Shown here: piece by piece, positions 1 to 64,000 of the stretch | How the letters are laid out: every line of letters starts with the position of its first letter | Numbering within the stretch: position 1 is the stretch's first letter | Assembly: GCA_026984135.1 (NCBI GenBank) | Contig: JALSSR010000095.1 | Location: 1,840 to 65,839, forward strand | DNA length: 64,000 nt | Source of the DNA: Bacteroidales bacterium | GTDB lineage: Bacteria > Bacteroidota > Bacteroidia > Bacteroidales > JAADJA01 | Reading direction: 5' to 3' | Notes under the pieces: generated by a model | Database searches by the model: none | The model's input: the letters and a program-made list of their open reading frames with translations, nothing else | Told to the model about the DNA's origin: nothing | Program-made: the position numbers and the translations under genes

Positions 1-639
1 CAGGTTTTTCATTGTAACCTCCGAAGCGTACCAATAACGGCCTGATTTTTTATAAGTATATGTCGCCTCCTTGTATTTTCTTCCGGATTTGTCGTAATAA
101 ACCATTGATTCGGGGTAATAATTGATTTTGTCAATGGTTACTATTATTTTTGAGTATTGTGATTTATCGCTCTTCGGAATCATTTCAACAACATAGCTTT
201 TATCATTGGTTTCAATCAATTTTGGTGTAAACCTCTCAGTATAAGGCCGCGTGTCCATATCTTCGGCAGAAAAATCGGTGCCGTTAAAAGCTTGACTTTT
301 AGCAAGTAATGAAATCTTTTTCGGTTTTCCGAATGCGGGCATATAGAGCCACATAACACCGTCAGGCAAAGACAGAGTGGCTATTCCCTCTTGTGATTCC
401 GGTTTTGTGTAACGATATATTTTCTTGTCGCGTCCAAGCTGCATCATTTCGGCTTCCCTGACTTTTTCCTTGCCTGATTTGCTGATAAGAATGATCTCTA
501 TTGTCCCGGTTCTGTCTTTTGGTGCCGACAATACGGCATCCATTTTATTTAGAATTGATGTTCCGTCCTGCGAGAAGGATTGTGCTGTGAAAAACAGTTG
601 TATTAAAATAAATAAAACGGTTGTTTTTATAATCTTCAT
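1..639 (-). CDS. LolA-like outer-membrane lipoprotein-sorting family protein (3' end cut by window edge)
   Basis: Absent from the ORF track because it runs off the window. My minus-strand translation from the ATG (complement of 637-639) reads MKIIKTTVLFILIQLFFTAQSFSQDGTSILNKMDAVLSAPKDRTGTIEIILISKSGKEKVREAEMMQLGRDKKIYRYTKPESQEGIATLSLPDGVMWLYMPAFGKPKKISLL... It has a signal peptide and sits next to an HAE3/MMPL exporter, a usual pairing. Confidence 0.6.
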   Translation of the reverse strand, partial: MKIIKTTVLFILIQLFFTAQSFSQDGTSILNKMDAVLSAPKDRTGTIEIILISKSGKEKVREAEMMQLGRDKKIYRYTKPESQEGIATLSLPDGVMWLYMPAFGKPKKISLLAKSQAFNGTDFSAEDMDTRPYTERFTPKLIETNDKSYVVEMIPKSDKSQYSKIIVTIDKINYYPESMVYYDKSGRKYKEATYTYKKSGRYWYASEVTMKNL

Positions 640-667
640 TTCCTGAATTTTAAATAAGGCTGCAAAT

Positions 668-2920
668 TTACAACTTTCTTCTTTTAACAAGAATTAAAAT
701 TACCGGAAGTAGTGTTAAGGCACCCAGGCTTGAACCTATCATACTGAAAGCAATCAGAAGTCCAAAGTACTGCAGCGGTACCATTTGAGAAAAAAGTAAT
801 ACCAGAAATCCCGCAGAAACGGAAATGGCATTAATCAATATTGCTTTTCCGCTAATCAGTATGGAGCCTTCAATAGCTCTTTTCAGATTATGATCTTCAC
901 CGAAAAGATGGTTGAAGTGTGATATTATGTGTATCGAATAATCAATGCCGATGCCGAGGGCAACACTTGCAACCAGTACTGTTCCGATATTCAGTGAGAT
1001 GCCCGTAATTCCCATAAATCCGAAAAGGATTGTGATTGCAATCACAATAGGTATTGTCGCATAAACTCCGCTTGAGAAAGATCTCAAAATTAATCCCACA
1101 ATAATTAAAACGAAAATAATTGCAAGAGTCAGGCTGCCAAATTGACTTTTAACGAGGCTCCTGTCCATTGTAACGTCAATAAAGGGCATTCCTGTTACGG
1201 CTATTTGGCAATCCTTGACGGAGTTTTCCTTGATAAATTTATTCATATAGTCGGCAAATGCTTTCTTAGACCTGTTATCGGGTGAAAGAAACGTCGAAAG
1301 AATAATACCCTCATCAAGGTCGTCAGTCACAAAGCGTTGCATATAGTCGTTTCCGTCAAGCAGAAACCAAAGTTGCTCTATCATTGCCCGGTCATCGGGA
1401 ACAGTATATCCGTTGCCCATAACTTCATTGATTTGTGCTATCAGGTCGGCAACCGATTGGGTATTCTTAATATCCTTGTTTTTCTTCATATAGGCTTCGG
1501 TCTTCATCATCATCTTCAACACTTTCGGGCTTTGCATATCCCCCTTGAAAAGAACAAAAACCGGTTTTGTGCCACCGAATTTTTCAATCATTATCTCCTC
1601 TGCCAATCGTGTTGGATTTCCCTTCTTGAAATACTCTTTAATATCCACACTCCTTTTTATCTTAAAAATACCTCCGACACTCAGCAATATTAAAACAATC
1701 CAGGTGATTAACACATATTTGGGATGTTTGAAGAGTAATGTGTGCAGAGGAGTCAAGATATTGTTGGAAAGTATTGAATGACGGGATTTTTCAATAATTT
1801 TTTCTTTGTTCTTGCTGGTTATTGAAAAAGCTACAATTACCGACGGAACAAAAAGCAGTGAAAGAAGCAGAGTGAAAAAAGTTCCGAGAGCCGTAAAAAT
1901 TCCAAAGTCTTTGATCATTGTCAGGTAAGCTCCGAAAATAAAGGATACAAAACCTATCATAGTTGTTAATGCGGCAAGAATTACAGGGATGAAAATATAA
2001 ACTAAAGTTGTGATAACGGCCTTTTTTCTGTCTCTCTCTTTTGATTGATTGATCCTGTTTAAAACGTGTATTGTGTATGCACTTCCAACGGCAAGAAGGA
2101 TTATGGGAATATTATTTGATATCATTGACATCTCGTATCCGCCCAATCCCATAATCCCAAGTGTCCAGATAATGGCAATAACGGCTGTCAGCAAAGGAAG
2201 CACTACACCCCGGGCTGATCTGAAACTTAACAGCAGGACAAATGCTATTAACAGAAAAGCGATTGGTAAAAGTTTAATCAGGTCGGAAGTCATCAGGTCG
2301 GAGATGTATGTTACCAGCATCGGAGAGCCTGTAAAGTATAGCCTTTCGGGCAGATCCATTGCCAGGACTTTCTCTCTGACAGCTCTTGCAACTGTCTGTG
2401 GATCAGCTTCGTCGCTGAGTGTAAAAATAATCAACGTTGCAGTGCCATCATCCGAAATGATAGTGCCGCGATACATATCCTTCGACATAACTCTTTTCCT
2501 CAAATCCTTTAACTCTTCGGGAGTGTCGGGTAAATCGTATTCATCAATAAGGTCACCCACTTCAATCCCGAAATCACCACCTTTGATATCAATAATGTTC
2601 GTCAGGCTTGTGACTGCGTTGATACCGGCCACTTCTTTCAGGGTGTCGGTTATTTCAACAATATTTTGTAAGACTTCGGTGTTGAATATATCATCGGCTT
2701 CAAGAATGATAATGCCCATATTGTTACCGCCAAATTGCTTTCCGATTTTTTTAAAAAGAACGGCATTAGGATCATCATCAGGCAAGGAGCTGATAATGTC
2801 GGAATTAATTTCCAGGTTTTTTATTTGGTATCCGAAAAATGTTGTTAAAAGAATCACGATGATGATTATAAACCATCTTAGCTTAATCGTAATTTCGGCA
2901 AATCGGTTCATTTTATTCAT
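668..2920 (-). CDS. RND superfamily (HAE3/MMPL-type) exporter, 12-TM with two large periplasmic loops
   Basis: 750-aa ORF with two blocks of hydrophobic helices separated by soluble domains. N-terminus (RFAEITIKLRWFIIIIVILL...) and overall layout are typical of MMPL/HAE3 transporters. Confidence 0.8.
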   Translation of the reverse strand: MNKMNRFAEITIKLRWFIIIIVILLTTFFGYQIKNLEINSDIISSLPDDDPNAVLFKKIGKQFGGNNMGIIILEADDIFNTEVLQNIVEITDTLKEVAGINAVTSLTNIIDIKGGDFGIEVGDLIDEYDLPDTPEELKDLRKRVMSKDMYRGTIISDDGTATLIIFTLSDEADPQTVARAVREKVLAMDLPERLYFTGSPMLVTYISDLMTSDLIKLLPIAFLLIAFVLLLSFRSARGVVLPLLTAVIAIIWTLGIMGLGGYEMSMISNNIPIILLAVGSAYTIHVLNRINQSKERDRKKAVITTLVYIFIPVILAALTTMIGFVSFIFGAYLTMIKDFGIFTALGTFFTLLLSLLFVPSVIVAFSITSKNKEKIIEKSRHSILSNNILTPLHTLLFKHPKYVLITWIVLILLSVGGIFKIKRSVDIKEYFKKGNPTRLAEEIMIEKFGGTKPVFVLFKGDMQSPKVLKMMMKTEAYMKKNKDIKNTQSVADLIAQINEVMGNGYTVPDDRAMIEQLWFLLDGNDYMQRFVTDDLDEGIILSTFLSPDNRSKKAFADYMNKFIKENSVKDCQIAVTGMPFIDVTMDRSLVKSQFGSLTLAIIFVLIIVGLILRSFSSGVYATIPIVIAITILFGFMGITGISLNIGTVLVASVALGIGIDYSIHIISHFNHLFGEDHNLKRAIEGSILISGKAILINAISVSAGFLVLLFSQMVPLQYFGLLIAFSMIGSSLGALTLLPVILILVKRRKL

Positions 2921-3341
2921 TTTCAGGTGTTTTTCTGTTTTTCTTTTTATTTGATTGTATCTTTTTGTTTTCCAGCCTTTTTTCTATTGAGGCTTTTGTC
3001 GGTTTTACGGGTATTCGTTTTTTGAGCGGAGTGAGAGCTTCCGTAATTATTGAGAAAAATTTTTCGATAACCTGTTGCTTGTTCTTCAGTTGTGTACGAT
3101 ATTTTTCAGATGTCAGGATCAACTCTCCTTTATTAGTGATCTTATTGCCGAGTTTCTTTAAAATAAGGGCTTTATCTTCATCCGAAAGCAGTTGTGTTTC
3201 AATGATATTAAATCGCAACTCAACCTTTGTATTCACTTTATTCACATTTTGTCCTCCCGGGCCGCCACTTCTCGATGCAGAAAAGGCCATCTCCTCCATA
3301 AAACGTTCCTTCGGATATTTTAAACGACTGCCTGAATACAT
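2913..3341 (-). CDS. arfB: alternative ribosome-rescue factor ArfB (peptidyl-tRNA hydrolase, RF-1 domain)
   Basis: 142 aa with the GGQ motif in SRSGGPGGQNVNKVNTKVELRF and a basic C-terminal tail (KKIQSNKKKNRK). Confidence 0.85.
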   Translation of the reverse strand: MYSGSRLKYPKERFMEEMAFSASRSGGPGGQNVNKVNTKVELRFNIIETQLLSDEDKALILKKLGNKITNKGELILTSEKYRTQLKNKQQVIEKFFSIITEALTPLKKRIPVKPTKASIEKRLENKKIQSNKKKNRKTPENE

Positions 3342-3464
3342 TTGCTATTATTAAGATTTCAGCAAAGGTAGATAAAATTAGTTATGATTTCCCGACCGTT
3401 ACATCTAAAATCTATGTAGAACAATCAGGGTTAGATTTGTTTTATGTAATTTGTCGTTTTTTTA

Positions 3465-3472
3465 TATTTTTG
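3465..3472 (+). promoter_or_regulatory. candidate Bacteroidota -7 box TATTTTTG (TAnnTTTG)
   Basis: Motif lies 48 nt upstream of the ATG at 3520. A second match, TAGATTTG, is at 3432-3439. Confidence 0.3.
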
Positions 3473-3519
3473 CTAATTATTCTTGTCAGAATTATTGATA
3501 CTCAATAAAATCAATTATA

Positions 3520-5634
3520 ATGATCTGTTTTGTAAAATATTTAAAAACCGTTTACCTGCTTTCAATAATGGTTTTTATGTTGAGTATGGATACTTTGGCT
3601 TCACATCCGGCGACAAGAACAGACAGTCTCAGAGTCGAATATCAAAATGCAACAACCGATACGGCAAGGATAAGAATACTCTTTAAGCTCGGATATCAAT
3701 TTCTTAACGGCCCTTCCGATTCACTTATATATTATTTTAAAAAGTCTCTTGACATTGCCGAAAAGAATCTTGAAATGTTTAATAAACGTAGTTCTGAACA
3801 GTCAAAGTTGATTGTATTGACTTACAAAAGGCAGGAGATCAGGGCTCTCATTGAAATAGGCATAGAACATTTTTATCAGGGCAACTATCCTTTGGCATTA
3901 GAAAACTATTTCAGGGCACTTTCCATATCCGAACAGATAAATGATCTTGATTTGATTTCGGAATGTTCGAGCGAGATAGGTATTGTTTTTAAAAATCAGG
4001 GTAAGTATGAAAAAGCTCTTGAATATGATAACAAAGTATTGGAATATGCCCGAATGGGTGGTGACACTTCCTGGTTTGCATCCTGCCTTGTTAATAACGG
4101 ATCCGTATATTATCATAAGGGCTACTATACTGTTGCTCTGAAAAATTATATGCAGGCACTCAAAATATTTGAATCATTAGGCCACAAAAAAAGAATTGAA
4201 GCCTGCTACCTGAATATCGGTAAAGTATATTATGAGCAGGGTGATGCCGATAAAGCTATGGGGTATTTCAGGAGGGCGCTTGATATTGCACTTGCCGAGA
4301 ATGAAAAAACAGGTGAGGCCGATTCCTACCTGAATATAGGTGCGATTTTTTCGGATAAGCATCAATACGATTCTGCCAGATACTACTTAAACAGGTCGGT
4401 GGAACTAAATCGTGAATTGGGATATAAACATGGTCTTGACGACTGTTACAGCTATATCGGGTTCACCTACAGAAAAGAGAACAAGTTGAAAGAGGCCTTA
4501 GGTTTTTATAACAAAGCACTGAAAATATCGCTTGAGGAAGAGGATAGTCCGGGAATAGCAGAATCACTCGGAAATATTGCTGAAATTTTTTATCTGCAAA
4601 AGCAGTATAATTCAGCTTTAGAAAAGGCACTGGAAGGGCTAAGCATTGCAAAGAAAACGGGTAATCTGCCTGTTTTAAAAAATATATATGCAATAATTTC
4701 ACAAATATATGAGGCTCTCGGAAATAAATCCCTGGCATTAAAGTTTTATAAACTCTACTCTTCAACAAAGGACACTATTTTTAACGAAAGTAAATACAGG
4801 GCAATCAGAGAGGTTGAAACCAAATTTGAGACTGAAAAAAAAGAGCAACAGCTCGAATTGCTTACTGAAAAAAATCATGTTCAGGAATTAATAATAACAC
4901 AGCGCAACAGAATGATAATTGCTTTTTGGGTGTTCTTTCTACTTGTCGCCGCCTCTATATATTTGTACTACAGGAATAATAAATTGAAGACGAAAAGAAA
5001 GAACATCGAACTGGAACAAAAGCTGCTTCGCTCCCAGATGAATCCCCATTTTATCTTTAATTCACTGATCGCCATTCAAAGTTTTATTTATAATAATGAT
5101 GCTGTTATGGCCGGTGATTATATTGCAAAATTTGCCGACCTGATAAGAAATATTCTTGAAAATTCCAGAGCGGAATCCATTTTACTCGAAAAAGAGGTCA
5201 AAACCTTTGAACTTTATCTCCAGCTTCAGTCGTTAAGATTTGGAAACAAATTTGAATATAAGATTGAGGTTGATAATAATATTGACAGTAAAGAGATTAA
5301 AATACCTCCAATGCTGGCACAACCGTTCATCGAAAATGCCATTGAGCATGGATTAAGATATAAGCGGGGAAAGGGATATTTGTTCATAAATTTTAAAAAG
5401 ACTGGAAATCATTTAAGGTTAGTAGTCGAGGATAACGGTATTGGCCGGAAAAAGGCCGAAGAGATAGAAAAGGATAAAAATTATAAATCAATTGGAATGT
5501 CTATTGTTAAAGAGAGGATAGAAGTGCTAAATAGTAGATATTATGAACAATTTAACCTGACCGTAAAGGACCTGTATGATAAATACGGAGAAGCGGCAGG
5601 TACAAGAATTGTTTTAGATATCCCTTATTTATAA
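3520..5634 (+). CDS. TPR-repeat sensor histidine kinase, LytS/YehU type (His_kinase + HATPase)
   Basis: 704 aa. Signal/TM region, then about 10 TPR-like repeats (YxxALxxxxxIGD... pattern), coiled coil, TM helix, then LRSQMNPHFIFNSL (PF06580-type H box) and an ATPase (IENAIEHG ... DNGIG). Confidence 0.85.
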   Translation: MICFVKYLKTVYLLSIMVFMLSMDTLASHPATRTDSLRVEYQNATTDTARIRILFKLGYQFLNGPSDSLIYYFKKSLDIAEKNLEMFNKRSSEQSKLIVLTYKRQEIRALIEIGIEHFYQGNYPLALENYFRALSISEQINDLDLISECSSEIGIVFKNQGKYEKALEYDNKVLEYARMGGDTSWFASCLVNNGSVYYHKGYYTVALKNYMQALKIFESLGHKKRIEACYLNIGKVYYEQGDADKAMGYFRRALDIALAENEKTGEADSYLNIGAIFSDKHQYDSARYYLNRSVELNRELGYKHGLDDCYSYIGFTYRKENKLKEALGFYNKALKISLEEEDSPGIAESLGNIAEIFYLQKQYNSALEKALEGLSIAKKTGNLPVLKNIYAIISQIYEALGNKSLALKFYKLYSSTKDTIFNESKYRAIREVETKFETEKKEQQLELLTEKNHVQELIITQRNRMIIAFWVFFLLVAASIYLYYRNNKLKTKRKNIELEQKLLRSQMNPHFIFNSLIAIQSFIYNNDAVMAGDYIAKFADLIRNILENSRAESILLEKEVKTFELYLQLQSLRFGNKFEYKIEVDNNIDSKEIKIPPMLAQPFIENAIEHGLRYKRGKGYLFINFKKTGNHLRLVVEDNGIGRKKAEEIEKDKNYKSIGMSIVKERIEVLNSRYYEQFNLTVKDLYDKYGEAAGTRIVLDIPYL

Positions 5635-5714
5635 AGATCATCGCGGTATAACCTAAATGTTCTTGGTGTATTGCTTTTTTTTATTATTTTTGGAATCGAA
5701 ATAAACGCGGAATA

Positions 5715-6452
5715 ATGCTGACAACAGTAGTAATAGATGATGAGCCGAAAGCACGCGAGACAATTATCAACGTTCTCGGTTTAGGTCCTGATAATGTTAG
5801 TGTAATTGGAGAAGCGGGAGATGTTAAATCGGGTTTTGATGTAATTACAAAAACAAATCCTGATGTCGTTTTACTGGATATTAACCTGCCGGACGGGACA
5901 GGTTTTGACCTCCTGAAGAAATTTAACAAAATAGCGTTTAAGATTATATTTATTACAGCACATGAGGAATATGCTGTCAGGGCGTTTAAATTCAGTGCTC
6001 TCGATTATATTTTAAAACCGGTAACTGCCGGTAATCTTTTTAGCGCCATTGAAAAAGCAAAAGAATCTATACAGAAAGAGGAGACGGAGATTAAACTGTC
6101 GGCTTTTTTATCAAACCTCAATAAGATCAAAAAAATAGTTCTGAAAACCGCCGAAAGTATTCATATTGTCAATGTCAAAGATATAATTCGTTGTGAGGCG
6201 GATATCAATTACACAACTTTTCATCTTGTAAACGGCGAAAAACTACTTGTTTCCAGACCTCTGAAAGAGTATTCGGAGATGCTTGAACCTATTGGCTTTT
6301 ACCGTACTCATCAATCACATCTGGTGAACCTTGACCATATCTTAAGATATGATAAAATGGACGGCGGCCATCTCGTTTTGATTGATGAATCCATAGTGCC
6401 TGTTTCCTCCAGAAAAAAAGAAGATCTTTTCAGCCTGTTCGAAAGAATGTAG
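5715..6452 (+). CDS. LytR/AlgR-family response regulator (receiver + LytTR DNA-binding domain)
   Basis: 245 aa. VVIDDEPKARE...DVVLLDINLPDGTGFDLL receiver domain. C-terminal LytTR region (IHIVNVKDIIRCEADINYTTFHL...FYRTHQSHLVNLDHI). Confidence 0.9.
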   Translation: MLTTVVIDDEPKARETIINVLGLGPDNVSVIGEAGDVKSGFDVITKTNPDVVLLDINLPDGTGFDLLKKFNKIAFKIIFITAHEEYAVRAFKFSALDYILKPVTAGNLFSAIEKAKESIQKEETEIKLSAFLSNLNKIKKIVLKTAESIHIVNVKDIIRCEADINYTTFHLVNGEKLLVSRPLKEYSEMLEPIGFYRTHQSHLVNLDHILRYDKMDGGHLVLIDESIVPVSSRKKEDLFSLFERM

Positions 6453-6476
6453 TCCAGTTTTTATTCTTATTTTACT

Positions 6477-6509
6477 GCGAATAATAATCCATCCCCGGCG
6501 AATAATAAT
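6477..6509. promoter_or_regulatory. perfect 12-nt direct repeat GCGAATAATAAT-N9-GCGAATAATAAT (21-bp phasing), candidate LytTR box
   Basis: Copies at 6477-6488 and 6498-6509, between the LytTR regulator gene and the next LytTR-domain gene. Confidence 0.35.
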
Positions 6510-6571
6510 TTGCCCGTTAAAAATGTGTACCCTCATATTAATTTAGTACGGTTTTAAAAATTGTTAACCCT

Positions 6572-7060
6572 GTGGATAAAATTATCATTATAAACGATAG
6601 CGGAATACAATATAAAATTGAAAAGTTTTTAAAGACGAATAAAAATCATATCAAATTCAGTTCATATATGGATGAGATTTCATTAGGCCAAAATCCCATC
6701 TTGAAAGAAATTATCAGTAAGTATGAAGATAAATGTAGAATAAAAATCCATTCAAAAGACAATATTAGTTTTTTCCGGGCTAACGAAATAGTCCGTTTTA
6801 AAGCTCACAAAAACAAGACAAATATATTCCTGACAAATGAAAAAGTAGTTGAGATAAATGAATCCATTGATAATATTGAACAACAATTAGAAAATCAACA
6901 ATTCCTGAGAATACACGAAGCACATATAATAAATGTAAATTTTATATCAAAAATTTTCGATAAAACTGAAAATAATATTGAACTAAATGATGGCACATTA
7001 CTTCCGGTAACGGAAATACGAAAAGAGTATATAATTAATTTTATTAATAACCATATTTAA
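6572..7060 (+). CDS. stand-alone LytTR-domain protein (no recognisable phospho-acceptor receiver)
   Basis: 162 aa with a GTG start in the track. C-terminal half (ISFFRANEIVRFKAHKNKTNIFL...FLRIHEAHIINVNFI) resembles a LytTR domain. Start codon is uncertain. Confidence 0.55.
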   Translation: MDKIIIINDSGIQYKIEKFLKTNKNHIKFSSYMDEISLGQNPILKEIISKYEDKCRIKIHSKDNISFFRANEIVRFKAHKNKTNIFLTNEKVVEINESIDNIEQQLENQQFLRIHEAHIINVNFISKIFDKTENNIELNDGTLLPVTEIRKEYIINFINNHI

Positions 7061-7122
7061 TAACCATCCTCTTAATTTAATTCCGAAAATTATCGGAATG
7101 GAGGATACAAAAACAAATCATT

Positions 7123-10100
7123 ATGAAAAATTATTTAGAGAAAAAAACAAAAGGGTATTCAAAAGGAATACTGATGGGATTTATCTCCCTAATGATCCTC
7201 GGCTCAACAAACATCTTTGCCCAGGTATCATTTACGCAAACCCTCAACGCCGATTTTTACAAAGGGGTCTATAACGACCTTACTGTGGCATCGGATAGTG
7301 TTTATTTGCCATATCAGGCCGATGATGTGAACAACTGGCTGACAACCACTGTTTTACCTCAAACACTTGAAGGGCATAAGGCGGCCACATGGAACAACCG
7401 TTATGTTTATGTTGTTGGTGGGTTTAACGATATAAGCTACTCCAGTTCGGTTTACCGGGCATCATTGCAGTCAGGAGGAATAAGTGGCTGGACAACTTTA
7501 AATCCCCTGCCTGTCGGATTGAGGGATGCTGCTGTTGTTATCGGAACAAATACCCTTTATGTACTTGGCGGCCGTGACGGTTCCAACATTTTTGATGATA
7601 TTTACTATGCGGAAATAAATTCCGATGGTTCACTCGGTACGTGGCAAACGTCTTCTGTAACACTGCCCGCAACACTCTGGGGGCATACTGCCGTTTATTG
7701 CAATGGTTATATTTATGTTGCGGGAGGTTCAAATAATTCTTCAGCCACTTCTGCCCGTTCAAATGTATATTATGCAAAAGTTCTGGCCGACAACACCCTC
7801 TCGGCATTTAGTGCGGCCACTTCATTGCCGCAAACCCGAAACGGACATAGTATGGTGGTTTACGGGGATAAAATTTATGTCCTCGGGGGTTTTTCAAACG
7901 GTGGTACAAAAAGAAATACCGTTTATTATGCCACCTCGGGAAATAACGGGTCTCTTGGGTCGTGGTCATCTGCAACTGCCTTGCCGGTAACTATCAGCAA
8001 TCATTCTTCGGTTATTATCAACGGTTTGATAACAGTTCTGGCGGGTGAAAGCGGCGGTACCTTGAGCAACAAAGTTTATTATGCCGACATCAATACTTCC
8101 CCTTTAACCTGGAACCTTGCCACCAATGTTATGTACGACCGAACCAAAGACGGAGCGGCTTTTGCCGCCAACGGCTGGATTGGATATTGCGGAGGTGAGA
8201 ACCTTTCGGGAACACCTATTCATAATTCCCGTTATGCAACACTTAATATTACAACAGATTATGAAAAAAACGGCTTCTTTGTCTCAAATCCGTTTTTTGA
8301 ACTGGGTGCTGAAAGAGAGATTACAAAACTGACATTTTTAACCTCAACACCCTCCGGTTCAAACTCGGAAATTGCCTACCGGACGGCAGGAGATGACCTG
8401 TATTGGGGCAACTGGTCGGCGCTTACCTCAACCAGTCCCATTATTCTCGGTATTACCGATCATTATCTCCAATACAAAGTTGTATTTACCGGAGACGGTA
8501 CAGTAACTCCGACATTTGATGAAATGACACTCTGGACACCGGGCACGGAACTTTCGGGCAACCTGAACAACTTAACATTGATTGATGCAGCCAGCAGCCC
8601 TTATTGGGTAACGAGCGATGTTTATTTTACATCGGGTACACATACATTTGAAGCAGGCGTTGTCTGGAATTTCCTTCCTCAAACGGGTTTAACGGTGGGC
8701 CAGGCAAATATGATATGTAACGGTACATCGGGTAATCCGGTTCAGTTTGTCGGTTATACGGATGATGACGGACTATGGGACGGTATTTATTTTGATGCGA
8801 ACAGTGATAACGGTGTTTCGTCACAGTTCCATTATGTAGTTATCAAAAATGCCGGATACGGTGACAACAATGCCAACCTGTATTGCAATTCTTCCAACGA
8901 GCCATTCCTTGATCATTGTACCATAAAGAATGCGGACGGAAATGGTATTCGACTGAACAATGCACATATCAACATTGAGTATTCCACTATTGAATACAAC
9001 AGTGAAAACGGTTTATATCTCGAAAATTCCAATCCGACATTGGTCTCCTGTGATGTTGGGCATAATGGTGCTGCAGGTGTATATTTCACCTCAAATACAT
9101 CCGATCCGACATACAGTTCTACAACGATTCACGACAATCTTTACGGAATGCATTATCCATCACCCAATAATACAATTTATCCCCCAAATGGCGACCCCAC
9201 TGTAATTAACAATACGTACAACGGTATCGCAATAGACGGAGGGGATATTACTTCAACCAATAAAGTATGGAATTCTATAAAGTATGATTACATCTTATTA
9301 GGTACGGTCAGGATTAAGCAATGGATGTCTAATGTTAGACTGACCATTGAACCGGGCAATACAGTTAAATCGGTCAGTGGTGCCCAAATACAGATTGGCG
9401 CCCCTAATTATGGCGGAGAACTTTATGCAATCGGCACGGTCGACAGTCTTATCACTTTTACGTCCTACAACGGATCAAGTGGCGGTTGGAACGGTATATG
9501 GTTTACCGACCAAAGCGATAACTGGGGAGGTGTTTCCGTAATGGATTATTGCATTATCGAAAATGGCAGCGATTATAATATATTTTCCCAAAGTACCGCC
9601 CAACCTAATATCAGTAATAGTATTGTACGTAATGCAGTGGTTGACGGAATTAGAAACTCAAACTCCTCGCATACCGTTCAAAACTCGCAATTCCTTAACA
9701 ACGGAAGATACCCGTATTACTTTTTGGATCCGAATGCCAACCCGGTACATACGGGAAACACCTATACCGGAAATGGTATCAACCGGATTGCACTTGAAGG
9801 GGGAACCTACCCCTGGGACAGGTCCTTGACCAACGATAATGTCCCCTATCTTGTATTGAACGATATTGTGATTGGTAAGTGGGGTGATCATTCGAGGCTG
9901 ACCATTGATCCTGGCGTAATTCTTGAGTTTGAATCAGGGAAAAAGCTGCAACTTGGCTATATCAATTGTGGTGGTGATCTGTGGGCCGAAGGTACTGCAG
10001 GTAATCCAATTACTTTCAGGCCATCTAACGGCTTGGAGGGAGGCTGGGAAGGTATTTACTTCACTGACTATAACGACAACTGGGGAGGTACCTCTTCAAT

Positions 10101-12270
10101 GAAATACTGCATTGTTGAAAAAGCCAACATCTATAATATCTCCTGCGAAAGTTCCGGCCAACCGAATATGGAAAATTGTACGATAAGGAATTCTGCAAAT
10201 GACGGCCTGAAGCTCTATAAATCGGACCCTCCGATTACCAACTGTCTTTTTCAGAACAACGGCGCATACCCAATCAATTATACCGACTGGACCTGTAATC
10301 CGCTTCTTACGGGAAATACCTATACCGGAAATAATCCTGATTACATTGCACTTTCGGGAGGGACATACGATGCCGACAGGACCATTTATAATGACGGCGT
10401 TCCCTACCTGATACTGGACGATATTGTGATGGGTAAGTGGGGTAATAATTCGAGGCTGACCATTGAACCCGGTGTAACACTTGCCTTTGTATCAGGGAAA
10501 AAACTGCAACTTGGCTTTATCAATCATGGTGGTGAACTGTGGGCCGAAGGCAATGCAGACAGCATAATCACATTTAAGCCGTATAATGATTCCATTGGTG
10601 GTTGGGAAGGTATTTACTTCAATAACTATAACGATAACTGGGGAGGTGCCTCTTCAATGAAATACTGCATTGTTGAAAAAGCCAATCTCTATAATATCTA
10701 TTGTGAAAGTTCCGGTCAGCCAAATATGGAAAATTGTACGATAAGAAATGCTGCAAATGACGGCTTAAAACTCTATAATTCGACTATTGGAATAATCAAA
10801 AATTCAACATTTTCCAACAATGGCGGGAATGGAATTTACATTGACGGATCAAGTAATCCCGTAATTGGAAATGACCCTGCTTTTACAAATAACCTTTTTG
10901 GCAACGGACTTTATGAAGTTTATAACAATACAACCAATAATATTGATGCACGTTATAATTATTGGGGGGCAGCCGATTCGGCTATGATCCATTCAAAGAT
11001 CTACGACTATTATGACAACACTTCCAAAGGGATCGTCATTTTCGAAGACTTTGCCCAAATACCTTCAGTAGGCGGAACTACAACTTTATTAAGCGGTAAT
11101 GTATGGTATAATAATGCTTCTTCCTCTCCCATGGAAAATGCCCTGATGGAGATTTTTGATTTTGGCGGAACTCCAATTTCCAGCACCAACACCAGTTCTT
11201 CCGGTCATTATTCATTCGGTTCCATTACTTCTGGAAATTATACAATGGACATTACGCCCGAAGATAGCTGGGGCGGTGTAAATTCAACGGATGCTTTGCT
11301 GATACTTAACCATTTTGCACATATAGATACACTCAAAGGAATGGAACTGGCTGCTTCGGATGTTAATCACAGCCAGACTGTTAATGGTACGGATGCACTG
11401 TTCGTGATGAAGCGCTATACGGGAATGATATCTTCCTTCCCTTCAGGTGACTGGTTGTACAATACCGAGAACCTGACAATAAATGGAAATCAGGTCGTAA
11501 ACGATTTTGCAATGCTTTGTTTTGGCGATGTGAATTCATCTTATGTACCGGCAAAAAAAGACGGAGAAAATGTTTCGCTTGTTTATGAAGGATCTCGGAT
11601 AATCCAGTCATTTACTGATTTTGATTTAACAATTTCAGTTAAGGATATGATAGAAATGGGAGCTGTTTCACTGGGGTTAACCTATCCGGAAGAATTTATG
11701 GAAATAAACGGTGCCGAGCTGTTAAATACATCCGGTAATGCGATTTTTACAGCTGATAATGGATTGTTCAGGATTGCCTGGGCGGACCTTAATAGTGTGA
11801 ATTACGAAGCCGGGGACGAAATGCTTGTCGTGCATTGTACAGCGAAAGATCTGAGTCTTATGCAGGAGCCGATTTTTGTTGGGCTTTATGGAGAAAGTGA
11901 ATTTGCCGATCCGACTGCACAGGTTATCAATAATGTAACGCTTGTTGTTCCCGAATTGACAACTCTGGCGGTTGGAATAAACAATCCCGCCGAGGAAGGA
12001 TTATGGCTGAGTGAAAACTATCCCAATCCTTTCACTCATTCAACGACAATCCGTTATCAAATTCCTGAATTCGGCAATGTGACCTTAAAAGTATTTGACA
12101 TAACAGGCGCGATTATCACCGAATTGGTCAACAGTCCGCAGAAAAAAGGTGAATATGCCGTCGAATTCAATTCTGAGGGACTGGAGCCGGGAATCTATTT
12201 CTATAAACTGGAATTCAGCAACTCGGAAAATCACAAAAGTTTGGTAAATAAAATGAGTGTAACACGTTAA
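7123..12270 (+). CDS. giant secreted surface protein: Kelch beta-propeller + repeated right-handed beta-helix modules + CarboxypepD_reg-like + dockerin-like + cohesin-like + T9SS C-terminal sorting domain
   Basis: 1715 aa with a signal peptide (LMILGSTNIFAQ). Kelch-like repeats (YVVGG, YVLGG, YVAGG, YVLGG). Beta-helix repeats (NxxxGIxL). Dockerin-like GGVNSTDALLILNHF...DVNHSQTVNGTDALFVMKRY. T9SS CTD NYPNPFTHSTTIRYQIPEFGNVTLKVFDITG...GIYFYKLEF. Confidence 0.85.
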   Translation: MKNYLEKKTKGYSKGILMGFISLMILGSTNIFAQVSFTQTLNADFYKGVYNDLTVASDSVYLPYQADDVNNWLTTTVLPQTLEGHKAATWNNRYVYVVGGFNDISYSSSVYRASLQSGGISGWTTLNPLPVGLRDAAVVIGTNTLYVLGGRDGSNIFDDIYYAEINSDGSLGTWQTSSVTLPATLWGHTAVYCNGYIYVAGGSNNSSATSARSNVYYAKVLADNTLSAFSAATSLPQTRNGHSMVVYGDKIYVLGGFSNGGTKRNTVYYATSGNNGSLGSWSSATALPVTISNHSSVIINGLITVLAGESGGTLSNKVYYADINTSPLTWNLATNVMYDRTKDGAAFAANGWIGYCGGENLSGTPIHNSRYATLNITTDYEKNGFFVSNPFFELGAEREITKLTFLTSTPSGSNSEIAYRTAGDDLYWGNWSALTSTSPIILGITDHYLQYKVVFTGDGTVTPTFDEMTLWTPGTELSGNLNNLTLIDAASSPYWVTSDVYFTSGTHTFEAGVVWNFLPQTGLTVGQANMICNGTSGNPVQFVGYTDDDGLWDGIYFDANSDNGVSSQFHYVVIKNAGYGDNNANLYCNSSNEPFLDHCTIKNADGNGIRLNNAHINIEYSTIEYNSENGLYLENSNPTLVSCDVGHNGAAGVYFTSNTSDPTYSSTTIHDNLYGMHYPSPNNTIYPPNGDPTVINNTYNGIAIDGGDITSTNKVWNSIKYDYILLGTVRIKQWMSNVRLTIEPGNTVKSVSGAQIQIGAPNYGGELYAIGTVDSLITFTSYNGSSGGWNGIWFTDQSDNWGGVSVMDYCIIENGSDYNIFSQSTAQPNISNSIVRNAVVDGIRNSNSSHTVQNSQFLNNGRYPYYFLDPNANPVHTGNTYTGNGINRIALEGGTYPWDRSLTNDNVPYLVLNDIVIGKWGDHSRLTIDPGVILEFESGKKLQLGYINCGGDLWAEGTAGNPITFRPSNGLEGGWEGIYFTDYNDNWGGTSSMKYCIVEKANIYNISCESSGQPNMENCTIRNSANDGLKLYKSDPPITNCLFQNNGAYPINYTDWTCNPLLTGNTYTGNNPDYIALSGGTYDADRTIYNDGVPYLILDDIVMGKWGNNSRLTIEPGVTLAFVSGKKLQLGFINHGGELWAEGNADSIITFKPYNDSIGGWEGIYFNNYNDNWGGASSMKYCIVEKANLYNIYCESSGQPNMENCTIRNAANDGLKLYNSTIGIIKNSTFSNNGGNGIYIDGSSNPVIGNDPAFTNNLFGNGLYEVYNNTTNNIDARYNYWGAADSAMIHSKIYDYYDNTSKGIVIFEDFAQIPSVGGTTTLLSGNVWYNNASSSPMENALMEIFDFGGTPISSTNTSSSGHYSFGSITSGNYTMDITPEDSWGGVNSTDALLILNHFAHIDTLKGMELAASDVNHSQTVNGTDALFVMKRYTGMISSFPSGDWLYNTENLTINGNQVVNDFAMLCFGDVNSSYVPAKKDGENVSLVYEGSRIIQSFTDFDLTISVKDMIEMGAVSLGLTYPEEFMEINGAELLNTSGNAIFTADNGLFRIAWADLNSVNYEAGDEMLVVHCTAKDLSLMQEPIFVGLYGESEFADPTAQVINNVTLVVPELTTLAVGINNPAEEGLWLSENYPNPFTHSTTIRYQIPEFGNVTLKVFDITGAIITELVNSPQKKGEYAVEFNSEGLEPGIYFYKLEFSNSENHKSLVNKMSVTR
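9208..10790 (+). repeat. three tandem ~181-186-aa modules inside the 7123 gene (copies start ~9208, 9751, 10309)
   Basis: Copies 2 and 3 share long identical nucleotide runs, e.g. tggggaggt.cctcttcaatgaaatactgcattgttgaaaaagccaa. Protein repeat: GNTYTGN...RLTI(D/E)PGV...GGWEGIYF..YNDNWGG.SSMKYCIVEKAN. Confidence 0.8.
12013..12267 (+). other. T9SS (Por) type-A C-terminal sorting domain of the 7123 gene product
   Basis: Last ~85 aa match the usual NYPNPF...V.L.V(F/Y)D..G......G.Y.Y.L pattern. Confidence 0.8.
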
Positions 12271-12281
12271 AAACCGTAATT

Positions 12282-15200
12282 ATGAAAACGAAATTTAAAA
12301 TATTCATTTCGGTGCTTTTCATAATTACCTGGCCGGTTTTATTGCAAAGTCAAACGATAAACACCACAGCCGGGTCGCCTTCGGAGTGCCCCGGGGAAAT
12401 TGTGGTTCCTGTAACGGTGACTAATTGCAGCGGCGTTGGAGCCATTTCCCTGACCCTTCAATACGATACGGTAGTCCTTACTTATTTGAATTATGAAAAC
12501 GTTCATACGGACTTAACATCAGGATTACTTGTTGTGAACCGGATCGGTAACAAGGTAATAATAAGTTGGGCTTCGACCACAGCTGCCAATATAGGTAGCG
12601 GAACCCTGATGGACATCCGTTTTTCGGGGGTTACAGGAAGCAGCAGCCTGACGTGGGACACACAAACACCGGGTAATTGTGAATACAGCGACTTAAACGG
12701 AAATATTCTTCCTTCTTCTTATACAAACGGTACGGCAACTGTTTATCAGGCACCGGAGATAATTGATTCTCCCGGTGATATTACTGCATTTGTGGGAGAT
12801 GATATCAGCTTTAGCGTGAATGCCGTAGCCGAAAATATAAGCAGATTATGGTACAAAAGTACGGATGGTGGATCAACCTGGGTTCCAACAGGCACAACCT
12901 CAGCTACAATTCATATTAATAATGTAACATTGGATATGAACGGATTTATGTACCGTTGTGAGATTAGCGGAACCTGCGGCCCTGTTGCTACATCCGATGC
13001 GGCAACACTAACCGTAATTCAACCGCTGATAACATCATTTGATATACAGAACGTTTGTCCGGGAAATATTACAATCCCAATACTGACATCCAATTTTACG
13101 GATGTAGCTTCCCTTTCCCTGGCATTTAGCTATGATACTTCAACTTTGACCTATTCGGGTTATCAGAATGTGAATTCATTATTACCCGGAAATTTTGTTT
13201 GTAATGAAGTTGGCGGGATGGTTTATATGTCATGGTCAACGACTTCACCCGTAACTTTCGGAACGGATACAACGCTTGTCGAAATCCGGTTTACCGGAAC
13301 AGCAGGAAGCAGCAACCTGACCTGGGATTTGACAACACCGGGTAATTGTGTTTACACCTATCTGAATGCGGATGAAATTGTTTCGGTATTTGAGAATAAT
13401 TCATTTACTATTTTTCAGGTACCGCAAATCAATATCCAACCTGTTGATAAACTGGTACCGGAAAATACCGGAACTAACTTTAGCGTGACAGCAGTAGCTT
13501 CGGGAATTCATTATCAATGGCAAATCAGTACCGATGAGGGTGGATTGTGGACAGACCTGAGTAATGGAAGCCAATACAGTGGCGTTACAAATGCAACACT
13601 AAACATTTTCAATACATACCTTTCGATGAGCGGTTATTTGTATAGATGTGTTGTGAGTGGATCTTGTACTCCCGATGCCATTTCCAATCCTGCAGAGTTG
13701 ACAGTTCTGCCAAAGATAACAGCTATAGCAGGAAACGTTTCCGACTGTCCGGGATCCATAATCGTTCCTATAGATGTAACCCATTTTATAGATGTTGCAG
13801 CCTTTTCCTTAACACTAAACTTTGATCAGACTATTTTAACGTTTGATAATTACCAATCGTTAAACAGCGCCTTGTCAGGTGGAGGTTTTGCTTTGAATGC
13901 AGTTGATGGAAAAGTTTACATGACCTGGACATCTACTACTCCGGCAACGATTGGTGACGATTTGCTATTGGAGTTGATTTTTACCGGAGTTTCAGGAAGC
14001 AGTACGCTTGCCTGGAATAATACTGATGAAGGTGCCTGTGAGTTCAGCGACATTGACGGGAACATTATTTTTGATAATTATGTTAACGGTAATGTAATTG
14101 TCTATCAACCACCCGTGATAACCGGCGATCCTGTAAATCAAACGGCTCCCGAAGGAACAAGCACCACATTTACGGTTTCGGCTTCCGGAACAGGCTTGAT
14201 CTATCAGTGGCAGGAAAGCATTGATAATGGGAGTAATTGGGTAGACCTGACAAACACCGGCCCTTATTCGGGGACAAATACTCCCACATTGCAAATCAGT
14301 CTCGTTGGACAAACAATGGATGATTATCAATACAGGTGCAGGGTGTCGGGCACATGTTCGCCACCGGCTTTTTCAGGTGCTGCAATATTACATGTGACAC
14401 CTCCCATAATAATTACTTCTGCCGGAGATATTACAAATTCCTGTACGGGAAATATTACCGTTCCGATAACCGTAAGTAATTGCAATAATGTTGGGGCCAT
14501 TTCCCTGGTTCTGAATTATGATAATACAAAACTAACTTTTGAGGGATACCAGTCGCCGAACAGCGAGTTAAACGGAGGGATGCTAATTGTAAATGCGACA
14601 GCTACACAGGTTATTCTCAGTTGGGTTTCTACAGATCCGGCAGACATAGGTTTTGGAACATTGATAGAATACAATTTCAAGGCCGATGCCGGTATTTCGA
14701 CAACACTTACCTGGGATACGCAAACACCGGGTAATTGTGAATACAGCGACCCTTTTGGAAATATATTTGCCACGGCATTTAATACCGGTGATATATCCAT
14801 TAATGCCAATGCTATAATAGTAGATGCGGGAAATGACGAGTCTATTACACCCGGAGGTTCGGTTCAACTTAATGGTTCCGTAACAGGAGGCACACCACCT
14901 TATATCATTCAATGGACACCAACAACCTGGCTGTCAGACCCGAACATCTTGAATCCCATTGCTGATCCGCCTTCTACAACAACATATACTTTGACAATAA
15001 CTGATGATGTTGGATGTACAGGCTCGGACAAAATGACCGTAAATGTTTCAACAGCAGGCATTGATCTTCATTTGAAAGCTTTTCTTGAAGGACCATTCAG
15101 CGGAACAGAGATGGGTACAGCATTGAACAGTAATAATATGATTCCTTTAAATCATCCCTATTCAGGGTCGCCATGGTATTATGGAGGTTCGGAATATGTA

Positions 15201-15731
15201 ACATCAATTCCCAATACGGATGTTGTTGACTGGGTGTTGGTTGAATTGCGCCAAACAAACGGACCGGCCTCAACGGCGACGAGCGGAAAAAGAATTGCAA
15301 GGCAGGCAGGATTTATCCTGAAAAACGGGAATATTGTTAAAACCGATGGTTCGGGTATGTTGCATTTTGATGTAACAATTACTCAAAACCTTTATGTAGT
15401 TGTCTGGCACCGAAACCATTTGGCAATTATGTCTTCCGGGCCTTTATCAAATGTTGGAGATACTTATTCCTGGGACTTCACCACAGGTTCCGGTCAGGCA
15501 TACGGAACAGATGCACAGAAAAACCTGGGTGGCGTTTACGGTATGTATGCAGGCGACGGTGATGCCAACGGAAAAGTCGAAACGGCTGACAAAAGTAATG
15601 TCTGGAGCGTACAGGTTGGTCGAACCGGTTATAAATCAGGTGACTTTGATATGAATAGTCAGGTGATGAATCAGGATAAAAATGAATTATGGGTACCCAA
15701 TGTTGGTAAAAATTCACAGGTGCCCGATTAA
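12282..15731 (+). CDS. scaffoldin-like secreted protein: (cohesin-like - Ig-like)x3 - cohesin-like - small beta domain - shared C-terminal dockerin-like module
   Basis: 1149 aa with a signal peptide. Four ~130-aa modules carry CPG.I.VP..V.....V.A.SL.L.YD...LT...Y......(approx aa 25-155, 246-378, 473-607, 701-835). They alternate with ~90-aa Ig-like modules (..YQWQ.S.D.G..W.DL...YSG....TL.I......YRC.VSG.C). Confidence 0.8.
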   Translation: MKTKFKIFISVLFIITWPVLLQSQTINTTAGSPSECPGEIVVPVTVTNCSGVGAISLTLQYDTVVLTYLNYENVHTDLTSGLLVVNRIGNKVIISWASTTAANIGSGTLMDIRFSGVTGSSSLTWDTQTPGNCEYSDLNGNILPSSYTNGTATVYQAPEIIDSPGDITAFVGDDISFSVNAVAENISRLWYKSTDGGSTWVPTGTTSATIHINNVTLDMNGFMYRCEISGTCGPVATSDAATLTVIQPLITSFDIQNVCPGNITIPILTSNFTDVASLSLAFSYDTSTLTYSGYQNVNSLLPGNFVCNEVGGMVYMSWSTTSPVTFGTDTTLVEIRFTGTAGSSNLTWDLTTPGNCVYTYLNADEIVSVFENNSFTIFQVPQINIQPVDKLVPENTGTNFSVTAVASGIHYQWQISTDEGGLWTDLSNGSQYSGVTNATLNIFNTYLSMSGYLYRCVVSGSCTPDAISNPAELTVLPKITAIAGNVSDCPGSIIVPIDVTHFIDVAAFSLTLNFDQTILTFDNYQSLNSALSGGGFALNAVDGKVYMTWTSTTPATIGDDLLLELIFTGVSGSSTLAWNNTDEGACEFSDIDGNIIFDNYVNGNVIVYQPPVITGDPVNQTAPEGTSTTFTVSASGTGLIYQWQESIDNGSNWVDLTNTGPYSGTNTPTLQISLVGQTMDDYQYRCRVSGTCSPPAFSGAAILHVTPPIIITSAGDITNSCTGNITVPITVSNCNNVGAISLVLNYDNTKLTFEGYQSPNSELNGGMLIVNATATQVILSWVSTDPADIGFGTLIEYNFKADAGISTTLTWDTQTPGNCEYSDPFGNIFATAFNTGDISINANAIIVDAGNDESITPGGSVQLNGSVTGGTPPYIIQWTPTTWLSDPNILNPIADPPSTTTYTLTITDDVGCTGSDKMTVNVSTAGIDLHLKAFLEGPFSGTEMGTALNSNNMIPLNHPYSGSPWYYGGSEYVTSIPNTDVVDWVLVELRQTNGPASTATSGKRIARQAGFILKNGNIVKTDGSGMLHFDVTITQNLYVVVWHRNHLAIMSSGPLSNVGDTYSWDFTTGSGQAYGTDAQKNLGGVYGMYAGDGDANGKVETADKSNVWSVQVGRTGYKSGDFDMNSQVMNQDKNELWVPNVGKNSQVPD
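15060..15728 (+). other. shared C-terminal module, copy 1 (223 aa, ends ...GKNSQVPD)
   Basis: IDLHLKAFLEGPFSG.EM...VDWVLVELR...HRNHLAIMS...GDGDANGKVETADKSNVW...GDFDMNSQVMNQDKNELW...QVPD. Alignable along its full length with copies at 17769, 21083 and 25977. Confidence 0.85.
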
Positions 15732-15926
15732 AATAAAGCCGGGCAGGGCTTTTTCCCTGTGACGGCCGGACGTTCTTTATACCGAAAGAAATCAGGTTTG
15801 CAACTTTATTGGTTGATTTCTTTCGAGTATAACTGGTTCTAAGAAGGTTTGTTTTTGCAAACATGTCAAGAACCAGTATACATCTTCGCAAAACCGGACT
15901 TGACATCCGGAATAATATCCGAATTA

Positions 15927-15958
15927 ATCCCCGCTTTATTTCAAAGCGGGGATTTTTT
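15927..15958 (+). terminator. rho-independent terminator-like hairpin
   Basis: ATCCCCGCTTT-atttc-AAAGCGGGGAT followed by TTTTT. Confidence 0.6.
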
Positions 15959-15959
15959 A

Positions 15960-15967
15960 TATCTTTG
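15960..15967 (+). promoter_or_regulatory. candidate -7 box TATCTTTG
   Basis: TAnnTTTG match 26 nt upstream of the ATG at 15993 and immediately after the terminator. Confidence 0.4.
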
Positions 15968-15992
15968 CCGAAAACAGAAATCCTCCAGGAAA

Positions 15993-18437
15993 ATGAAAAG
16001 AATTTTCTCTTTATTCATACTACTTTTGATGCTGCTGTCACAAGTATATTCAGATAGCGTCCCCATTGCAAAAGCTCATAAAATTGCCCGGAATTTTTTT
16101 GAATTATGTTTTTCTAAGAATAAAACATTTGAAAGAGAACTTTCTTCCGCAATTGCCAGTGACGGTTATTTTGTATTCAATCTGAAAAACAATGATGGAT
16201 TTATTATTGTTTCGGGGGATGATGATTTGCCTCCGGTTCCGGGATACTCCTTCTCGGGAAGTTTTGATAATGACAATAATAATGAAGCATTCCGTCTTTG
16301 GATGAAGGGGTTTTCGGCTTCAAGAGCTAATGGGAAAAGTTTGTCTGAGATCAAATCGGAATGGAATAAATTGTTAAAAGGTGATTCGGGAAAATCTGTT
16401 ACCGGAGTTGGTCCGCTTCTTACAATTGCCTGGGGACAAGCCTGTTACTATAATGCTAAGTGTCCCGTTGATTCCAATGGAAATTGTTACCACGCACGAA
16501 CAGGCTGCGGAGCAACCGCAATGGCTATGATAATGAAGTACTGGGAATTTCCCGCTCACGGTTATGGCGGCAATTCTTATCAAAGTCCTCTTTACGGGAA
16601 TATTTCCGCCGATTTTGAAAATACTTGGTACGACTGGCAAAATATGCCTCCCAAACTCTATTCCACAAGTGATACCGTACAGGTTAATGCCGTTGCCCAA
16701 TTGATGTTTCATTGTGGTGTGGCAGTGAATATGGTTTACGGACCTGCTGCATCCTCTTCCGATGAGTGGAATATCAGAAATGCTTTTACCAACTATTTCA
16801 AATATTCTTCACAATCACAGTATCTTGATAAAGCCGATTTTGCCGATACCGTTTGGAGAGATATTATGAAAAATGAGATTGATAACGGAAGACCTGTTTT
16901 TTACGAGATATCTTCCGGTTCGGGAGGCCATTTCGTTGTTATGGACGGATATCAGGACGACGACTATTTTCATTTTAACTGGGGCTACGGAAACCTAAAC
17001 GGCTATTATAAAACCTTTGACGAACTCCCTGTTATCCAGCAGGCTATAGTAAATATAAAACCCAATAGCGATACGGTTTCCGGAACTGCAACATTTTATT
17101 CCTACAACGGAATATTTAATGATGGAAGTAACGAAGAGAATTATCTGCCGGGGAAAACATTTTCCTGGCTCATTGAACCTGAAGATGCCACATCGTTGGC
17201 CTTGATGTTCACCCGGTTTTCGACTGAGTATAAAGCCGATTTTGTAAACATTTACGACGGTGATAATATTACGGCACCTTTACTGGGAAGTTTTTCCGGG
17301 CACAAATTGCCGCCCGTAATTCAAACATCCGGCAACAAGGCTCTTGTCAGGTTTGTTACAAATGACTCCGTTACCGATGCTGGATGGGAACTGCGGTTTA
17401 CAACTTTGCGAAACGGTTATTCTTGTTCCGGCGTTTCCCTGTTGACCGACTCCACAGGCACTTTTGACGACGGAAGCGGAAGCTCGAATTATATTGACAA
17501 TGCCGACTGCTTTTGGCTGATAAAGCCCGATACGGCAAGCAGTATTACTCTCCATTTCGATAATTTTAACACCGAAAAGGACTGGGATTTTCTATATGTT
17601 TACAAAGGTGAAAATCCTGCTCCCGAAAATCTTCTCGCAACACTGACTGGGAACATTTCTCCGGCTGACATAACTTCCACGGAAGGCGCGATGCTACTGC
17701 ACTTTCATTCCGACTGGAATACAAACCGGCCGGGTTGGCAGGTCTCCTATACAACCGGCTATGAAAAGATTTATCTTGATTTAAAAGTGTTTCTCGAAGG
17801 GGCTTTCACCGGGACTTCGATGGATACGAATCTGAGGCAGTTTATTCCTTTGTCGCAACCATTTGACAATAATCCTTCGGCAAATTATTATTACGAAGGT
17901 ACGGAAAGTGTTAATGAAATGCCTTTGGGTGTTGTGGATTGGCTATTGATTGAATTGCGCAACGCCGCAAGTGCATCCCTTGCTACCGGCGAAACAATAG
18001 TTGCACGTCAGGCTGCGCTTCTAACCGATAACGGTCGGATAGTAAATACCGACGGGTCATCTGTTTTATCGTTTAATCATTTTGTCAATCAATCTTTATT
18101 TGTGGTCATATATCATCGCAACCATTTGCCCGTTATGACAGCCAATCCGCTTACGGAATCGGGAGGGATTTATACATACGACTTTACAACGCCAGCCGGG
18201 CAGGCCTATGGAACCGATGCACAGAAAAACCTTGGGAGTGTTTATGGTATGTATGCCGGGGATGCCAATTGTGACAATTCCATTAATATTTCTGACCTTG
18301 CCGATTTTTGGTTAGACGAAACCGGATTACAGGGATACCTTAATTCGGACTTAAATTTGGACGGACAATCGAATAATATTGATAAAAATGATGTCTGGTT
18401 GCCGAATGAGGGGAAGGAATGCCAGGTGCCGGAATAA
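15993..18437 (+). CDS. secreted C10-family (streptopain-like) cysteine peptidase with two CUB-like domains and the shared C-terminal module
   Basis: Start moved to MKRIFSLFILLLMLLSQVYS (signal peptide). Spi-inhibitor-like N-terminal propeptide. Catalytic Cys context TGCGATAMAMIMKYWEFP and His context GGHFVVMDGY. Two CUB-like segments (GTFNDGSNEENY..., GTFDDGSGSSNY...). Confidence 0.8.
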   Translation: MKRIFSLFILLLMLLSQVYSDSVPIAKAHKIARNFFELCFSKNKTFERELSSAIASDGYFVFNLKNNDGFIIVSGDDDLPPVPGYSFSGSFDNDNNNEAFRLWMKGFSASRANGKSLSEIKSEWNKLLKGDSGKSVTGVGPLLTIAWGQACYYNAKCPVDSNGNCYHARTGCGATAMAMIMKYWEFPAHGYGGNSYQSPLYGNISADFENTWYDWQNMPPKLYSTSDTVQVNAVAQLMFHCGVAVNMVYGPAASSSDEWNIRNAFTNYFKYSSQSQYLDKADFADTVWRDIMKNEIDNGRPVFYEISSGSGGHFVVMDGYQDDDYFHFNWGYGNLNGYYKTFDELPVIQQAIVNIKPNSDTVSGTATFYSYNGIFNDGSNEENYLPGKTFSWLIEPEDATSLALMFTRFSTEYKADFVNIYDGDNITAPLLGSFSGHKLPPVIQTSGNKALVRFVTNDSVTDAGWELRFTTLRNGYSCSGVSLLTDSTGTFDDGSGSSNYIDNADCFWLIKPDTASSITLHFDNFNTEKDWDFLYVYKGENPAPENLLATLTGNISPADITSTEGAMLLHFHSDWNTNRPGWQVSYTTGYEKIYLDLKVFLEGAFTGTSMDTNLRQFIPLSQPFDNNPSANYYYEGTESVNEMPLGVVDWLLIELRNAASASLATGETIVARQAALLTDNGRIVNTDGSSVLSFNHFVNQSLFVVIYHRNHLPVMTANPLTESGGIYTYDFTTPAGQAYGTDAQKNLGSVYGMYAGDANCDNSINISDLADFWLDETGLQGYLNSDLNLDGQSNNIDKNDVWLPNEGKECQVPE
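17769..18434 (+). other. shared C-terminal module, copy 2 (222 aa, ends ...GKECQVPE)
   Basis: IYLDLKVFLEGAFTG.SM...VDWLLIELR...HRNHLPVMT...GDANCDNSINISD...DLNLDGQSNNIDKNDVW...QVPE. Confidence 0.85.
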
Positions 18438-18490
18438 AATCTAACACAGAGCGTTTTTACAAATTAAAATATAATCATAAAACAAAAAAA

Positions 18491-21400
18491 ATGACAAAGT
18501 ATCTTTTATTCGTGTTTCTACTTTCGATAAACAATCTTTTCGCGCAATTCCCACCCGATACCATCTGGGAGCCGCAAGCACCTGCCGCCTTGCCGATGCC
18601 GGCCTATTTGCAGGCAGTCCGGGATACCGCCCGCAATATTGATATTACGCGTATCAGCGATACGCTTGCTTTTGGTGTACCGCCGGGCGCGGGAGCCTTG
18701 ATGCCGCAATATGCGAAAATCCAATCGTGGAACGCCGATATGTCCAAAATCCTTGTGGGCTATGTGCATATCCTTAACGCCGATGATTACACCATTTACA
18801 AAAATATCGCAAACGCCTATCAGGGAGGATATTTCAACGATGGCCGGTGGTCAAATACCGATCCCGACATACGGTATTTTTGTTGGGGGGATAATTTTTT
18901 GAAAATAAATATTGAAACTGAAGAAATTGATACGTTACAAAACTTTCCCAATTATGTTGTTACAATTGGCCCCTACGAAGGCAATATTTCGGCAGATGAC
19001 AAATATGTCGTTATTACGAACGATACGGCCATTCAGGGCTTTAACGTCGGGAACAGGGCTTCGCTTTACGATATTGAACTTGATACCGTAGTGGCAAGCA
19101 GGCATTTTCCCGGCTGGGGCTTCGACTGGGCATCCATAACCCCTTCAGGTGATTATATCGCAGTCTCAAATTATGAAACCGATAAAATAGAATTATATGA
19201 CCTTGATTTCAATTTTGTCAAGGTTTTGCTGAACAATACCGAACACGCCGATTTTGCCGTTGATGCCAACGGTGATGAGGTAATCGTGCAGGTAATTCCG
19301 CTATCAATGACAAGGTTGTCCGATAATCATTTTACAGATTTGATAACCGATGCGACATTGTGCGGCTGGCCCCACGAAAACCCCAGTATTGCCGGGCATG
19401 TTTCGGGTAGGAATTTTAATCTCCCGGGATGGGCTTATGTTTCGGCACAAATAAATGAATGCGGCAACGGGAACGGATTTTATTACGACACGGAAATATT
19501 TGCCGTAAAATTAGACGGAAGCGGTACGATACGCCACTTCGGACATGCCCGGTCATCTTTTTCGTCATACGACAGTTATGCAAAAGCAAGCGTCAGCCCC
19601 GACGGCACAAAAATGATTTTCAGTTCCGATTGGAATTTATATCCCAATCCCGATAATACCGTTTATGCTTATGTCTCGGAATTTCACAAAAGTCAATCCC
19701 ACTATGTTTCAACAAGCGGCAATAATGCAAATCCCGGATCAGAAGCCCATCCTTGGCTGACAGTGCAATACGGCCTTGACCATATTTTTTCGGGCGATAC
19801 CTTGATAATCATGGCAGGGGTTTACAATGAAAAAGTGATTGTTCCGGTTTCAGGTGTTTTAATTAAAAACTATCCAAATCAAAATGCCATCCTTGACGGC
19901 ACGGGACTGACCTATTCCGATGCAATTATGGAAATAACCGATCAATCCGATATTACCATCCAAGGGCTCGAAATCGCCAATAATGTGCAACTCGATGCAC
20001 AGGGGATTTTGATTTCGGGAAATTGCCAAAACATTACAATAAAGAACAATAAAATACACGACATCTATTTTTCATCCGACCCAAATGCTCCCGTTAATGA
20101 AAACACAAATAGTCAGCCCCTGATAGTTTACGGAACGCAAACAACGGCTATCTCAGGCTTGCTGATTACCGGAAACGAAATTTACAACTGCCGTCCGGGG
20201 TTTAGCGAGGCATTGTCAATTGATGGGAATGTGGACGGTTTTGATATTAGCAACAATCTGATCCATGACATAACCAACATCGGGATAGTTGCTGCAGGGC
20301 ATTACCAGGTATGCCCCGACCCTTTGCTTGACCAACCTCGAAACGGTGTCATTAAAAACAATCAAACTTATAATTGTCGTTCGCCATACGCAGCTTCGGG
20401 CGGCATTTATGTTGACGGTGCAAAAGATATAGTAATCGAAAATAATACTACTTATCAAAACGATTATGGTATTGAAGTTGGATGCGAAATTACCGGTAAA
20501 TCGGCATCGGGGATTATCGTTAAAAACAACATGATATACAATAACCGGATTACCGGTATTGCTTTCGGTGGTTTTGATTATCCGGCAGGTTCGGGAAAAA
20601 TTGAATCCTGTACTTTAAACAATAATACCCTTTTTCAAAACGATTCCATTAGTGATTACAATGGGGAAATGCTGATTACCTATACCGAAAATTGCAATAT
20701 TTTTAATAATATTTTCAGTACGACAAATCAGGACATAGCTTTTTATCTTGATATTGCTCCGGTCAACCTTTTTTTGGATTACAACCTTTATTTTTGCCCG
20801 GGGGGAAATATTTCTCTGGAGTTTAGTTGGAACGGAACAACCTATATGGGGCTTTCATATTTCCGGAACGGAACGGGGCAAGCTGCACATTCCATTTTCG
20901 GTGACCCGCAATTTGTTTCGGCTCTTTTGCCGACTCCCGACCTTCATTTACAAAACACATCCCAAGCTGTAGATAATGGTGATCCTGCTTATGTTCCCGC
21001 AACTGGCGAAACGGATATTGACGGGGAAAACCGAATTGTTAATTTCATAGTTGAAATAGGTGCCGATGAATTGACCGGAATATTGCTCGACCTGAAAGTT
21101 TTTCTTGAAGGACCTTTTAACGGAACGGAAATGAACCCCTCGTCAGGCTTGGAATCCTTTCCGTTAGCCCAACCGTACAATGTTGCCCCTTGGAATTATC
21201 AGGGGACTGAATCGGTAGTATCAATACCCAGTGGAACGGTGGATTGGGTATTGATTGAATTGCGCGATACAACCGAGGCTTCATTGGCAACCCCTGAAAC
21301 CGTAATTGCGAGACAAGCTGCATTATTGATGAATGATGGGAAAATTGTTGATACGGCAGGTACAAACGTACTGACGTTCATCTCAAAATCCGTATCGAAC

Positions 21401-21748
21401 AACCTGTTCGTGGTAATACGGCACAGAAACCATCTCGCCATTATGTCGGCAAATCCGGTAACCGTATCAGGCGGCATTTATTCATACGATTTCACTACGG
21501 CAATAACACAGGTTTACAATGGAGGTGCAGGGTATAAAGAGATAGCAACGGGCGTTTACGGAATGGTGGGCGGCGATGCCAATGCCGACGGCACTATTGA
21601 CGCAGCCGACAAAACCCTCTGGGCAAACGATGCCGGTACCAAAGGCTACAAAGCCACCGACCACAATATGGACGTTCAGGTGGACAACCGGGACAAAAAC
21701 GGTACGTGGGCAGGGAACGGGGCATATTCGGGGCAGGTGCCCCAATGA
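18491..21748 (+). CDS. secreted protein: TolB/PD40-like beta-propeller + right-handed beta-helix (pectin-lyase fold) + shared C-terminal module
   Basis: Start moved to MTKYLLFVFLLSINNLFAQ. Propeller-like strands (SADDKYVVITND, TPSGDYIAVSN, VSPDGTKMIFSSDWN). Beta-helix repeats (ITIKNNKIHD, ISNNLIHD, IENNTTYQN, VKNNMIYNN). Confidence 0.8.
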   Translation: MTKYLLFVFLLSINNLFAQFPPDTIWEPQAPAALPMPAYLQAVRDTARNIDITRISDTLAFGVPPGAGALMPQYAKIQSWNADMSKILVGYVHILNADDYTIYKNIANAYQGGYFNDGRWSNTDPDIRYFCWGDNFLKINIETEEIDTLQNFPNYVVTIGPYEGNISADDKYVVITNDTAIQGFNVGNRASLYDIELDTVVASRHFPGWGFDWASITPSGDYIAVSNYETDKIELYDLDFNFVKVLLNNTEHADFAVDANGDEVIVQVIPLSMTRLSDNHFTDLITDATLCGWPHENPSIAGHVSGRNFNLPGWAYVSAQINECGNGNGFYYDTEIFAVKLDGSGTIRHFGHARSSFSSYDSYAKASVSPDGTKMIFSSDWNLYPNPDNTVYAYVSEFHKSQSHYVSTSGNNANPGSEAHPWLTVQYGLDHIFSGDTLIIMAGVYNEKVIVPVSGVLIKNYPNQNAILDGTGLTYSDAIMEITDQSDITIQGLEIANNVQLDAQGILISGNCQNITIKNNKIHDIYFSSDPNAPVNENTNSQPLIVYGTQTTAISGLLITGNEIYNCRPGFSEALSIDGNVDGFDISNNLIHDITNIGIVAAGHYQVCPDPLLDQPRNGVIKNNQTYNCRSPYAASGGIYVDGAKDIVIENNTTYQNDYGIEVGCEITGKSASGIIVKNNMIYNNRITGIAFGGFDYPAGSGKIESCTLNNNTLFQNDSISDYNGEMLITYTENCNIFNNIFSTTNQDIAFYLDIAPVNLFLDYNLYFCPGGNISLEFSWNGTTYMGLSYFRNGTGQAAHSIFGDPQFVSALLPTPDLHLQNTSQAVDNGDPAYVPATGETDIDGENRIVNFIVEIGADELTGILLDLKVFLEGPFNGTEMNPSSGLESFPLAQPYNVAPWNYQGTESVVSIPSGTVDWVLIELRDTTEASLATPETVIARQAALLMNDGKIVDTAGTNVLTFISKSVSNNLFVVIRHRNHLAIMSANPVTVSGGIYSYDFTTAITQVYNGGAGYKEIATGVYGMVGGDANADGTIDAADKTLWANDAGTKGYKATDHNMDVQVDNRDKNGTWAGNGAYSGQVPQ
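21083..21745 (+). other. shared C-terminal module, copy 3 (221 aa, ends ...YSGQVPQ)
   Basis: LLDLKVFLEGPFNG.EM...VDWVLIELR...HRNHLAIMS...GDANADGTIDAADKTLW...DHNMDVQVDNRDKNGTW...QVPQ. Confidence 0.85.
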
Positions 21749-21858
21749 TATAAATAAACGTTGCGTCGCTGCGCCGCTGCGTGACTGCTATTAGTCTCAG
21801 TCTCATCTGCTTCAGTAGCAGATATAAATAAACGTTGCGTCGCTGCGCCGCCGCGTGA
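21747..21858 (+). repeat. two copies of a 38-nt GC-rich element (GATATAAATAAACGTTGCGTCGCTGCGCCGC(T/C)GCGTGA), 74-nt period
   Basis: Copies at 21747-21784 and 21821-21858. The core is the same as in the 26665-26883 tandem array. Confidence 0.8.
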
Positions 21859-21896
21859 GAAATCAATCGTTCTTTAAACATCTTCGCAGATGATTG

Positions 21897-21929
21897 CCGG
21901 ACAGGTTTAATTCTGCCCGGTATTTTTTT
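21897..21929 (+). terminator. rho-independent terminator-like hairpin after the 18491 gene
   Basis: CCGGACAG-gtttaatt-CTGCCCGG followed by a T-run. A homologous hairpin lies at 26919-26953. Confidence 0.55.
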
Positions 21930-21934
21930 ATACT

Positions 21935-22341
21935 GGTTCTTATCAGGTTTGCCCCGACCCTCTGCTTGACCAACCGTGAAGCGGTGTCATAGAAAACAAT
22001 ACTGCTTATCAAAACGATTCGATCAATGATTTCAAAGGTGAAATTCTGATAAGCTATACAAAACATTACACTGTTTTTAATAATATTTTCAGTACGACAA
22101 ATTAGGACATAGCCTTTTATCTCGATGTTTCTCCTGTAAACCTCTCTTTGAAATGTTCGGCGGCGATGGGAATGCAGATGGAAACATCACCGGTTATGAT
22201 AAAGATATCATCTGGAAACCGGCAGCCGGTACAAAAGGATATTTAAATGCCGATTTCAACCTGAAAGATCAGGTTGAAAACAAGGATAAAAATGATGTCT
22301 GGACGGATAACCTGAATGTTCCCGAGCAGGTTCCTAAATAA
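21935..22341 (+). pseudogene. decayed paralog of the 18491 gene (mosaic of its 3' half with large deletions; last 62 codons still open, ending EQVPK)
   Basis: Nucleotide stretches match 20306-20370, ~20440-20470, ~20650-20780 and ~21555-21748 of the upstream gene. There is an in-frame TAG (acaaattaggac versus acaaatcaggac). The 22153-22341 ORF keeps GDGNADGNITGYDK...DFNLKDQVENKDKNDVW...QVPK. Confidence 0.75.
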
Positions 22342-22575
22342 AATACTGTCGGTTTGTTATGAAAAATCATTTTTTTTGCCTCTTGTAATCCTCAGAGAAA
22401 CAGTGGATTGTGAATTTTGCTACCTTTTGAAACCGTCAATATAACCTTTTGCATACCCGTAATATTTTATTTACGCCTTTTGTGAATGTATTTTTGCCTG
22501 TGATGATTTTTTTAGCTAAAGATGGAAAATGCAAACAATGAAAAAAATAGGTATATGAACTTAAATTTAAAAACA

Positions 22576-23319
22576 ATGAAAAGGACAAATTTACTTTTTT
22601 CGGCTGCTATCGTCATTTTATTCATGCTTTTGGGTGGATGTTCAAAAGATGATGATACAACAAATGTTTCACCACAAAAAGATCCTCCCGTTTATGCGGG
22701 TAAGACCGTTACACCGCCGGACGCACTTATACAATCTTCGGATCCCGGTGCTCAGGAAGCCGCAATGTATATTAGTATGGCAAACAGCTTTGCAAATATG
22801 GCCGGTGGTTATATGACACCTCCCGGAAAATCATCCGGCTTTAAATCAACTAACGGTGACGGGCCTCCCTGGGTATATTCGTGGGATGTCAATGATGAAT
22901 CCGGGACCTATACTATTACCCTGACAATCAATGAAGATTCGGAAGGAAGCGATTGGAATATGAAAATAACAGGTGTTGTGGATGGCAACACTTTTACAAA
23001 CTTCACCTATATAAGCGGATGGCAATCGTCTGATGGAAAGGCCGGTAATTTTACTATATATGATTGGGATACGCAAGATATTGCTTTTACAATGTCGTGG
23101 ACAACAGACGATAACAATGTTTATACTTTGACTGTTGAATTTCCCGAAGATTCCAAAATAGTAATCACTTCAAATCCTGACAATTCCGGTACCATTGAAT
23201 TTTATGAATGGACAGGCAATGATTTCGGTCTTTCTTTCAAGGCTGTTTGGGATACGGCCGGTCATGGTGAGTACTGGGAATATGAGAATGGTGAGGTAAC
23301 CGAACATGGAACTTGGTAA
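22576..23319 (+). CDS. hypothetical lipoprotein
   Basis: Start placed at MKRTNLLFSAAIVILFMLLGGCSKDDD (signal peptide plus lipobox Cys). I recognise no family. Confidence 0.6.
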   Translation: MKRTNLLFSAAIVILFMLLGGCSKDDDTTNVSPQKDPPVYAGKTVTPPDALIQSSDPGAQEAAMYISMANSFANMAGGYMTPPGKSSGFKSTNGDGPPWVYSWDVNDESGTYTITLTINEDSEGSDWNMKITGVVDGNTFTNFTYISGWQSSDGKAGNFTIYDWDTQDIAFTMSWTTDDNNVYTLTVEFPEDSKIVITSNPDNSGTIEFYEWTGNDFGLSFKAVWDTAGHGEYWEYENGEVTEHGTW

Positions 23320-23339
23320 AAACTTTTAAAATATATAAT

Positions 23340-26300
23340 ATGAAGACACTAATCAATTTTTTAACGGTAATATTTTTCCTGACCATTGGCGTGTCGGGAT
23401 TAAATGCAGCAATAATCCACTCTATGCCCACAGGGGGCAACTGGCATGAAACAACCACCTGGCAGGAAGGCGTAGTCCCCGGCCCCACCGATGACGTGGT
23501 TATTGTCGGCGGAAGTACCGTCATTGTATATAATGCCGGACACGAATGCCACAACCTGACCCTTGAAAACAGCGCAGTATTGCAAAACCGCACCTATTCT
23601 AACCAGACACTATTGGTGCACGGAAACATATCCAATTACGGTTCGATTCAAAACAACACTTCTTATTCCTTAACAATTAACCTTGAAGGTAATTTCGATA
23701 ATTATGGTTTGGTAAACAATTTTCGTATCAAATTTACCGGAAACTCCGGGCACGAAGTATATTGCGATGCGGGAGATGTTTTTGAATGTACATATTTTGA
23801 AGCAGCCGACACTACGGGCAACTTGTCCCTTTTGAACAATATTGAATTTATCGGTACGGTCATTGACCTCAACGGCGTTGAAATCATAGGAAACACCTAT
23901 GCTGTCAAACTGTCCGGCGGCAGTTATGTTCAGGAAACCACCATCCATGATTTTACGGTTCAGGGAAAATTCATCTTTCGTTCTTCGGTATTTTTTGAAG
24001 GGGAAATCATTGTTCAGGACACTTTGTATAAACCTCTAAATAGCAATCTCAACCTCTATATTGACGGCAACCTGACAAACAATGGCGTAATCACAAAACC
24101 CAATTACAATTTCAACATTTACATCACCGGAAATATTGTGAACAACGGGCAATGGCTATGTAATGCCGTTCATTTTACGGGTACCGGATTGCAAAACGTT
24201 TCACTCGGAAGCGGAAAAGTCTTTGATTGTACTTATTGGATTGATGACGATAGCGGTTCTGCTATCGAAGCGCTTACGGATTTGTCGTTTACGGGTACGA
24301 ACATTGACCTGAACGGCAGCACCTTGACCTTGCCCAACGGCGGTCATACATTAAGTCTATCGGACGGATATATAAAAGATGGGGAAGTAAACTTTAATTA
24401 TGGGACATTGTTTATGGAAAACGATGCTTATATTGGTTCAGATTTATTGCTTGATAATGTTACTCTTGAAGGGGTTGTACAGTTGCGTAATAATGGTATC
24501 GAATTTTCGGGCGATATAATCAATAATGCCTTTTTGCGGAATTATGTTAATTCTAATATTTCTACCACCATCACCGGGAATATTACCAACAACGATACTA
24601 TTACCGATCCCAATTATAACTTTTACCTTAATGTAACCGGGAATATTACCAATAATGGGGTTTGGTCGATTAATCGAACAAATCTTACGGGCAGCGGCAA
24701 CCATACTATATCGCAAGGTGCAAGCGATATCTTTTCGGGAAATTATTTTAATGCGGCTGATACCACAGGAAATATTACCGCCCTTAGCGATATAACATTT
24801 GAAGGAACCAATATTGACCTTAACGGGCGTACATTGACAATGCCTGCCACAAAGGGTTCATTGCTCAGTCTGTCCGGTGGGTACATACAGGATGGGGAAG
24901 TAAATTTTAATTACGGGACATTGTTTATGGAAAACGATGCTTATATTGGTTCAGATTTATTGCTTGATAATGTTACTCTTGAAGGGGTTATCCAATTGCG
25001 TAATAATGGTATCGAATTTTCGGGCGAAATAATCAATAACGCCTTTTTGCGGAATTATGTTAATTCTAATGTTTCTACCACCATCACCGGAAATATTACC
25101 AACAACGACACTGTTACAGATCCAAACTATACTTTTACCCTCAATGTTACGGGAAATATTATCAATAATGGGATTTGGTCAATTTCTCACACCAACCTGA
25201 CAAGTACAGGACCACACACTTTATCATTGGGCAGCGGAAAATTGTTTTCGGGAAATTATTTCGAAGCCGAAGCAGGGACAGGGCTTATCACCGCCACCAA
25301 CGATATTGTTTTTCTCGGAACAGATGTTGACCTCAATGGCAGTGAAATGGCGATGCCCGATGAAAAACGGTTTTCCATACTCGGCACCTCAACGAATAAT
25401 GCTCATTTGGACGATGGCACCCTCAGCGGCGATAACTTTGAATTTGAAGGTAACGATTATTCCGATTTTGAGAATATCACATTCTCGGGTAATGTAACTT
25501 TATTCGGAAATGTAAGAGCGGTTGCCAGTGCCGATACTTTCCTTGGGGATGTGGATGTGCGCGATACGCTCAGCACCCGTACAAATACAAACTCCACGCT
25601 TACCATCGAAGGCAGGTTGATCAACAACGGCGCGATCATCAACAGCAATTACCATCTTTTTTTAAATTGCCACGGTCATCTTGTCAATAATGGTACATGG
25701 ACAAATTCCCAAACTACACTGAACGGCACAGAAGACCAGTTGATTTATCTTGTCTCGCAAAAACCTATTGATGGCTATGTCAGTTTTGACGCTGTTAATG
25801 GAAGTAACCCTTTTCAGTGGTACCTCGAAGACACCGTTTTGAACTCACTGGATTTTACGGGGGAAACATCCCAAATCCTGAACTGGCAAGTCCCTGTTTC
25901 CGATACTTATAGCGGTGATTTCTATTGCATCGGCAGCGGCGACACTTCAAGAACGATTGTTGTAAAAAGCGGTATTATCGTTGACCCGAAAATTTATTTG
26001 CAAGGACCTTACAACGGAACGGATATGAATACCGATTTATCTGATTTGGGTTTAATTCCATTAAACCAGCCGTTCAATATGTCGCCGTGGAATTATAATG
26101 GTAGCGAAACCGCACCCTCTATCCCTTCCGATGTGGTTGACTGGGTTTTGGTCGAACTCCGGCAAACTTCCGGCGGACCCGAAACCGCCACTTCCGGCAC
26201 CATTGTGATGCAGCGTGCATTATTGCTGAGGAATGACGGAGTAGCGATAGACCCCTATAATTTTACACCCGAATTAAAGTATGATATTCAGGTAACGGGT

Positions 26301-26651
26301 AATATTTATCTTGTTATCTGGCAACGGAATCACCTCGGCGTAATGTCGGCGGTTTCTATTGGCGGATTATCCCCTGCAAGATATGATTTTACAACCTCCG
26401 CTTCGCAAGCCTACGGAGGTACCGATGCCTTGATAGATCTGGGCAATGGTGTTTTCGGTATGATGGGGGGCGATGCCGATTACAGCCAGACTATCACAGA
26501 TCAGGATTTAGATGGCTTTTGGGAACCCAATGCGGGAAAACCCACGAACTATGACGCGGCAGATTTTACCCTTGACGGTCAGTTGGACAATAAAGACAAA
26601 GATCAAACATGGGCAAAAACCTTGGGAAAACAGACTCAGGTGCCCAACTAA
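23340..26651 (+). CDS. large secreted repetitive beta-helix-like protein with the shared C-terminal module
   Basis: Start moved to MKTLINFLTVIFFLTIGVSGLNA. About five ~170-aa modules (..GNITNNG.I..PNYNF.(L/I)(N/Y)(V/I)TGNI(T/V)NNG.W....). C-terminal module as in the three upstream genes. Confidence 0.8.
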   Translation: MKTLINFLTVIFFLTIGVSGLNAAIIHSMPTGGNWHETTTWQEGVVPGPTDDVVIVGGSTVIVYNAGHECHNLTLENSAVLQNRTYSNQTLLVHGNISNYGSIQNNTSYSLTINLEGNFDNYGLVNNFRIKFTGNSGHEVYCDAGDVFECTYFEAADTTGNLSLLNNIEFIGTVIDLNGVEIIGNTYAVKLSGGSYVQETTIHDFTVQGKFIFRSSVFFEGEIIVQDTLYKPLNSNLNLYIDGNLTNNGVITKPNYNFNIYITGNIVNNGQWLCNAVHFTGTGLQNVSLGSGKVFDCTYWIDDDSGSAIEALTDLSFTGTNIDLNGSTLTLPNGGHTLSLSDGYIKDGEVNFNYGTLFMENDAYIGSDLLLDNVTLEGVVQLRNNGIEFSGDIINNAFLRNYVNSNISTTITGNITNNDTITDPNYNFYLNVTGNITNNGVWSINRTNLTGSGNHTISQGASDIFSGNYFNAADTTGNITALSDITFEGTNIDLNGRTLTMPATKGSLLSLSGGYIQDGEVNFNYGTLFMENDAYIGSDLLLDNVTLEGVIQLRNNGIEFSGEIINNAFLRNYVNSNVSTTITGNITNNDTVTDPNYTFTLNVTGNIINNGIWSISHTNLTSTGPHTLSLGSGKLFSGNYFEAEAGTGLITATNDIVFLGTDVDLNGSEMAMPDEKRFSILGTSTNNAHLDDGTLSGDNFEFEGNDYSDFENITFSGNVTLFGNVRAVASADTFLGDVDVRDTLSTRTNTNSTLTIEGRLINNGAIINSNYHLFLNCHGHLVNNGTWTNSQTTLNGTEDQLIYLVSQKPIDGYVSFDAVNGSNPFQWYLEDTVLNSLDFTGETSQILNWQVPVSDTYSGDFYCIGSGDTSRTIVVKSGIIVDPKIYLQGPYNGTDMNTDLSDLGLIPLNQPFNMSPWNYNGSETAPSIPSDVVDWVLVELRQTSGGPETATSGTIVMQRALLLRNDGVAIDPYNFTPELKYDIQVTGNIYLVIWQRNHLGVMSAVSIGGLSPARYDFTTSASQAYGGTDALIDLGNGVFGMMGGDADYSQTITDQDLDGFWEPNAGKPTNYDAADFTLDGQLDNKDKDQTWAKTLGKQTQVPN
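24378..25403 (+). repeat. 513-bp (171-aa) intragenic tandem duplication, first ~240 nt of the copies about 95% identical by eye
   Basis: gatggggaagtaaa(c/t)tttaatta(t/c)gggacattgtttatggaaaacgatgcttatattggttcagatttattgcttgataatgttactcttgaaggggtt occurs at both 24378 and 24891. Confidence 0.85.
25977..26648 (+). other. shared C-terminal module, copy 4 (224 aa, ends ...GKQTQVPN)
   Basis: IVDPKIYLQGPYNG.DM...VDWVLVELR...QRNHLGVMS...GDADYSQTITDQD...DFTLDGQLDNKDKDQTW...QVPN. Confidence 0.8.
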
Positions 26652-26664
26652 TTATTAACCAAAA

Positions 26665-26883
26665 CCGCTGCGTCGTTGCGCCGCCGCGTGAGCAAAACAA
26701 AACGCTGCGTCGCTGCGTCGCTGCGTGAGCAAAAAAGTAATCGTTGCGTCGCTGCGTCGCTGCGTGAGCAAAAAAGTAATCGTTGTGTCGCTGCGCCGCC
26801 GCGCGAGCAAAAAAGTAATCGCTGCGTCGCTGCGTCGCCGCGTGAGCAAAACAAAACGTTGCGTCGCTGCGCCGCCGCGTGAG
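26665..26883 (+). repeat. six tandem 35-39-nt units: GC-rich core CG(C/T)TGCGTCGCTGCG(T/C)CGC(T/C)GCGTGAGC + A-rich linker (AAAAAAGTAAT / AAAACAAAA)
   Basis: Read directly. Starts 14 nt after the stop of the 23340 gene. The same core occurs twice at 21747-21858. Confidence 0.85.
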
Positions 26884-26918
26884 AAATTAATCGTTCTTTA
26901 AACATCTTCGCAGATAAT

Positions 26919-26953
26919 CACCGGGCGGATTTAGGTTTGTCCGGTGTTTTTTT
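26919..26953 (+). terminator. rho-independent terminator-like hairpin
   Basis: CACCGGGCGGA-tttagg-TTTGTCCGGTG (11 pairs, 3 of them G-U) followed by TTTTTTT. Confidence 0.6.
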
Positions 26954-27021
26954 GTATATTCACTTTGTAAATTCCCCGCAGATGGACAACTCCGATTAAT
27001 AGTGGTTTAAAAAAAATATTG

Positions 27022-27029
27022 TAGATTTG
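27022..27029 (+). promoter_or_regulatory. candidate -7 box TAGATTTG
   Basis: TAnnTTTG match 22 nt upstream of the ATG at 27051. Confidence 0.45.
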
Positions 27030-27050
27030 CAGAAATAAAAAAAGACAAAG

Positions 27051-27995
27051 ATGAAAAAAATTCTACTTATTAACTTTGTGATGTTGATTTTTGTATTCGG
27101 TTTAAATGCTCAGGATCAGCAATTAAGCAATCCCGGTTTTGAAGAGTGGGAAGATGTTGGTGTGGGGCAGGATGAGCCTGTCAAATGGAGTACGATCAAG
27201 ACTTCGGATAATCCAACAATTAACTCTGTTGCTCCGGTAACCTGGGCAAAGAGTGATACTGCTCACAGCGGCAGCTATTCCGTCAGAGTATTTAACCTTA
27301 CTACCATTATCGGAGCCGTTGCCACAGGTAGCGTGACAAACGGACGGTTTCATACCACTTTTGTTCCGGAAGAAGGTTATGTTTATACCGATCCGGAAGA
27401 TTCGCAGTGGAGTGAACCCTTCACCGGAAGACCCGACAGTGTAGCGGTTTGGATTAAATTTTACCCGACGGATATTGACACGTTACAGGCAAAGTTTTTA
27501 TTGCATAAAGATGAAGGTACACTTGCAATACAGCCTGAAAATGAAGATAATGTAATTGCTCTTGCAAAAATTAACCTCACTGGAGTTCATGATGAATGGA
27601 CAAGGGTAGTTGCTCCTTTTGTTTATGAAAGTAATGAAAATCCCGAATATATTCTTGCCGTTCTTACTTCAGGTGCCGGATTAAATGCCGTTGCCGGTAG
27701 TATGGCGCTTTACGACGATGTGGAGATCATTTACGGACCTGATGCGGTTAACGATAATATGTTTGCCAACACAAAAATATTTTATAGCGATGGCGCCGTC
27801 AGAATCGGCAATTTACCTGCCGGTATGAACAATTCAACCGTTGAAGTAATTGATTTGACGGGAAGAGTCCTTGTTAAGGACAAGCTTACGGGTGACAGCA
27901 TTGATGTTTCGGATAAAGATATCAAATCCGGTATATACATTGTGAGAATCATCAATGAGAAGGGTGGCTTTTCCGCGAAGTTGTTTATCAGGTAA
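27051..27995 (+). CDS. secreted PCMD-like (putative carbohydrate-metabolism domain) protein with T9SS C-terminal sorting domain
   Basis: 314 aa with a signal peptide. NPGFEEWEDVG...PVKWSTIKTSD N-terminal pattern. C-terminus VEVIDLTGRVLVKDKL...SGIYIVRIINEKGGFSAKLFIR. Confidence 0.65.
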   Translation: MKKILLINFVMLIFVFGLNAQDQQLSNPGFEEWEDVGVGQDEPVKWSTIKTSDNPTINSVAPVTWAKSDTAHSGSYSVRVFNLTTIIGAVATGSVTNGRFHTTFVPEEGYVYTDPEDSQWSEPFTGRPDSVAVWIKFYPTDIDTLQAKFLLHKDEGTLAIQPENEDNVIALAKINLTGVHDEWTRVVAPFVYESNENPEYILAVLTSGAGLNAVAGSMALYDDVEIIYGPDAVNDNMFANTKIFYSDGAVRIGNLPAGMNNSTVEVIDLTGRVLVKDKLTGDSIDVSDKDIKSGIYIVRIINEKGGFSAKLFIR

Positions 27996-27998
27996 TTT

Positions 27999-28715
27999 TT
28001 AGTAATCCAGATTATACTGAACGCGGTACTCCATAGAATTTAATTCCAAGGCTATGAGATTACCGAAACCTGACCGGCCTGTCATATAGCAGCCGTTGTC
28101 AAGGTCTATGAACTTATGATTGTTTTGGCGGATACTGATATCAATAAATTCAAGATTTACAGGCACATGGCCATGAATAATCCGCCTGTTGTTTATTCTT
28201 GAGGAATCAATATTATAGTCTCTGACCCAGAGCATAGCATCTTTATCTTCAAAGGGATCTTTATTCCTGAAATTAAGTCCTGCATGAACCAAAATGAAAT
28301 CATCAAGCTCAATATAATACTCAAGATTTCGCATCCAGTCGAGATACTCTTTCGGGAAATCTTTCAGGTCGGTAATCTTAAAACTTTGCAATGTCTCTTT
28401 TCCCCCAAATATAAGCCACTCTTTCTTCTTTTTATTTTTTTGTTTTATACCCAGAAAACTTTTAAGGTTGAGTTCTTCTTCATACGATTTCAGCACATAT
28501 TCTTCATGGTTTCCCATAAGGAGGTGCAGGTTGTATTCCTCTTTTTGAAGATGCATCAGATAATCTATAACCTCTTTGGAGGCAGGCCCGCGATCAATAT
28601 AATCACCGAGAAAATAGAGATGGTCGTACTTCGACGGCTGGATCATATCCTCTATCAAAGCTCTCAGTGTTTGCGCACATCCGTGTATGTCGGGAATTAC
28701 CCAGTGTTCTCTCAT
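27999..28715 (-). CDS. calcineurin-like metallophosphoesterase (PrpA/ApaH-type Ser/Thr phosphatase family)
   Basis: Motifs DIHGC, GDYIDRGP, GNHE, HAG and GH, in that order. Confidence 0.8.
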   Translation of the reverse strand: MREHWVIPDIHGCAQTLRALIEDMIQPSKYDHLYFLGDYIDRGPASKEVIDYLMHLQKEEYNLHLLMGNHEEYVLKSYEEELNLKSFLGIKQKNKKKKEWLIFGGKETLQSFKITDLKDFPKEYLDWMRNLEYYIELDDFILVHAGLNFRNKDPFEDKDAMLWVRDYNIDSSRINNRRIIHGHVPVNLEFIDISIRQNNHKFIDLDNGCYMTGRSGFGNLIALELNSMEYRVQYNLDY

Positions 28716-28925
28716 CTCTGTAATTGAACGGTTCTATTTAAACTTATCCGGTAAATAACCCGGTAAAACCGGAGTGCAAAAGTACTCATTTTTATACAAA
28801 TCCAATATTGCTTGAAAATTTAATTTACTTTTGCTGTGCATTGTACCTTTTTGCCAATATATTCGGATGAAACGGGTGCAACCGGAGAAATTTATTTTTT
28901 ATGATAATGAATAAAATTGAAAATA

Positions 28926-30455
28926 ATGAAAAATTACAATAAAGCAATATTAATAATAATGGACGGCTGGGGTATAGGCAACAAATCGAAAGCAGATGTT
29001 ATTTATCAGGCCGATACTCCATACCTCGATTATCTGAATGAAAATTATCCTCATTCACAACTCATAACTTCCGGCGAAAATGTCGGTTTGCCCGACGGCC
29101 AAATGGGGAATTCGGAAGTGGGACATATGAATATCGGTGCAGGAAGGATAGTTTATCAGGACTTGGTGAAAATAAACAAAGCCGTTGAGGACGGAAGCAT
29201 TGCAAAAAACGAGCAACTTGTAAAAGCGTTTACTTATGCCAAAGAAAATAACAGGAGTGTCCATTTTATCGGACTTGTTTCCGACGGCGGGGTACATTCG
29301 CTGGATAAACACCTTTACAAGCTTTGTGATTTGACAAAGGATTATAACCTTGACAAGGTCTATATTCATGCTCTCACAGACGGTCGCGATACCGATCCGA
29401 AAAGCGGTTTGGGATATATTACGAATTTACTGGAGCATCTGAAACATTCAAACGGGGAAATAGCAACTCTTACGGGCAGGTATTATACTATGGACAGGGA
29501 TAAACGCTGGGAAAGAATCAAGGAAGGGTATGACCTGATGGTACACGGAAAAGGTAAACATACGCACGATATTTTACAGGCGATCCGCGAATCGTATGAT
29601 GAGGGAATTACCGACGAATTCATAAAGCCGGTGGTTGTTGTTGATGAAAATGATAAACCTGTCGGTACGATTAAAGAGGGTGATGTGGTTATCTGTTTTA
29701 ATTTCAGGACCGACAGACTCAGACAAATCACTACCGCTCTCACGCAAAGGGATTTTCCGGAATATAATATGAAAAGACTTGATTTGCAATACTATACAAT
29801 GGCAAATTATGATGAGGCTTTTAAAGGTATCAATGTTATTTATGATAAGGAAAATGTGAAAGATACACTTGGAGAGGTGGTTGCCAATGCGGGATTGAAC
29901 CAAATACGTATTGCCGAAACCGAAAAGTATGCACACGTAACTTTCTTCTTTTCGGGTGGCAGGGAAGAGCCTTTTAAAAACGAGAAAAGGATAATGATAC
30001 CGTCACCAAAGGTTGCTACTTATGACCTGCAACCTGAAATGAGTGCTTTTAAAGTGAGGGATGCAATTGTGAAAGAGTTGAAAACCGGATGGGCCGATTT
30101 GGTTGTTCTTAATTTTGCCAATGGTGATATGGTGGGGCACACAGGTGTTTATGAGGCTATTTTAAAGGCTGTGGAAACGGTTGATAAATGTGTCAATGAT
30201 GTTGTGGAAACCGCAAAAGACAACAATTACACTGCAATGATAATTGCCGACCACGGAAACGCGGATAATGCGGTTAATCCGGATGGTTCGCCGAATACGG
30301 CACATTCGCTTAATCCTGTTCCTTGTATTGTGGTTAGCGAAAAATATAAAAAGGTTGAAAACGGTATTCTTGCCGATGTTGCTCCTACAATTCTGACAAT
30401 AATGGGGTTGAATATTCCGAAGGAGATGACCGGAAAAGTGCTGGTTAGAGGATAG
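28926..30455 (+). CDS. gpmI: 2,3-bisphosphoglycerate-independent phosphoglycerate mutase
   Basis: ILIIMDGWG...[14 protein letters not shown]...DGGVHS...ADHGNA full-length pattern. ATG chosen at 28926; the track start 28917 is a TTG. Confidence 0.9.
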
Positions 30456-30678
30456 GAGTGAGGGGGCGAAAAGGCGATAGAGCGATAGAGCGAAGTGGCG
30501 AAAAGGCGATTGGGCGAGGGAGTGAAGAAGGGTTATGTTATAGATTGCCGACTGCCGATTGCCGACTGCCGATTGGCGACTGCCGACTGCCGATTGCCGA
30601 CTGCTGACTGGCGACTGCCGATGCCGACCTTCGGTCGAGCATGCACGAAGCAAAGCTTCGGCACTGGCGATTGCCGAA
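30456..30678 (+). repeat. composite intergenic repeat: purine-rich GGCGAAAAGGCGAT repeats, ~11 tandem heptamers GCCGA(C/T)T (30546-30620), and a 51-nt double-hairpin core (30620-30670)
   Basis: Read directly. The core GATGCCGACCTTCGGTCGAGCATGCACGAAGCAAAGCTTCGGCACTGGCGA recurs twice at 58236-58349. Confidence 0.8.
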
Positions 30679-30714
30679 TAAAAATACATCATAAAACGGA
30701 TAATATATAGTGCG

Positions 30715-33700
30715 ATGAATAATTACAAAAAACTCAACAACATCCTTGGAGCGATAGTCTTCATTGTGGCTTCTTCGGTCTATATTTTAACAACCGAACC
30801 CACGGCAAGTTTCTGGGATTGCGGTGAATATATAGCAACAGCTTACAAGTTACAGGTTGGACATCCGCCGGGAGCACCGCTGTTCCAGATGATAGGCAGG
30901 TTTTTCTCACTTTTTGCTTTCGGTGATACCTCTCACGTGGCACAAATGGTGAACATAATGTCGGCACTGTCCAGCGGGTTGACAATTTTGTTTTTGTTCT
31001 GGAGCATCACAATGCTGGCAAAAAAACTGGTTTTGAAATCCGGCGAAATGACCGAAGGAAAGATGTATGCTGTTTTTGGCAGCGGTCTGGTAGGTGCGCT
31101 TGCCTATACCTTCACCGACTCTTTTTGGTTTTCTGCCGTCGAGGGTGAGGTTTATGCAATGTCCTCCTTTTTTACGGCACTTGTTTTCTGGGCAATTTTG
31201 AAATGGGAGGAGAAGGCCGATGACGAACATTCTTTTCGATGGCTTATTTTTATAGCTTATATGATGGGGCTTTCAATCGGTGTTCACCTGCTTAATCTGC
31301 TGGCAATTCCTGCCATCACTTTTATTTATTATTTTAAAAAGTATAAAAATCCCAATCTTAAAGGTATTTTAATCACATTTTTTATTTCCATTATGATCCT
31401 TGCATTGATTATGAACGGCATAATACCTTGGATAGTAAAACTTGCCGGATATTTTGAGCTCTTTTTTGTCAATGCAGTCGGGTTACCTTTCAATACGGGT
31501 ACCATCATTTATTTTATTGTTCTTATCGGAGGAATATATTGGGGAATTCGCTATACCCGTAAGCAGCAAAAGGTAGTTTGGAATACGGTTATTTGGGGTT
31601 TTACATTTCTGCTCATCGGTTACTCTTCATTTTTTATGCTTGTCATAAGGTCAAATGCCGACACTCCTATAAATGAGAACAGTCCGAAAGATGCAATAAC
31701 CCTTCTTGCTTATCTTGCAAGGGAGCAATATGGTGACTGGCCGATTTTTTCGGGTCAGTATTTTAATGCACCCGTTATTGAGTATAAAGACGGAAATCCG
31801 GTTTACAGAAAAGACAAGAAAAAGGGAAAATATGTAATTGTTGATAAGAGAAAGAATAGAATTCCCGTTTATGATCCGCGGTTCACTACAATTTTACCGA
31901 GAATGTGGGACAACAGCGGGCAGATATACGTAAAAGATTATAAGAAGTGGAGCAAGATGAGAGGAGTGCCGGTAAAGGTTAAAACCGATTACGGCGAAGA
32001 CAAGATAGTGTATAAACCCACTTTTGCCGAAAATCTGCGGTTTTTCTTCAGATATCAGCTTGACCATATGTATTTCAGGTATTTTATGTGGAATTTTTCA
32101 GGTCGGCAGAACGATATTCAGGGAATGTCCGATAGAAAAAACGGAAACTGGATTACCGGTATTCCCTTTCTTGATAATGCACGCCTGGGCCCGGTGTTGA
32201 ATGTTCCCGAAAGTATGAAAAACAAGGCAACAAACAAATTTTACCTTCTTCCCTTTATTTTAGGGTTAATAGGTTTGGTATATCAGGTGAGAAAGGATAA
32301 TAAGGACTCTCTTGTTGTTTTCCTGCTCTTTTTTATGACGGGCATTGCAATAGTAGTTTATCTTAATCAGCATTCGCCGCAGCCGAGAGAACGTGATTAT
32401 GCTTATGCCGCTTCCTTCTATGCTTTTGCAATGTGGATAGGGATTGGAACGCTGGCTCTTATTAACCTGGCCGGGAAATATCTTAACCCGAAAATGTCGG
32501 CTTTCGTGGTTACCGGTCTTTCTCTTCTTCTTGTACCCGGAATTATGGCAAAGGAGGGCTGGGATGACCACGACCGCTCAAACAGATATACGGTCATTGA
32601 TCTTGCATCCGACTATCTCAATTCTTGTGCTCCGGATGCCATACTTTTTACAAATGGTGATAACGATACTTTCCCGCTTTGGTATGCACAGGAGGTGGAG
32701 GGAGTACGTACCGATGTCAGGGTTGTGAATCTCAGCCTACTGAACACCGATTGGTACATAAATCAGATGAGACGAAAGGTTTACAATTCCGATCCCATAC
32801 CTTTGTCAATACCACCTGAAATGTATGCCGGAGATAAAAGGAATTTTACGTACATTATTGAAAATGAAAGTATAAAGGGGTATGTTGATATCCGGCAATT
32901 ATTGGATTTGGTTATAAGCAATCCCGATAAATTTGTCAGAAAAACTGCAATGGGTGACTTCGATTATCTGCCGACTAAAAAGTTCAGTTTAAAGGTTGAT
33001 TCGGCCACAGTCGTAAATAACGGAACCGTTCAGCCCGAGTATGCAGATCGTATTGTGAAAGAGATAACCTGGACGTTCAACAGTAATGCCATTGCTAAAA
33101 GCTATTTAATGGTGCTGAATCTGTTAGCGGAAAACAATTGGAAAAGGCCTGTCTATTTTGCCATTACAACAGGCGGGGAAGCCTACATGGGGCTTGATGA
33201 TTACTTTATGCTCGACGGGCTGGCTTACAGACTGGTTCCCGTAAAATCAAAATCGCATCAGGGACAGCCGGGTATTGTAAATACAAATGTTATGTTCGAC
33301 AATGTGATGAATAAATTCCGCTGGGGAAACATTAATGATCCCGATGTATATCTTGACGAGACAAACAGAAGGATGATAATGAACCTTAGAAATAATTTTC
33401 ACAGACTTGCCGGCAGTTTGATAGATGAAGGAAAAACGGATTCCGCAAAAATGGTTCTTGACAGGTGTATTGAAGTTATGCCGGATAACTGCATCCCTTA
33501 TGACTATTTTACAATACCTATTGCCGAGGATTATTACAAAATCGGCGAAACGGAAAAGGCAAATGCCATTGTGTCGAGACTTATTACTATTTTTGACGAA
33601 AATATGGAATATTATTTTCGGTTTAAAAATGGGAGAGAGAATATCTATGATAGTGATATTCAGCAGAATCTGTATATGATACAAAAGTTGGCTAATGTAT

Positions 33701-33783
33701 CTCGGATAAATATGCAATCCGATCTTTATACCAAAGCATCGGATATTTATAACAGGTATTCAAAGATTTATTTTAAAAAATAA
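30715..33783 (+). CDS. DUF2723-family large polytopic membrane protein (glycosyltransferase-like)
   Basis: 1022 aa. N-terminus TEPTASFWDCGEYIATAYKLQVGHPPGAPLFQM, many TM helices and a soluble TPR-like C-terminal half. Confidence 0.75.
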   Translation: MNNYKKLNNILGAIVFIVASSVYILTTEPTASFWDCGEYIATAYKLQVGHPPGAPLFQMIGRFFSLFAFGDTSHVAQMVNIMSALSSGLTILFLFWSITMLAKKLVLKSGEMTEGKMYAVFGSGLVGALAYTFTDSFWFSAVEGEVYAMSSFFTALVFWAILKWEEKADDEHSFRWLIFIAYMMGLSIGVHLLNLLAIPAITFIYYFKKYKNPNLKGILITFFISIMILALIMNGIIPWIVKLAGYFELFFVNAVGLPFNTGTIIYFIVLIGGIYWGIRYTRKQQKVVWNTVIWGFTFLLIGYSSFFMLVIRSNADTPINENSPKDAITLLAYLAREQYGDWPIFSGQYFNAPVIEYKDGNPVYRKDKKKGKYVIVDKRKNRIPVYDPRFTTILPRMWDNSGQIYVKDYKKWSKMRGVPVKVKTDYGEDKIVYKPTFAENLRFFFRYQLDHMYFRYFMWNFSGRQNDIQGMSDRKNGNWITGIPFLDNARLGPVLNVPESMKNKATNKFYLLPFILGLIGLVYQVRKDNKDSLVVFLLFFMTGIAIVVYLNQHSPQPRERDYAYAASFYAFAMWIGIGTLALINLAGKYLNPKMSAFVVTGLSLLLVPGIMAKEGWDDHDRSNRYTVIDLASDYLNSCAPDAILFTNGDNDTFPLWYAQEVEGVRTDVRVVNLSLLNTDWYINQMRRKVYNSDPIPLSIPPEMYAGDKRNFTYIIENESIKGYVDIRQLLDLVISNPDKFVRKTAMGDFDYLPTKKFSLKVDSATVVNNGTVQPEYADRIVKEITWTFNSNAIAKSYLMVLNLLAENNWKRPVYFAITTGGEAYMGLDDYFMLDGLAYRLVPVKSKSHQGQPGIVNTNVMFDNVMNKFRWGNINDPDVYLDETNRRMIMNLRNNFHRLAGSLIDEGKTDSAKMVLDRCIEVMPDNCIPYDYFTIPIAEDYYKIGETEKANAIVSRLITIFDENMEYYFRFKNGRENIYDSDIQQNLYMIQKLANVSRINMQSDLYTKASDIYNRYSKIYFKK

Positions 33784-33805
33784 ACTTAACAAGCTTTTAA
33801 AGTTT

Positions 33806-36283
33806 ATGAGGTTGTTTCTTACAGTATTCGGTATCATTTTGTGGAGTTTCCTCTTGTCGCAGGAGAAAGCGGATTCATCACCGAATAATGGAAGTAACGG
33901 TAAGCATTTTAAAGATACTGTGGCTATTAATAACCTCCTTGATTTAAGTAAGAAGTACGCTTATGAAATTAAGGATTCCGCTTTGTTTTATGCACAAAAG
34001 GCCTTATCACTGTCGCAGGAGTTAAACATAGATGACAAAGAGGCTTTTTCTTATCTGAGAATTGGTGATATCTGGTCGGTTAACGAAGTTTTTGATTCCG
34101 CAATTTTTTATTATCAAGAATCATTAAATATCTATAATTCAACTGATAATAAGAGCCGGGTTGCCGACCTGATGACGCGTATCGGATACAGCTATTATTA
34201 TTCGGGTCATTATGACAAAGCACTTGAATACTTTACGAAAGTTGTTGATAGTTATGAAGCCCAAAAGGATAAAATCGGCCTTGCCTCGGCATATAATAAC
34301 CTTTCGGCATGTTATAACGATCTGGGAAAAACGGAAGATGCGTATCATTATCTCCTTCTGGCTTTAAAGATTAATGAAGAATTGGAGGACAAGGAGGGCA
34401 TTGCCGGTTCATTAATAAATTTAGGAACTCTTGAAAGCGGTATGGGAAATCATCAAAAAGCCATTGATTATTATAATAAGGCAATGAAATATTATGTTGA
34501 AATAGGTTCCAAATCGGGACAGTCAATGTGTTACAATAATCTTGGTGATTCATATTCGTCGCTGGGAAAGTACAAAAAAGCACTAACCTACTTTCAAAAG
34601 TCTCTTGAGATTGATATTGAGCTAAATGATGACTATGGAATTGCAATAGATGAGAATAATATAGCCGATCATTATCTTACCCTCGGCGATACGGTAAAAG
34701 CCCTGATGGAGTTTAAGGATGTCTTAAAATTTGCTCGGGAAAAAGGATTCAATAAGGTTATTTCCACAGTAAGTTATAATCTTGCAGAATTATATTTTAA
34801 CAAAGGCAAATATTCTGAAGCTGTAAACTTTGGAAAATTAAGTGAAAAATACGCCCGACTGACAGGAACTCCCGGTGATATTCTTGATGCCGTTAAGATA
34901 TTATCGGATAGTTACGGTAAAATGGGAGATTTTGGAAATGCATATAAGTTTCTGAAAGATTATCAGGTGCTTTACGACAGCCTGTTCAATGCTGAGAAAA
35001 GCAGGCAGATACTGGAAATAGAGGCAAAATATGAATCGGTAAAGAAAGAGCAGGAAAATCAGCTTTTAATTAAAAAGAATGAGATTGACAGAAAAATAAA
35101 GATTGCCCTGACCGGCTTACTGATTATTGCTCTCATATTTATTTTTACACTTTACAGATTGATTCATATTAAAAAGAAGTCGGAAAGAAAGCTTGCACTT
35201 CAAAAGAACTTTTATGAAAAACTTCTCGGAAATTCCCAGGATTTTATTGTTGTTGTTGATAAAGAACAGAATATTAAGTATATAAGCCCCTCGATAGAAA
35301 ATAAAATAGGCAGGAAGCCGGAAGACAGGGTTGGTAAAAGTGTTTTTGAAAATGTGCATCCCGACGACAGAAAGCAATTAAAAAAAGACTTTGGTGAATT
35401 GGTTAAGAAAAAATCCGTCAATTTTGAATTCAGGCTTAGTGACGTTTCCGGAAGATATCTGAATATGGCAGCATACGCAAAAAATTTATTTGATGATCCG
35501 AATATTCAGGGTATAATTGTTAATTTTTGGGATATCACGGAAATAAGGAAAACGGAAAAGGCATTGAAACTGGCCAATGATACCAAAGATAAGATATTCT
35601 CCATAATTTCACACGACCTGCGTGGACCTATAAGTACGAGTAAAAGTATTGTTGACCTTGTTGTTAATGAGTTCGACAATCTAAACAAGGAGGCAATCAG
35701 GGATTTGTTAACTTCTTTTAAGCCGACAGCCGATGCAACATATTTTTTACTTGAAAACCTGTTGTCGTGGGCAATGAATCAAATGGGGAAGCTTAAATAT
35801 GAGCCCGGGTTAAACCCCATAAAACCGATTGTGGATGTCAATATTGATTTATATACTTCACAAGCCGAGTCAAAGGGTATAACAATTATCAATGCTATCA
35901 ATGAAAATTTTATTGCCTGGTTTGACAGGGGAATGATTGACATTGTGATACGTAATTTTCTGTCAAATGCTATTAAGTTTACCCCGGGAGGAGGTGAAGT
36001 AAAAGTTGATGTTGTAGAAACGGGTGACTTTTTGAAAGTAGAAGTGTCCGATACGGGAATAGGTATGGATGATCATATTATCCGTACACTGTTTGATCCG
36101 GATATTGAAAATAAACAATTGTCGCAGGGGACTGACAATGAAAAAGGAGCCGGTATCGGGCTTATGCTGTGTAAAGAATTTGTTGAATTAAACGGTGGGA
36201 CAATTGGCGCTGAGAGTCAAAAAGGTAAAGGTTCGGTGTTTTTCTTTACCCTGCCGGTTAATAAAAAATATTTTCAGGAATGA
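33806..36283 (+). CDS. TPR-repeat / PAS / HisKA-HATPase sensor histidine kinase
   Basis: 825 aa. TPR repeats, TM helix, PAS-like segment, H box FSIISHDLRGP, and N/G boxes (NAIKFTPGGG, DTGIGM, GAGIGL). Confidence 0.85.
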   Translation: MRLFLTVFGIILWSFLLSQEKADSSPNNGSNGKHFKDTVAINNLLDLSKKYAYEIKDSALFYAQKALSLSQELNIDDKEAFSYLRIGDIWSVNEVFDSAIFYYQESLNIYNSTDNKSRVADLMTRIGYSYYYSGHYDKALEYFTKVVDSYEAQKDKIGLASAYNNLSACYNDLGKTEDAYHYLLLALKINEELEDKEGIAGSLINLGTLESGMGNHQKAIDYYNKAMKYYVEIGSKSGQSMCYNNLGDSYSSLGKYKKALTYFQKSLEIDIELNDDYGIAIDENNIADHYLTLGDTVKALMEFKDVLKFAREKGFNKVISTVSYNLAELYFNKGKYSEAVNFGKLSEKYARLTGTPGDILDAVKILSDSYGKMGDFGNAYKFLKDYQVLYDSLFNAEKSRQILEIEAKYESVKKEQENQLLIKKNEIDRKIKIALTGLLIIALIFIFTLYRLIHIKKKSERKLALQKNFYEKLLGNSQDFIVVVDKEQNIKYISPSIENKIGRKPEDRVGKSVFENVHPDDRKQLKKDFGELVKKKSVNFEFRLSDVSGRYLNMAAYAKNLFDDPNIQGIIVNFWDITEIRKTEKALKLANDTKDKIFSIISHDLRGPISTSKSIVDLVVNEFDNLNKEAIRDLLTSFKPTADATYFLLENLLSWAMNQMGKLKYEPGLNPIKPIVDVNIDLYTSQAESKGITIINAINENFIAWFDRGMIDIVIRNFLSNAIKFTPGGGEVKVDVVETGDFLKVEVSDTGIGMDDHIIRTLFDPDIENKQLSQGTDNEKGAGIGLMLCKEFVELNGGTIGAESQKGKGSVFFFTLPVNKKYFQE

Positions 36284-37155
36284 ATATGAAATCGCATAAG
36301 ATACTTATTGCCAATGACCAGAATGTTGATTTTTTGGTAATCTCGTCATATATTAAACTTACGGTTGAGAATATCGAAATTATCAGAGCGGAAAACGGCC
36401 GTGTTGCAATTGAAAAAGCTAAGAATTTGTTACCTGACCTCATAATAATGGACTGGGAAATGCCGGAGATGAATGGAATTGAAGCTATTAAAAAGCTGAA
36501 AGCAGATGATGACACTAAAGATATACCGGTAATTATGATAACGGCTGTAAATAAGTCAACTGCAAATCTGGATACCGCTTTTAATGCCGGTGCCGTTGAT
36601 TTTGTGCGTTATCCGATTGATAAGATTGAACTCCAGGCAAGGATAAAATCCGTATTGCTGCTATCATTGTACTATAAGGAGATGGTTAATGCCGAAAAAA
36701 AGGCCAGGGAGCTGCTCGAAGAGATAGTTGAGCGCAAAAAGATAGAACTTTCTCTTCTTACTCTTACCAGCATTCATAAAAGAAATCTTTTGTCGGAATT
36801 AAAAAAACAGGTTGATGAGGTCAGCGAGGAAAATCCGGGCATAAGAGGGATACATCGTATTTATTCAATCATTAAATCCTATGAAGAGAGTGAATCAGAC
36901 TGGAAGGTGTTTGAAAAACACTTTGAAGAGATACATAATGGGTTTTTTGAAAGACTGGAAAAAGCATCCGTATCGGAATTATCTCAGGGTGAGAGGAGGT
37001 TTGCGGCATTTATAAGAAGCGGCCTGTCGTCAGATCAAATTGCAAAAATGATGAATATTTCTATGGAGGGTGTAAAAAAGAACCGCTACAGGCTTAGGAA
37101 GAAACTTGGCATTGAAACTACGGAAAGCCTGAATAAGCTAATCGAAAGCATCTGA
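36280..37155 (+). CDS. response regulator with receiver domain and LuxR-type HTH
   Basis: ATGA overlap with the kinase gene. DLIIMDWEMPEMNGIE receiver. C-terminus LSQGERRFAAFIRSGLSSDQIAKMMNISMEGVKKNRYRLRKKLG. Confidence 0.8.
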   Translation: MNMKSHKILIANDQNVDFLVISSYIKLTVENIEIIRAENGRVAIEKAKNLLPDLIIMDWEMPEMNGIEAIKKLKADDDTKDIPVIMITAVNKSTANLDTAFNAGAVDFVRYPIDKIELQARIKSVLLLSLYYKEMVNAEKKARELLEEIVERKKIELSLLTLTSIHKRNLLSELKKQVDEVSEENPGIRGIHRIYSIIKSYEESESDWKVFEKHFEEIHNGFFERLEKASVSELSQGERRFAAFIRSGLSSDQIAKMMNISMEGVKKNRYRLRKKLGIETTESLNKLIESI

Positions 37156-37470
37156 TTTTAAATAAATTTTACCTGTCCACCATTTGTCCACTATGGAAAT
37201 TTTTCCATCCCGAAACCTTGATATACATTTGCCGTTGTATATTTAATCGAGCAGTTCTTAAAAAAATATTTTACCAAAGCTAAGAGGGGGAGAAGTCTTA
37301 TTTCTTTCGTCTTGGGTAAACAAACAGGGAATCCGAAGGCCCTTAAATGATTAAGTCTGTAGTAGGAATAAAATATATAGTTAGCAAAAAAATAGCTTTT
37401 TCAGATTTCGGGGTTTTGGTACATAAGGACGCTTTTTAGCGTCCTGTACCATTTTTAGGAGGCCTGTTTT

Positions 37471-38475
37471 TTATTGATTCACAGGTTTCATTCCCAAAAT
37501 TTCTTCTGCAAATTTGAAGGTTTCTCTTTCTACTCCCTTAACATCTTTCGACAATATTCCCGAAGGAATAGGATGTACTCCTGCCTCGGGAAACGCCACT
37601 TTCCTCTTTTTATTTTCAGGAGTGGATACCTGATCGAACATTTCCATCATTCTCGGAACGGAAACGGTAGGATCTTGATGTTCTTCATCCTTGTAATAAT
37701 ATCCCAGAAACAGAGGTTGGTGTATCTTTTTGAAAGTCTCCTCTTTCATAGTTTTATTTACAAGCCTTTTCATAGCCCTGACTGCTTCCAGACGGTACTT
37801 TGACTGCCAGTATTTCCGAACCTCGGGCGGATCGTCATAAATATTGTATTTCCCATGAAAAAGTTTTGCAATACAAAGGCCGCATGGTTTTGTAAGAATA
37901 TTTGCCGATTTATCCGCCACATCAATATTTGGAGAATAGAGAATCAATCCGTAAATCCAGGGATTTGCCGCTGCTATTGCCAGTGAAAGAGTTCCGCCTG
38001 TGGATGTGCTCATTAAAATAACCTTTTCGCCTAATTGTCTGCCTATTGCGACAGCTTTCTTGGCACTTTCAAGATAGTTTTCAGGAGTTAAATCAACTAA
38101 AGCATCCGTTGTATCAATGCCATGGCCGTATAATCGTGCAAGATACATATTACATCCGTAGCGTTTTGCAAAATCAAAATTTACAGGATAACCCTCCATC
38201 CAGCTTGCCGAAAATCCGTGTAAATAAACAACTACATATTCGGTTTTTTCCTTTTTTTCCGGATTAGCCCAAAGAATCTTAGCCTCGTTATCCTTTTTTA
38301 TGTTAGGTCTTGCAGCTTCCGACGCGTTTACTTCGGCTTCAAGCTGTTCCGGCGTTTTTACAATGGTGTCGTTTTCAATTTTAGCCGATAATTGCGCATT
38401 TGCAGGTTCCGATATCATAAAATAGATTATTGCAATTGTAAATAATACTATAATTCCAATAAAAATTTTCTTCAT
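37471..38475 (-). CDS. secreted alpha/beta-hydrolase (esterase/lipase-like)
   Basis: Start moved to MKKIFIGIIVLF. HGFSAS and nucleophile-elbow-like MSTSTGG motifs. Confidence 0.65.
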   Translation of the reverse strand: MKKIFIGIIVLFTIAIIYFMISEPANAQLSAKIENDTIVKTPEQLEAEVNASEAARPNIKKDNEAKILWANPEKKEKTEYVVVYLHGFSASWMEGYPVNFDFAKRYGCNMYLARLYGHGIDTTDALVDLTPENYLESAKKAVAIGRQLGEKVILMSTSTGGTLSLAIAAANPWIYGLILYSPNIDVADKSANILTKPCGLCIAKLFHGKYNIYDDPPEVRKYWQSKYRLEAVRAMKRLVNKTMKEETFKKIHQPLFLGYYYKDEEHQDPTVSVPRMMEMFDQVSTPENKKRKVAFPEAGVHPIPSGILSKDVKGVERETFKFAEEILGMKPVNQ

Positions 38476-38495
38476 AAAAAATATTCTATTATTTG

Positions 38496-38513
38496 TTACT
38501 TTTGCAAAAGTAA
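38496..38513. promoter_or_regulatory. perfect 18-nt palindrome TTACTTTTGCAAAAGTAA containing a TACTTTTG -7 box on each strand
   Basis: Lies between divergent genes (minus ATG at 38475, plus ATG at 38584). Confidence 0.4.
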
Positions 38514-38583
38514 TCAATAAATTTGTTTTACGCCATTTGGGAAGAATTTGTATTGTTATTATTTGACGATTAAAAAATTAGAC

Positions 38584-39450
38584 ATGAAACGAACTACAAA
38601 ATTGTTAATGCTTTCGGTTTTTATACTTTCGGTATTTTTATCCTGTAAAAAGGATGAAGAAAAGAACAGTGACCCGTCAATAAGTTCAATTACCGTTAGT
38701 CCGACACAAACGGAGACCAATACAAATGTAGCGGTTACCGTGCAGGCTTCAGACCCTGACGGTGATATCCTTAACTATAATTATTCTGTAACGGGAGGTT
38801 TAATAACCGGAAACGGGCCTACTGCAGTGTGGATGTCGGCAGGGCAGGAGGGGTCTTATAGCGTGACCGTGACCGTGGACGACGGTAAGGGCGGCACTTC
38901 AAGTGCTTCAGCCTCTCTGTCCGTTATTCAGGGGAAATATAAGGTGGTGAAGTTGGAAACAGACTTTGGTAATATGATGATCTGGCTCTATAACGAAACG
39001 CCGAACCACAAGGCTAACTTCCTGAATCTAACGACAATGGGCTTTTACGACAGTCTTATTTTTCATCGTGTTATTTATGATTTTGTTATTCAAGGTGGCG
39101 ATCCCGACGGTACTGGTTTCGGTGGACCCGGATATACTATTCCTGCCGAGATTGATACTTCCCTGCATCATGTTTACGGTGCTGTGGGGGCTGCACGAAA
39201 ATCTGATACTATGGATTCCAACGGCTCTCAGTTTTATATCGTAACCGACCCTGACGGTGAACCGGGCCTGGATGGAAATTATACTGTTTTCGGGTATGTC
39301 TTTTCGGGTATGGATGCAGCTTTTGCAATATCTGAGGTTGAGGTTGATACCAACGGCAGACCTCTCGACACGGTTTATATGAAAAAACTTTCAATCGAGG
39401 AATATACCGAACAAGAGCTTCTGGACCAGTTTGGATTTGAAATTCCGTAA
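38584..39450 (+). CDS. lipoprotein with Ig-like N-domain and cyclophilin-type peptidyl-prolyl isomerase domain
   Basis: Lipobox FLSC. Cyclophilin motifs FHRVIYDFVIQGGDP, GSQFYIV and YTVFGYV. Confidence 0.85.
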   Translation: MKRTTKLLMLSVFILSVFLSCKKDEEKNSDPSISSITVSPTQTETNTNVAVTVQASDPDGDILNYNYSVTGGLITGNGPTAVWMSAGQEGSYSVTVTVDDGKGGTSSASASLSVIQGKYKVVKLETDFGNMMIWLYNETPNHKANFLNLTTMGFYDSLIFHRVIYDFVIQGGDPDGTGFGGPGYTIPAEIDTSLHHVYGAVGAARKSDTMDSNGSQFYIVTDPDGEPGLDGNYTVFGYVFSGMDAAFAISEVEVDTNGRPLDTVYMKKLSIEEYTEQELLDQFGFEIP

Positions 39451-39513
39451 AACAAAACCGGCTGCTCTTGCGTTATTATATTTTGAGTGTTTATATTTTA
39501 AAGTATAAGAGCT

Positions 39514-39915
39514 ATGAAACGGAATTTGTTGATATTACCGGTGTTGCTATTTATAATAGCTTGCTCGTCAACAAAAGATGTTGAGGGCATTAAAGAGATA
39601 AAAGCTCAAAAGGTTGCGGATTCAACCGAATATGAACTTGTGGTTTTCGATCCAGGATTTACTTCCTGGTTCGCCACAAACCGGAAACCCAAATGGTATC
39701 ATTCGCACAGCTTCTATAAAAATTGGAATACCATCTATGTCAATGAATGGAACTACAGGGTTACGAATATGAAGTATCGGGAACCGTACGACTTTCAGAT
39801 CAATTATGACCCGCAAGAAGATTATGGCTTGGATGTGGATTGGGAACTTTACTGGTGGTTCAAGTTTATGGAAGACAAATATCATATCAAACTTGCCACC
39901 TTTGACAGCAGGTAA
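39514..39915 (+). CDS. small lipoprotein of unknown function (DUF6146-like)
   Basis: Signal peptide plus lipobox (IIACSS) and Trp/Tyr-rich conserved-looking body. The family name is from memory only. Confidence 0.5.
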   Translation: MKRNLLILPVLLFIIACSSTKDVEGIKEIKAQKVADSTEYELVVFDPGFTSWFATNRKPKWYHSHSFYKNWNTIYVNEWNYRVTNMKYREPYDFQINYDPQEDYGLDVDWELYWWFKFMEDKYHIKLATFDSR

Positions 39916-40047
39916 ACCTGTTATTAATGTGTATAAATATACTAAAACGTATAAACTTTGCAAATTTTCTTTTATGTAATTACCTGAACTATAGTAAATT
40001 TAACTCGAAGAAATTTGCATTTTCGTTCAGAATCAGTTTAAAAGGAT

Positions 40048-40320
40048 ATGGAAAACGAAATAATTCACGAAAATAATAAATTCTATACTGTTGTAGAAGG
40101 ACAGGAGTGTCACCTTCAATATACAATTGAGGAGGGCGACACTATTGTCTTTTACCATACGTATGTTCCACCTTCTTTACGCGGTCGCGGATTGGCAATG
40201 AAAATAATCAAAGAAGGACTTGATTATGCAAAATCTCAGAATATGAAATTTATTCCCGCATGCTCTGCAGTCAGAACTTTTGTGAGAAAATATCCTGAAT
40301 ATGAGGAGAATATGAGGTGA
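40048..40320 (+). CDS. small GNAT-family N-acetyltransferase (YjdJ-like)
   Basis: 90 aa. HTYVPPSLRGRGLAMKII...FIPACSAV pattern. Confidence 0.65.
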   Translation: MENEIIHENNKFYTVVEGQECHLQYTIEEGDTIVFYHTYVPPSLRGRGLAMKIIKEGLDYAKSQNMKFIPACSAVRTFVRKYPEYEENMR

Positions 40321-40532
40321 TGCTTTGATAATAAAATGAGGTTTATGTTTTCCACGAATATTGAATTGTAATATTGAGAAAGAGGTTCTTTTGCACCCGA
40401 AAACCTTATCTTTTAACAATACTCTTTAGATAATAAAGCCCGATTCGGAATCAAGTTTGCTTTTTATATCGTTATAAGTTTTTGAACATCCCCACAATAG
40501 AACAATTATCAAGACTACAAGATGAGAACTTT

Positions 40533-41678
40533 TTATCTTAGTTCTATTTTTCCAATGTAAAATGTTGCAGTATTATTCATTTCATCGTACTGATTGGGGA
40601 CTTTTTTGAAAAATATTTCATTTTTTGAAAGGGTATAGGCTATACCTGAAACATTTTGTGGTATTCGTATATCTTCGCACATTTTTTTATTTTTAATAAA
40701 AATCTGGATATATTTTCGAATTAATTCCATATTCTCATTTGCTTCTTCAAGCGAAGTGAATATTTCATCCTCTTTCATCTTTTGGTTATAGGTAGTTATT
40801 ATTGTATCTCCGAGAGTTGACAAATTTGAATATAATGAATTACTCAATATAAATGGCATAGGCATTTCGGGCTTTTTACCGTAATTTATTCCGTTAAGGT
40901 GTCCGAAAAAATCCGGCTTTAAATCCAACACCGAAAATAACTGAAAATTATTGTTAATATCATATTCGAACAATTTTGTGTCGTGTGGAAACAACACATA
41001 CAATATTCCTTTTGTTGAATTTACATAAGCCTTTGGTCTAACTTCAGGATAATAAAATTCATTATTTCTATAAATTGAGTTTTTTTCGTATGTTATGATT
41101 CGTCTTTTAACATTTTTGTTAAAATTTATGAAATAAAAAAACTTATAGGAAGTATCGTTATAAAAATCTACATTTATTGACCTATGGGATGTATATTGGT
41201 CGGCACTGTATATTGTACAAGAATCGCCTGAGTTGTTTATGAAGATATTAACATTTTTCCTAAATAAGGCTGAATTTTCATCGTCAAGTTTTATTACTTT
41301 AATGAAATTCCCGTCAAAGGAATAATTAACAAAAGCATTTTTACTTAATACAACAACAGAATTGTAAGTAAAAAATTTTGAAATTATAATATTTGTTTGT
41401 CGGTATTCTTTCGGGCCATCTCCTAAGCTGTTAAAACTGTATTTTATATGTCCTTTTTTATCAAAAATAACAATGTCTTTTGAATGGTAGTTAGTGCCTA
41501 AAAACAACCCTTTTTTCTCGTAATAATCATAAATTGCAATATTGCTTGCCTGTACAATTATGGAATCGTATATGGTCAATTTACCATTATATTGGTATTT
41601 GCCGGAATTTTGTCCTGTTGAGTTCTGAAAATAAATGAATAGAATTGAAAATAATAACAAATAATTATTGTATCTCAT
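40533..41678 (-). CDS. 6-bladed beta-propeller protein (BF3164-like family)
   Basis: 381 aa with a signal peptide and Asn/Tyr/Phe-rich repeated strands. Family call is from overall pattern only. Confidence 0.5.
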   Translation of the reverse strand: MRYNNYLLLFSILFIYFQNSTGQNSGKYQYNGKLTIYDSIIVQASNIAIYDYYEKKGLFLGTNYHSKDIVIFDKKGHIKYSFNSLGDGPKEYRQTNIIISKFFTYNSVVVLSKNAFVNYSFDGNFIKVIKLDDENSALFRKNVNIFINNSGDSCTIYSADQYTSHRSINVDFYNDTSYKFFYFINFNKNVKRRIITYEKNSIYRNNEFYYPEVRPKAYVNSTKGILYVLFPHDTKLFEYDINNNFQLFSVLDLKPDFFGHLNGINYGKKPEMPMPFILSNSLYSNLSTLGDTIITTYNQKMKEDEIFTSLEEANENMELIRKYIQIFIKNKKMCEDIRIPQNVSGIAYTLSKNEIFFKKVPNQYDEMNNTATFYIGKIELR

Positions 41679-41690
41679 AATAGTTGAATA

Positions 41691-41813
41691 TTAATCAATT
41701 GGAGGCTTTGCATAGCAGTCGGTCAAACAGGTATATTGGCCGGACCAAGCCGGACATTCAACTACATATTGCATTAATTCCGGATCATAATAAATTTTTT
41801 GGGGAATAGACAT
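41691..41813 (-). CDS. possible 40-aa Cys-containing peptide immediately upstream of the propeller gene
   Basis: My translation: MSIPQKIYYDPELMQYVVECPAWSGQYTCLTDCYAKPPID. Its stop is 12 nt before the propeller ATG. An overlapping 43-aa signal-anchor ORF (41774-41905, MKKILVLIMIIATIGILLSVTKYSESEENKKC...) lies in another frame. Confidence 0.25.
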   Translation of the reverse strand: MSIPQKIYYDPELMQYVVECPAWSGQYTCLTDCYAKPPID

Positions 41814-42050
41814 TTCTTATTTTCTTCCGATTCTGAATATTTCGTAACTGATAAAAGAATGCCTATTGTAGCGATAATCATTATTAGTACTAATATTTTT
41901 TTCATAATAGGTATATTTAAGTTAAACATTTATTTGATTAAAATGGCTGCGAATATATATATATAACTATGCAAGTTTTTTGCAATATTTTTTCAAAAAA
42001 GTTATTAATAATTGTTCTATGCAGTGAAATCCCGTACATTCGAGTCTTTC

Positions 42051-43418
42051 CTATCCGAACAACTTCCCGACCACTTCCTCTATTTTTCCGACCGGTACAA
42101 TTTCAATTTTATACTTCTTGCGGTCAATTCCTTTAAGGTTGTATTTGGAAATAAATATTTGCTCAAAACCCAGTTTATCAGCTTCGGCAATGCGCCGCTC
42201 AATTCTGTTGACAGGTCTGATTTCTCCCGAAAGCCCGACTTCCGCGGCAAAACAGGCCTTTTGATCAATAGGGATGTCTTCATTGGATGATAAAACCGCA
42301 CTGACAATTGCAAGATCAATGGCAGGGTCATCAACTTTTAAACCACCGGCGATATTCAAAAAGACATCCTTTGTGCCAAGTCTGAATCCGCTTCGTTTTT
42401 CAAGAACAGCAAGCAACATATTCAGTCTGCGAATATCGTAGCCGGTTGCCGACCTTTGAGGTGTTCCGTATGCCGCCGAGCTAACCAGCGCTTGTGTTTC
42501 TATCATCATAGGCCGCATTCCTTCAACCATTGCTGCAATTGCAATTCCGCTCAGGTTTTCATCACGATGTGAAAGTAGTATCTCCGAAGGATTTGCAACC
42601 TCCCTGAGACCTGTTCCACGCATCTCATAAATACCAAGTTCCGAGGTGGAGCCGAAGCGGTTTTTCGTTGAACGTAAAATTCTGTATCCGTAATTTCTGT
42701 CACCTTCAAACTGTAAGACCGTATCTACCATATGTTCAAGCACTTTCGGCCCGGCAAGGGAGCCTTCTTTTGTAATGTGCCCTATAAGTATGACCGGTGT
42801 GTTTGTCAGTTTGGAATATTTCTGAAACTCCCCGGCAGTCTCCCGTATCTGTGAAATACTGCCGGCAGACGAATCAATGATGTCCGTATAAGTGGTTTGT
42901 ATTGAGTCAATTATAACAAGGTGTGGCAGCAACTTTTCAATATGCTGAAAAATGCTTTGTGTATGTGTTTCAGCCAGAATGTAGCAGTCCGGATTGTTCA
43001 TCCCTATACGTTCCGCTCTCATTTTTATTTGTTGTTCGCTCTCTTCACCTGTGATATATAGAACTTTCATTCCCTTCAGGTTAAGTGCGACCTGAAGCAT
43101 AAGCGTTGATTTCCCTATTCCGGGTTCACCTCCCACAAGAACAAGCGATCCGGCAACCAAGCCACCACCGAGAACCCTGTTTAGTTCATTGTTGTGCGTG
43201 TCTGTCCGGTTTTCCGTACCTGCTTCAATTTCAGAGATGCGTTTTGGTTTTGGAGCGGTTTTGTTTGCTGTGACGGGAGCTTTGTTTTTACCTTTATCCG
43301 ACTGTATGATCTCCTCTACATAAGTGTTCCACTCCCCACACGAAGGACATCGTCCGATCCACTTTGAAGATTGAGCTCCACAGTTTTGACAATAAAATAC
43401 TGTTTTTGCTTTAGCCAT
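42051..43418 (-). CDS. radA: DNA repair protein RadA/Sms
   Basis: N-terminal zinc ribbon CQNCGAQSSKWIGRCPSCGEWNT, Walker A GGEPGIGKST, KNRFG motif and Lon-like C-terminal domain. Confidence 0.95.
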   Translation of the reverse strand: MAKAKTVFYCQNCGAQSSKWIGRCPSCGEWNTYVEEIIQSDKGKNKAPVTANKTAPKPKRISEIEAGTENRTDTHNNELNRVLGGGLVAGSLVLVGGEPGIGKSTLMLQVALNLKGMKVLYITGEESEQQIKMRAERIGMNNPDCYILAETHTQSIFQHIEKLLPHLVIIDSIQTTYTDIIDSSAGSISQIRETAGEFQKYSKLTNTPVILIGHITKEGSLAGPKVLEHMVDTVLQFEGDRNYGYRILRSTKNRFGSTSELGIYEMRGTGLREVANPSEILLSHRDENLSGIAIAAMVEGMRPMMIETQALVSSAAYGTPQRSATGYDIRRLNMLLAVLEKRSGFRLGTKDVFLNIAGGLKVDDPAIDLAIVSAVLSSNEDIPIDQKACFAAEVGLSGEIRPVNRIERRIAEADKLGFEQIFISKYNLKGIDRKKYKIEIVPVGKIEEVVGKLFG

Positions 43419-43450
43419 AATATTGTATAAATTATTTTTTTATTTCCCTT

Positions 43451-43694
43451 CCGAAACCTGCAAGGACATCCTGTCGCACTGGCTTTCAAGTCCTTACAGG
43501 TTGCTTTTTCCTCCCGAAACCTGCAAGGACAACCTGCCGCACTGGCTTTCAAGTCCTTACAGGTTGCTTTTTTCTTCCGAAACCTGCAAGGACAACCTGC
43601 CGCACTGGCTTTCAAGTCCTTACAGGTTGCTTTTCCCTTCCGAAACCTGCAAGGGCATCCTGTTGCACTGGCTTTCAAGTCCTTACAGGTTGCT
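43451..43694. repeat. four tandem 63-bp units, each an imperfect long hairpin
   Basis: Units start at 43451, 43514, 43577 and 43640. In each, AACCTGCAAGGAC ... GTCCTTACAGGTT forms a 13-bp inverted repeat with one mismatch. Confidence 0.85.
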
Positions 43695-43706
43695 GTTGCC
43701 GACTGC

Positions 43707-44195
43707 CTATTTCCTTATCCTTTCAATTATTCCGCTTGTTGAATAACCTTCGAGAAAATCAATGGTTTTTATTTCGCCGCCTTTTGCAAGAACAATATCG
43801 GCGCCTACAATATCTTCCGGTTTATAATCACTTCCTTTGACCAGAATGTCAGGCTGAACAAACTTTATTAGTTCATGCGGAGTGTCTTCGTCAAATAAAA
43901 CTACAGCATCAACAAACAGCATTGCCGACAGAATTAACGCCCGGGCATTTTCATCGTTGACAGGTCTGTTGGATCCCTTTAATCTTCTAACCGAATCATC
44001 AGTGTTCAGACCAATTAACAATATGTCTCCAAGGTCCCCGGCTTTGGACAGATAGTCAATATGTCCGGCATGAATAATGTCGAAACAGCCGTTTGTGAAA
44101 ACAATCTTTTTGTTCTGAAAACGCCAGATGGCAAGTTGAGATTTCAGTTGTTGCTTACTTAATATTTTCTCCTTCAGGATTGAGAGCATTTCCAT
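43707..44195 (-). CDS. cytidylyltransferase-fold D-beta-D-heptose 1-phosphate adenylyltransferase-like protein (RfaE domain II-like)
   Basis: [17 protein letters not shown] nucleotidyltransferase motif; 162 aa. Confidence 0.75.
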
Positions 44196-45198
44196 TTTTC
44201 TTATTGTTAATTAAGGGTAACACAATCATTGAGATGAGCCCGGAAACAACTATCATAAGGGTTTGACCCGTCCACAAGAGCCAGCCCATTGCATAACCTT
44301 TGGTTTGCGGGATATAAAATATAACCAGTATTTCCGCCACAATCCATGGATAGATGCCTATTCCGCCCTGAACCACGATAATTCCGATTGAACCGAAGGC
44401 AAGAACTGCAAGTGCCACATTAAGACCGAGACTGCTTGTCTCGGGCAAACTGAAAAACACTACCCACGCCATCAGCAGATACATAAACCAGATAAAAACG
44501 GAATGAAAAAAGAACCGGAAAGGCTTTTTTATCTTAGTTAAAGATTTCAGACCTTCTCCAAAACCGATAATAATGCCTTTTATGCTTTTGTAAAATTTGT
44601 AATGAGATATTTTATGTCTGAATTTAATGAACAGAACAATGACGGCAACTATTATCAGTCCCGTAATAATATATAATCTGCCCGGATGCTGAAGGTTGTG
44701 ATATCTCTCAATGGCATTTTTTGCGATAGAAGTCTCTTTAAACTTTGCAAATTTGTCAAGATTGATGACGAGGTTTAAAATGAAAACAATTAACAAAGAA
44801 ATCATATCAATTGCTCTTTCGGTCACAACGGTTCCAAATGATTTTTGCATTGGTATTTTTTCATACCTTGTCAATATTCCGCATCTTGTAACTTCACCGA
44901 GACGAGGCAGGGCAAGGTTTGCCAAATAACCGACCATAAGTCCGAAAAAAGCATTTTTGAATCTGGGTTTATATCCCAGGGGCTCCATAAGAATTAACCA
45001 TCGTACGGTCCGGCTAACATGGCTCAGAAGCCCTATAACCATTGAGATGAGAATCCAGTAATAATCGGCGTGAAAAAAAGTGTAAAAAATCTCCTTTTTG
45101 TCTTCCGGTGAGATGTTCCTCATAAATATCCAAATGAAAAACACTCCTATTCCAAGGAAGAAGATGAGCTTGGTAATTGTTAACAGACCCTTTTTCAA
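44155..45198 (-). CDS. flippase-like / lysylphosphatidylglycerol-synthase TM-region family membrane protein (UPF0104)
   Basis: 347 aa, about 8 TM helices, conserved RWLILM...LPRLGE(V)TR pattern. Confidence 0.65.
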
Positions 45199-45203
45199 AA
45201 GAA

Positions 45204-45551
45204 TTACTTTAGGTTATTATTATCATCAGGGAACACAATCGTCGGCTTGAAACTTTTTGCTTCCTCAAAAGGCATCATAGCATAAGATACAATAATTACC
45301 TTATCACCGACAGCTGCCTTTCGTGCTGCAGCACCGTTCAGCGAGATTATTCCCGTACCTCTCTTACCTTTAATAACATAAGTCTCCAATCTTTCACCAT
45401 TCGTAATGTTATAAATGCTCACCACCTCATTTTCAATAAGGTTGACGGCATCCATCATATTCTCATCAATGGCGATACTACCAATGTAATTCAGGTCTGA
45501 TTCCGTTACGGTAGCCCTGTGAATCTTTGATTTTAAAACTTTAATTTGCAT
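45204..45551 (-). CDS. panD: aspartate 1-decarboxylase
   Basis: [23 protein letters not shown], with the self-processing G-S site. Confidence 0.95.
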
Positions 45552-45563
45552 AACGGTGCAAAG

Positions 45564-46406
45564 TTACGAAAATAAAATAATATTGTCAATTAAACGAACA
45601 TTTCCAACGTAAACAGCTATGCAGGCGATTACGTTTTTGCTTCCAAGCCAAGTAGTTAGCGGTTCAAGTGTAAAAAGATCAACAATTTCAAAATATTCAA
45701 GTTTCATATTCTTCCTTTTGAACTCTCTTTCAACGTGATTTTTAAGTTCGTGAATAGGTTGGAAGCCTGCCTGAACTTTGACAAATTTTAGTGTTTTGTA
45801 TATCAATGAAGCCTGCTTTCTTTCCGATTTCGACAGCAACTCATTTCTTGAACTCATAGCAAGTCCGTTTTTTTCTCTTACTATGGGGCAGGGAACAAGT
45901 TCGACAGGGATATTGAAATCCTTAACCATTTTATGAATTATAAGAAGTTGCTGATAGTCTTTCAGCCCGAAATATGCTCTGTGAGGTTCGACAATCTCAA
46001 AAAGTTTTTTGACAACCGAAGCCACCCCTTTGAAATGCCCCGGTCTGTATTTTCCTTCCATCACTTCATCAAGACCACCAAAATCGAACTCTGTAGTATC
46101 GGGCTCCGGATACATCTCTTCATTTGAGGGGTGAAATACAACATCACAACCTTCGCCTTCAAGTTTTTTTAAATCAGCTTCCGGTGTTCTCGGGTATTTT
46201 TCCAGATCCGATTTGCTGTTAAACTGAGTTGGGTTGACAAAAATGCTTGCAACCACCAAATCATTTTCATCCTTTGCTTCCCTGAATAAAGAGAGATGTC
46301 CGTCGTGTAATGCTCCCATTGTAGGAACAAACCCAATTGTCATACCGGCATCTTTTTTTTCTTTAAGGTATTCCTTTAACTCTTTTTTTGTTTTAAACAA
46401 TTCCAT
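45564..46406 (-). CDS. panC: pantoate--beta-alanine ligase
   Basis: GFVPTMGALHDGHLSL ... FGLKDYQQ motifs. Confidence 0.95.
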   Translation of the reverse strand: MELFKTKKELKEYLKEKKDAGMTIGFVPTMGALHDGHLSLFREAKDENDLVVASIFVNPTQFNSKSDLEKYPRTPEADLKKLEGEGCDVVFHPSNEEMYPEPDTTEFDFGGLDEVMEGKYRPGHFKGVASVVKKLFEIVEPHRAYFGLKDYQQLLIIHKMVKDFNIPVELVPCPIVREKNGLAMSSRNELLSKSERKQASLIYKTLKFVKVQAGFQPIHELKNHVEREFKRKNMKLEYFEIVDLFTLEPLTTWLGSKNVIACIAVYVGNVRLIDNIILFS

Positions 46407-46427
46407 ATTCTTCGAATGATTCAGTGT

Positions 46428-46937
46428 TTAATTATTTATTATTTCCAACAAATCTTTCTCCAGCGTGTAATCCGGACTTTCAACGATCCTGCCTATCTCC
46501 GTTCCATTTTTCAAAATAATAAATGTTGGAATACGCTCAATATTTAGATTTGAAATGTCAATGTCGCCGGCAGTTTTATTTCTGTCAACACAAAACACCT
46601 TAACGGTATTAGTATTGTATTCCAGTTTGTCCATAATTTTATAAAAACGGGGTACTTCTCTTTGGCTGTCGGAACACCATGTTCCGAGCACTACTATGAT
46701 ATCGCAGCCGTAAATTCTATTCTTTAACTCATTGATTATCTCACGGTTGGGCGCGTAGTTTGTGTAGTTATATTTGAAATACTCACCAAAGTCTCCTGTT
46801 TGTAATTGACTTCTGGTAACCTTACTGGTTAATATCTCCTCTTTTGCCGGGCTATCCTGAGTTGCTTCCGTCTGAGCTGAGACAGACAAGTTCATTGATG
46901 AAATCAACAATGTCATTATTATAAATGAGGTTTTCAT
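46428..46937 (-). CDS. secreted thioredoxin-fold protein (CxxS variant)
   Basis: Signal peptide; LGTWCSDSQREVP replaces the CxxC site; thioredoxin-like C-terminus (IPTFIILKNG). Confidence 0.65.
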   Translation of the reverse strand: MKTSFIIMTLLISSMNLSVSAQTEATQDSPAKEEILTSKVTRSQLQTGDFGEYFKYNYTNYAPNREIINELKNRIYGCDIIVVLGTWCSDSQREVPRFYKIMDKLEYNTNTVKVFCVDRNKTAGDIDISNLNIERIPTFIILKNGTEIGRIVESPDYTLEKDLLEIINN

Positions 46938-47053
46938 TTTTATGATTTTTTAAAAATTGGCTGCAAAGATAAGATAATATTAAGCCTGTCATTATTTTCA
47001 GACATCAAATATTACTTTCAAAAAAATTTAACAGATAAAATAACTGCAAAAAG

Positions 47054-47398
47054 TTATTCAAATTCTATCAGTAGTTGGTTTTTAGTAACCAGATCACCTT
47101 TTTTGACCAATACGGCTTTCACAACACCACTTGTAGGAGAAAGAAGTTCATTATTCATTTTCATCGCCTCAAGAATCAAGAGGTTATCTCCCTCTTTCAC
47201 CTTTTTGCCGGGTTTTACATAAATTTTCTTTATTGTTCCCGGAATAAAAGCAGTGAGTTTTTTTATGTCTTTTTTCTCATATGGTTTTCTGGACTGATAC
47301 TTTTTTGTAAGTTTTGTCCGGTATTTAATATTTTCGATGAGTAGAGACTTGTATGACACTTTTTTAACTTTCTTAGTTAGTACATCATTTTCTTTCAT
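47054..47398 (-). CDS. biotin/lipoyl-attachment carrier protein (biotin carboxyl carrier-like)
   Basis: LILEAMKMNNEL biotinylation motif. Confidence 0.8.
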   Translation of the reverse strand: MKENDVLTKKVKKVSYKSLLIENIKYRTKLTKKYQSRKPYEKKDIKKLTAFIPGTIKKIYVKPGKKVKEGDNLLILEAMKMNNELLSPTSGVVKAVLVKKGDLVTKNQLLIEFE

Positions 47399-47407
47399 AA
47401 TATATAA

Positions 47408-48955
47408 TTAAAATGGTGGAATACCATGTTTCTTGTTAGGAATATACTCAATCTTCGATTCTGAAATTTCCAATGCATGCATTAGGAAGTTTCTTGTTTC
47501 GAAAGGTTCGATCACGGCATCAATATATCCATAAGCTGCAGCCACATAAGGATTTGCGAATTTATTTTTATACTCTTTAACCTTCAGTTTACGCATTTCA
47601 TCCGGATTTTCAGCATTTTTTATTTCATTTCTGAAAATGATATTTGCAGCACCTTCGGGTCCCATAACGGCAATTTCCGCCGTTGGCCATGCACAAACGA
47701 AGTCAGCCCTGAGATGGTGGGAACACATTGCAATATATCCGCCACCATAAGCTTTACGCATAATAACCGTGATTTTCGGTACTGTTGCTTCCGAATAAGC
47801 ATACAGCAGTTTTGCGCCATGCCTGATAACTCCGGCGTGTTCCTGATCAACACCCGGTAAATATCCCGGCAGGTCAACCAACGTTACAAGCGGAATGTTG
47901 AAAGAGTCGCAATATCTTATAAATCTGGCAGCTTTATCCGAAGAATCCACATCAAGGACACCGGCAAGAACCAAAGGCTGATTTGCAACAAAACCCACTG
48001 ATTGGCCTGCAATTCGTGCAAATCCAATAACGATATTTGCCGCAAACATTTCCTGAATCTCAAAAAATTCGGAATCATCACAAATAGCTTTTATAACATC
48101 CCGAACATCATAAGGCTGGCGGGGATCGGAAGGAATAATGTTTTCTATCTTATACTGACGTGTTTTAGGCCCTCTTTTTGGGAAGGTCTCCGCCTTTCGT
48201 TCATTATTCCAGGGAATGAAACTGAAAAGTTTCTTTATCTGACTGAAACTCTCTTCTTCACTTTCGGCATAGAAGTGTGCATTACCCGTTGTTTCGCAAT
48301 GAACGCGGGCACCGCCGAGTTCTTCCATTGATATCTCCTCACCAAGAACAGATTTAATCACCTCCGGGCCGGTAATGAACATTTTAGAGACCTTGTCAAC
48401 TACAAAAACAAAATCTGTTAATGCCGGGGAATAAACAGCCCCACCTGCACAAGGCCCTAAGATGACGGATATTTGAGGGATAACACCGGAGGCCTGCGTG
48501 TTGCGATAAAATATTTCGCCATAACCCGCAAGTGCATTTACACCCTCCTGAATACGAGCACCACCGGAATCGTTAATGCCAATAAGAGGTATTTTAAGCT
48601 TCATTGCATGGTCCATTATCTTGGTTATCTTTTTGGCATGTGCCCAGCCGAGTGAACCGCCTGCAACCGTAAAGTCCTGCGCATAAATACATACAGGATG
48701 CCCGTTAATAGTACCGGTTCCCGTAATAACTCCGTCTCCGGGCAGATACTTCTTATCCATATTGAAGTCTTTCCCGGCATGTTTTACAAAAAGATCGTAT
48801 TCGTGAAAGGATTTATTATCAAGAATTGACATTATCCGTTCGCGGGCGGTCATTTTTCCGGTCGCTTTCTGCTTCTCAATCGCTTTTGTTCCTCCTCCTT
48901 TTACCGCTTCCCGCATCCTTTTTTTAAGGTCGGCTGATTTTTGCTTTAAGCCCAT
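47408..48955 (-). CDS. acyl-CoA carboxyltransferase (methylmalonyl-CoA decarboxylase alpha / propionyl-CoA carboxylase beta family)
   Basis: 515 aa. Carboxyl-transferase N and C domains (GGSLG, DSGGARIQEG, PGYLPG..QEH.G). Confidence 0.9.
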   Translation of the reverse strand: MGLKQKSADLKKRMREAVKGGGTKAIEKQKATGKMTARERIMSILDNKSFHEYDLFVKHAGKDFNMDKKYLPGDGVITGTGTINGHPVCIYAQDFTVAGGSLGWAHAKKITKIMDHAMKLKIPLIGINDSGGARIQEGVNALAGYGEIFYRNTQASGVIPQISVILGPCAGGAVYSPALTDFVFVVDKVSKMFITGPEVIKSVLGEEISMEELGGARVHCETTGNAHFYAESEEESFSQIKKLFSFIPWNNERKAETFPKRGPKTRQYKIENIIPSDPRQPYDVRDVIKAICDDSEFFEIQEMFAANIVIGFARIAGQSVGFVANQPLVLAGVLDVDSSDKAARFIRYCDSFNIPLVTLVDLPGYLPGVDQEHAGVIRHGAKLLYAYSEATVPKITVIMRKAYGGGYIAMCSHHLRADFVCAWPTAEIAVMGPEGAANIIFRNEIKNAENPDEMRKLKVKEYKNKFANPYVAAAYGYIDAVIEPFETRNFLMHALEISESKIEYIPNKKHGIPPF

Positions 48956-49318
48956 ATTTTGTACTTTAGATTATACTTACCTGAGTTAATGTGCTTTTGA
49001 ATCTAATAAACTTATTAGTATCTTAATTTCAATGCCTTATATCAATATAAACTTTGATAACATAATTTAATAATGAACGCAAACTCCTCCAAAGTAATGC
49101 AAAGCTAATTAAAAATAAAACCAAATGTCAAGTTTATTTTGTAATATTTTTAACATTTTTGTATTAAATGCTTATGATACAGTGTGTAATGAACTACCTT
49201 TTTTTTCAAAAGCTCAGCAAAGATAAATTATTTACTTTTTGTATTGTTCAAACATATTTTTTATTTGTTTGTTTATAAATTAATCACGAAAATTTTTATA
49301 TTTGGGCAAAATCAAATT

Positions 49319-49666
49319 ATGAATATTGAGGAATTAAGAGAATATTGCTTATCCAAAAAAGAGGTTACGGAATCCTTTCCTTTCGATGAAACAACTTTGG
49401 TTTTTAAAGTGATGGGAAAGATGTTTTTACTGACCGATACGGAGGGCGATTTTAGCATAAATCTTAAATGTGATCCTGAAAAAGCCGTTGATTTGCGCGA
49501 AAGGTATAGCTCGGTGAAACCGGGATATCATATGAATAAAAAACACTGGAATACAATTTATATTGACGGTTCTGTTGATGACGGACTTATCTGCCGGTGG
49601 ATTGATGATTCTTATGACCTGGTTGTAAGTAAATTGCCCAAATCCAAAAAGGATAAGTGTGGGTAA
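49319..49666 (+). CDS. MmcQ/YjbR-family protein
   Basis: Start moved to MNIEELREYCLSKKEVTESFPFDETTLVFKVMGKMF..., with HMNKKHWNTI. Confidence 0.7.
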   Translation: MNIEELREYCLSKKEVTESFPFDETTLVFKVMGKMFLLTDTEGDFSINLKCDPEKAVDLRERYSSVKPGYHMNKKHWNTIYIDGSVDDGLICRWIDDSYDLVVSKLPKSKKDKCG

Positions 49667-49750
49667 TTAGCTGTAACACACAGTGCTATATGTGAAATTC
49701 TAAAACAGATATGGTCTTTCTCCAAAACATTCATCATCCAAAATTGCATC

Positions 49751-49996
49751 TTATCCGTTATCTTCTGTCTTTTTCTTTTTTCCGGCGAAAATATCGAATA
49801 CCAGATATCCCATTGCCGCACCCCAGAGCATGCTCAGCCATGGATTGGATGTTATGGCACAACTGCCTGAATTACAGCCTACTTTTGCATAATATAAATA
49901 GCCCCCGATAATTCCGGCAATAGCACCGACAGCGGAAATAAGAGGAATTTTTCCGAAGATCATTTTTGTGCTTTTATTTGTTGTTTTTTCTCTCAT
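49751..49996 (-). CDS. small two-TM membrane protein with CNSGSC motif
   Basis: 81 aa. Two hydrophobic helices flank VGCNSGSCAITSNPW. The family is not confidently recognised. Confidence 0.45.
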   Translation of the reverse strand: MREKTTNKSTKMIFGKIPLISAVGAIAGIIGGYLYYAKVGCNSGSCAITSNPWLSMLWGAAMGYLVFDIFAGKKKKTEDNG

Positions 49997-50075
49997 AAAA
50001 TTTGATATTTAAACAAAGGTTTAAACATAAGAGGAGTAAACTGCCTTTGCTTTGACTCAATATTAAAACTTTTTT

Positions 50076-50366
50076 CTATACTTCAATAGAAATTTTAACT
50101 TTCCCACCCAATCCTTTTTCAACTATTTCAAAGAGGGTTTTTAGGGTCAAATTACTTCCGTTATTTTCAACTCTTGAAATGTATGTTCTTTTTTTATCTA
50201 TAATATCTCCTAATTCTTGTTGCGTTAGGTTTTTCTCTTCTCTTGCCTTTTTTAACAAGAGTCCTATTTTAAAAGATTCAAATTCTCTTTCCAATTGATC
50301 CCTTCTTTCAGTCCCTTTTTCTCCGTAAACTGTATCTTTTATTTCAGTCCATGTTTTTGTTTTCAT
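50076..50366 (-). CDS. XRE-family HTH protein (HigA-like antitoxin)
   Basis: KNLTQQELGDIIDKKRTYISRVENNGSNLTLKTLFEIV helix-turn-helix; 96 aa. Confidence 0.75.
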   Translation of the reverse strand: MKTKTWTEIKDTVYGEKGTERRDQLEREFESFKIGLLLKKAREEKNLTQQELGDIIDKKRTYISRVENNGSNLTLKTLFEIVEKGLGGKVKISIEV

Positions 50367-50532
50367 CTTGTCTCCTCCTTTTTCTCATTATAATAATCAT
50401 TCATTAGTTTTAAAGCTTTATATATTTCTTTTTTTGGTGTCTTTTGTGTTTTTTTGTAAATCCATTTAATAGTATTACAAGTTTACCTTCATCAAAAAAG
50501 CAAAATACTCTCCATATATTTGAAGCTAAAAA
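50363..50532 (-). pseudogene. 5'-truncated, frameshifted RelE/Gp49(HigB)-like toxin remnant
   Basis: My translation: FLASNIWRVFCFFDEGKLVILLNGFTKK / (shift in an A-run) TQKTPKKEIYKALKLMNDYYNEKKEETR*. Its TGA overlaps the antitoxin ATG. The N-terminal half is absent because the thioredoxin gene ends at 50549. Confidence 0.6.
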
Positions 50533-50548
50533 CTATAGAATCAAGATA

Positions 50549-50980
50549 TTACATATAAGTATTAATTGACTTCATCAGGACACCTTTGGGCTTAACTCCG
50601 ACAAAACGTTTTACCATTTTCCCGTCCTTAAAAAGCATCAGCGTAGGAATATTTTGTATTCCGAGCTTTGCAGAAACCCTTCTGTTGTGATCAACATCCA
50701 GTTTACAGATATTAACTTTGTCTCCGATTTCATCGGCAATTTCGTCAATTATCGGTCCCTGAACTTTACAGGGAGTACACCATTCCGCCCAAAAATCAAT
50801 CAATGTGATACCTGATTTGATTATTTGCTCAAAGTTTTGATCCGTCAGAATTTTTACATTTTCCGACGGCGGAGCGTTAAGTCTTTTTCTTGATTTCAGA
50901 AAATTGTAAAAGATAAATCCGATTAATAAAACCGCAATGATAATGGAAATCGTGTTTCCCGTTCCTGCCAATTGTAACAT
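50549..50980 (-). CDS. membrane-anchored thioredoxin
   Basis: N-terminal TM helix plus FWAEWCTPCK active site. Confidence 0.85.
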   Translation of the reverse strand: MLQLAGTGNTISIIIAVLLIGFIFYNFLKSRKRLNAPPSENVKILTDQNFEQIIKSGITLIDFWAEWCTPCKVQGPIIDEIADEIGDKVNICKLDVDHNRRVSAKLGIQNIPTLMLFKDGKMVKRFVGVKPKGVLMKSINTYM

Positions 50981-50981
50981 T

Positions 50982-51308
50982 TTAAATATATTTTTTAATT
51001 ACCGATATAATACTTTCTTTGGGTTGTACACCTGTAAAATGATGAACCTTTTCGCCGTTTTTAAACAATAACAGTGTGGGAATGTTCATTACCCCGTATT
51101 TATTTGTCAAAAGACGATTGTCATCCGCATTCACTTTCGCCATAATTAACTTTCCGGCAAACTCATTTGCAATAATTTCAAGAATGGGGTCAAGAACCTT
51201 ACAGGGTTCGCACCATTCAGCCCAAAAATCAACAAGAACAAGGCTCCCGGAAAGGGTTTTGTCAAAATCCGGATAGTTTAAATTTATGATACGTGATTTT
51301 TTGTTCAT
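50982..51308 (-). CDS. trxA: thioredoxin
   Basis: 108 aa with FWAEWCEPCK active site. Confidence 0.85.
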   Translation of the reverse strand: MNKKSRIINLNYPDFDKTLSGSLVLVDFWAEWCEPCKVLDPILEIIANEFAGKLIMAKVNADDNRLLTNKYGVMNIPTLLLFKNGEKVHHFTGVQPKESIISVIKKYI

Positions 51309-51361
51309 TAGTTTTTACTTTTTCATTACAAAATGCCAAAAGCCGAAAGATTGTCGTCTTG

Positions 51362-53788
51362 CTATTTGAATTTCACCACTGTAATTCCGTGCCCTCCTCT
51401 TTCGATATGTTCGTCCTTAAAGTTTTTTATTTCGGGAACGGTATTCAGATAATCGTGTATCAGCGACCGTAATATCCCGAATCCCTTGCCGTGCAATATC
51501 CTTACTTCGCCTATATTCAGCACGATAGCATCGTCAATATACTGTTTTACAATGTCGAGAGCCTCCTCACCGCGCTTTCCCCTGACGTCAATCTGCAAAT
51601 TGAAATTAGCTGATTTTTTATTTATCTCATCGGCAATAGCCGAATAACGACGGTTACCGGATACCGCGCTTACCGGCTTTTTCGGCTTGTTTGTTATTTC
51701 AATCTTGTCGAGTGTGGTTTTTAATGTCACCGACTTGAACGAAAGTACCACCTCATCACCTTTAACAGTCAAAACTTCCGCAACAACTCCCTGTTCTTTT
51801 AGTTTTACGACGTCACCTGTCGAAATGGGTTTGGCAATGTGTTTTACGGTTGCTTTCTTTTCTTTTTTATCTTTTACAGGGACTTTCCCGGCAGGTTTAA
51901 GTTCAGCTGCTATTTTCTTTTCCTGTTCACGCAATTTCTCCCTCAGTTTTTTTGTTTTCACTTTATCGGCCTGAGCTTCCCTGATCTCCCGTATTGTGTT
52001 TTCAATAAGTTTATTCGAGGCTCCTACTATTTCAAGAGCCTCCTGTTTAGCTTTTTGTATGATTTCTTCCTTTTTGAGTTTCAGTTCTTTTGAAAGTTTT
52101 TCATATTTATCAATCATCTCGCTCAGAAAAGTGTCGGCAACGTTCACCTCCTCCTTTTTCTTTTCCAGTTCCTTTCTTTCAATATCCAGTTGCTGAAGTT
52201 GCTCGTCGAAATCCAGTTGTTTTTTTCCTGTCTTTTTTTCGGCATTTTTCAATACATCTTTCGGGAAACCGATTTTACGTGCTATCTCAAAGGCAAATGA
52301 GCTGCCGGGTTTCCCTATCTTTAATTTGAACAAGGGCTGCATCTTTTTTGTATCGAACAGCATAGCGCCGTTCACAATACCGTTACCCTCTTTCGACATC
52401 AGTTTCAGATTTGAGTAATGAGTCGTCACCACTCCGAAAGCTTTTTTCCGGTTTAACTTCTCAAGAACAGCTTCCGCAATGGCACCTCCGAGTTGCGGCT
52501 CCGTTCCCGTACCGAACTCATCAATGAGAAAAAGGGTTTTTTCGTCAGAGTGGTTTACAAAATGCTTCATATTTAGCAAATGCGAACTGTATGTACTCAA
52601 GTCGTTCTCAAGGGATTGTTCGTCACCGATATCAATGAAAAGATTTTTAAACAAACCTGCTTCCGAATCGCTCTTTACCGGGATTAATAAGCCGCACTGC
52701 AACATATATTGTAACAAACCCACTGTGGTGAGGCATACCGACTTGCCACCCGCATTGGGCCCTGAAATAACAAGAATACGGTTTTCGTTGTCAAGCTTTA
52801 TATTGAGTGGTATGACGGGTTTATTCTGTTTTTTATGTGCAAGTAAAAGCAAAGGGTGGACCGCCTTGTTCCAATTAATTAGCGGTTGTGATGAAAGTAA
52901 AGGTTTTACGGCATCTATCTCAATGGCAAACAACGCTTTGGCACGTATGAAATCTATCAGACCGAGAAACTTATAAGCCTCTGTCAGTGCGGGAATTGCA
53001 GGACGTAAAAAATCTGAAAATTCTTTCAGGATATTGACTATCTCTCTGCGCTCTGCGCTTTCCAGCTCTCTGATACGGTTATGTGCTTCGAAAACTTCAA
53101 CGGGCTCAATATAAACCGTTTGCCCCGTGGCGGACTCATCAAGCACCACACCCTGTAATGCCCTTTTGTGAGCTGCCGCAACCGGAACGGCAAGCCTGCC
53201 GTCGCGTATGGTAACCTCCGCATCCCCGGTCGTGTAGCCGAGCCGCTTGGCTTCACTCAACGATTTTCGTATCTTCCGGTCAATCGAAGATTGTTCGTGC
53301 GTTAGTTCTTTCCTTATCCCGGCAAGCTTTTGCGAAGCGCTGTTTTTAATTTTTCCGTTATCGTCAATTATCTCTTCTATTCTTATAATTATTGATCTTT
53401 CGACAAATATATTGGTTGATAATGATATGAGATTCGGATAATCCTGTTTGTTGAGTTTTTTTAAAAAAAGGAGGATGTCATAAATGGTTGCCAATGAAGA
53501 TTTAAGGTCGAATAGTTTTTCCTGTTCTATGTAAGTGCCTTCAAGTTTTATCCTGTTAAGTTCGGGAGTAAGGTCAAAATAGTCCTGTGCAGGAAATCCG
53601 GGCTCTTCCGACAGCATATTTTTAAACTCGGCAGTTTGGTTTAGCAGCCGGCTGATTAATGAATGGTCGGATAAGAACGAAAGCCTTTCAACATAGTATA
53701 ATCCCTGAGGGCTTAAACATTTGTCGGCTATCAGGTTTCTTATCTTGTCAAAACCTGTTTTTCCTTCAAAATTCTTCGGATAAATCAT
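51362..53788 (-). CDS. mutS2: endonuclease MutS2 (MutS domain V ATPase + C-terminal Smr domain)
   Basis: Walker A ISGPNAGGKS, long coiled coil, and an Smr-like C-terminus (DVRGKRGEEAL...ILHGKGFGILR). Confidence 0.9.
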   Translation of the reverse strand: MIYPKNFEGKTGFDKIRNLIADKCLSPQGLYYVERLSFLSDHSLISRLLNQTAEFKNMLSEEPGFPAQDYFDLTPELNRIKLEGTYIEQEKLFDLKSSLATIYDILLFLKKLNKQDYPNLISLSTNIFVERSIIIRIEEIIDDNGKIKNSASQKLAGIRKELTHEQSSIDRKIRKSLSEAKRLGYTTGDAEVTIRDGRLAVPVAAAHKRALQGVVLDESATGQTVYIEPVEVFEAHNRIRELESAERREIVNILKEFSDFLRPAIPALTEAYKFLGLIDFIRAKALFAIEIDAVKPLLSSQPLINWNKAVHPLLLLAHKKQNKPVIPLNIKLDNENRILVISGPNAGGKSVCLTTVGLLQYMLQCGLLIPVKSDSEAGLFKNLFIDIGDEQSLENDLSTYSSHLLNMKHFVNHSDEKTLFLIDEFGTGTEPQLGGAIAEAVLEKLNRKKAFGVVTTHYSNLKLMSKEGNGIVNGAMLFDTKKMQPLFKLKIGKPGSSFAFEIARKIGFPKDVLKNAEKKTGKKQLDFDEQLQQLDIERKELEKKKEEVNVADTFLSEMIDKYEKLSKELKLKKEEIIQKAKQEALEIVGASNKLIENTIREIREAQADKVKTKKLREKLREQEKKIAAELKPAGKVPVKDKKEKKATVKHIAKPISTGDVVKLKEQGVVAEVLTVKGDEVVLSFKSVTLKTTLDKIEITNKPKKPVSAVSGNRRYSAIADEINKKSANFNLQIDVRGKRGEEALDIVKQYIDDAIVLNIGEVRILHGKGFGILRSLIHDYLNTVPEIKNFKDEHIERGGHGITVVKFK

Positions 53789-54011
53789 CGGGCAAAGTTA
53801 AATCAATTTATAAATTAAAAAAATATTAGTAACTTTGCGATATTGTTTTCGGGGTTGGACGAAACTGACATGACAGAGCGAAAGGAGAAGTTTATAAAGA
53901 CCTTGATAATATACACGTTCGGCAATTTGGACGTAACATCAAACGATAAAATAAAACACTTTGTAAGATGGGATTTTGTGTTTTAATAAGATAAAATTTA
54001 CAAATTTGTTT

Positions 54012-56543
54012 ATGAATAAAACATCATTTTACCTGTTAATATTTTTATCAACATTTATTAGTTTCTCCTGCATTCGCCAACCCGTTTCGGAAAAGACCCT
54101 TGATCAAAACTGGCAATTTACCCGGTCGGGTAAAAACGATTGGCACAAAGCCACCGTTCCCGGGGTTGTACATACCGACCTTCTAAACGGAAAACTTATT
54201 GACGATCCCTTTTTCGGTGTTAATGAACAAAAACTGCAATGGATAGGCCAAAGCGACTGGGAGTACAGGACAACCTTTATAGCTGATGAGGATTTATTTG
54301 AAAACGAGCATATCGAAATAGTATTTACGGGACTGGATACATATTCCGGTATTTTCCTGAACGGCAATCCGGTTTTGGAGACCGATAATATGTTCAGAAA
54401 ATGGAGGATTGATTGCAAAGGCAAACTTAAGGAAGGCGAAAACGAGTTGACGGTAAAGTTTTACAGTCCTTTGAAAATAGACTCTTTAAAAGCATCGAAA
54501 CTTCCTTACAGACTACCCGACAGCCGTGCATTTACCCGCAAAGCACCCTATCAGTACGGTTGGGACTGGGGTTCGCGTTTCATTACAATGGGAATATGGA
54601 AATCCGTTTACCTTCGTACCTGGAACGATGCGCGCATTGAGAACATAAGGATTGTTCAGGATTCGGTTACGAAAGATACCGCTTTTTATACATCGTATTT
54701 TGAGATTGAATCTTCAAATGAACAGGACGGATTTCTTTCCGTTTTTGACGATAAGGAGGATGAGATTATCAACAAGGTGAGGGTCAGGCTTGCAACCGGA
54801 ACAAAAGAGTATCCCGTAACATTTTATGTTGACAATCCCAAACTTTGGTGGACCAACGGTCTTGGGAAGCAAAATTTGTACTATTTCCGGTTTCTGATGC
54901 AAACCAATCATTCCATTGATGAAAAGCACAGACGTATAGGTGTGAGGACACTTGAGCTTGTGCAGCAACCCGATTCTGCAGGCGAGAGTTTCTATTTTCG
55001 TCTTAACGGTGTTCCGCTTTTCATCAAAGGCGCCAACTATATTCCGCAGGACAATTTTTTGCCGCGCATAACTACAAATGACTATGGTAAGGTTATTAAA
55101 TCGGCTGTTGATGCCAATATGAACATGCTTCGTGTGTGGGGCGGCGGCATTTACGGTGACGACAGATTTTATGACCTTTGTGACGAAAAAGGGATGCTCG
55201 TTTGGCAGGATTTTATGTTTGCCTGTAATATGTATCCCGGCGACACGGCATTTCTGAATAATGTCAGGCAGGAAGCCACGGAGCAGGTCAAGCGTATTCA
55301 GTATCATCCTTCATTGGCATTGTGGTGCGGCAATAATGAGTCGGATGAGGGCTGGCATAATTGGGGCTGGCAAAAATCCCTAAATTATTCAAAAGATGAT
55401 TCCGTGAAGATATGGAGCGATTATCTTCATCTGTTTGAAAAGATACTACCCGGTATCGTGAAAAAATACTCTCCGTCAACAAATTATATTCCGTCGTCAC
55501 CGCGTATCGGATGGGGGCATAAAGAAGCTCTTAGGGAAGGTGATATGCACTACTGGGGTGTGTGGTGGGGCGAAGAACCATTTGAAATGTATGAGAAAAA
55601 AACAGGCCGTTTTATGAGTGAGTACGGTTTTCAGGGATTTCCCGATATCAAAACATTACGTACCTGTCTCGATACTTCCGACCTTAGACTTGATTCAAAA
55701 GCATTGAAAAATCACGATAAACATCCGCGGGGTCTGGAGTTGATAAACACTTATATGGAACGTGAGTATAAAGTGCCGGAAGATTTTGAGAAATATGATT
55801 ATGTTAGTCAACTTGTTCAGGCTTATGGGGTTACGAAGGCCATAGAAGACCACCGCCGAGCAAAACCGTACTGCATGGGAACTTTGTACTGGCAGTTGAA
55901 CGATTGTTGGCCCGTGATTTCGTGGTCAAGCGTTGATTATTACAACAGGTGGAAAGCTCTTCACTATTTTGTGAGGGTGGCATACAAACCGCTGCTTATC
56001 TCCTTTGAAAAAACGAATGATTCATTGCATATTTTTGTCGTTTCCGACAAACAAAAGCAATATCAGGCAAATCTTGAACTTAAAATGACAGGCTTTGCAG
56101 GTACAAAGATTTGGAGTAAGACCATACCCGTGACCATTGAAAAAAATTCATCCGCTGTTTTTTTCAATGAAAAGGCCGGTAATCTAATTAAAGGACTTTC
56201 ACCCGACACTGTAGTATTATCGGCAAAGGTGATATGGAAAGGACTTATGCTTACGGAAAAAAATTATTTTTTCGCACTGCCGAAAGACTTGAAACTTACC
56301 GACCCTGAAATCACAACTAAAATAAAAGCGACATCCGAAGGTTACCGGATAATCGTTGCCACCCGAAAACTTGCAAAAAATATTTATCTCTCAATTGATG
56401 AGGATGGGTTTTTTACGGAAAACTATTTCGATCTCCTCCCCGGCGAGTTTAAGGTTGTGGATTTTAAAACGGATAAAGATATTGAACGTTTTGATAAGAA
56501 GCTGAAAATTTGGACAGTGAATACAATAACGAAGTATAAATAA
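54012..56543 (+). CDS. GH2-family beta-mannosidase
   Basis: Start moved to MNKTSFYLLIFLSTF (signal peptide). Typical beta-mannosidase blocks (NWQF...ATVPG.VHTDL, GANYIP, WCGNNE, SEYGFQ). Confidence 0.8.
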   Translation: MNKTSFYLLIFLSTFISFSCIRQPVSEKTLDQNWQFTRSGKNDWHKATVPGVVHTDLLNGKLIDDPFFGVNEQKLQWIGQSDWEYRTTFIADEDLFENEHIEIVFTGLDTYSGIFLNGNPVLETDNMFRKWRIDCKGKLKEGENELTVKFYSPLKIDSLKASKLPYRLPDSRAFTRKAPYQYGWDWGSRFITMGIWKSVYLRTWNDARIENIRIVQDSVTKDTAFYTSYFEIESSNEQDGFLSVFDDKEDEIINKVRVRLATGTKEYPVTFYVDNPKLWWTNGLGKQNLYYFRFLMQTNHSIDEKHRRIGVRTLELVQQPDSAGESFYFRLNGVPLFIKGANYIPQDNFLPRITTNDYGKVIKSAVDANMNMLRVWGGGIYGDDRFYDLCDEKGMLVWQDFMFACNMYPGDTAFLNNVRQEATEQVKRIQYHPSLALWCGNNESDEGWHNWGWQKSLNYSKDDSVKIWSDYLHLFEKILPGIVKKYSPSTNYIPSSPRIGWGHKEALREGDMHYWGVWWGEEPFEMYEKKTGRFMSEYGFQGFPDIKTLRTCLDTSDLRLDSKALKNHDKHPRGLELINTYMEREYKVPEDFEKYDYVSQLVQAYGVTKAIEDHRRAKPYCMGTLYWQLNDCWPVISWSSVDYYNRWKALHYFVRVAYKPLLISFEKTNDSLHIFVVSDKQKQYQANLELKMTGFAGTKIWSKTIPVTIEKNSSAVFFNEKAGNLIKGLSPDTVVLSAKVIWKGLMLTEKNYFFALPKDLKLTDPEITTKIKATSEGYRIIVATRKLAKNIYLSIDEDGFFTENYFDLLPGEFKVVDFKTDKDIERFDKKLKIWTVNTITKYK

Positions 56544-56755
56544 AAGTAACCTTATTCTGTCAAAATATCCGAAAAAGATTACTTTTGAAGATATGCTTTT
56601 GAATAATTTACTGAGAATAAATAATTGTGTTATTTATCTCAAAACGTATTATTAATTAAAGAAATAATACTTAGAATAAATCCCATTGTTAGCACTGTCC
56701 TTATTTAGATTGCAATTAAATTAGTCTTTTCGTTTTGAAAAGAAATAATTTATTT

Positions 56756-56763
56756 TACTTTTG
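56756..56763 (+). promoter_or_regulatory. candidate -7 box TACTTTTG
   Basis: TAnnTTTG match 52 nt upstream of the ATG at 56815. Confidence 0.4.
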
Positions 56764-56814
56764 CAATTGTTAATAAAATAACAGACATTTTTACTTACCT
56801 AAAAAAGAGTTGTA

Positions 56815-58098
56815 ATGAAAAGGATTATCATTTTTTTATTCATTGCCCTTCCGTTAATCTCTTTAACACAGGACAAAAAAAAGTTCGGAATTAAATTTCA
56901 TGGATTTGTTAAAACAGACATCTTTTTTGACACGCGTCAAACTGTTGATGCACGCGAAGGACATTTTCTACTTTATCCCAAAAATGAAGACCTTGATGCT
57001 CTTGGTACGGATATCAATGCTGCTTCCAAGTTCAACATTTTGGCCATTCAAACCAGGATAAAAGGAGTTATCACAGGCCCGGATATTTGGGGTGCAAAGA
57101 CTTCAGGCCTTATTGAAGGAGCCTTTTTCGGAAATATCGGAACCGACATTAACGGATTCAGGCTCAGGCATGCTTTCGTAAAACTTGCCTGGCCCAAAAC
57201 GGAGCTTTTGATAGGACAGTATTGGCATCCTATGTTCGTGACCGGATGTTTTCCGGGTACGGTTTCGTTCAATACGGGAGCTCCTTTCGAGCCTTTTGCC
57301 AGGAACCCGCAGGTGCGCTTCACAAAAAAGTTCGGGAAAGTCAATTTAATTGCAACTGCGCTCGAACAGGTTGACTTTGTAAGTGCGGGTCCCTACGGTG
57401 CAAGCCGGAAATACCTTATAAATTCGGCAATGCCCGAATTTGATCTCAGACTGGAATATAAGTCGGAAAAGTTTTATGCCGGGGCAGGTGCCAACTATAA
57501 AAGGTTAAAACCGTTATTAAGTATCAGAACAATCGGAACGAACGAAACAATCTCTTTAAAAGCTAAAGATTATGCTTCGGGAATGAGCTATTACGGATTT
57601 GTCAAGATTGCTCCGAAGCCGGTTACTATTAAACTTTACGGGATTTACGGACAAATGTTGTACAGTATGACAATGCTCGGCGGATATGCCGTCTCGGGAG
57701 TTGATTCCACTTTGGTTTCGGGTGAATATGCTTATTCGGGATTTGACTATACTCCCATTAACACATTGTCATTCTGGCTCGATTTCAACACCAACGGAAA
57801 GAAACTCAAAGTCGGACTTTTTGCCGGATACTCAAAAAATTTGGGAACATCGGACAAAGAGTATGATTTCCCGGATGGTGACAGAATATATGCCAGAGGT
57901 GCAAATATAGCTTATGCTTACAGGATAGCACCGAGACTTATTTATAACATAGGCAAGTTCAGAATAGCTCCGGAGCTGGAATACACTGTGGCTGCTTATG
58001 CTGTGAAAGATTCGACAACCGATGAGTTCGGGGTGATTTCCAATCCGAAAGAGATTGGTAACTTTAGGGTTTTATTGGGAGCCTATTTTTTCTTTTAA
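56815..58098 (+). CDS. outer-membrane beta-barrel porin-like protein
   Basis: Signal peptide, alternating amphipathic strands, C-terminal aromatic residue (...LLGAYFFF). Confidence 0.6.
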   Translation: MKRIIIFLFIALPLISLTQDKKKFGIKFHGFVKTDIFFDTRQTVDAREGHFLLYPKNEDLDALGTDINAASKFNILAIQTRIKGVITGPDIWGAKTSGLIEGAFFGNIGTDINGFRLRHAFVKLAWPKTELLIGQYWHPMFVTGCFPGTVSFNTGAPFEPFARNPQVRFTKKFGKVNLIATALEQVDFVSAGPYGASRKYLINSAMPEFDLRLEYKSEKFYAGAGANYKRLKPLLSIRTIGTNETISLKAKDYASGMSYYGFVKIAPKPVTIKLYGIYGQMLYSMTMLGGYAVSGVDSTLVSGEYAYSGFDYTPINTLSFWLDFNTNGKKLKVGLFAGYSKNLGTSDKEYDFPDGDRIYARGANIAYAYRIAPRLIYNIGKFRIAPELEYTVAAYAVKDSTTDEFGVISNPKEIGNFRVLLGAYFFF

Positions 58099-58209
58099 CA
58101 AGAGATCCGGTACTCCTCTAAAGTTTTGTGACGGGTTATTCGAGGGGTTGAAACTTGCAAATGTCAGGAAAAAAGAAACGGTTGAATGGTAAAATGGTTA
58201 AATAGGTAA

Positions 58210-58352
58210 CTGGCGACTGAAGACTGGCGACTGAAGATGCCGACCTTCGGTCGAGCATGCACGAAGCAAAGCTTCGGCACTGGCGACTGAAGACTGAAGA
58301 TGCAGACCTTCGGTCGAGCATGCACGAAGCAAAGCTTCGGCACCGGCGACTG
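58210..58352 (+). repeat. heptamer-phased GC-rich repeat with two copies (63-nt period) of the 51-nt double-hairpin core
   Basis: Core copies at 58236-58286 and 58299-58349, flanked by TGGCGAC/TGAAGAC heptamers. Same core as 30620-30670. Confidence 0.85.
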
Positions 58353-58403
58353 ATGACAAATAACAAAAACACAACATATTTATAAATTAAAAAACATACA
58401 GTT

Positions 58404-60326
58404 ATGCTTAAAAAAATTTCAAATTTTGCGGAATATTTTCAACAATACCAAAAGAGTGTTGACGACCCTGAAGGTTTTTGGGGTGCAATTGCCGAAAACT
58501 ATAAGTGGTACAAAAAATGGGATACGGTCCTCGACTGGTATTTCGAGGGCAAGGATGCTCCTTATGTGAAGTGGTTTAAAAATGCAAAGCTCAATATTAC
58601 CGAAAATATTTTCGAGCGTAATTTGCCTGAGCGTAAGGATCAGGTAGCTTTAATTTGGGAACCGAATAATCCGGAAGATAAAGAGATCAGGATTACTTAC
58701 GGTGAACTGTTTGAAAAAGTCAAACAATTTGCCAATGCCCTGAAAAAAATCGGAGTTAAAAAGGGTGACAGGGTTGCCATTTATTTGCCTATGGTTATTG
58801 AGTTGCCGATAGCTATGCTGGCTTGTGCAAGGATTGGTGCCATCCACTCTATAGTATTTGCGGGGTTCTCCGCTAATGCGCTGGCAGACAGGATTATTGA
58901 TGCCGAATCCAACGTTGTTATTACATCAGACGGAGGATACAGAGGAACAAAGACTATTCCTTTGAAAGCTATTGTTGACGAGGCTTTGAAATCTTGTCCT
59001 ACGATTGAACACTCAATAGTTTTGAAACATACGGGTGATGATGTTCCTATGAAAGAAGGACGCGATATCTGGTGGCACGACCTCATTGACGGTGTCGGTT
59101 TCGACAATGAAGCGGAAGTAATGGATTCCGAGGATACGCTCTTTATCCTTTACACCTCCGGTTCAACGGGAAAGCCTAAAGGTGTACTCCACACAATTGC
59201 AGGATATATGATGTATGCGGAATATACCTTCCTTAATGTTTTCCAATACAATGAAGGAGATGTGTGGTGGTGTACCGCCGATATCGGCTGGGTCACAGGT
59301 CACAGTTATATTGTTTATGGGCCGCTACTTGCCGGAGCTACTTCCGTAATGTTTGAGGGTGTACCCACCTGGCCCGATGCAGGTCGTTTCTGGGATGTGG
59401 TTGATAAATATAAAGTTAACCAGTTCTATACCGCCCCGACTGCCATACGCGCTCTCGTAGCCCAGGGAAATCAATATGTTACAAGCCATGACCTCTCATC
59501 TCTTAAAGTTCTCGGAACAGTGGGCGAGCCTATTAATGAGGAAGCCTGGAGATGGTATCACGATATCGTAGGAAAAGGTAAATGCCCCATTGTTGATACC
59601 TGGTGGCAAACCGAAACGGGAGGTATTATGATAACACCTCTTGCCGGAATAACTCCTACCAAGCCCTCTTTTGCAACTCTCCCGTTACCCGGTATTCAGC
59701 CTGTTCTCGTTGATAACGAAGGTAATATTCTTGAAGGAAACGGTGTTGAGGGTAACCTCTGCATCAAATTCCCTTGGCCGGGAATGCTCCGTACAACTTA
59801 CGGTGACCATAAGAGATGCTATCAGACTTACTTCTCGACATATCCCGGACTCTATTTCACCGGCGACGGTGCTAAACGCGACGAAGAGGGTTACTACAGG
59901 ATTATGGGGCGTGTGGATGATGTTATTAATGTGTCAGGTCACAGAATCGGTACGGCTGAGGTTGAGGACGCCATAAATCAGCACCCCAAAGTTAACGAGT
60001 CTGCAGTGGTTGGCTATCCTCATCCCATCAAAGGACAAGGTATTTATGCTTATGTCACTTGTGAAGAGTTGTCCGACAATGAACTTGAAACCATTGAGAA
60101 GGAAATCCGTGCAACAGTTACCAAAATGATCGGACCAATAGCCAAACCCGACGTTATCCAAATTGTCAGCGGACTTCCAAAGACCCGTTCGGGAAAAATC
60201 ATGCGCCGTATCCTCCGTAAGATTGGAGAAGGTGATGCATCCAATCTCGGTGACACCTCCACACTGCTTGACCCGGGCGTCGTAGAAGAGATAATCGGCG
60301 GTGCCAAAGTTGAAGTTAAACGATAA
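58404..60326 (+). CDS. acs: acetyl-CoA synthetase (AMP-forming)
   Basis: 640 aa with [20 protein letters not shown] and the [11 protein letters not shown] tail. Confidence 0.95.
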
Positions 60327-60338
60327 ATCTTCAAGCAT

Positions 60339-60370
60339 CGGGAAGGTCGTTTCCTTCCCGGTGTTTTTTT
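60339..60370 (+). terminator. rho-independent terminator-like hairpin between acs and the acetate channel gene
   Basis: CGGGAAGG-tcgttt-CCTTCCCG followed by gtgTTTTTTT. Confidence 0.6.
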
Positions 60371-60391
60371 ATAAATCAAAAAATTAATAAT

Positions 60392-60952
60392 ATGGAAAAT
60401 AAATTAGCTAATCCCGCTCCCCTCGGTTTGATGGGCTTCGGTATGACTACCGTCCTGCTTAATATTCACAATGCAGGATTTTTCCCGCTGGGATCAATGA
60501 TCCTTGCTATGGGAGTCTTTTACGGAGGTATTGCACAGGTTATTGCAGGAATTATGGAGTTCAGGAAAGGTAATACTTTCGGAACAACGGCCTTCACCTC
60601 TTACGGCCTTTTCTGGATGACACTCGTCTTTCTGATTGTCTTCCCCGTACTGGGTTGGCTTGAAAAACCGCCCGCAGGCTTTATGGGCTGGTATCTCTTT
60701 ATGTGGGGATTGTTTACCTTCTTTATGTGGATAGGTACTTTCGGTAAAAACCGTGCACTGCAGTTCGTATTCCTATCGTTGTGGATACTCTTTTTCCTGC
60801 TTGCCATCGAGCATTGGACCGGATCAAAGCCGGTCGGTACTTTTGCAGGATACGAAGGTATTATCTGCGGTCTCTCGGCAATCTATCTTGCTATGGCTGA
60901 AGTGATAAATGAATCTCACGGGAAAACGGTACTTCCCATCGGCGAAAGATAA
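60392..60952 (+). CDS. satP: GPR1/FUN34/YaaH-family acetate/succinate channel
   Basis: N-terminal [11 protein letters not shown] signature and six TM helices. Confidence 0.8.
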
Positions 60953-61309
60953 ATTTTTGAACTATCGGTTTTTTTTTTCAGCTGAAGCCTCAAAATTATT
61001 TTTGGGGCTTCACTGTTATGAATCGGCTGAATCGCTTGCATAAAATAATATTGTTTGTAAATATCGGATGGTGAAAAATAATCGTATAAAAAACGCAAGA
61101 CCACCTTTAACAGGATATCCGGTGGAGCGATGTCCCACTATTCAGTGAAACTTCGCAGTGCAAAGAAAAGGATAATATAATTAATTTTGAAATATCAAGC
61201 TTCTTAGAGGAGGATTTTTAAATTAATACAAGAATTTTCAAAGCAATGTACTCAAAGATTAAATATAACTTTAATAAGCAATTAACAGCTTGAACTTATT
61301 AACGAATAG

Positions 61310-61618
61310 TTATTGTTTGCCCGGAAAGGCATCAACATATCTGATGGTGAAGTCTTCAAAAGCATCAACATATCTGATAGTGAAATCTTCAAAGGCGTTG
61401 ACAAATTCCCATTCACCGCATTGGTCGGGATTGATGACATTTGTATCAACATCCAAATCTTCAAAGCTATCAACAACACGCACCTTGAAGTCTTCAAAGG
61501 CTTCTACAACGCGAACCTTGCCGTATAAAGGAATAGCTTTGCATTTGCAATCGTTGCTTATTGGTTCGTCATTAATCGTAACCGGAATTAATAAAAGTAA
61601 TAGTAAAAAAGATTTCAT
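61310..61618 (-). CDS. small secreted protein with tandem (A/S)FEDF(K/T)(V/I)R(V/Y)V repeats
   Basis: 102 aa with a signal peptide. Five FED(F/L) repeats. The two C-terminal units are a perfect 30-nt tandem duplication at DNA level. Confidence 0.55.
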   Translation of the reverse strand: MKSFLLLLLLIPVTINDEPISNDCKCKAIPLYGKVRVVEAFEDFKVRVVDSFEDLDVDTNVINPDQCGEWEFVNAFEDFTIRYVDAFEDFTIRYVDAFPGKQ

Positions 61619-62357
61619 AAAAAGAATATTAAATTAACACTTTATTCCTATCCAAGACTACGGGAATAATGCAAGAAATGTACCAATACGTTTTAATATG
61701 ATTTATTCACCGGTTATGCAGGTTTTTTTGTTTAATTTATAATCAAGCTCTTTGCATTTACCGATGAATTGGCGTTTAGGCATAGTGAATTTAATATGCA
61801 TGGAGTCCTTTTTAGGCAACGCCAGTCCTTTCCATTTGCTATCGGCTTGGTTATTGCCGCCGGACCCTTGATGCTGCATAGCCCGGGCAAATTTACGTAT
61901 CTGTTTTTTGATTGGATATTATGCCCCGCTTCACCACCTTCATTATGAATTTTCGCATATTCTTTGTAGCTTGAGATTGGATATGAATTGTTTGGGGTGT
62001 TTAGAAGTTTTTTTAAAAATAATTTGACATTTGTGTAATTACTTTTGTATATTTACAACCTTGATTCTACGGATTCGATGAACATCGTTGCCCCTATTAT
62101 TTCGGGGCTTCTGCTTTTTTATAAAATTCGGTTAAATTGCCGTACTCCCAAAGCCATACTTCATCTATTTTTTGACCTTCCAATATCCTCATGCCGATAT
62201 TTCTTTTGATAAAGTAGTGGTTGGCACCGCCTGAATTGCCAATAATCAATCTTGGCAATTGTTTTAGCCCTCTGTTGAATTTGCCGGCTTTCGACTTCGT
62301 AAAATTTGCCATCTATCAAGAGTTTCGGGCACCTGCGTTTATGCCTTGTACCTTTGG

Positions 62358-64000
62358 GTTGTGAATTGCTTTCATTTTGTATCCCCGCCTGACTGGCGCA
62401 GTCGGGCAGGTTTGACGTATTGAACACAGTCAACTGAATTTGAGGGAAAAGTAGAGAAGGGGAAAGATTATATTTTAGTTGATGATATTTTTACTACTGG
62501 ATCATCTCTTGGAGGGTTAAAAAATATATAGAATCTAATGGAGGCAACGTTGTAGCAATATTTACATTAGCTTCATCAAGAAAGAGAAGTGTTTTTTCTT
62601 TAAAAAACTTGATAAGAAAAAAATTAATTAGTAAATTTGCCGGAAGTGATTTAAATAAAACATTAAAAGATTATGGAATCGCAGAAAATATTGAGGATCT
62701 TACCGAAAGCCAAGGAGAATACATTCTCAAATTCGCCTCGCTTGACAAGTTCAGAAATGCAATCTTTAAAAGCAGATATGAAGAAGGCCTACGAGTATTT
62801 GATGAAAAGAAGAAAGAGTCAAAAGTAAGTAGTGATTCAGATTATTTAAAAAATAAAACATCTAAAGAAAAAGCCACAGAAGAAAATTATCAAAAAATAT
62901 TTGATGATATTTCAAAAATTGCTCCTAATGCTTTAACAGTTAAAGTTGTAGATTCTATTGATGATTTACCGGATTATGTTAAAACACATCCTTTATTTAA
63001 GTCAGATATATTTGCTGCGGTAAATAATGGAGAAACTCTTTTTGTATTAAAATCATCAATAGAAAGCAGAGAAGATGTAGTGAAGATTTGGTTGCACGAA
63101 AACGGAGTTCATCAAGGTTTAAAAAATCTTATTACTTCAGAACCCGAAAGAATAAGATTTTTAGAAAAAGTATATGATGACTTTATTGAAATAGAAAAAA
63201 AGATAATCAGTTTCAACAAGTAGTTGATAAAGTGATAAATGAATATAATGGAGCGACTAAAGATACTTTAGGAAATGAATTTTTAGCATATTTGAGCGGA
63301 AAAGTAATGGATGAAAAGAATTTGACTCCATCAGAAAAAACATTATGGAATACTTTATAAGTAAAAGTTGTGAATTGCTTTCATTTTGTATCCCCGCCTG
63401 ACTGACGCAGTCGGGCAGGTTTGACGTATTGAACACAGTTAAAAAGTATGGTATTGACACAACGAATTTGTTGTGAATTGCTTTCATTTTGTATCCCCGC
63501 CTGACTGACACAGTCGGGCAGGTTTGACGTATTGAACACAGTGATAAAGCAAAAGTAAAAGATGTGATGTTCGTTGTGAATTGCTTTCATTTTGTATCCC
63601 CGCCTGACTGACACAGTCGGGCAGGTTTGACGTATTGAACACAGTAGGATCAAGAACTTAAAGGTTAAGACATCGTTGTGAATTGCTTTCATTTTGTATC
63701 CCCGCCTGACTGACGCAGTCGGGCAGATTTGACGTATTGAACACAGTAAGGATCAAGAACTTAAAGGTTAAGACGTCGTTGTGAATTGCTTTCATTTTGT
63801 ATCCCCGCCTGACTGACGCAGTCGGGCAGGTTTGACGTATTGAACACAGTTGCAATAGATAATGCATATACATCACGGTAGTTGTGAATTGCTTTCATTT
63901 TGTATCTTTGACGTATTGAACACAGTAATAGAAAAATGAACAAAAACAGATTTTCAGTTGTGAATTGCTTTCATTTTGTATCTTTGACGTATTGAACACA
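62358..64000 (+). CRISPR. CRISPR array (Bacteroidota type II-C-like repeat), 8 repeats in window, continues past the right edge; no cas genes in window
   Basis: 73-nt repeats: 62358-62430, 63367-63439, 63470-63542, 63573-63645, 63675-63747, 63778-63850. 46-nt repeats: 63881-63926 and 63957-64000 (cut by the window). 46-nt consensus GTTGTGAATTGCTTTCATTTTGTATCTTTGACGTATTGAACACAGT. Spacers are 29-30 nt except for a 936-nt interval. Strand is assigned from the GTTGTG... convention only. Confidence 0.9.
62433..63360 (+). pseudogene. 5'-truncated, twice-frameshifted gene fragment occupying a spacer position (PRTase-like motif; resembles phage/conjugative-element polyvalent-protein segments)
   Basis: Segment 1: EFEGKVEKGKDYILVDDIFTTGSSLGGLKN*. 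Shift in an A6 run. Segment 2: KKYIESNGGNVVAIFTLASS...WLHENGVHQGLKNL...EKKIISFNK*. Shift in an A-run. Segment 3: DNQFQQVVDKVINEYNGATKDTLGNEFLAYLSGKVMDEKNLTPSEKTLWNTL*. The reading frame opens at the repeat edge, and the natural stop is 6 nt before the next repeat. Confidence 0.6.

Follow-up and report, generated by a model that had tools for sequence, protein, structure and literature searches.

A 27-nt hairpin interrupts six of the eight CRISPR repeats found at one end of the window (i.e., the whole 64,000-nucleotide stretch of Bacteroidales DNA that was analysed), and these 27 nt probably represent a copy of a dispersed, REP/RPE-like mobile hairpin which colonised the repeats of a type II-C array. 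CRISPR repeats are usually regarded as almost immutable. Here, at least eleven repeats harbour an apparently selfish hairpin, at the position that divides the tracrRNA-pairing half of the repeat from its promoter half. This amounts to a natural experiment, in which the occupied repeats reveal where a II-C repeat can accommodate an additional 27 structured bases.

Anatomy of the interrupted repeats

The 26-nt head of the repeat, GTTGTGAATTGCTTTCATTTTGTATC, is present in eight copies in the window, against none expected from shuffled sequences. Repeat mapping bears out the claim of the sequence-only reading of this DNA that six 73-nt repeats (R0-R5) consist of the 46-nt repeat seen as R6 and R7 plus the same 27-nt hairpin, which is cleanly inserted after repeat nt 26. 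The array and its flank comprise the following features:

62097..62357, minus strand: decayed, 5'-truncated ORF (71-aa remnant) adjoining the array at its cas-distal (trailer) end
62358..62430, plus strand: R0, 73-nt repeat, hairpin 62384-62410, loop GCG
62431..63366, plus strand: R0-R1 interval of 936 nt, 28.5% GC, foreign gene fragment with two frameshifts
63367..63439, plus strand: R1, 73-nt repeat, hairpin 63393-63419, loop ACG
63470..63542, plus strand: R2, 73-nt repeat, hairpin 63496-63522, loop ACA
63573..63645, plus strand: R3, 73-nt repeat, hairpin 63599-63625, loop ACA
63675..63747, plus strand: R4, 73-nt repeat, hairpin 63701-63727, last base G>A
63778..63850, plus strand: R5, 73-nt repeat, hairpin 63804-63830, loop ACG
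63440..63956, plus strand: six unique spacers of 29-30 nt (63440-69, 63543-72, 63646-74, 63748-77, 63851-80, 63927-56)
63881..63926, plus strand: R6, canonical 46-nt repeat, intact TATCTTTG (TAnnTTTG -7 box) at 63903-63910
63957..64000, plus strand: R7, canonical 46-nt repeat, truncated where the window ends

When the short and long repeats are compared, the insertion point falls unambiguously between GTATC and TTTGAC, with no target duplication. The repeat arms are 100% identical between the long and short forms, and all long repeats are full length, ruler-type truncated copies being absent. The 27-mer CCCGCCTGACTGACGCAGTCGGGCAGG has six copies in the window (at most one mismatch), all of which lie inside long repeats, and it is absent from the remainder of the 64 kb even at three mismatches (none expected). 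It constitutes an imperfect palindrome with a 12-position stem, one C/A mismatch, one G-U pair and a 3-nt loop, and its predicted fold, ((.(((((((((...))))))))).)), has an energy of -16.4 kcal/mol (z = -3.6; none of 200 shuffles was equally stable). Both this stem-loop and the loop and last-base variants among the six copies are as previously described. The consensus of the element reads C-CCGCCTGACTG-NNN-CAGTCGGGCAG-G.

Spacers of 29-30 nt had been reported between the long repeats, which holds for the other five spacers but not for the 936-nt R0-R1 interval. The foreign gene fragment occupying this interval contains a phosphoribosyltransferase-like motif (DYILVDDIFTTGSS) and returned a weak PRTase match and one weak phage match, nothing more; among 5.8 billion proteins it matches itself only. 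The reported near-identity of spacers 3 and 4 was confirmed: the two represent a single protospacer, with 5' ends offset by 1 nt and an A/G difference three nt from the 3' end, the core of which returned no match in viral contigs. The decayed ORF at the trailer end has no match in Pfam or NCBIfam, and a longer, less deleted version adjoins the same repeat in contig L003. This trailer flank differs among related arrays, and it is therefore not a leader.

Neither cas genes (within 50-64 kb of the window) nor an anti-repeat (in the window) were found, and the assignment of the array to type II-C is supported by the gene content of its relatives. Those with an identical repeat possess an array followed by cas2-cas1-RAYT-cas9 on the opposite strand and then by the tracrRNA, with cas9-cas1-cas2 located beside the identical repeat in L094, L095, L097 and L099-L104; in contig L085 the leader is followed by the start of an IS3-like gene, not by cas2. 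Among 133 repeats of the related contigs (at least 12 arrays), 119 are short, 11 are long and three are of other types, and the short repeat matches CRISPR-DR49, an Rfam family of 47 nt, below threshold (30.3 bits versus the 41-bit cutoff). Together with the cas loci of the relatives, these data uphold the proposal that the 46-nt form is the ancestral, normal state in a II-C array. The converse, i.e., that the 73-nt repeat is the functional norm of the lineage, with a matching tracrRNA, and that the 46-nt copies are deletions, would agree with the long form of the oldest repeats in the window. It is nevertheless extremely unlikely in view of the excess of short repeats and their sub-threshold Rfam match, of an anti-repeat that stops at nt 25 and has no partner for the hairpin, and of the many recurrent, precise hairpin losses, without flanking microhomology, that it would require.

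The position of the insertion within the repeat is consistent with an earlier suggestion that it may fall beyond the part retained in the mature crRNA. The relative L094 has an anti-repeat (6383-6404) that pairs with repeat nt 1-25; downstream of it lie AAGG and a terminator hairpin. When co-folded with the tracrRNA of relatives, the 73-nt repeat was predicted to form a duplex identical to that of the 46-nt repeat, the hairpin folding on its own immediately behind this duplex. The insertion thus lies one base beyond the tracrRNA-pairing nt 1-25, which would leave the crRNA handle of the upstream spacer untouched.

The downstream spacer is probably affected. Repeats of II-C arrays carry an embedded promoter, with transcription proceeding toward the acquiring, cas-proximal end (PMC12080349, PMC10309648). 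The motif TAnnTTTG (TATCTTTG), which matches the Bacteroidetes -7 promoter box, is found at repeat nt 23-30 in each of the 119 short repeats but in none of the 11 long ones, where the hairpin splits TATC from TTTG. As the hairpin is located inside this box, the promoter for the downstream spacer has probably been lost or weakened in the long repeat, and the hairpin probably silences old spacers in this manner. A sigma-70 promoter scan is uninformative for Bacteroidota.

The hairpin as a dispersed element and its candidate mobiliser

A scan of GTDB genomes, in which exact stems were required, identified the hairpin at no fewer than 86 sites, representing at least 80 loci (of 8 kb each) from at least 38 assemblies, in unrelated contexts. 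The assemblies belong to the Bacteroidota, Ignavibacteriota, Chlorobiota and others, include isolate genomes, and contain as many as 11 loci each among the matches listed. Of the 86 listed sites, 67 lie outside open frames of 150 codons or more. A flank logo of 37 distinct contexts delimits the 27-nt unit already seen in the CRISPR repeats, with C at -1 (36 contexts) and G at +1 (35 contexts), preceded by a weak upstream A-T-C which the repeat also possesses (GTATC). Furthermore, two in-gene copies represent exact additions of nine codons: in a GH29 fucosidase (L066) the hairpin corresponds to a precise 9-residue gap (TRLTDSVGQ) in the alignment with PDB 4ZRX, and in an acyl-CoA dehydrogenase (L020) to a 9-residue gap relative to PDB 3OWA. 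Additional in-frame copies are present in L008 and L078.

The 2.9 million viral contigs of IMG/VR returned no match to the hairpin. Rfam searches of the hairpin loci and the array identified no family for it, with hits limited to CRISPR-DR49 (in the short repeats) and an unrelated Flavo-1 RNA. A full-text literature search with the hairpin sequence produced no match, and nothing relevant was found in a search for literature on palindromic elements in Bacteroidetes. The diverse flanks, the loop variation and the copies in isolate genomes rule out that the hairpin is part of a larger RNA, an adapter or a contaminant. A candidate second CRISPR array, L033, was rejected, being a tandem of tRNA-like units in which a tRNA scan detected nothing.

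The dispersed copies, the exact 9-codon insertions in genes and the absence from viral contigs argue for a REP/RPE-like mobile element that inserts without target duplication. The element appears to be undescribed: the same 27-nt sequence is found in several phyla, is tolerated as nine extra codons within enzymes and would rank among the smallest known mobile DNA units.

No transposase is encoded by the hairpin, and thus only non-autonomous movement would be possible. The most likely mobiliser would be a RAYT-type HUH/Y1 single-strand DNA transposase, and a candidate is found in the II-C loci with an identical repeat, where a RAYT-like gene is positioned between cas9 and cas1. Its product matches NCBIfam REP_Tyr_transpos (NF047646) with E = 1.5e-12 (47.6 bits, i.e., under the curated 80-bit cutoff) and Pfam Y1_Tnp below threshold, while its sole PDB match is TnpA-REP (4ER8; E = 1e-3, profile search). 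Across 26 homologues, neither the second histidine of the HUH motif nor the catalytic tyrosine varies, and the first histidine is almost invariant. Stand-alone homologues are flanked on both sides by palindromes of their own in all three cases checked, each different from the 27-mer; in two of the three, stems of 14-15 bp and loops of 3 nt are combined with a TGACT...AGTC apex resembling that of the 27-mer, and the third pair differs. No RAYT gene was found near the hairpin in 80 hairpin loci of 8 kb, using tblastn and a scan for the HUH...YxxxNP motif, and none flanked by the 27-mer was found among these loci or the stand-alone homologues. This circumstantial evidence leaves a RAYT as a possible mobilising enzyme of the hairpin, somewhat short of a probable one. 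The conserved RAYT-like HUH gene inside cas9-cas1-cas2 operons is itself a candidate CRISPR-linked gene, and nothing relevant on RAYT/TnpA genes in II-C loci was found in the literature library searched.

Spread of the hairpin within the array

Arrays of type II-C gain new spacers at their last, cas-proximal repeat (PMC12080349, PMC10309648), and in the related arrays degenerate repeats mark the cas-distal end, the flank at the cas2 end being conserved and leader-like. The long repeats of the window are therefore located at the old end, in the cas-distal part and beside the 936-nt foreign gene fragment and the decayed ORF, which is opposite to the earlier proposal that they occupy the end where acquisition copies the repeat.

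Two further contigs extend this picture, and neither agrees with the previous description of the long repeats as one contiguous block. L001, from an independent ENA assembly (k141), adds 108 nt beyond the window, where the short R7 is followed by a 30-nt spacer and another 73-nt repeat, so that the order becomes six long, two short and one long (L6-S2-L). L085, a JGI contig, has four long repeats and then 19 short ones that reach the leader (L4-S19-leader), and its first spacer recurs three units later. It is linked to the window array by 3 nt (CAA) and by origin from the same sample series, and is possibly a different array. When L001 and L085 are joined, all ten long repeats are among the 12 oldest of 31 positions (P = 1.5e-6), a distribution that fits age-dependent or burst colonisation, and the newest repeats would all be short if L085 continues or closely varies the window array. 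Point variants were observed in four of the six copies of the older long block and in none of the five of the younger one, which fits blocks of different ages and not a single burst. No spacers are shared among 14 related arrays, and the insertion is consequently not datable relative to acquisition.

Assembling CRISPR arrays from metagenomic data is difficult, and the recurring spacer of L085 suggests an assembly-graph cycle. An assembly or sequencing artefact is, however, so improbable as to be negligible as the source of the long repeats, given that the long form appears in three independent assemblies (the window contig, L001 and L085), that each k-mer of 141 nt reaches across a repeat and both of its flanking spacers, that point variants distinguish the copies, and that the same 27-mer is present in isolate genomes.

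We tentatively favour a spread of the hairpin after acquisition, at close to an even chance. Old and dispensable repeats would have been colonised, every repeat presenting an identical target, through repeated site-specific insertion and/or conversion between neighbouring repeats. The ACA loop common to R2 and R3 suggests copying between neighbours. The possibility that the 27-mer is a common dispersed element had been raised before and stands (at least 80 loci in at least 38 assemblies, some of them in protein genes), but the accompanying idea of many independent insertions, one per repeat, is not borne out. As regards simple independent insertion, at least ten hits in ~1.2 kb presuppose that the repeat attracts insertions exceptionally strongly, and clean blocks such as the single run of L085 are unexpected.

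Spread after acquisition is preferred over the model initially put forward, i.e., a single insertion followed by Cas1-Cas2 copying, which has been weakened and is now unlikely, if still a serious contender. According to this model, the leader-proximal repeat took up the hairpin and each later acquisition involved duplication of the 73-nt repeat by Cas1-Cas2, so that the blocks record the state of that repeat over time. Several observations agree with it: the long repeats form runs with unique 29-30-nt spacers (the four in L085 are one run, P = 0.002 under random placement) and never display ruler-type truncation, the older block has more point variants than the younger, and spacers 3 and 4, both between long repeats, resemble two genuine successive acquisitions. 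It is at odds, however, with the location of the long repeats at the old end and with the short form of the newest 19 repeats in L085 (PMC12080349). In addition, the interleaved L-S-L-S order needs at least two insertions and at least two base-perfect excisions, in the leader-proximal repeat only and in none of ~30 internal repeats; the restriction of the ACA loop to R2 and R3 needs back-mutation or a parallel change; and the 27-mer demonstrably inserts by itself elsewhere. Were copying nonetheless correct, the array would constitute direct in vivo evidence for the way in which the second integration site is selected by II-C Cas1-Cas2.

A combination of these processes is also conceivable and is considered quite unlikely: the RAYT-like HUH enzyme would act on single-stranded repeat DNA (e.g., a gapped integration intermediate), inserting or excising the hairpin seamlessly at the leader-proximal repeat, Cas1-Cas2 would have duplicated the 73-nt repeats faithfully, and the blocks would constitute an on/off record of the repeat promoters. 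If true, second-site choice would be sequence-guided, not ruler-based, and a CRISPR-associated HUH transposase would help to shape the array.

Finally, the block of long repeats could be of foreign origin, acquired when the array recombined with a mobile element, or with the array of another strain, in which the repeats already harboured the hairpin (a mini-array or repeat mimic). The 936-nt AT-rich foreign gene fragment situated exactly between two long repeats, the decayed ORF that forms the trailer flank and the duplicated spacer of L085, suggestive of unit rearrangements, are in keeping with such an event. Import is still very unlikely: the arms of long and short repeats are identical, the related arrays have no spacers in common, the 936-nt fragment has no homologue besides itself, and the zero matches in IMG/VR lend no support to a mini-array or repeat mimic as the origin of the hairpin.

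Comparison with known systems

The proposed element recalls the REP/REPIN sequences mobilised by RAYT (TnpA-REP) HUH transposases in E. coli and Pseudomonas, in that it is a short, GC-rich, imperfect palindrome, dispersed, mostly extragenic among the sites listed, probably present in several to many copies per genome and inserted without target duplication. The same lineage also contains a RAYT-like gene family in which the HUH and Tyr motifs are conserved; its stand-alone members are palindrome-flanked, two of the three checked sharing an architecture of a 14-15-bp stem and a 3-nt loop. Unlike REPINs, which are doublets, the hairpin consists of only 27 nt and occurs as singlets. Unlike REPs, it lacks the GTAG/CGTC tag at its foot, its flank logo being limited to the closing C/G pair and the weak upstream A-T-C; its stem has one and the same sequence in several phyla; copies also occur in-frame within protein genes and within CRISPR repeats; and no cognate RAYT flanked by the 27-mer was present among the loci searched.

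Rickettsia palindromic elements (RPEs) are likewise selfish palindromes that insert without destroying genes, in-frame in conserved protein genes, as the hairpin does in L066 and L020, and also in RNA genes. They differ in length (100-150 bp versus 27 nt, or nine codons) and in distribution, being restricted to Rickettsiales, whereas the hairpin occurs in Bacteroidota, Ignavibacteriota and Chlorobiota. The peel-and-paste elements of the IS200/IS605 family share the absence of target duplication and a weak preference for a short 5' motif (here A-T-C); they are capable of seamless excision, and their hairpins are recognised by a Y1 HUH enzyme. The present element, in contrast, has no internal transposase, and one hairpin takes the place of the two distinct subterminal hairpins (left and right). 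A MITE would be expected to possess terminal inverted repeats and a target-site duplication, and the clean 27-nt insertion without a duplicated base does not correspond to this definition.

Mobile DNA and decay are known to build up in CRISPR arrays, as in II-C arrays invaded by IS elements and in degenerate trailer repeats. For example, an IS256 element is located inside a II-C array of Flavobacterium psychrophilum (PMC10309648). Promoters embedded in the repeats allow transcription of the separate parts of a split array to continue. The insert described here is distinct in being 27 nt long and inside the repeat, at one fixed position and in at least 11 repeats. In other respects, the array and the loci of its relatives resemble the II-C arrays of Neisseria, Campylobacter and Flavobacterium, which are read toward the cas genes, acquire spacers at the last repeat, carry a promoter motif in the repeat and have a tracrRNA complementary to the 5' half of the repeat. 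The loci of the relatives are set apart from these systems by the additional RAYT-like gene between cas9 and cas1, and some repeats of this group are interrupted by a hairpin.

Long and short repeats at the old end of a type II-C array

The interval 62358-64000 contains eight direct repeats on the + strand, designated R0 to R7:

Repeats at the right end of the window and the stretch between the first two
Starts 62358, 63367, 63470, 63573, 63675, 63778 (+): six 73-nt (long) repeats, R0-R5
Starts 63881, 63957 (+): two 46-nt (short) repeats, R6-R7, the second cut by the window end
62431-63366: 936-nt stretch from R0 to R1, flanked exactly by two long repeats

The long form corresponds to the short form plus exactly 27 nt, CCCGCCTGACTGACGCAGTCGGGCAGG, placed between repeat nucleotides 26 and 27 (GTATC/.../TTTGAC), which bears out the sequence-only reading that the expanded repeats are the canonical repeat with one added hairpin. 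The insertion boundary is unambiguous, with zero duplicated bases between the two forms. Within the 64-kb window the 27-mer occurs six times, only inside long repeats, even at three mismatches (expected number 0), and it folds into a 12-position stem with one C/A mismatch, one G-U pair and a 3-nt loop (-16.4 kcal/mol, z = -3.6). The variants listed in that reading were confirmed, i.e., a GCG loop in R0, an ACA loop in R2 and R3, and a final base changed from G to A in R4, while the 29-30-nt spacers it gave between long repeats do not apply to R0 and R1, which stand 936 nt apart without a spacer. Long repeats are also present in an independent ENA k141 assembly (L001) and a JGI contig (L085), which rules out an assembly artefact as their source; the insert-bearing repeats are a real, unusual feature.

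The adjacent spacers 63646-63674 and 63748-63777 derive from the same protospacer, with a 1-nt offset at the PAM-distal end and an A/G difference three nucleotides from the PAM-proximal end, and look as though a spacer was acquired anew from a seed-escape phage variant.

Twelve loci with the identical 46-nt repeat came from a metagenome scan that permitted 0-30 nt at the insertion point, and further related loci were found by protein look-ups. The order in L094, L095, L097 and L099-L104 is array (read GTTGTG...), conserved tail, then on the opposite strand cas2, cas1, a gene of 197-217 aa and cas9 (1366-1825 aa; TIGR01865, E = 1e-152), and finally a tracrRNA. These loci are type II-C, and this order in relatives with the identical repeat upholds the type proposed earlier for the array. 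The tracrRNA and cas genes used here are the relatives' copies rather than those of the window's strain; the last 14 kb of the window contain no cas genes. The L094 anti-repeat (6383-6404) pairs with repeat nucleotides 1-25 with one bulge; AAGG and a terminator hairpin come after it. The tracrRNA region of L097 (3360-3600) is rearranged, with a sense repeat fragment within an L094-type scaffold and a second anti-repeat (TTGAAAGACAATTCACAAC-AAGGCTATAAGCC) closer to cas9.

Type II-C arrays take up spacers at the last, cas-proximal repeat, and every repeat has a promoter of its own, from which transcription runs towards the variable end (PMC12080349; PMC10309648). Among the related loci the flank on the cas2 side is conserved (ACACCTGNGTTYAAT...TCACAAC...AAAAAACTGTGTT plus a hairpin), whereas the cas-distal flanks are mutually unrelated and the cas-distal repeats degenerate or interrupted. 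Taken with the published polarity, what the window shows is therefore the trailer end, the oldest part of the array. The only feature left of R0 is a decayed, 5'-truncated ORF, of which a longer version adjoins the same repeat in L003, a contig from another sample; the array/flank junction is common to both, and the remnant (62097-62357) has internal deletions between short direct repeats (CCTTT) relative to L003:2318-2668.

At the opposite end, the array/leader junction (L085:1856-1884; also L086, L094, L095, L097 and L103) carries an inverted repeat, TATTGAACACAG-TACAC-CTGTGTTCAATA, made up of the last repeat's 3' end and the leader sequence next to it, and a second, partial inverted copy (AAAAAACTGTGTT) follows, ahead of a terminator hairpin. 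An IS3-like orfA start (METMRKTRRKFT) follows the leader at L085:2050-2088, at the expected place of cas2, and the cas genes of the L085 strain may have been displaced or lost.

Predicted effects on crRNA and repeat promoters

When co-folded with the L094 tracrRNA, the 46-nt and 73-nt repeats form the same duplex over nucleotides 1-25, and the hairpin folds separately, one base further 3'. The crRNA handle should consequently be unaffected by the insert, which lies just outside the tracrRNA-pairing part; it had been suggested earlier that interference may tolerate an insertion at position 26/27. Repeat nucleotides 23-30 (TATCTTTG) match the Bacteroidetes -7 box TAnnTTTG perfectly, as they do in every short repeat. 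The insertion splits this box into TATC/TTTG, leaving only cAggTTTG, and shifts any upstream TTG 27 nt away, so that long repeats have probably lost, or retain in weakened form, the promoter for the downstream spacer. Judged from these motifs, spacers 0-5 would be largely silent at the trailer end, with no repeat promoter upstream of them; for old spacers such silence can be tolerated.

A different insertion, of 32-50 nt, is located at repeat nucleotides 15/16 in the trailer-most repeat of several related arrays:

Trailer-most repeats with the 15/16 insertion
L091:~60-140
L092:~6140-6219
L103:~6540-6620 (-)
L099:2215-2300 (-)

These insertions partly share ...GCTYCGCTNAGT and form small hairpins; they disrupt the tracrRNA-pairing half of the repeat and keep TATCTTTG, and may be a way to avoid 'extraneous' crRNA.

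The 27-nt hairpin as a dispersed element and its candidate enzyme

The insert is not specific to CRISPR repeats: a search with CCGCCTGACTGNNNCAGTCGGGCAG (exact stems) against one genome per GTDB species returned, among the matches listed, at least 86 sites in at least 38 assemblies. These matches span Bacteroidales, Draconibacterium, Parafilimonas, Cyclobacteriaceae, Ignavibacteriaceae and Chlorobiota, Chitinophagaceae (with isolates of Pinibacter, Danxiaibacter and strain 26-R-25 among them), and single Elusimicrobia and Anaerolinea bins. Their contexts are unrelated; among them are intergenic DNA, positions nested in other hairpins, tandem heptamers, tRNA-like units and larger units that are themselves repeated. 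Of 37 distinct contexts, 36 have C at -1 and 35 have G at +1, indicating that the dispersed unit and the CRISPR insert are the same 27 nt; a weak A-T-C directly upstream is likewise found in the CRISPR repeat. Nineteen of the 86 listed sites are inside open frames of at least 150 codons, including conserved protein genes:

In-frame copies of the 27-mer
L066:190-1635, GH29 fucosidase; the element is an exact 9-residue gap (TRLTDSVGQ) versus PDB 4ZRX
L020:5713-7551, acyl-CoA dehydrogenase; 9-residue gap versus 3OWA
L008:923-2080, conserved protein gene
L078:1940-3202, conserved protein gene

The 27 nt equal nine codons without stops in five of six reading frames, and add ARLTDAVGQ-like residues in one orientation and PARLxQSGG-like residues in the other. 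No copy was found among 2.9 million viral contigs, no family in Rfam and no match in the full text of the literature searched. Dispersed, in-frame and non-viral, the 27-mer thus behaves like selfish DNA of the REP or Rickettsia palindromic element (RPE) type, albeit very small, and short and long CRISPR repeats side by side give a textbook example of an empty and a filled site, with no target duplication.

Direct tandem repeats of heptamers often surround the 27-mer; their units differ by genome, and the layout is the same:

Heptamer repeats with the 27-mer
ATCCAGT-like, Draconibacterium: L011, L021, L039, L052, L056, L071, L076, L080
TTTTCAA-like, Chitinophagaceae: L010, L041, L044, L057, L060, L072, L082, L084

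L033:1-790 is made up of 144-nt units in tandem that look like a tRNA 3' half (ARAGORN detects no tRNA there), each with the 27-mer and a second small hairpin (GTACC-GTCA-GGTAC); a small GIY-YIG-like ORF adjoins.

The product of the gene between cas9 and cas1 matches NCBIfam REP_Tyr_transpos (E = 1.5e-12, below the curated cutoff) and, weakly, Pfam Y1_Tnp, and its only PDB match is E. coli TnpA-REP (4ER8). Across 26 homologues of this RAYT-like (REP-associated tyrosine transposase) protein two residues never vary, the second HUH histidine (NHFHL) and the catalytic tyrosine (YIxxNP), and the first HUH histidine is nearly invariant. The family exceeds 3,300 members, and of eight contexts examined five are operons in the order cas9-RAYT-cas1-cas2, with identities as low as 64%; no description of such a gene inside II-C cas operons was found in the literature searched.

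RAYT-like genes and palindromes
In II-C loci with this repeat family: L094:1545-2138 (-); L097:8001-8594; L099:94-684; L101:4001-4621; L103:4001-4654
Palindromes of stand-alone homologues: L098:7934-8002 and 8772-8830; L105:~2850-3000 and ~3640-3670; L107, flanks of 3001-3585

All three stand-alone homologues have their own palindromes on both sides (e.g., TTGATACGATGACT-TAA-AGTCATCGTATCAA), the classic RAYT/REP layout, and two of the three pairs resemble the 27-mer in a 3-nt loop and a TGACT...AGTC apex, on stems of 14-15 bp. No RAYT with the 27-mer itself on its flanks was found, so the link is circumstantial; the RAYT-like HUH protein is the leading candidate for the mobilising enzyme. In L093 a further array of the same repeat (repeat at 12781) has a 5'-truncated RAYT-like gene (12286-12852, -) against its trailer end, with no cas9 nearby.

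Spread of the hairpin within the array

Repeats in all related contigs comprise 119 short copies, 11 with the 27-nt insert and three with a different insert, and the short repeat matches CRISPR-DR49, a 47-nt Rfam family, below threshold; 46 nt is the normal form, as had been supposed. The long repeats were previously taken as one contiguous end block, but L001 extends 108 nt past the window and shows short R7, a 30-nt spacer and another long repeat, an adjacency covered by single k-mers (k = 141). L085 carries four long repeats, 19 short ones and a leader-like tail, and the single run of its long repeats is non-random (P = 0.002). Together these orders indicate at least two blocks of long repeats in the old part of the array, with the newest repeats short. 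If L001 and L085 are joined, as a shared CAA and the same sample series suggest, although L085 may be a different strain's array, ten of ten long repeats are among the 12 oldest of 31 positions (P = 1.5e-6). No spacers common to any two related arrays were found.

The earlier proposal combined insertion with copying of the 73-nt leader-proximal repeat by Cas1-Cas2 during spacer acquisition. Its insertion part stands; copying, weakened by long repeats that are old, interleaved with short ones and absent from the newest 19 repeats of L085, now appears the less probable route. It would account for clean runs of long repeats and the higher variant load of the older block, yet requires the leader-proximal repeat to have gained the insert, and lost it base-perfectly, at least twice each, and a reversal or parallel change for the ACA loop common to R2 and R3 only. 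The old-end bias and the proven mobility of the 27-mer fit instead with colonisation after acquisition, which we tentatively favour: many site-specific insertions would have occurred, as a burst or building up with age, possibly aided by conversion between neighbouring repeats, and excision is unneeded. A hybrid route, rated less probable still than copying, would have an HUH enzyme act on repeat DNA that is single-stranded while a spacer is integrated. Import of the long-repeat block by recombination is improbable, but is hinted at by the foreign 936-nt fragment between two long repeats (GC 28.5% versus ~40% for the window). This fragment looks like the 3' portion of a gene, contains two frameshifts and a phosphoribosyltransferase-like motif, and ends 6 nt past a stop codon; it has no homologue except itself among 5.8 billion proteins, and against import a donor was not found.

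The insert is not in itself evidence that Cas1-Cas2 propagates an expanded repeat, and is best described as a 27-nt mobile hairpin that has invaded II-C array repeats at a permissive position. Both the element itself and the conserved RAYT-like gene within II-C operons merit further study. Related known kinds are REP/RPE-like elements and mobile DNA in CRISPR arrays.

Follow-up and report, generated by a model that had tools for sequence, protein, structure and literature searches.

How does a CRISPR array come to hold, in the place of a spacer, most of a kilobase of apparently foreign coding sequence? The question is raised by an array at the right-hand end of the 64-kb stretch of Bacteroidales DNA analysed here (the window). 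Spacer length is thought to be tightly set by the Cas1-Cas2 ruler. All other intervals between repeats in the window measure 29-30 nt, and the interval between the first two repeats, R0 and R1, alone measures 936 nt.

The array and its polarity

The original prediction held that the gap between R0 (62358-62430) and R1 (63367-63439) lacks a spacer and is filled by a gene fragment, and re-derivation of the coordinates confirmed this exactly. The features of the region are as follows.

62097-62357, minus strand: 3' end of a phage-type gene (C-terminal domain of the phrog_19194 family, from a PHROG profile), with two small internal deletions
62358-62430, plus strand: R0, the terminal cas-distal "extra" repeat in its expanded 73-nt form; the junction with its flank is also present in L025, L027 and L028
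62384-62410, plus strand: 27-nt hairpin insertion in R0 (CCCGCCTGACTGGCGCAGTCGGGCAGG), one loop base unlike the R1 copy
62431-63366, plus strand: pseudogene fragment in the spacer position, probably an internal part of a polyvalent-protein-type mobile-element gene (GC content, HMMER, alignments)
62431-62790, plus strand: C-terminal half of a PRTase-like domain (YILVDDIFTTGSS motif) with a conserved tail (Pfam, NCBIfam, PHROG, alignments)
62519-62524, plus strand: A-run with the first frameshift (tblastn frame segments)
62875-63357, plus strand: second conserved domain (WLHENGVHQGL ... EFLAYLSGKV), which lies inside polyvalent proteins in homologs and next to LPD1 in one of them (P0002)
63195-63201, plus strand: A-run with the second frameshift (tblastn frame segments)
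63358-63360, plus strand: TAA stop, probably premature, as homologs run on past its position
63367-63439, plus strand: R1, the expanded repeat 3' of the fragment (repeat match)
63440-64000, plus strand: ordinary part of the array with 29-30-nt spacers (repeat spacing), continuing beyond the window

The canonical repeat is 46 nt long (GTTGTGAATTGCTTTCATTTTGTATC followed by TTTGACGTATTGAACACAGT), and insertion of a 27-nt hairpin after position 26 gives the 73-nt expanded form, with a predicted folding energy of -22.8 kcal/mol versus -3.5 kcal/mol for the canonical form. R0 is a genuine, full-length repeat, as had been proposed: both R0 and R1 have 73 nt, of which 72 are the same, and the one mismatch is in the hairpin loop. 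Six copies of the hairpin exist in the window (none expected by chance), all within repeats. To the right of R1, expanded repeats start at 63470, 63573, 63675 and 63778 and canonical ones at 63881 and 63957, and L025, which reaches 108 nt further, has one more expanded repeat after the two canonical ones, the two forms thus being intermixed. Near-duplicate spacers are present at 63646 and 63748, and a similar pair occurs in L014. No further copy was detected to the left of R0 down to the sensitivity of blastn-short, and neither repeat nor hairpin was found in IMG/VR (2.9 M contigs), 50,697 phage records or 72,556 plasmid records.

Loci with the same repeat family carry Cas9 (HNH_4, RuvC_III), Cas1 and Cas2; in L001, for example, repeats identical to the canonical 46-mer adjoin cas9, cas1 and cas2. 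This gene association, with no csn2 or cas4, defines the repeat family as type II-C, and the window array can be assigned to that type by a link that consists only of repeat and leader identity. Anti-repeat matches are situated upstream of cas9 in three other loci of the family (L003, L017, L022), and 13 loci share a conserved leader on their cas2-proximal side, among them L023 and L028 from the lineage of the window array. In related loci, cas9, cas1, cas2 and the conserved leader lie to the right, and the fragment is therefore placed at the cas-distal, oldest end rather than at the newest. Because no spacers are common to related arrays, polarity was taken from the position of the cas genes, the conservation of the leader and published II-C experiments. 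In the II-C system of Riemerella anatipestifer, Cas1-Cas2 integrates at the cas2-proximal leader with repeat duplication (PMC6008519; reviewed in PMC12080349). The same two sources argue against a cas-distal acquisition end with the fragment as the newest spacer.

In type II-C arrays the first and oldest repeat, the "extra" repeat, is known to degenerate, and a paper on it reports point mutations, terminators upstream and hairpins that sequester guides (Feussner et al., 2025; PMC12080349). R0 resembles the extra repeat in being the first in the direction of transcription and the oldest, and its counterparts in related arrays are mutated, truncated or insertion-bearing. It differs in its surroundings and form, as the available portion of that paper describes neither kilobase inserts separating the extra repeat from its neighbour nor hairpins within repeats.

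The gene fragment and its breakpoints

The 936-bp fragment has a GC content of 28.5%, compared with 39.8% for the host, and its homology to mobile-element proteins begins at the first codon after R0 and ends a few codons short of R1; composition and homology together support a foreign origin. This leaves room for a spacer remnant of at most ~3 nt on the left and ~12 nt on the right. No transposase or integrase gene, terminal inverted repeats, target-site duplication or spacer remnant was found in 62431-63366.

The original prediction had seen likenesses to large polyvalent proteins, and these are borne out by 932 HMMER matches, with both domains of the fragment located inside proteins of 2000-6500 aa and, in some large homologs, in the same order. 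Large polyvalent proteins reportedly belong to phages and conjugative elements and are represented by the LPD families of Pfam. The fragment differs from full members in having only ~310 codons, in being frameshifted and cut at the 5' end and probably at the 3' end, and in containing no Pfam LPD-family match within its 310-aa translation. One homolog (P0002) has Pfam LPD1 just upstream of the region that matches the fragment, and its gene is situated in a ~20-kb island with HTH and DnaB genes between housekeeping genes; another combines a PRTase and a RadC-like JAB domain in one protein. The PRPP-type motif also proved real. PF00156 matches at E=1.8e-4, with 21.3 bits against a gathering score of 26.3 and covering only profile positions 85-136 of 158; several NCBIfam PRTase models match as well, and phrog_22413 matches at E=1.4e-16 over profile positions 123-236 of 242. 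The PRTase-like region is akin to the KfrC/phosphoribosyltransferase genes of conjugative plasmids.

Alignments with homologs span residue 1 to 307/308 of the 310 in the repaired translation. Residues 1-4 (STEF) already align with TPQF and SPEF of homologs, and the conserved N-terminal ~120 aa of the homologs is missing, in agreement with the proposed 5' truncation exactly at R0. By tblastn, the repaired protein falls into three frame segments (62430-62522, 62516-63202 and 63196-63357), so that both predicted frameshifts lie in A-runs, at 62519-62524 and 63195-63201. Sequencing error is an unlikely source of them, because none of the 107 A/T runs of at least 6 nt within long host ORFs of the window breaks the frame (two of nine such runs inside the fragment coincide with frame changes), and because a separate ENA record, ERZ27262647 (k141_238397), is 100% identical across window positions 58000-64000, including both junctions.

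The stop codon had been considered natural, and this did not hold: every homolog of the second domain continues for at least 66 aa beyond the position of the TAA, and the five closest share the conserved continuation ...LW/[RE]KYLxMFRxxLRRLFNF... (the slash as break). The fragment is therefore most likely 3'-truncated too, and would probably be an internal chunk of a gene, cut at its 5' and 3' ends. Since the stop is probably not the natural end of the gene, nothing suggests that a repeat follows the parent gene in its native context. The ends are arbitrary relative to the domains, as for a random piece of DNA. If one A is restored after the TGG at 63343-63345, the sequence reads W-K-Y-F-I-S-K up to R1; over this very short stretch it seems to resemble the W-[RE]-K-Y-L of the homologs.

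The parent gene, which the original prediction had suggested looking for, did not come to light. The 936 bp gave no blastn match to phages or plasmids, a word-indexed protein search recovered only the window's own ORF, and an IMG/VR protein-pattern scan and a degenerate WLHENGVHQG scan returned nothing; the best identity to any database protein, among the full HMMER matches, is 38-49%. The 133 concatenated spacers of all related arrays had no protospacers in phage records, the core of a re-acquired spacer had no match in IMG/VR, and no spacer matches any long insert.

The flank of R0 and inserts in related arrays

The gene to the left of R0 is 5'-truncated at the first base of R0. Its 71-aa ORF in the window matches positions 368-432 of 438 in phrog_19194 (E=1.7e-7). 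In L027, which is 99% identical, the frame is open for 113 aa from the repeat boundary and matches positions 324-432 of 438 (E=2.6e-25), with homology from residue 2. A homology search with this gene gave only a self-match and tblastn against phages nothing, the PHROG profile being the sole identification. The repeat boundary is thus a gene breakpoint twice in one array, on both sides of R0. The 1.4 kb between a SatP-like gene and R0 has a GC content of 35.5% and contains this phage-type gene fragment, and mobile-element debris therefore adjoins the array.

In L028, the left flank of R0, 100% identical, is joined to a single canonical repeat, which is followed directly by the conserved cas-proximal leader (L026-L028 are Logan contigs from short-k assemblies). 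This arrangement identifies R0 as the terminal repeat of a chromosomal array, and argues against the earlier suggestion of a solitary repeat unit of an integrated element. The locus occurs in public data in two forms, one a long array and the other a lone repeat. The first suggestions also included recombination between the array and a repeat on a mobile element. It is disfavoured by the absence of the repeat and hairpin from the IMG/VR, phage and plasmid collections, and a single crossover with a repeat-bearing element would not leave a contiguous internal piece with arbitrary ends. Virus-borne mini-arrays, solitary repeat units and RNA anti-CRISPR repeat mimics are reportedly known. R0 is like them in being a repeat copy beside mobile-element DNA, and unlike them in being chromosomal and without counterpart in those collections.

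Oversized inserts of about 0.3-1.9 kb are present in 7 of the 13 related arrays with a visible cas-distal end, the window array included. They measure 936, 1117, 292, 1211, 1867, 504 and ~1430 nt and are all AT-rich, and each of the seven occupies the first or the second interval from the cas-distal end, with none at other positions (P ~1e-4 under uniformity). Several are chunks with cut genes: the insert of L012 contains a truncated phrog_19194/CdiA_C-like gene, and that of L014 a YefM-like antitoxin without its toxin. Those of L002, L019 and L013 (a HicA/HicB-like pair) contain intact genes with their own upstream regions. The repeats that flank the long inserts are identical and perfect in L012 and L013, and are canonical, with no hairpin, in L012, L014 and L002. 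Degenerate or partial repeats and stray spacers occur at the cas-distal end of L002, L005, L007, L010, L012 and L014, and the cas-distal repeats of many related arrays bear different hairpin insertions. The recurrence of inserts at the same end in six related arrays implies that a regular process seems able to place kilobase foreign DNA between repeats. A literature search on long spacers and interrupted arrays found no description of such an architecture.

Integron cassette arrays offer an analogy only: there too, units of 0.3-2 kb, here including some whole toxin-antitoxin genes (L013, L014), lie between structured direct repeats. These arrays have no integron integrase, attI or attC, most of their units are 30-nt spacers, and the window insert is a gene fragment, not a cassette.

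Origin of the insert

An old, oversized capture by the Cas1-Cas2 integrase with repeat duplication is the best explanation of the insert, with a rough probability of 0.45. As in canonical II-C acquisition (PMC6008519; PMC12080349), foreign DNA lies exactly between two full repeats with nothing else in the interval, in an array with a cas9/cas1/cas2-linked repeat family, a conserved leader and neighbouring spacers of 29-30 nt. The insert departs from it in length, which at 936 bp is ~31 times that of a normal spacer and outside the integrase ruler, and in its leader-distal position. R0 and R1 have the look of duplicates of one repeat, both being complete and carrying the 27-nt hairpin specific to this lineage, with a mismatch of only 1 nt between them. 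The repeat-exact bounds, arbitrary ends, foreign GC content, second repeat-exact truncation outside R0, recurrence in related arrays and placement in a real II-C array all speak for capture. Aberrant oversized acquisition was one of the origins first proposed, and of these it fits best; that Cas1-Cas2 was the agent, the timing, and the cause of the distal clustering are what we infer.

A random internal piece of a polyvalent-protein gene would have been inserted between duplicated repeats by the type II-C Cas1-Cas2, either because it was never trimmed to 30 bp or because its two ends were joined by two integrase complexes. The piece would have entered at the repeat next to the leader while the array was young, possibly when the array had one or a few repeats, and subsequent normal acquisitions would have displaced the fragment to the cas-distal end. 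It may have persisted there because deletions between closely spaced repeats rarely cross a kilobase and, being unselected, it would have decayed with two or three A-run frameshifts. Against capture, ordinary integration in the same array is restricted to 29-30 nt, and the intact-gene inserts of L002, L019 and L013 could equally be ordinary insertions. Captures at random times would scatter, yet 7 of 7 are distal, which requires an extra assumption, either early capture or a deletion ratchet. A search for kilobase DNA integration by Cas1-Cas2 in vivo found no experiment or paper.

A doubtful extension is that the adaptation machinery of this clade repeatedly captures kilobase DNA, from gene fragments to toxin-antitoxin modules, that this is favoured when arrays are born or reborn from a single repeat, and that such giant spacers may yield guides from their last ~24 nt. 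If this is true, CRISPR arrays would be occasional gene-capture sites that start with one or two "giant spacers". Were the integrase the maker of the inserts, it would be able to act as a general DNA-insertion enzyme in vivo, with bearing on its casposon (transposase) ancestry, on the birth of arrays and on recording and insertion tools.

Several other routes were rejected. Integration of a circular element at a spacer by a single crossover needs a fragment that begins and ends with the same 30 nt, which is not the case; at an element-borne repeat it would require the repeat natively in mid-domain. A tandem duplication of flank and repeat does not fit, as the sequence left of R0 is unlike the end of the fragment, nor do two tandem arrays with the fragment as leader, as it resembles neither the conserved leader nor any cas gene.

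Erosion of the old end of the array, which we consider unlikely, would have mobile DNA (a transposon, or what remains of a prophage or integrative element) enter in or beside the oldest spacer independently of CRISPR and be trimmed by deletions, with R0 as a leftover of an older part of the array. It explains the position bias without added assumptions: selection on a II-C array is weakest at the cas-distal end, where the extra repeat degenerates (PMC12080349), and it agrees with the degenerate repeats and stray spacers at that end of the six related arrays named above and with the AT-richer 1.4 kb and its phage-type gene fragment beside the array. Events independent of the repeats should not, however, stop exactly at the end of R0, the start of R1 and the start of R0. 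The absence from the interval of a transposase, an integrase, an inverted repeat, a target-site duplication and any spacer remnant also speaks against erosion, as do the perfect, identical flanking repeats of L012 and L013. If erosion or a deletion ratchet nevertheless accounts for the inserts, they would still offer a concrete and testable model of ageing in II-C arrays.

Recombination between spacers and phage targets is reportedly known from staphylococci. A spacer-guided homologous recombination of this kind would start from two neighbouring old spacers that derive from sites ~0.9 kb apart in one mobile-element gene and that keep the order and orientation of these sites. Through a double crossover or gene conversion, the invading element would then have supplied the 876 bp that lie between the two sites, with loss of the repeat between the spacers. 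Such an event yields one contiguous piece that stops exactly at the repeats and breaks the gene at arbitrary points, as observed, and neighbouring spacers with the same target do occur (63646/63748 and the pair in L014). It is distinctly improbable all the same, requiring two 30-bp homologies in the correct order and orientation and leaving the cas-distal bias unexplained. The fit to inserts with complete genes and upstream regions (L002, L019, L013) is poor, and the repeat-exact truncated gene outside R0, where there is no second repeat, is not accounted for; a version with a single crossover is excluded, as the two 30-nt ends of the fragment differ.

In related loci, cas9 and cas1 are separated by a conserved ORF of 205-245 aa, and this raises the idea of a RAYT-like (REP-associated tyrosine transposase-like) gene that uses hairpin repeats as the ends or targets of single-strand "peel and paste". 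The ORF matches NCBIfam NF047646 at E=5e-13, although its 49 bits fall short of the family cut-off of 80 and no Pfam model matches, and its HUH and Tyr motifs align with those of PDB 4er8 (TnpA-REP). The varied hairpin insertions in cas-distal repeats of many related arrays and the mixture of canonical and expanded repeats in the window array agree with such an activity. The inserts of L012, L014 and L002 are nevertheless bounded by hairpin-free canonical repeats, the hairpin is absent outside repeats in the 64 kb, and the gene itself is seen in related loci, the cas genes of this array lying beyond the window. Y1 transposases, by the IS200/IS605 mechanism, join sequence-specific ends, not arbitrary mid-gene breakpoints such as those of the fragment. 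A RAYT-like origin is very improbable, and no RAYT gene in cas loci was found in the literature.

An assembly artefact, in which a chimeric join through collapsed repeats put a repeat-flanked fragment from elsewhere into the array, is hardly credible. In its favour, CRISPR arrays are frequently put in the wrong order in metagenome assemblies, the window lacks the cas side, and the "single repeat" of L028 could be a graph simplification in a short-k Logan assembly. Against it, the JGI 66-kb contig and ENA k141_238397 agree base for base over R0, fragment and R1, and even a misplaced fragment would have to be joined at each end to a full repeat in real molecules. The name k141_238397 presumably denotes a k-mer of 141 nt, which would bridge the 73-nt repeat with unique sequence on each side. 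The same architecture recurs in six MAG contigs, which come from several assembly projects.

The array and its exceptional interval

The CRISPR array, of type II-C, lies on the + strand at the end of the window, where it comprises the following elements:

62358-62430 (+), R0, the terminal expanded repeat
62431-63366, a 936-bp interval holding a gene fragment
63367-63439 (+), R1, the next expanded repeat
63470, 63573, 63675 and 63778 (starts, +), the remaining expanded repeats
63881 and 63957 (starts, +), canonical repeats

The canonical repeat is 46 nt long (GTTGTGAATTGCTTTCATTTTGTATC followed by TTTGACGTATTGAACACAGT), and six copies are expanded to 73 nt by a 27-nt hairpin, CCCGCCTGACTGACGCAGTCGGGCAGG, after position 26 (62384-62410 and five others), which lowers the predicted fold from -3.5 to -22.8 kcal/mol. 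No copy of the hairpin was found outside the repeats within the 64 kb window. Spacer intervals measure 29-30 nt with the sole exception of the 936 nt between R0 and R1, two repeats that differ at a single loop base. This interval is real, and the coordinates and repeat count of the original prediction proved exact on re-check.

L025, a separate ENA record reaching 108 nt past the window, has an expanded repeat after the two canonical ones, so that both forms are interspersed (six expanded, two canonical, one expanded). This order suggests that the hairpin was gained or lost repeat by repeat and not inherited as a block. Hairpin-forming insertions, differing among arrays, also occur in the cas-distal repeats of related contigs (L005, L008, L009, L010, L011, L013, L019), either after nt 15 (~33 nt long) or around nt 23-26 (18-27 nt long). 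Near-duplicate neighbouring spacers are present in the window (63646-63674 and 63748-63777) and in the related array L014 (at 5538 and 5764). They share the 3' end, differ by 1 nt in 5' length and have a single SNP lying a few bases inside the 3' (PAM-proximal) end, a pattern suggesting that the same target was sampled again as an escape variant.

Coding content and ends of the fragment

The GC content of the fragment is 28.5%, against 39.8% in the host part of the window. Its repaired translation (310 aa) requires two frame changes, both at A-runs (62519-62524 and 63195-63201); tblastn of the repaired protein returned three segments (62430-62522, 62516-63202 and 63196-63357), in agreement with the two frameshifts originally read there. 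Within long host ORFs, 107 A/T runs of 6 nt or longer leave the frame unbroken, whereas in the fragment two of nine such runs are sites of a frame change; sequencing error is unlikely.

Residues 1-120 are the C-terminal half of a PRTase-like domain. The Pfam PF00156 match (E=1.8e-4) falls short of the gathering score; NCBIfam PRTase models align over their positions ~100-150, and phrog_22413 matches at profile positions 123-236 of 242 (E=1.4e-16). This first domain occurs in 92 plasmid records, annotated as KfrC or phosphoribosyltransferase, of which 56 are predicted to be conjugative. A second conserved domain occupies residues 150-308. An unindexed HMMER search gave 932 homologous proteins, with both domains embedded in proteins of 2000-6500 aa and collinear in some (P0008, P0026, P0056, P0101). 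In homolog P0002, Pfam LPD1 lies directly upstream of the matching part, and P0004 combines the PRTase domain with a RadC-like JAB domain. The original assignment to a polyvalent protein is therefore correct. The P0002 gene is situated in a ~20 kb island carrying HTH and DnaB genes and flanked by housekeeping genes.

The 5' cut falls mid-domain and coincides with the R0 boundary: the first codons past R0 (S-T-E-F-E-G-K-V) align with homologs (TPQFDGEV, SPEFSGEV), whose conserved N-terminal stretch of ~120 aa is missing. At the other end, alignments extend to residue 307/308 and all homologs run at least 66 aa further, the five closest with a conserved W followed by [RE]KYLxMFRxxLRRLFNF.... The TAA at 63358, previously taken for the natural stop 6 nt before R1, is thus probably not that of the gene. 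Restoring one A near it gives the reading W-K-Y-F-I-S-K up to R1, in which only three residues match homologs and which is only suggestive of a continuation of the homolog-like frame. From these alignments we conclude that the fragment is probably an internal gene chunk with both ends cut arbitrarily. The core of the original prediction, a mobile-element gene fragment at a spacer position, holds.

Polarity of the array and the flank of R0

When 185,579 species genomes were scanned for the first 26 nt of the repeat, 22 loci came up, almost all of them in Bacteroidota MAGs; L023 is the only other contig with the window's hairpin-bearing repeat. Read in crRNA orientation, the related arrays are in every case followed, on the opposite strand, by genes for Cas2, Cas1, a 205-245-aa protein and Cas9, with an anti-repeat upstream of cas9. 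A conserved leader forms the cas-proximal flank in 13 of the 13 loci where it is visible, L023 included, and the cas-distal flanks show no mutual relation. In Riemerella (47-nt repeats), new spacers enter at the cas2-proximal end by experiment (PMC6008519), and a survey of >650 II-C systems takes the first transcribed, 'extra' repeat as the oldest (PMC12080349). Because the cas genes and the leader of the related arrays are on the other side, and in the light of these two studies, R0 and the fragment lie at the oldest end of the array, the reverse of the recency first implied.

Within the leader (right flank of L001-L004, L011, L015-L017, L019-L023 and L028) both ends of the repeat recur in inverted form, as ...ATCACAAC... 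and AAAAAAACTGTGTT; a hairpin and T-run come next. The conserved 205-245-aa ORF between cas9 and cas1 (L001:3885-4517 (+); equivalents in L002, L003, L015, L019, L020 and L022) resembles REP-associated tyrosine transposases (NCBIfam NF047646, E=5e-13, below cut-off), and its HUH and Tyr motifs align with PDB 4er8. A literature search found no description of a RAYT-like gene in cas loci.

Look-up of the neighbouring SatP-like protein led to four other contigs. L028, a short-k Logan contig (SRR7968113) whose positions 2019-2203 correspond to the window's 62358 region, matches the window at 100% identity over 60340-62383 and continues with one canonical repeat and directly the leader. The same locus therefore also occurs as a single repeat, either a collapsed or a naive array, with some caution due because the contig is a short-k assembly. 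In L027 (99% identical to the window), the gene on the left side of the array has an open frame of 113 aa from the repeat boundary and matches phrog_19194 at profile positions 324-432 of 438 (E=2.6e-25). R0 is abutted exactly on each side by a truncated phage-type gene. The repeat and hairpin are absent from IMG/VR and from phage and plasmid collections. R0 belongs to the chromosome. Given this absence and the flank identity of L028, recombination with a mobile-element repeat finds no support, and with it falls the suggested link to an element-borne repeat; a solitary repeat of an integrated element is contradicted outright by L028.

The window's own phrog_19194-type fragment (62097-62357) has two small deletions (~34 and ~50 nt) relative to L027 2318-2659, and in L012, an unrelated array, another such gene lies on the same strand and is truncated where it meets a repeat. 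At 62024-62115, ~245 nt upstream of R0, a near-consensus sigma-70-like promoter (TTGACA-18-TATATT, 11/12 matches) precedes a GCCCC/GGGGC hairpin and T-run; this may be an insulating terminator as described upstream of II-C arrays. A 63-nt unit containing internal hairpins is present as two tandem copies (92% identity) at 58216-58341, immediately upstream of the acetyl-CoA synthetase gene.

Long inserts in related arrays and their possible origin

The find gains weight from the single-repeat state of its locus and from the repeated occurrence of such inserts at cas-distal ends in this repeat family: 7 of the 13 arrays with this end visible have a long inter-repeat interval.

Long inter-repeat intervals in arrays of the repeat family
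Window: 936 nt; fragment of polyvalent-protein gene
L002: 1117 nt; lipoprotein-like ORF; sole interval of the locus
L005: 292 nt; no gene identified
L012: 1211 nt; 5'-truncated phrog_19194-type gene with CdiA_C-like domain, and small ORFs
L013: 1867 nt; HicA toxin (Pfam) and adjacent HicB-like ORF (by eye; no family match)
L014: 504 nt; YefM-like antitoxin without toxin
L019: ~1430 nt; SEC-C-motif protein

GC content is 25-33% in the six inserts measured (all except L019), and the repeats flanking the insert are identical to each other in L012 and in L013. The seven are confined to the two intervals nearest the cas-distal end, with none among ~140 other intervals (P ~1e-4 if position were uniform).

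Integrase-type insertion with repeat duplication is the best fit for the fragment, with a probability of roughly 0.45, because of the repeat-exact ends (three times in this array), the paired repeats and the arbitrary within-gene breakpoints. The position bias calls for an added assumption in this model. Capture may have occurred early in array growth, which is testable because a single-repeat variant exists and apoCas9 is reported to boost acquisition in short arrays (PMC12477760). Alternatively, deletions between closely spaced repeats could act as a ratchet, eroding all older parts of the array up to the insert while rarely spanning a kilobase.

An insertion unrelated to CRISPR that was later eroded is unlikely, and spacer-guided double recombination appears more doubtful still. 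Action of a RAYT-like protein would be quite improbable. An assembly artefact is the least credible explanation; L025 is identical to the window over 58000-64000, frameshift A-runs included.
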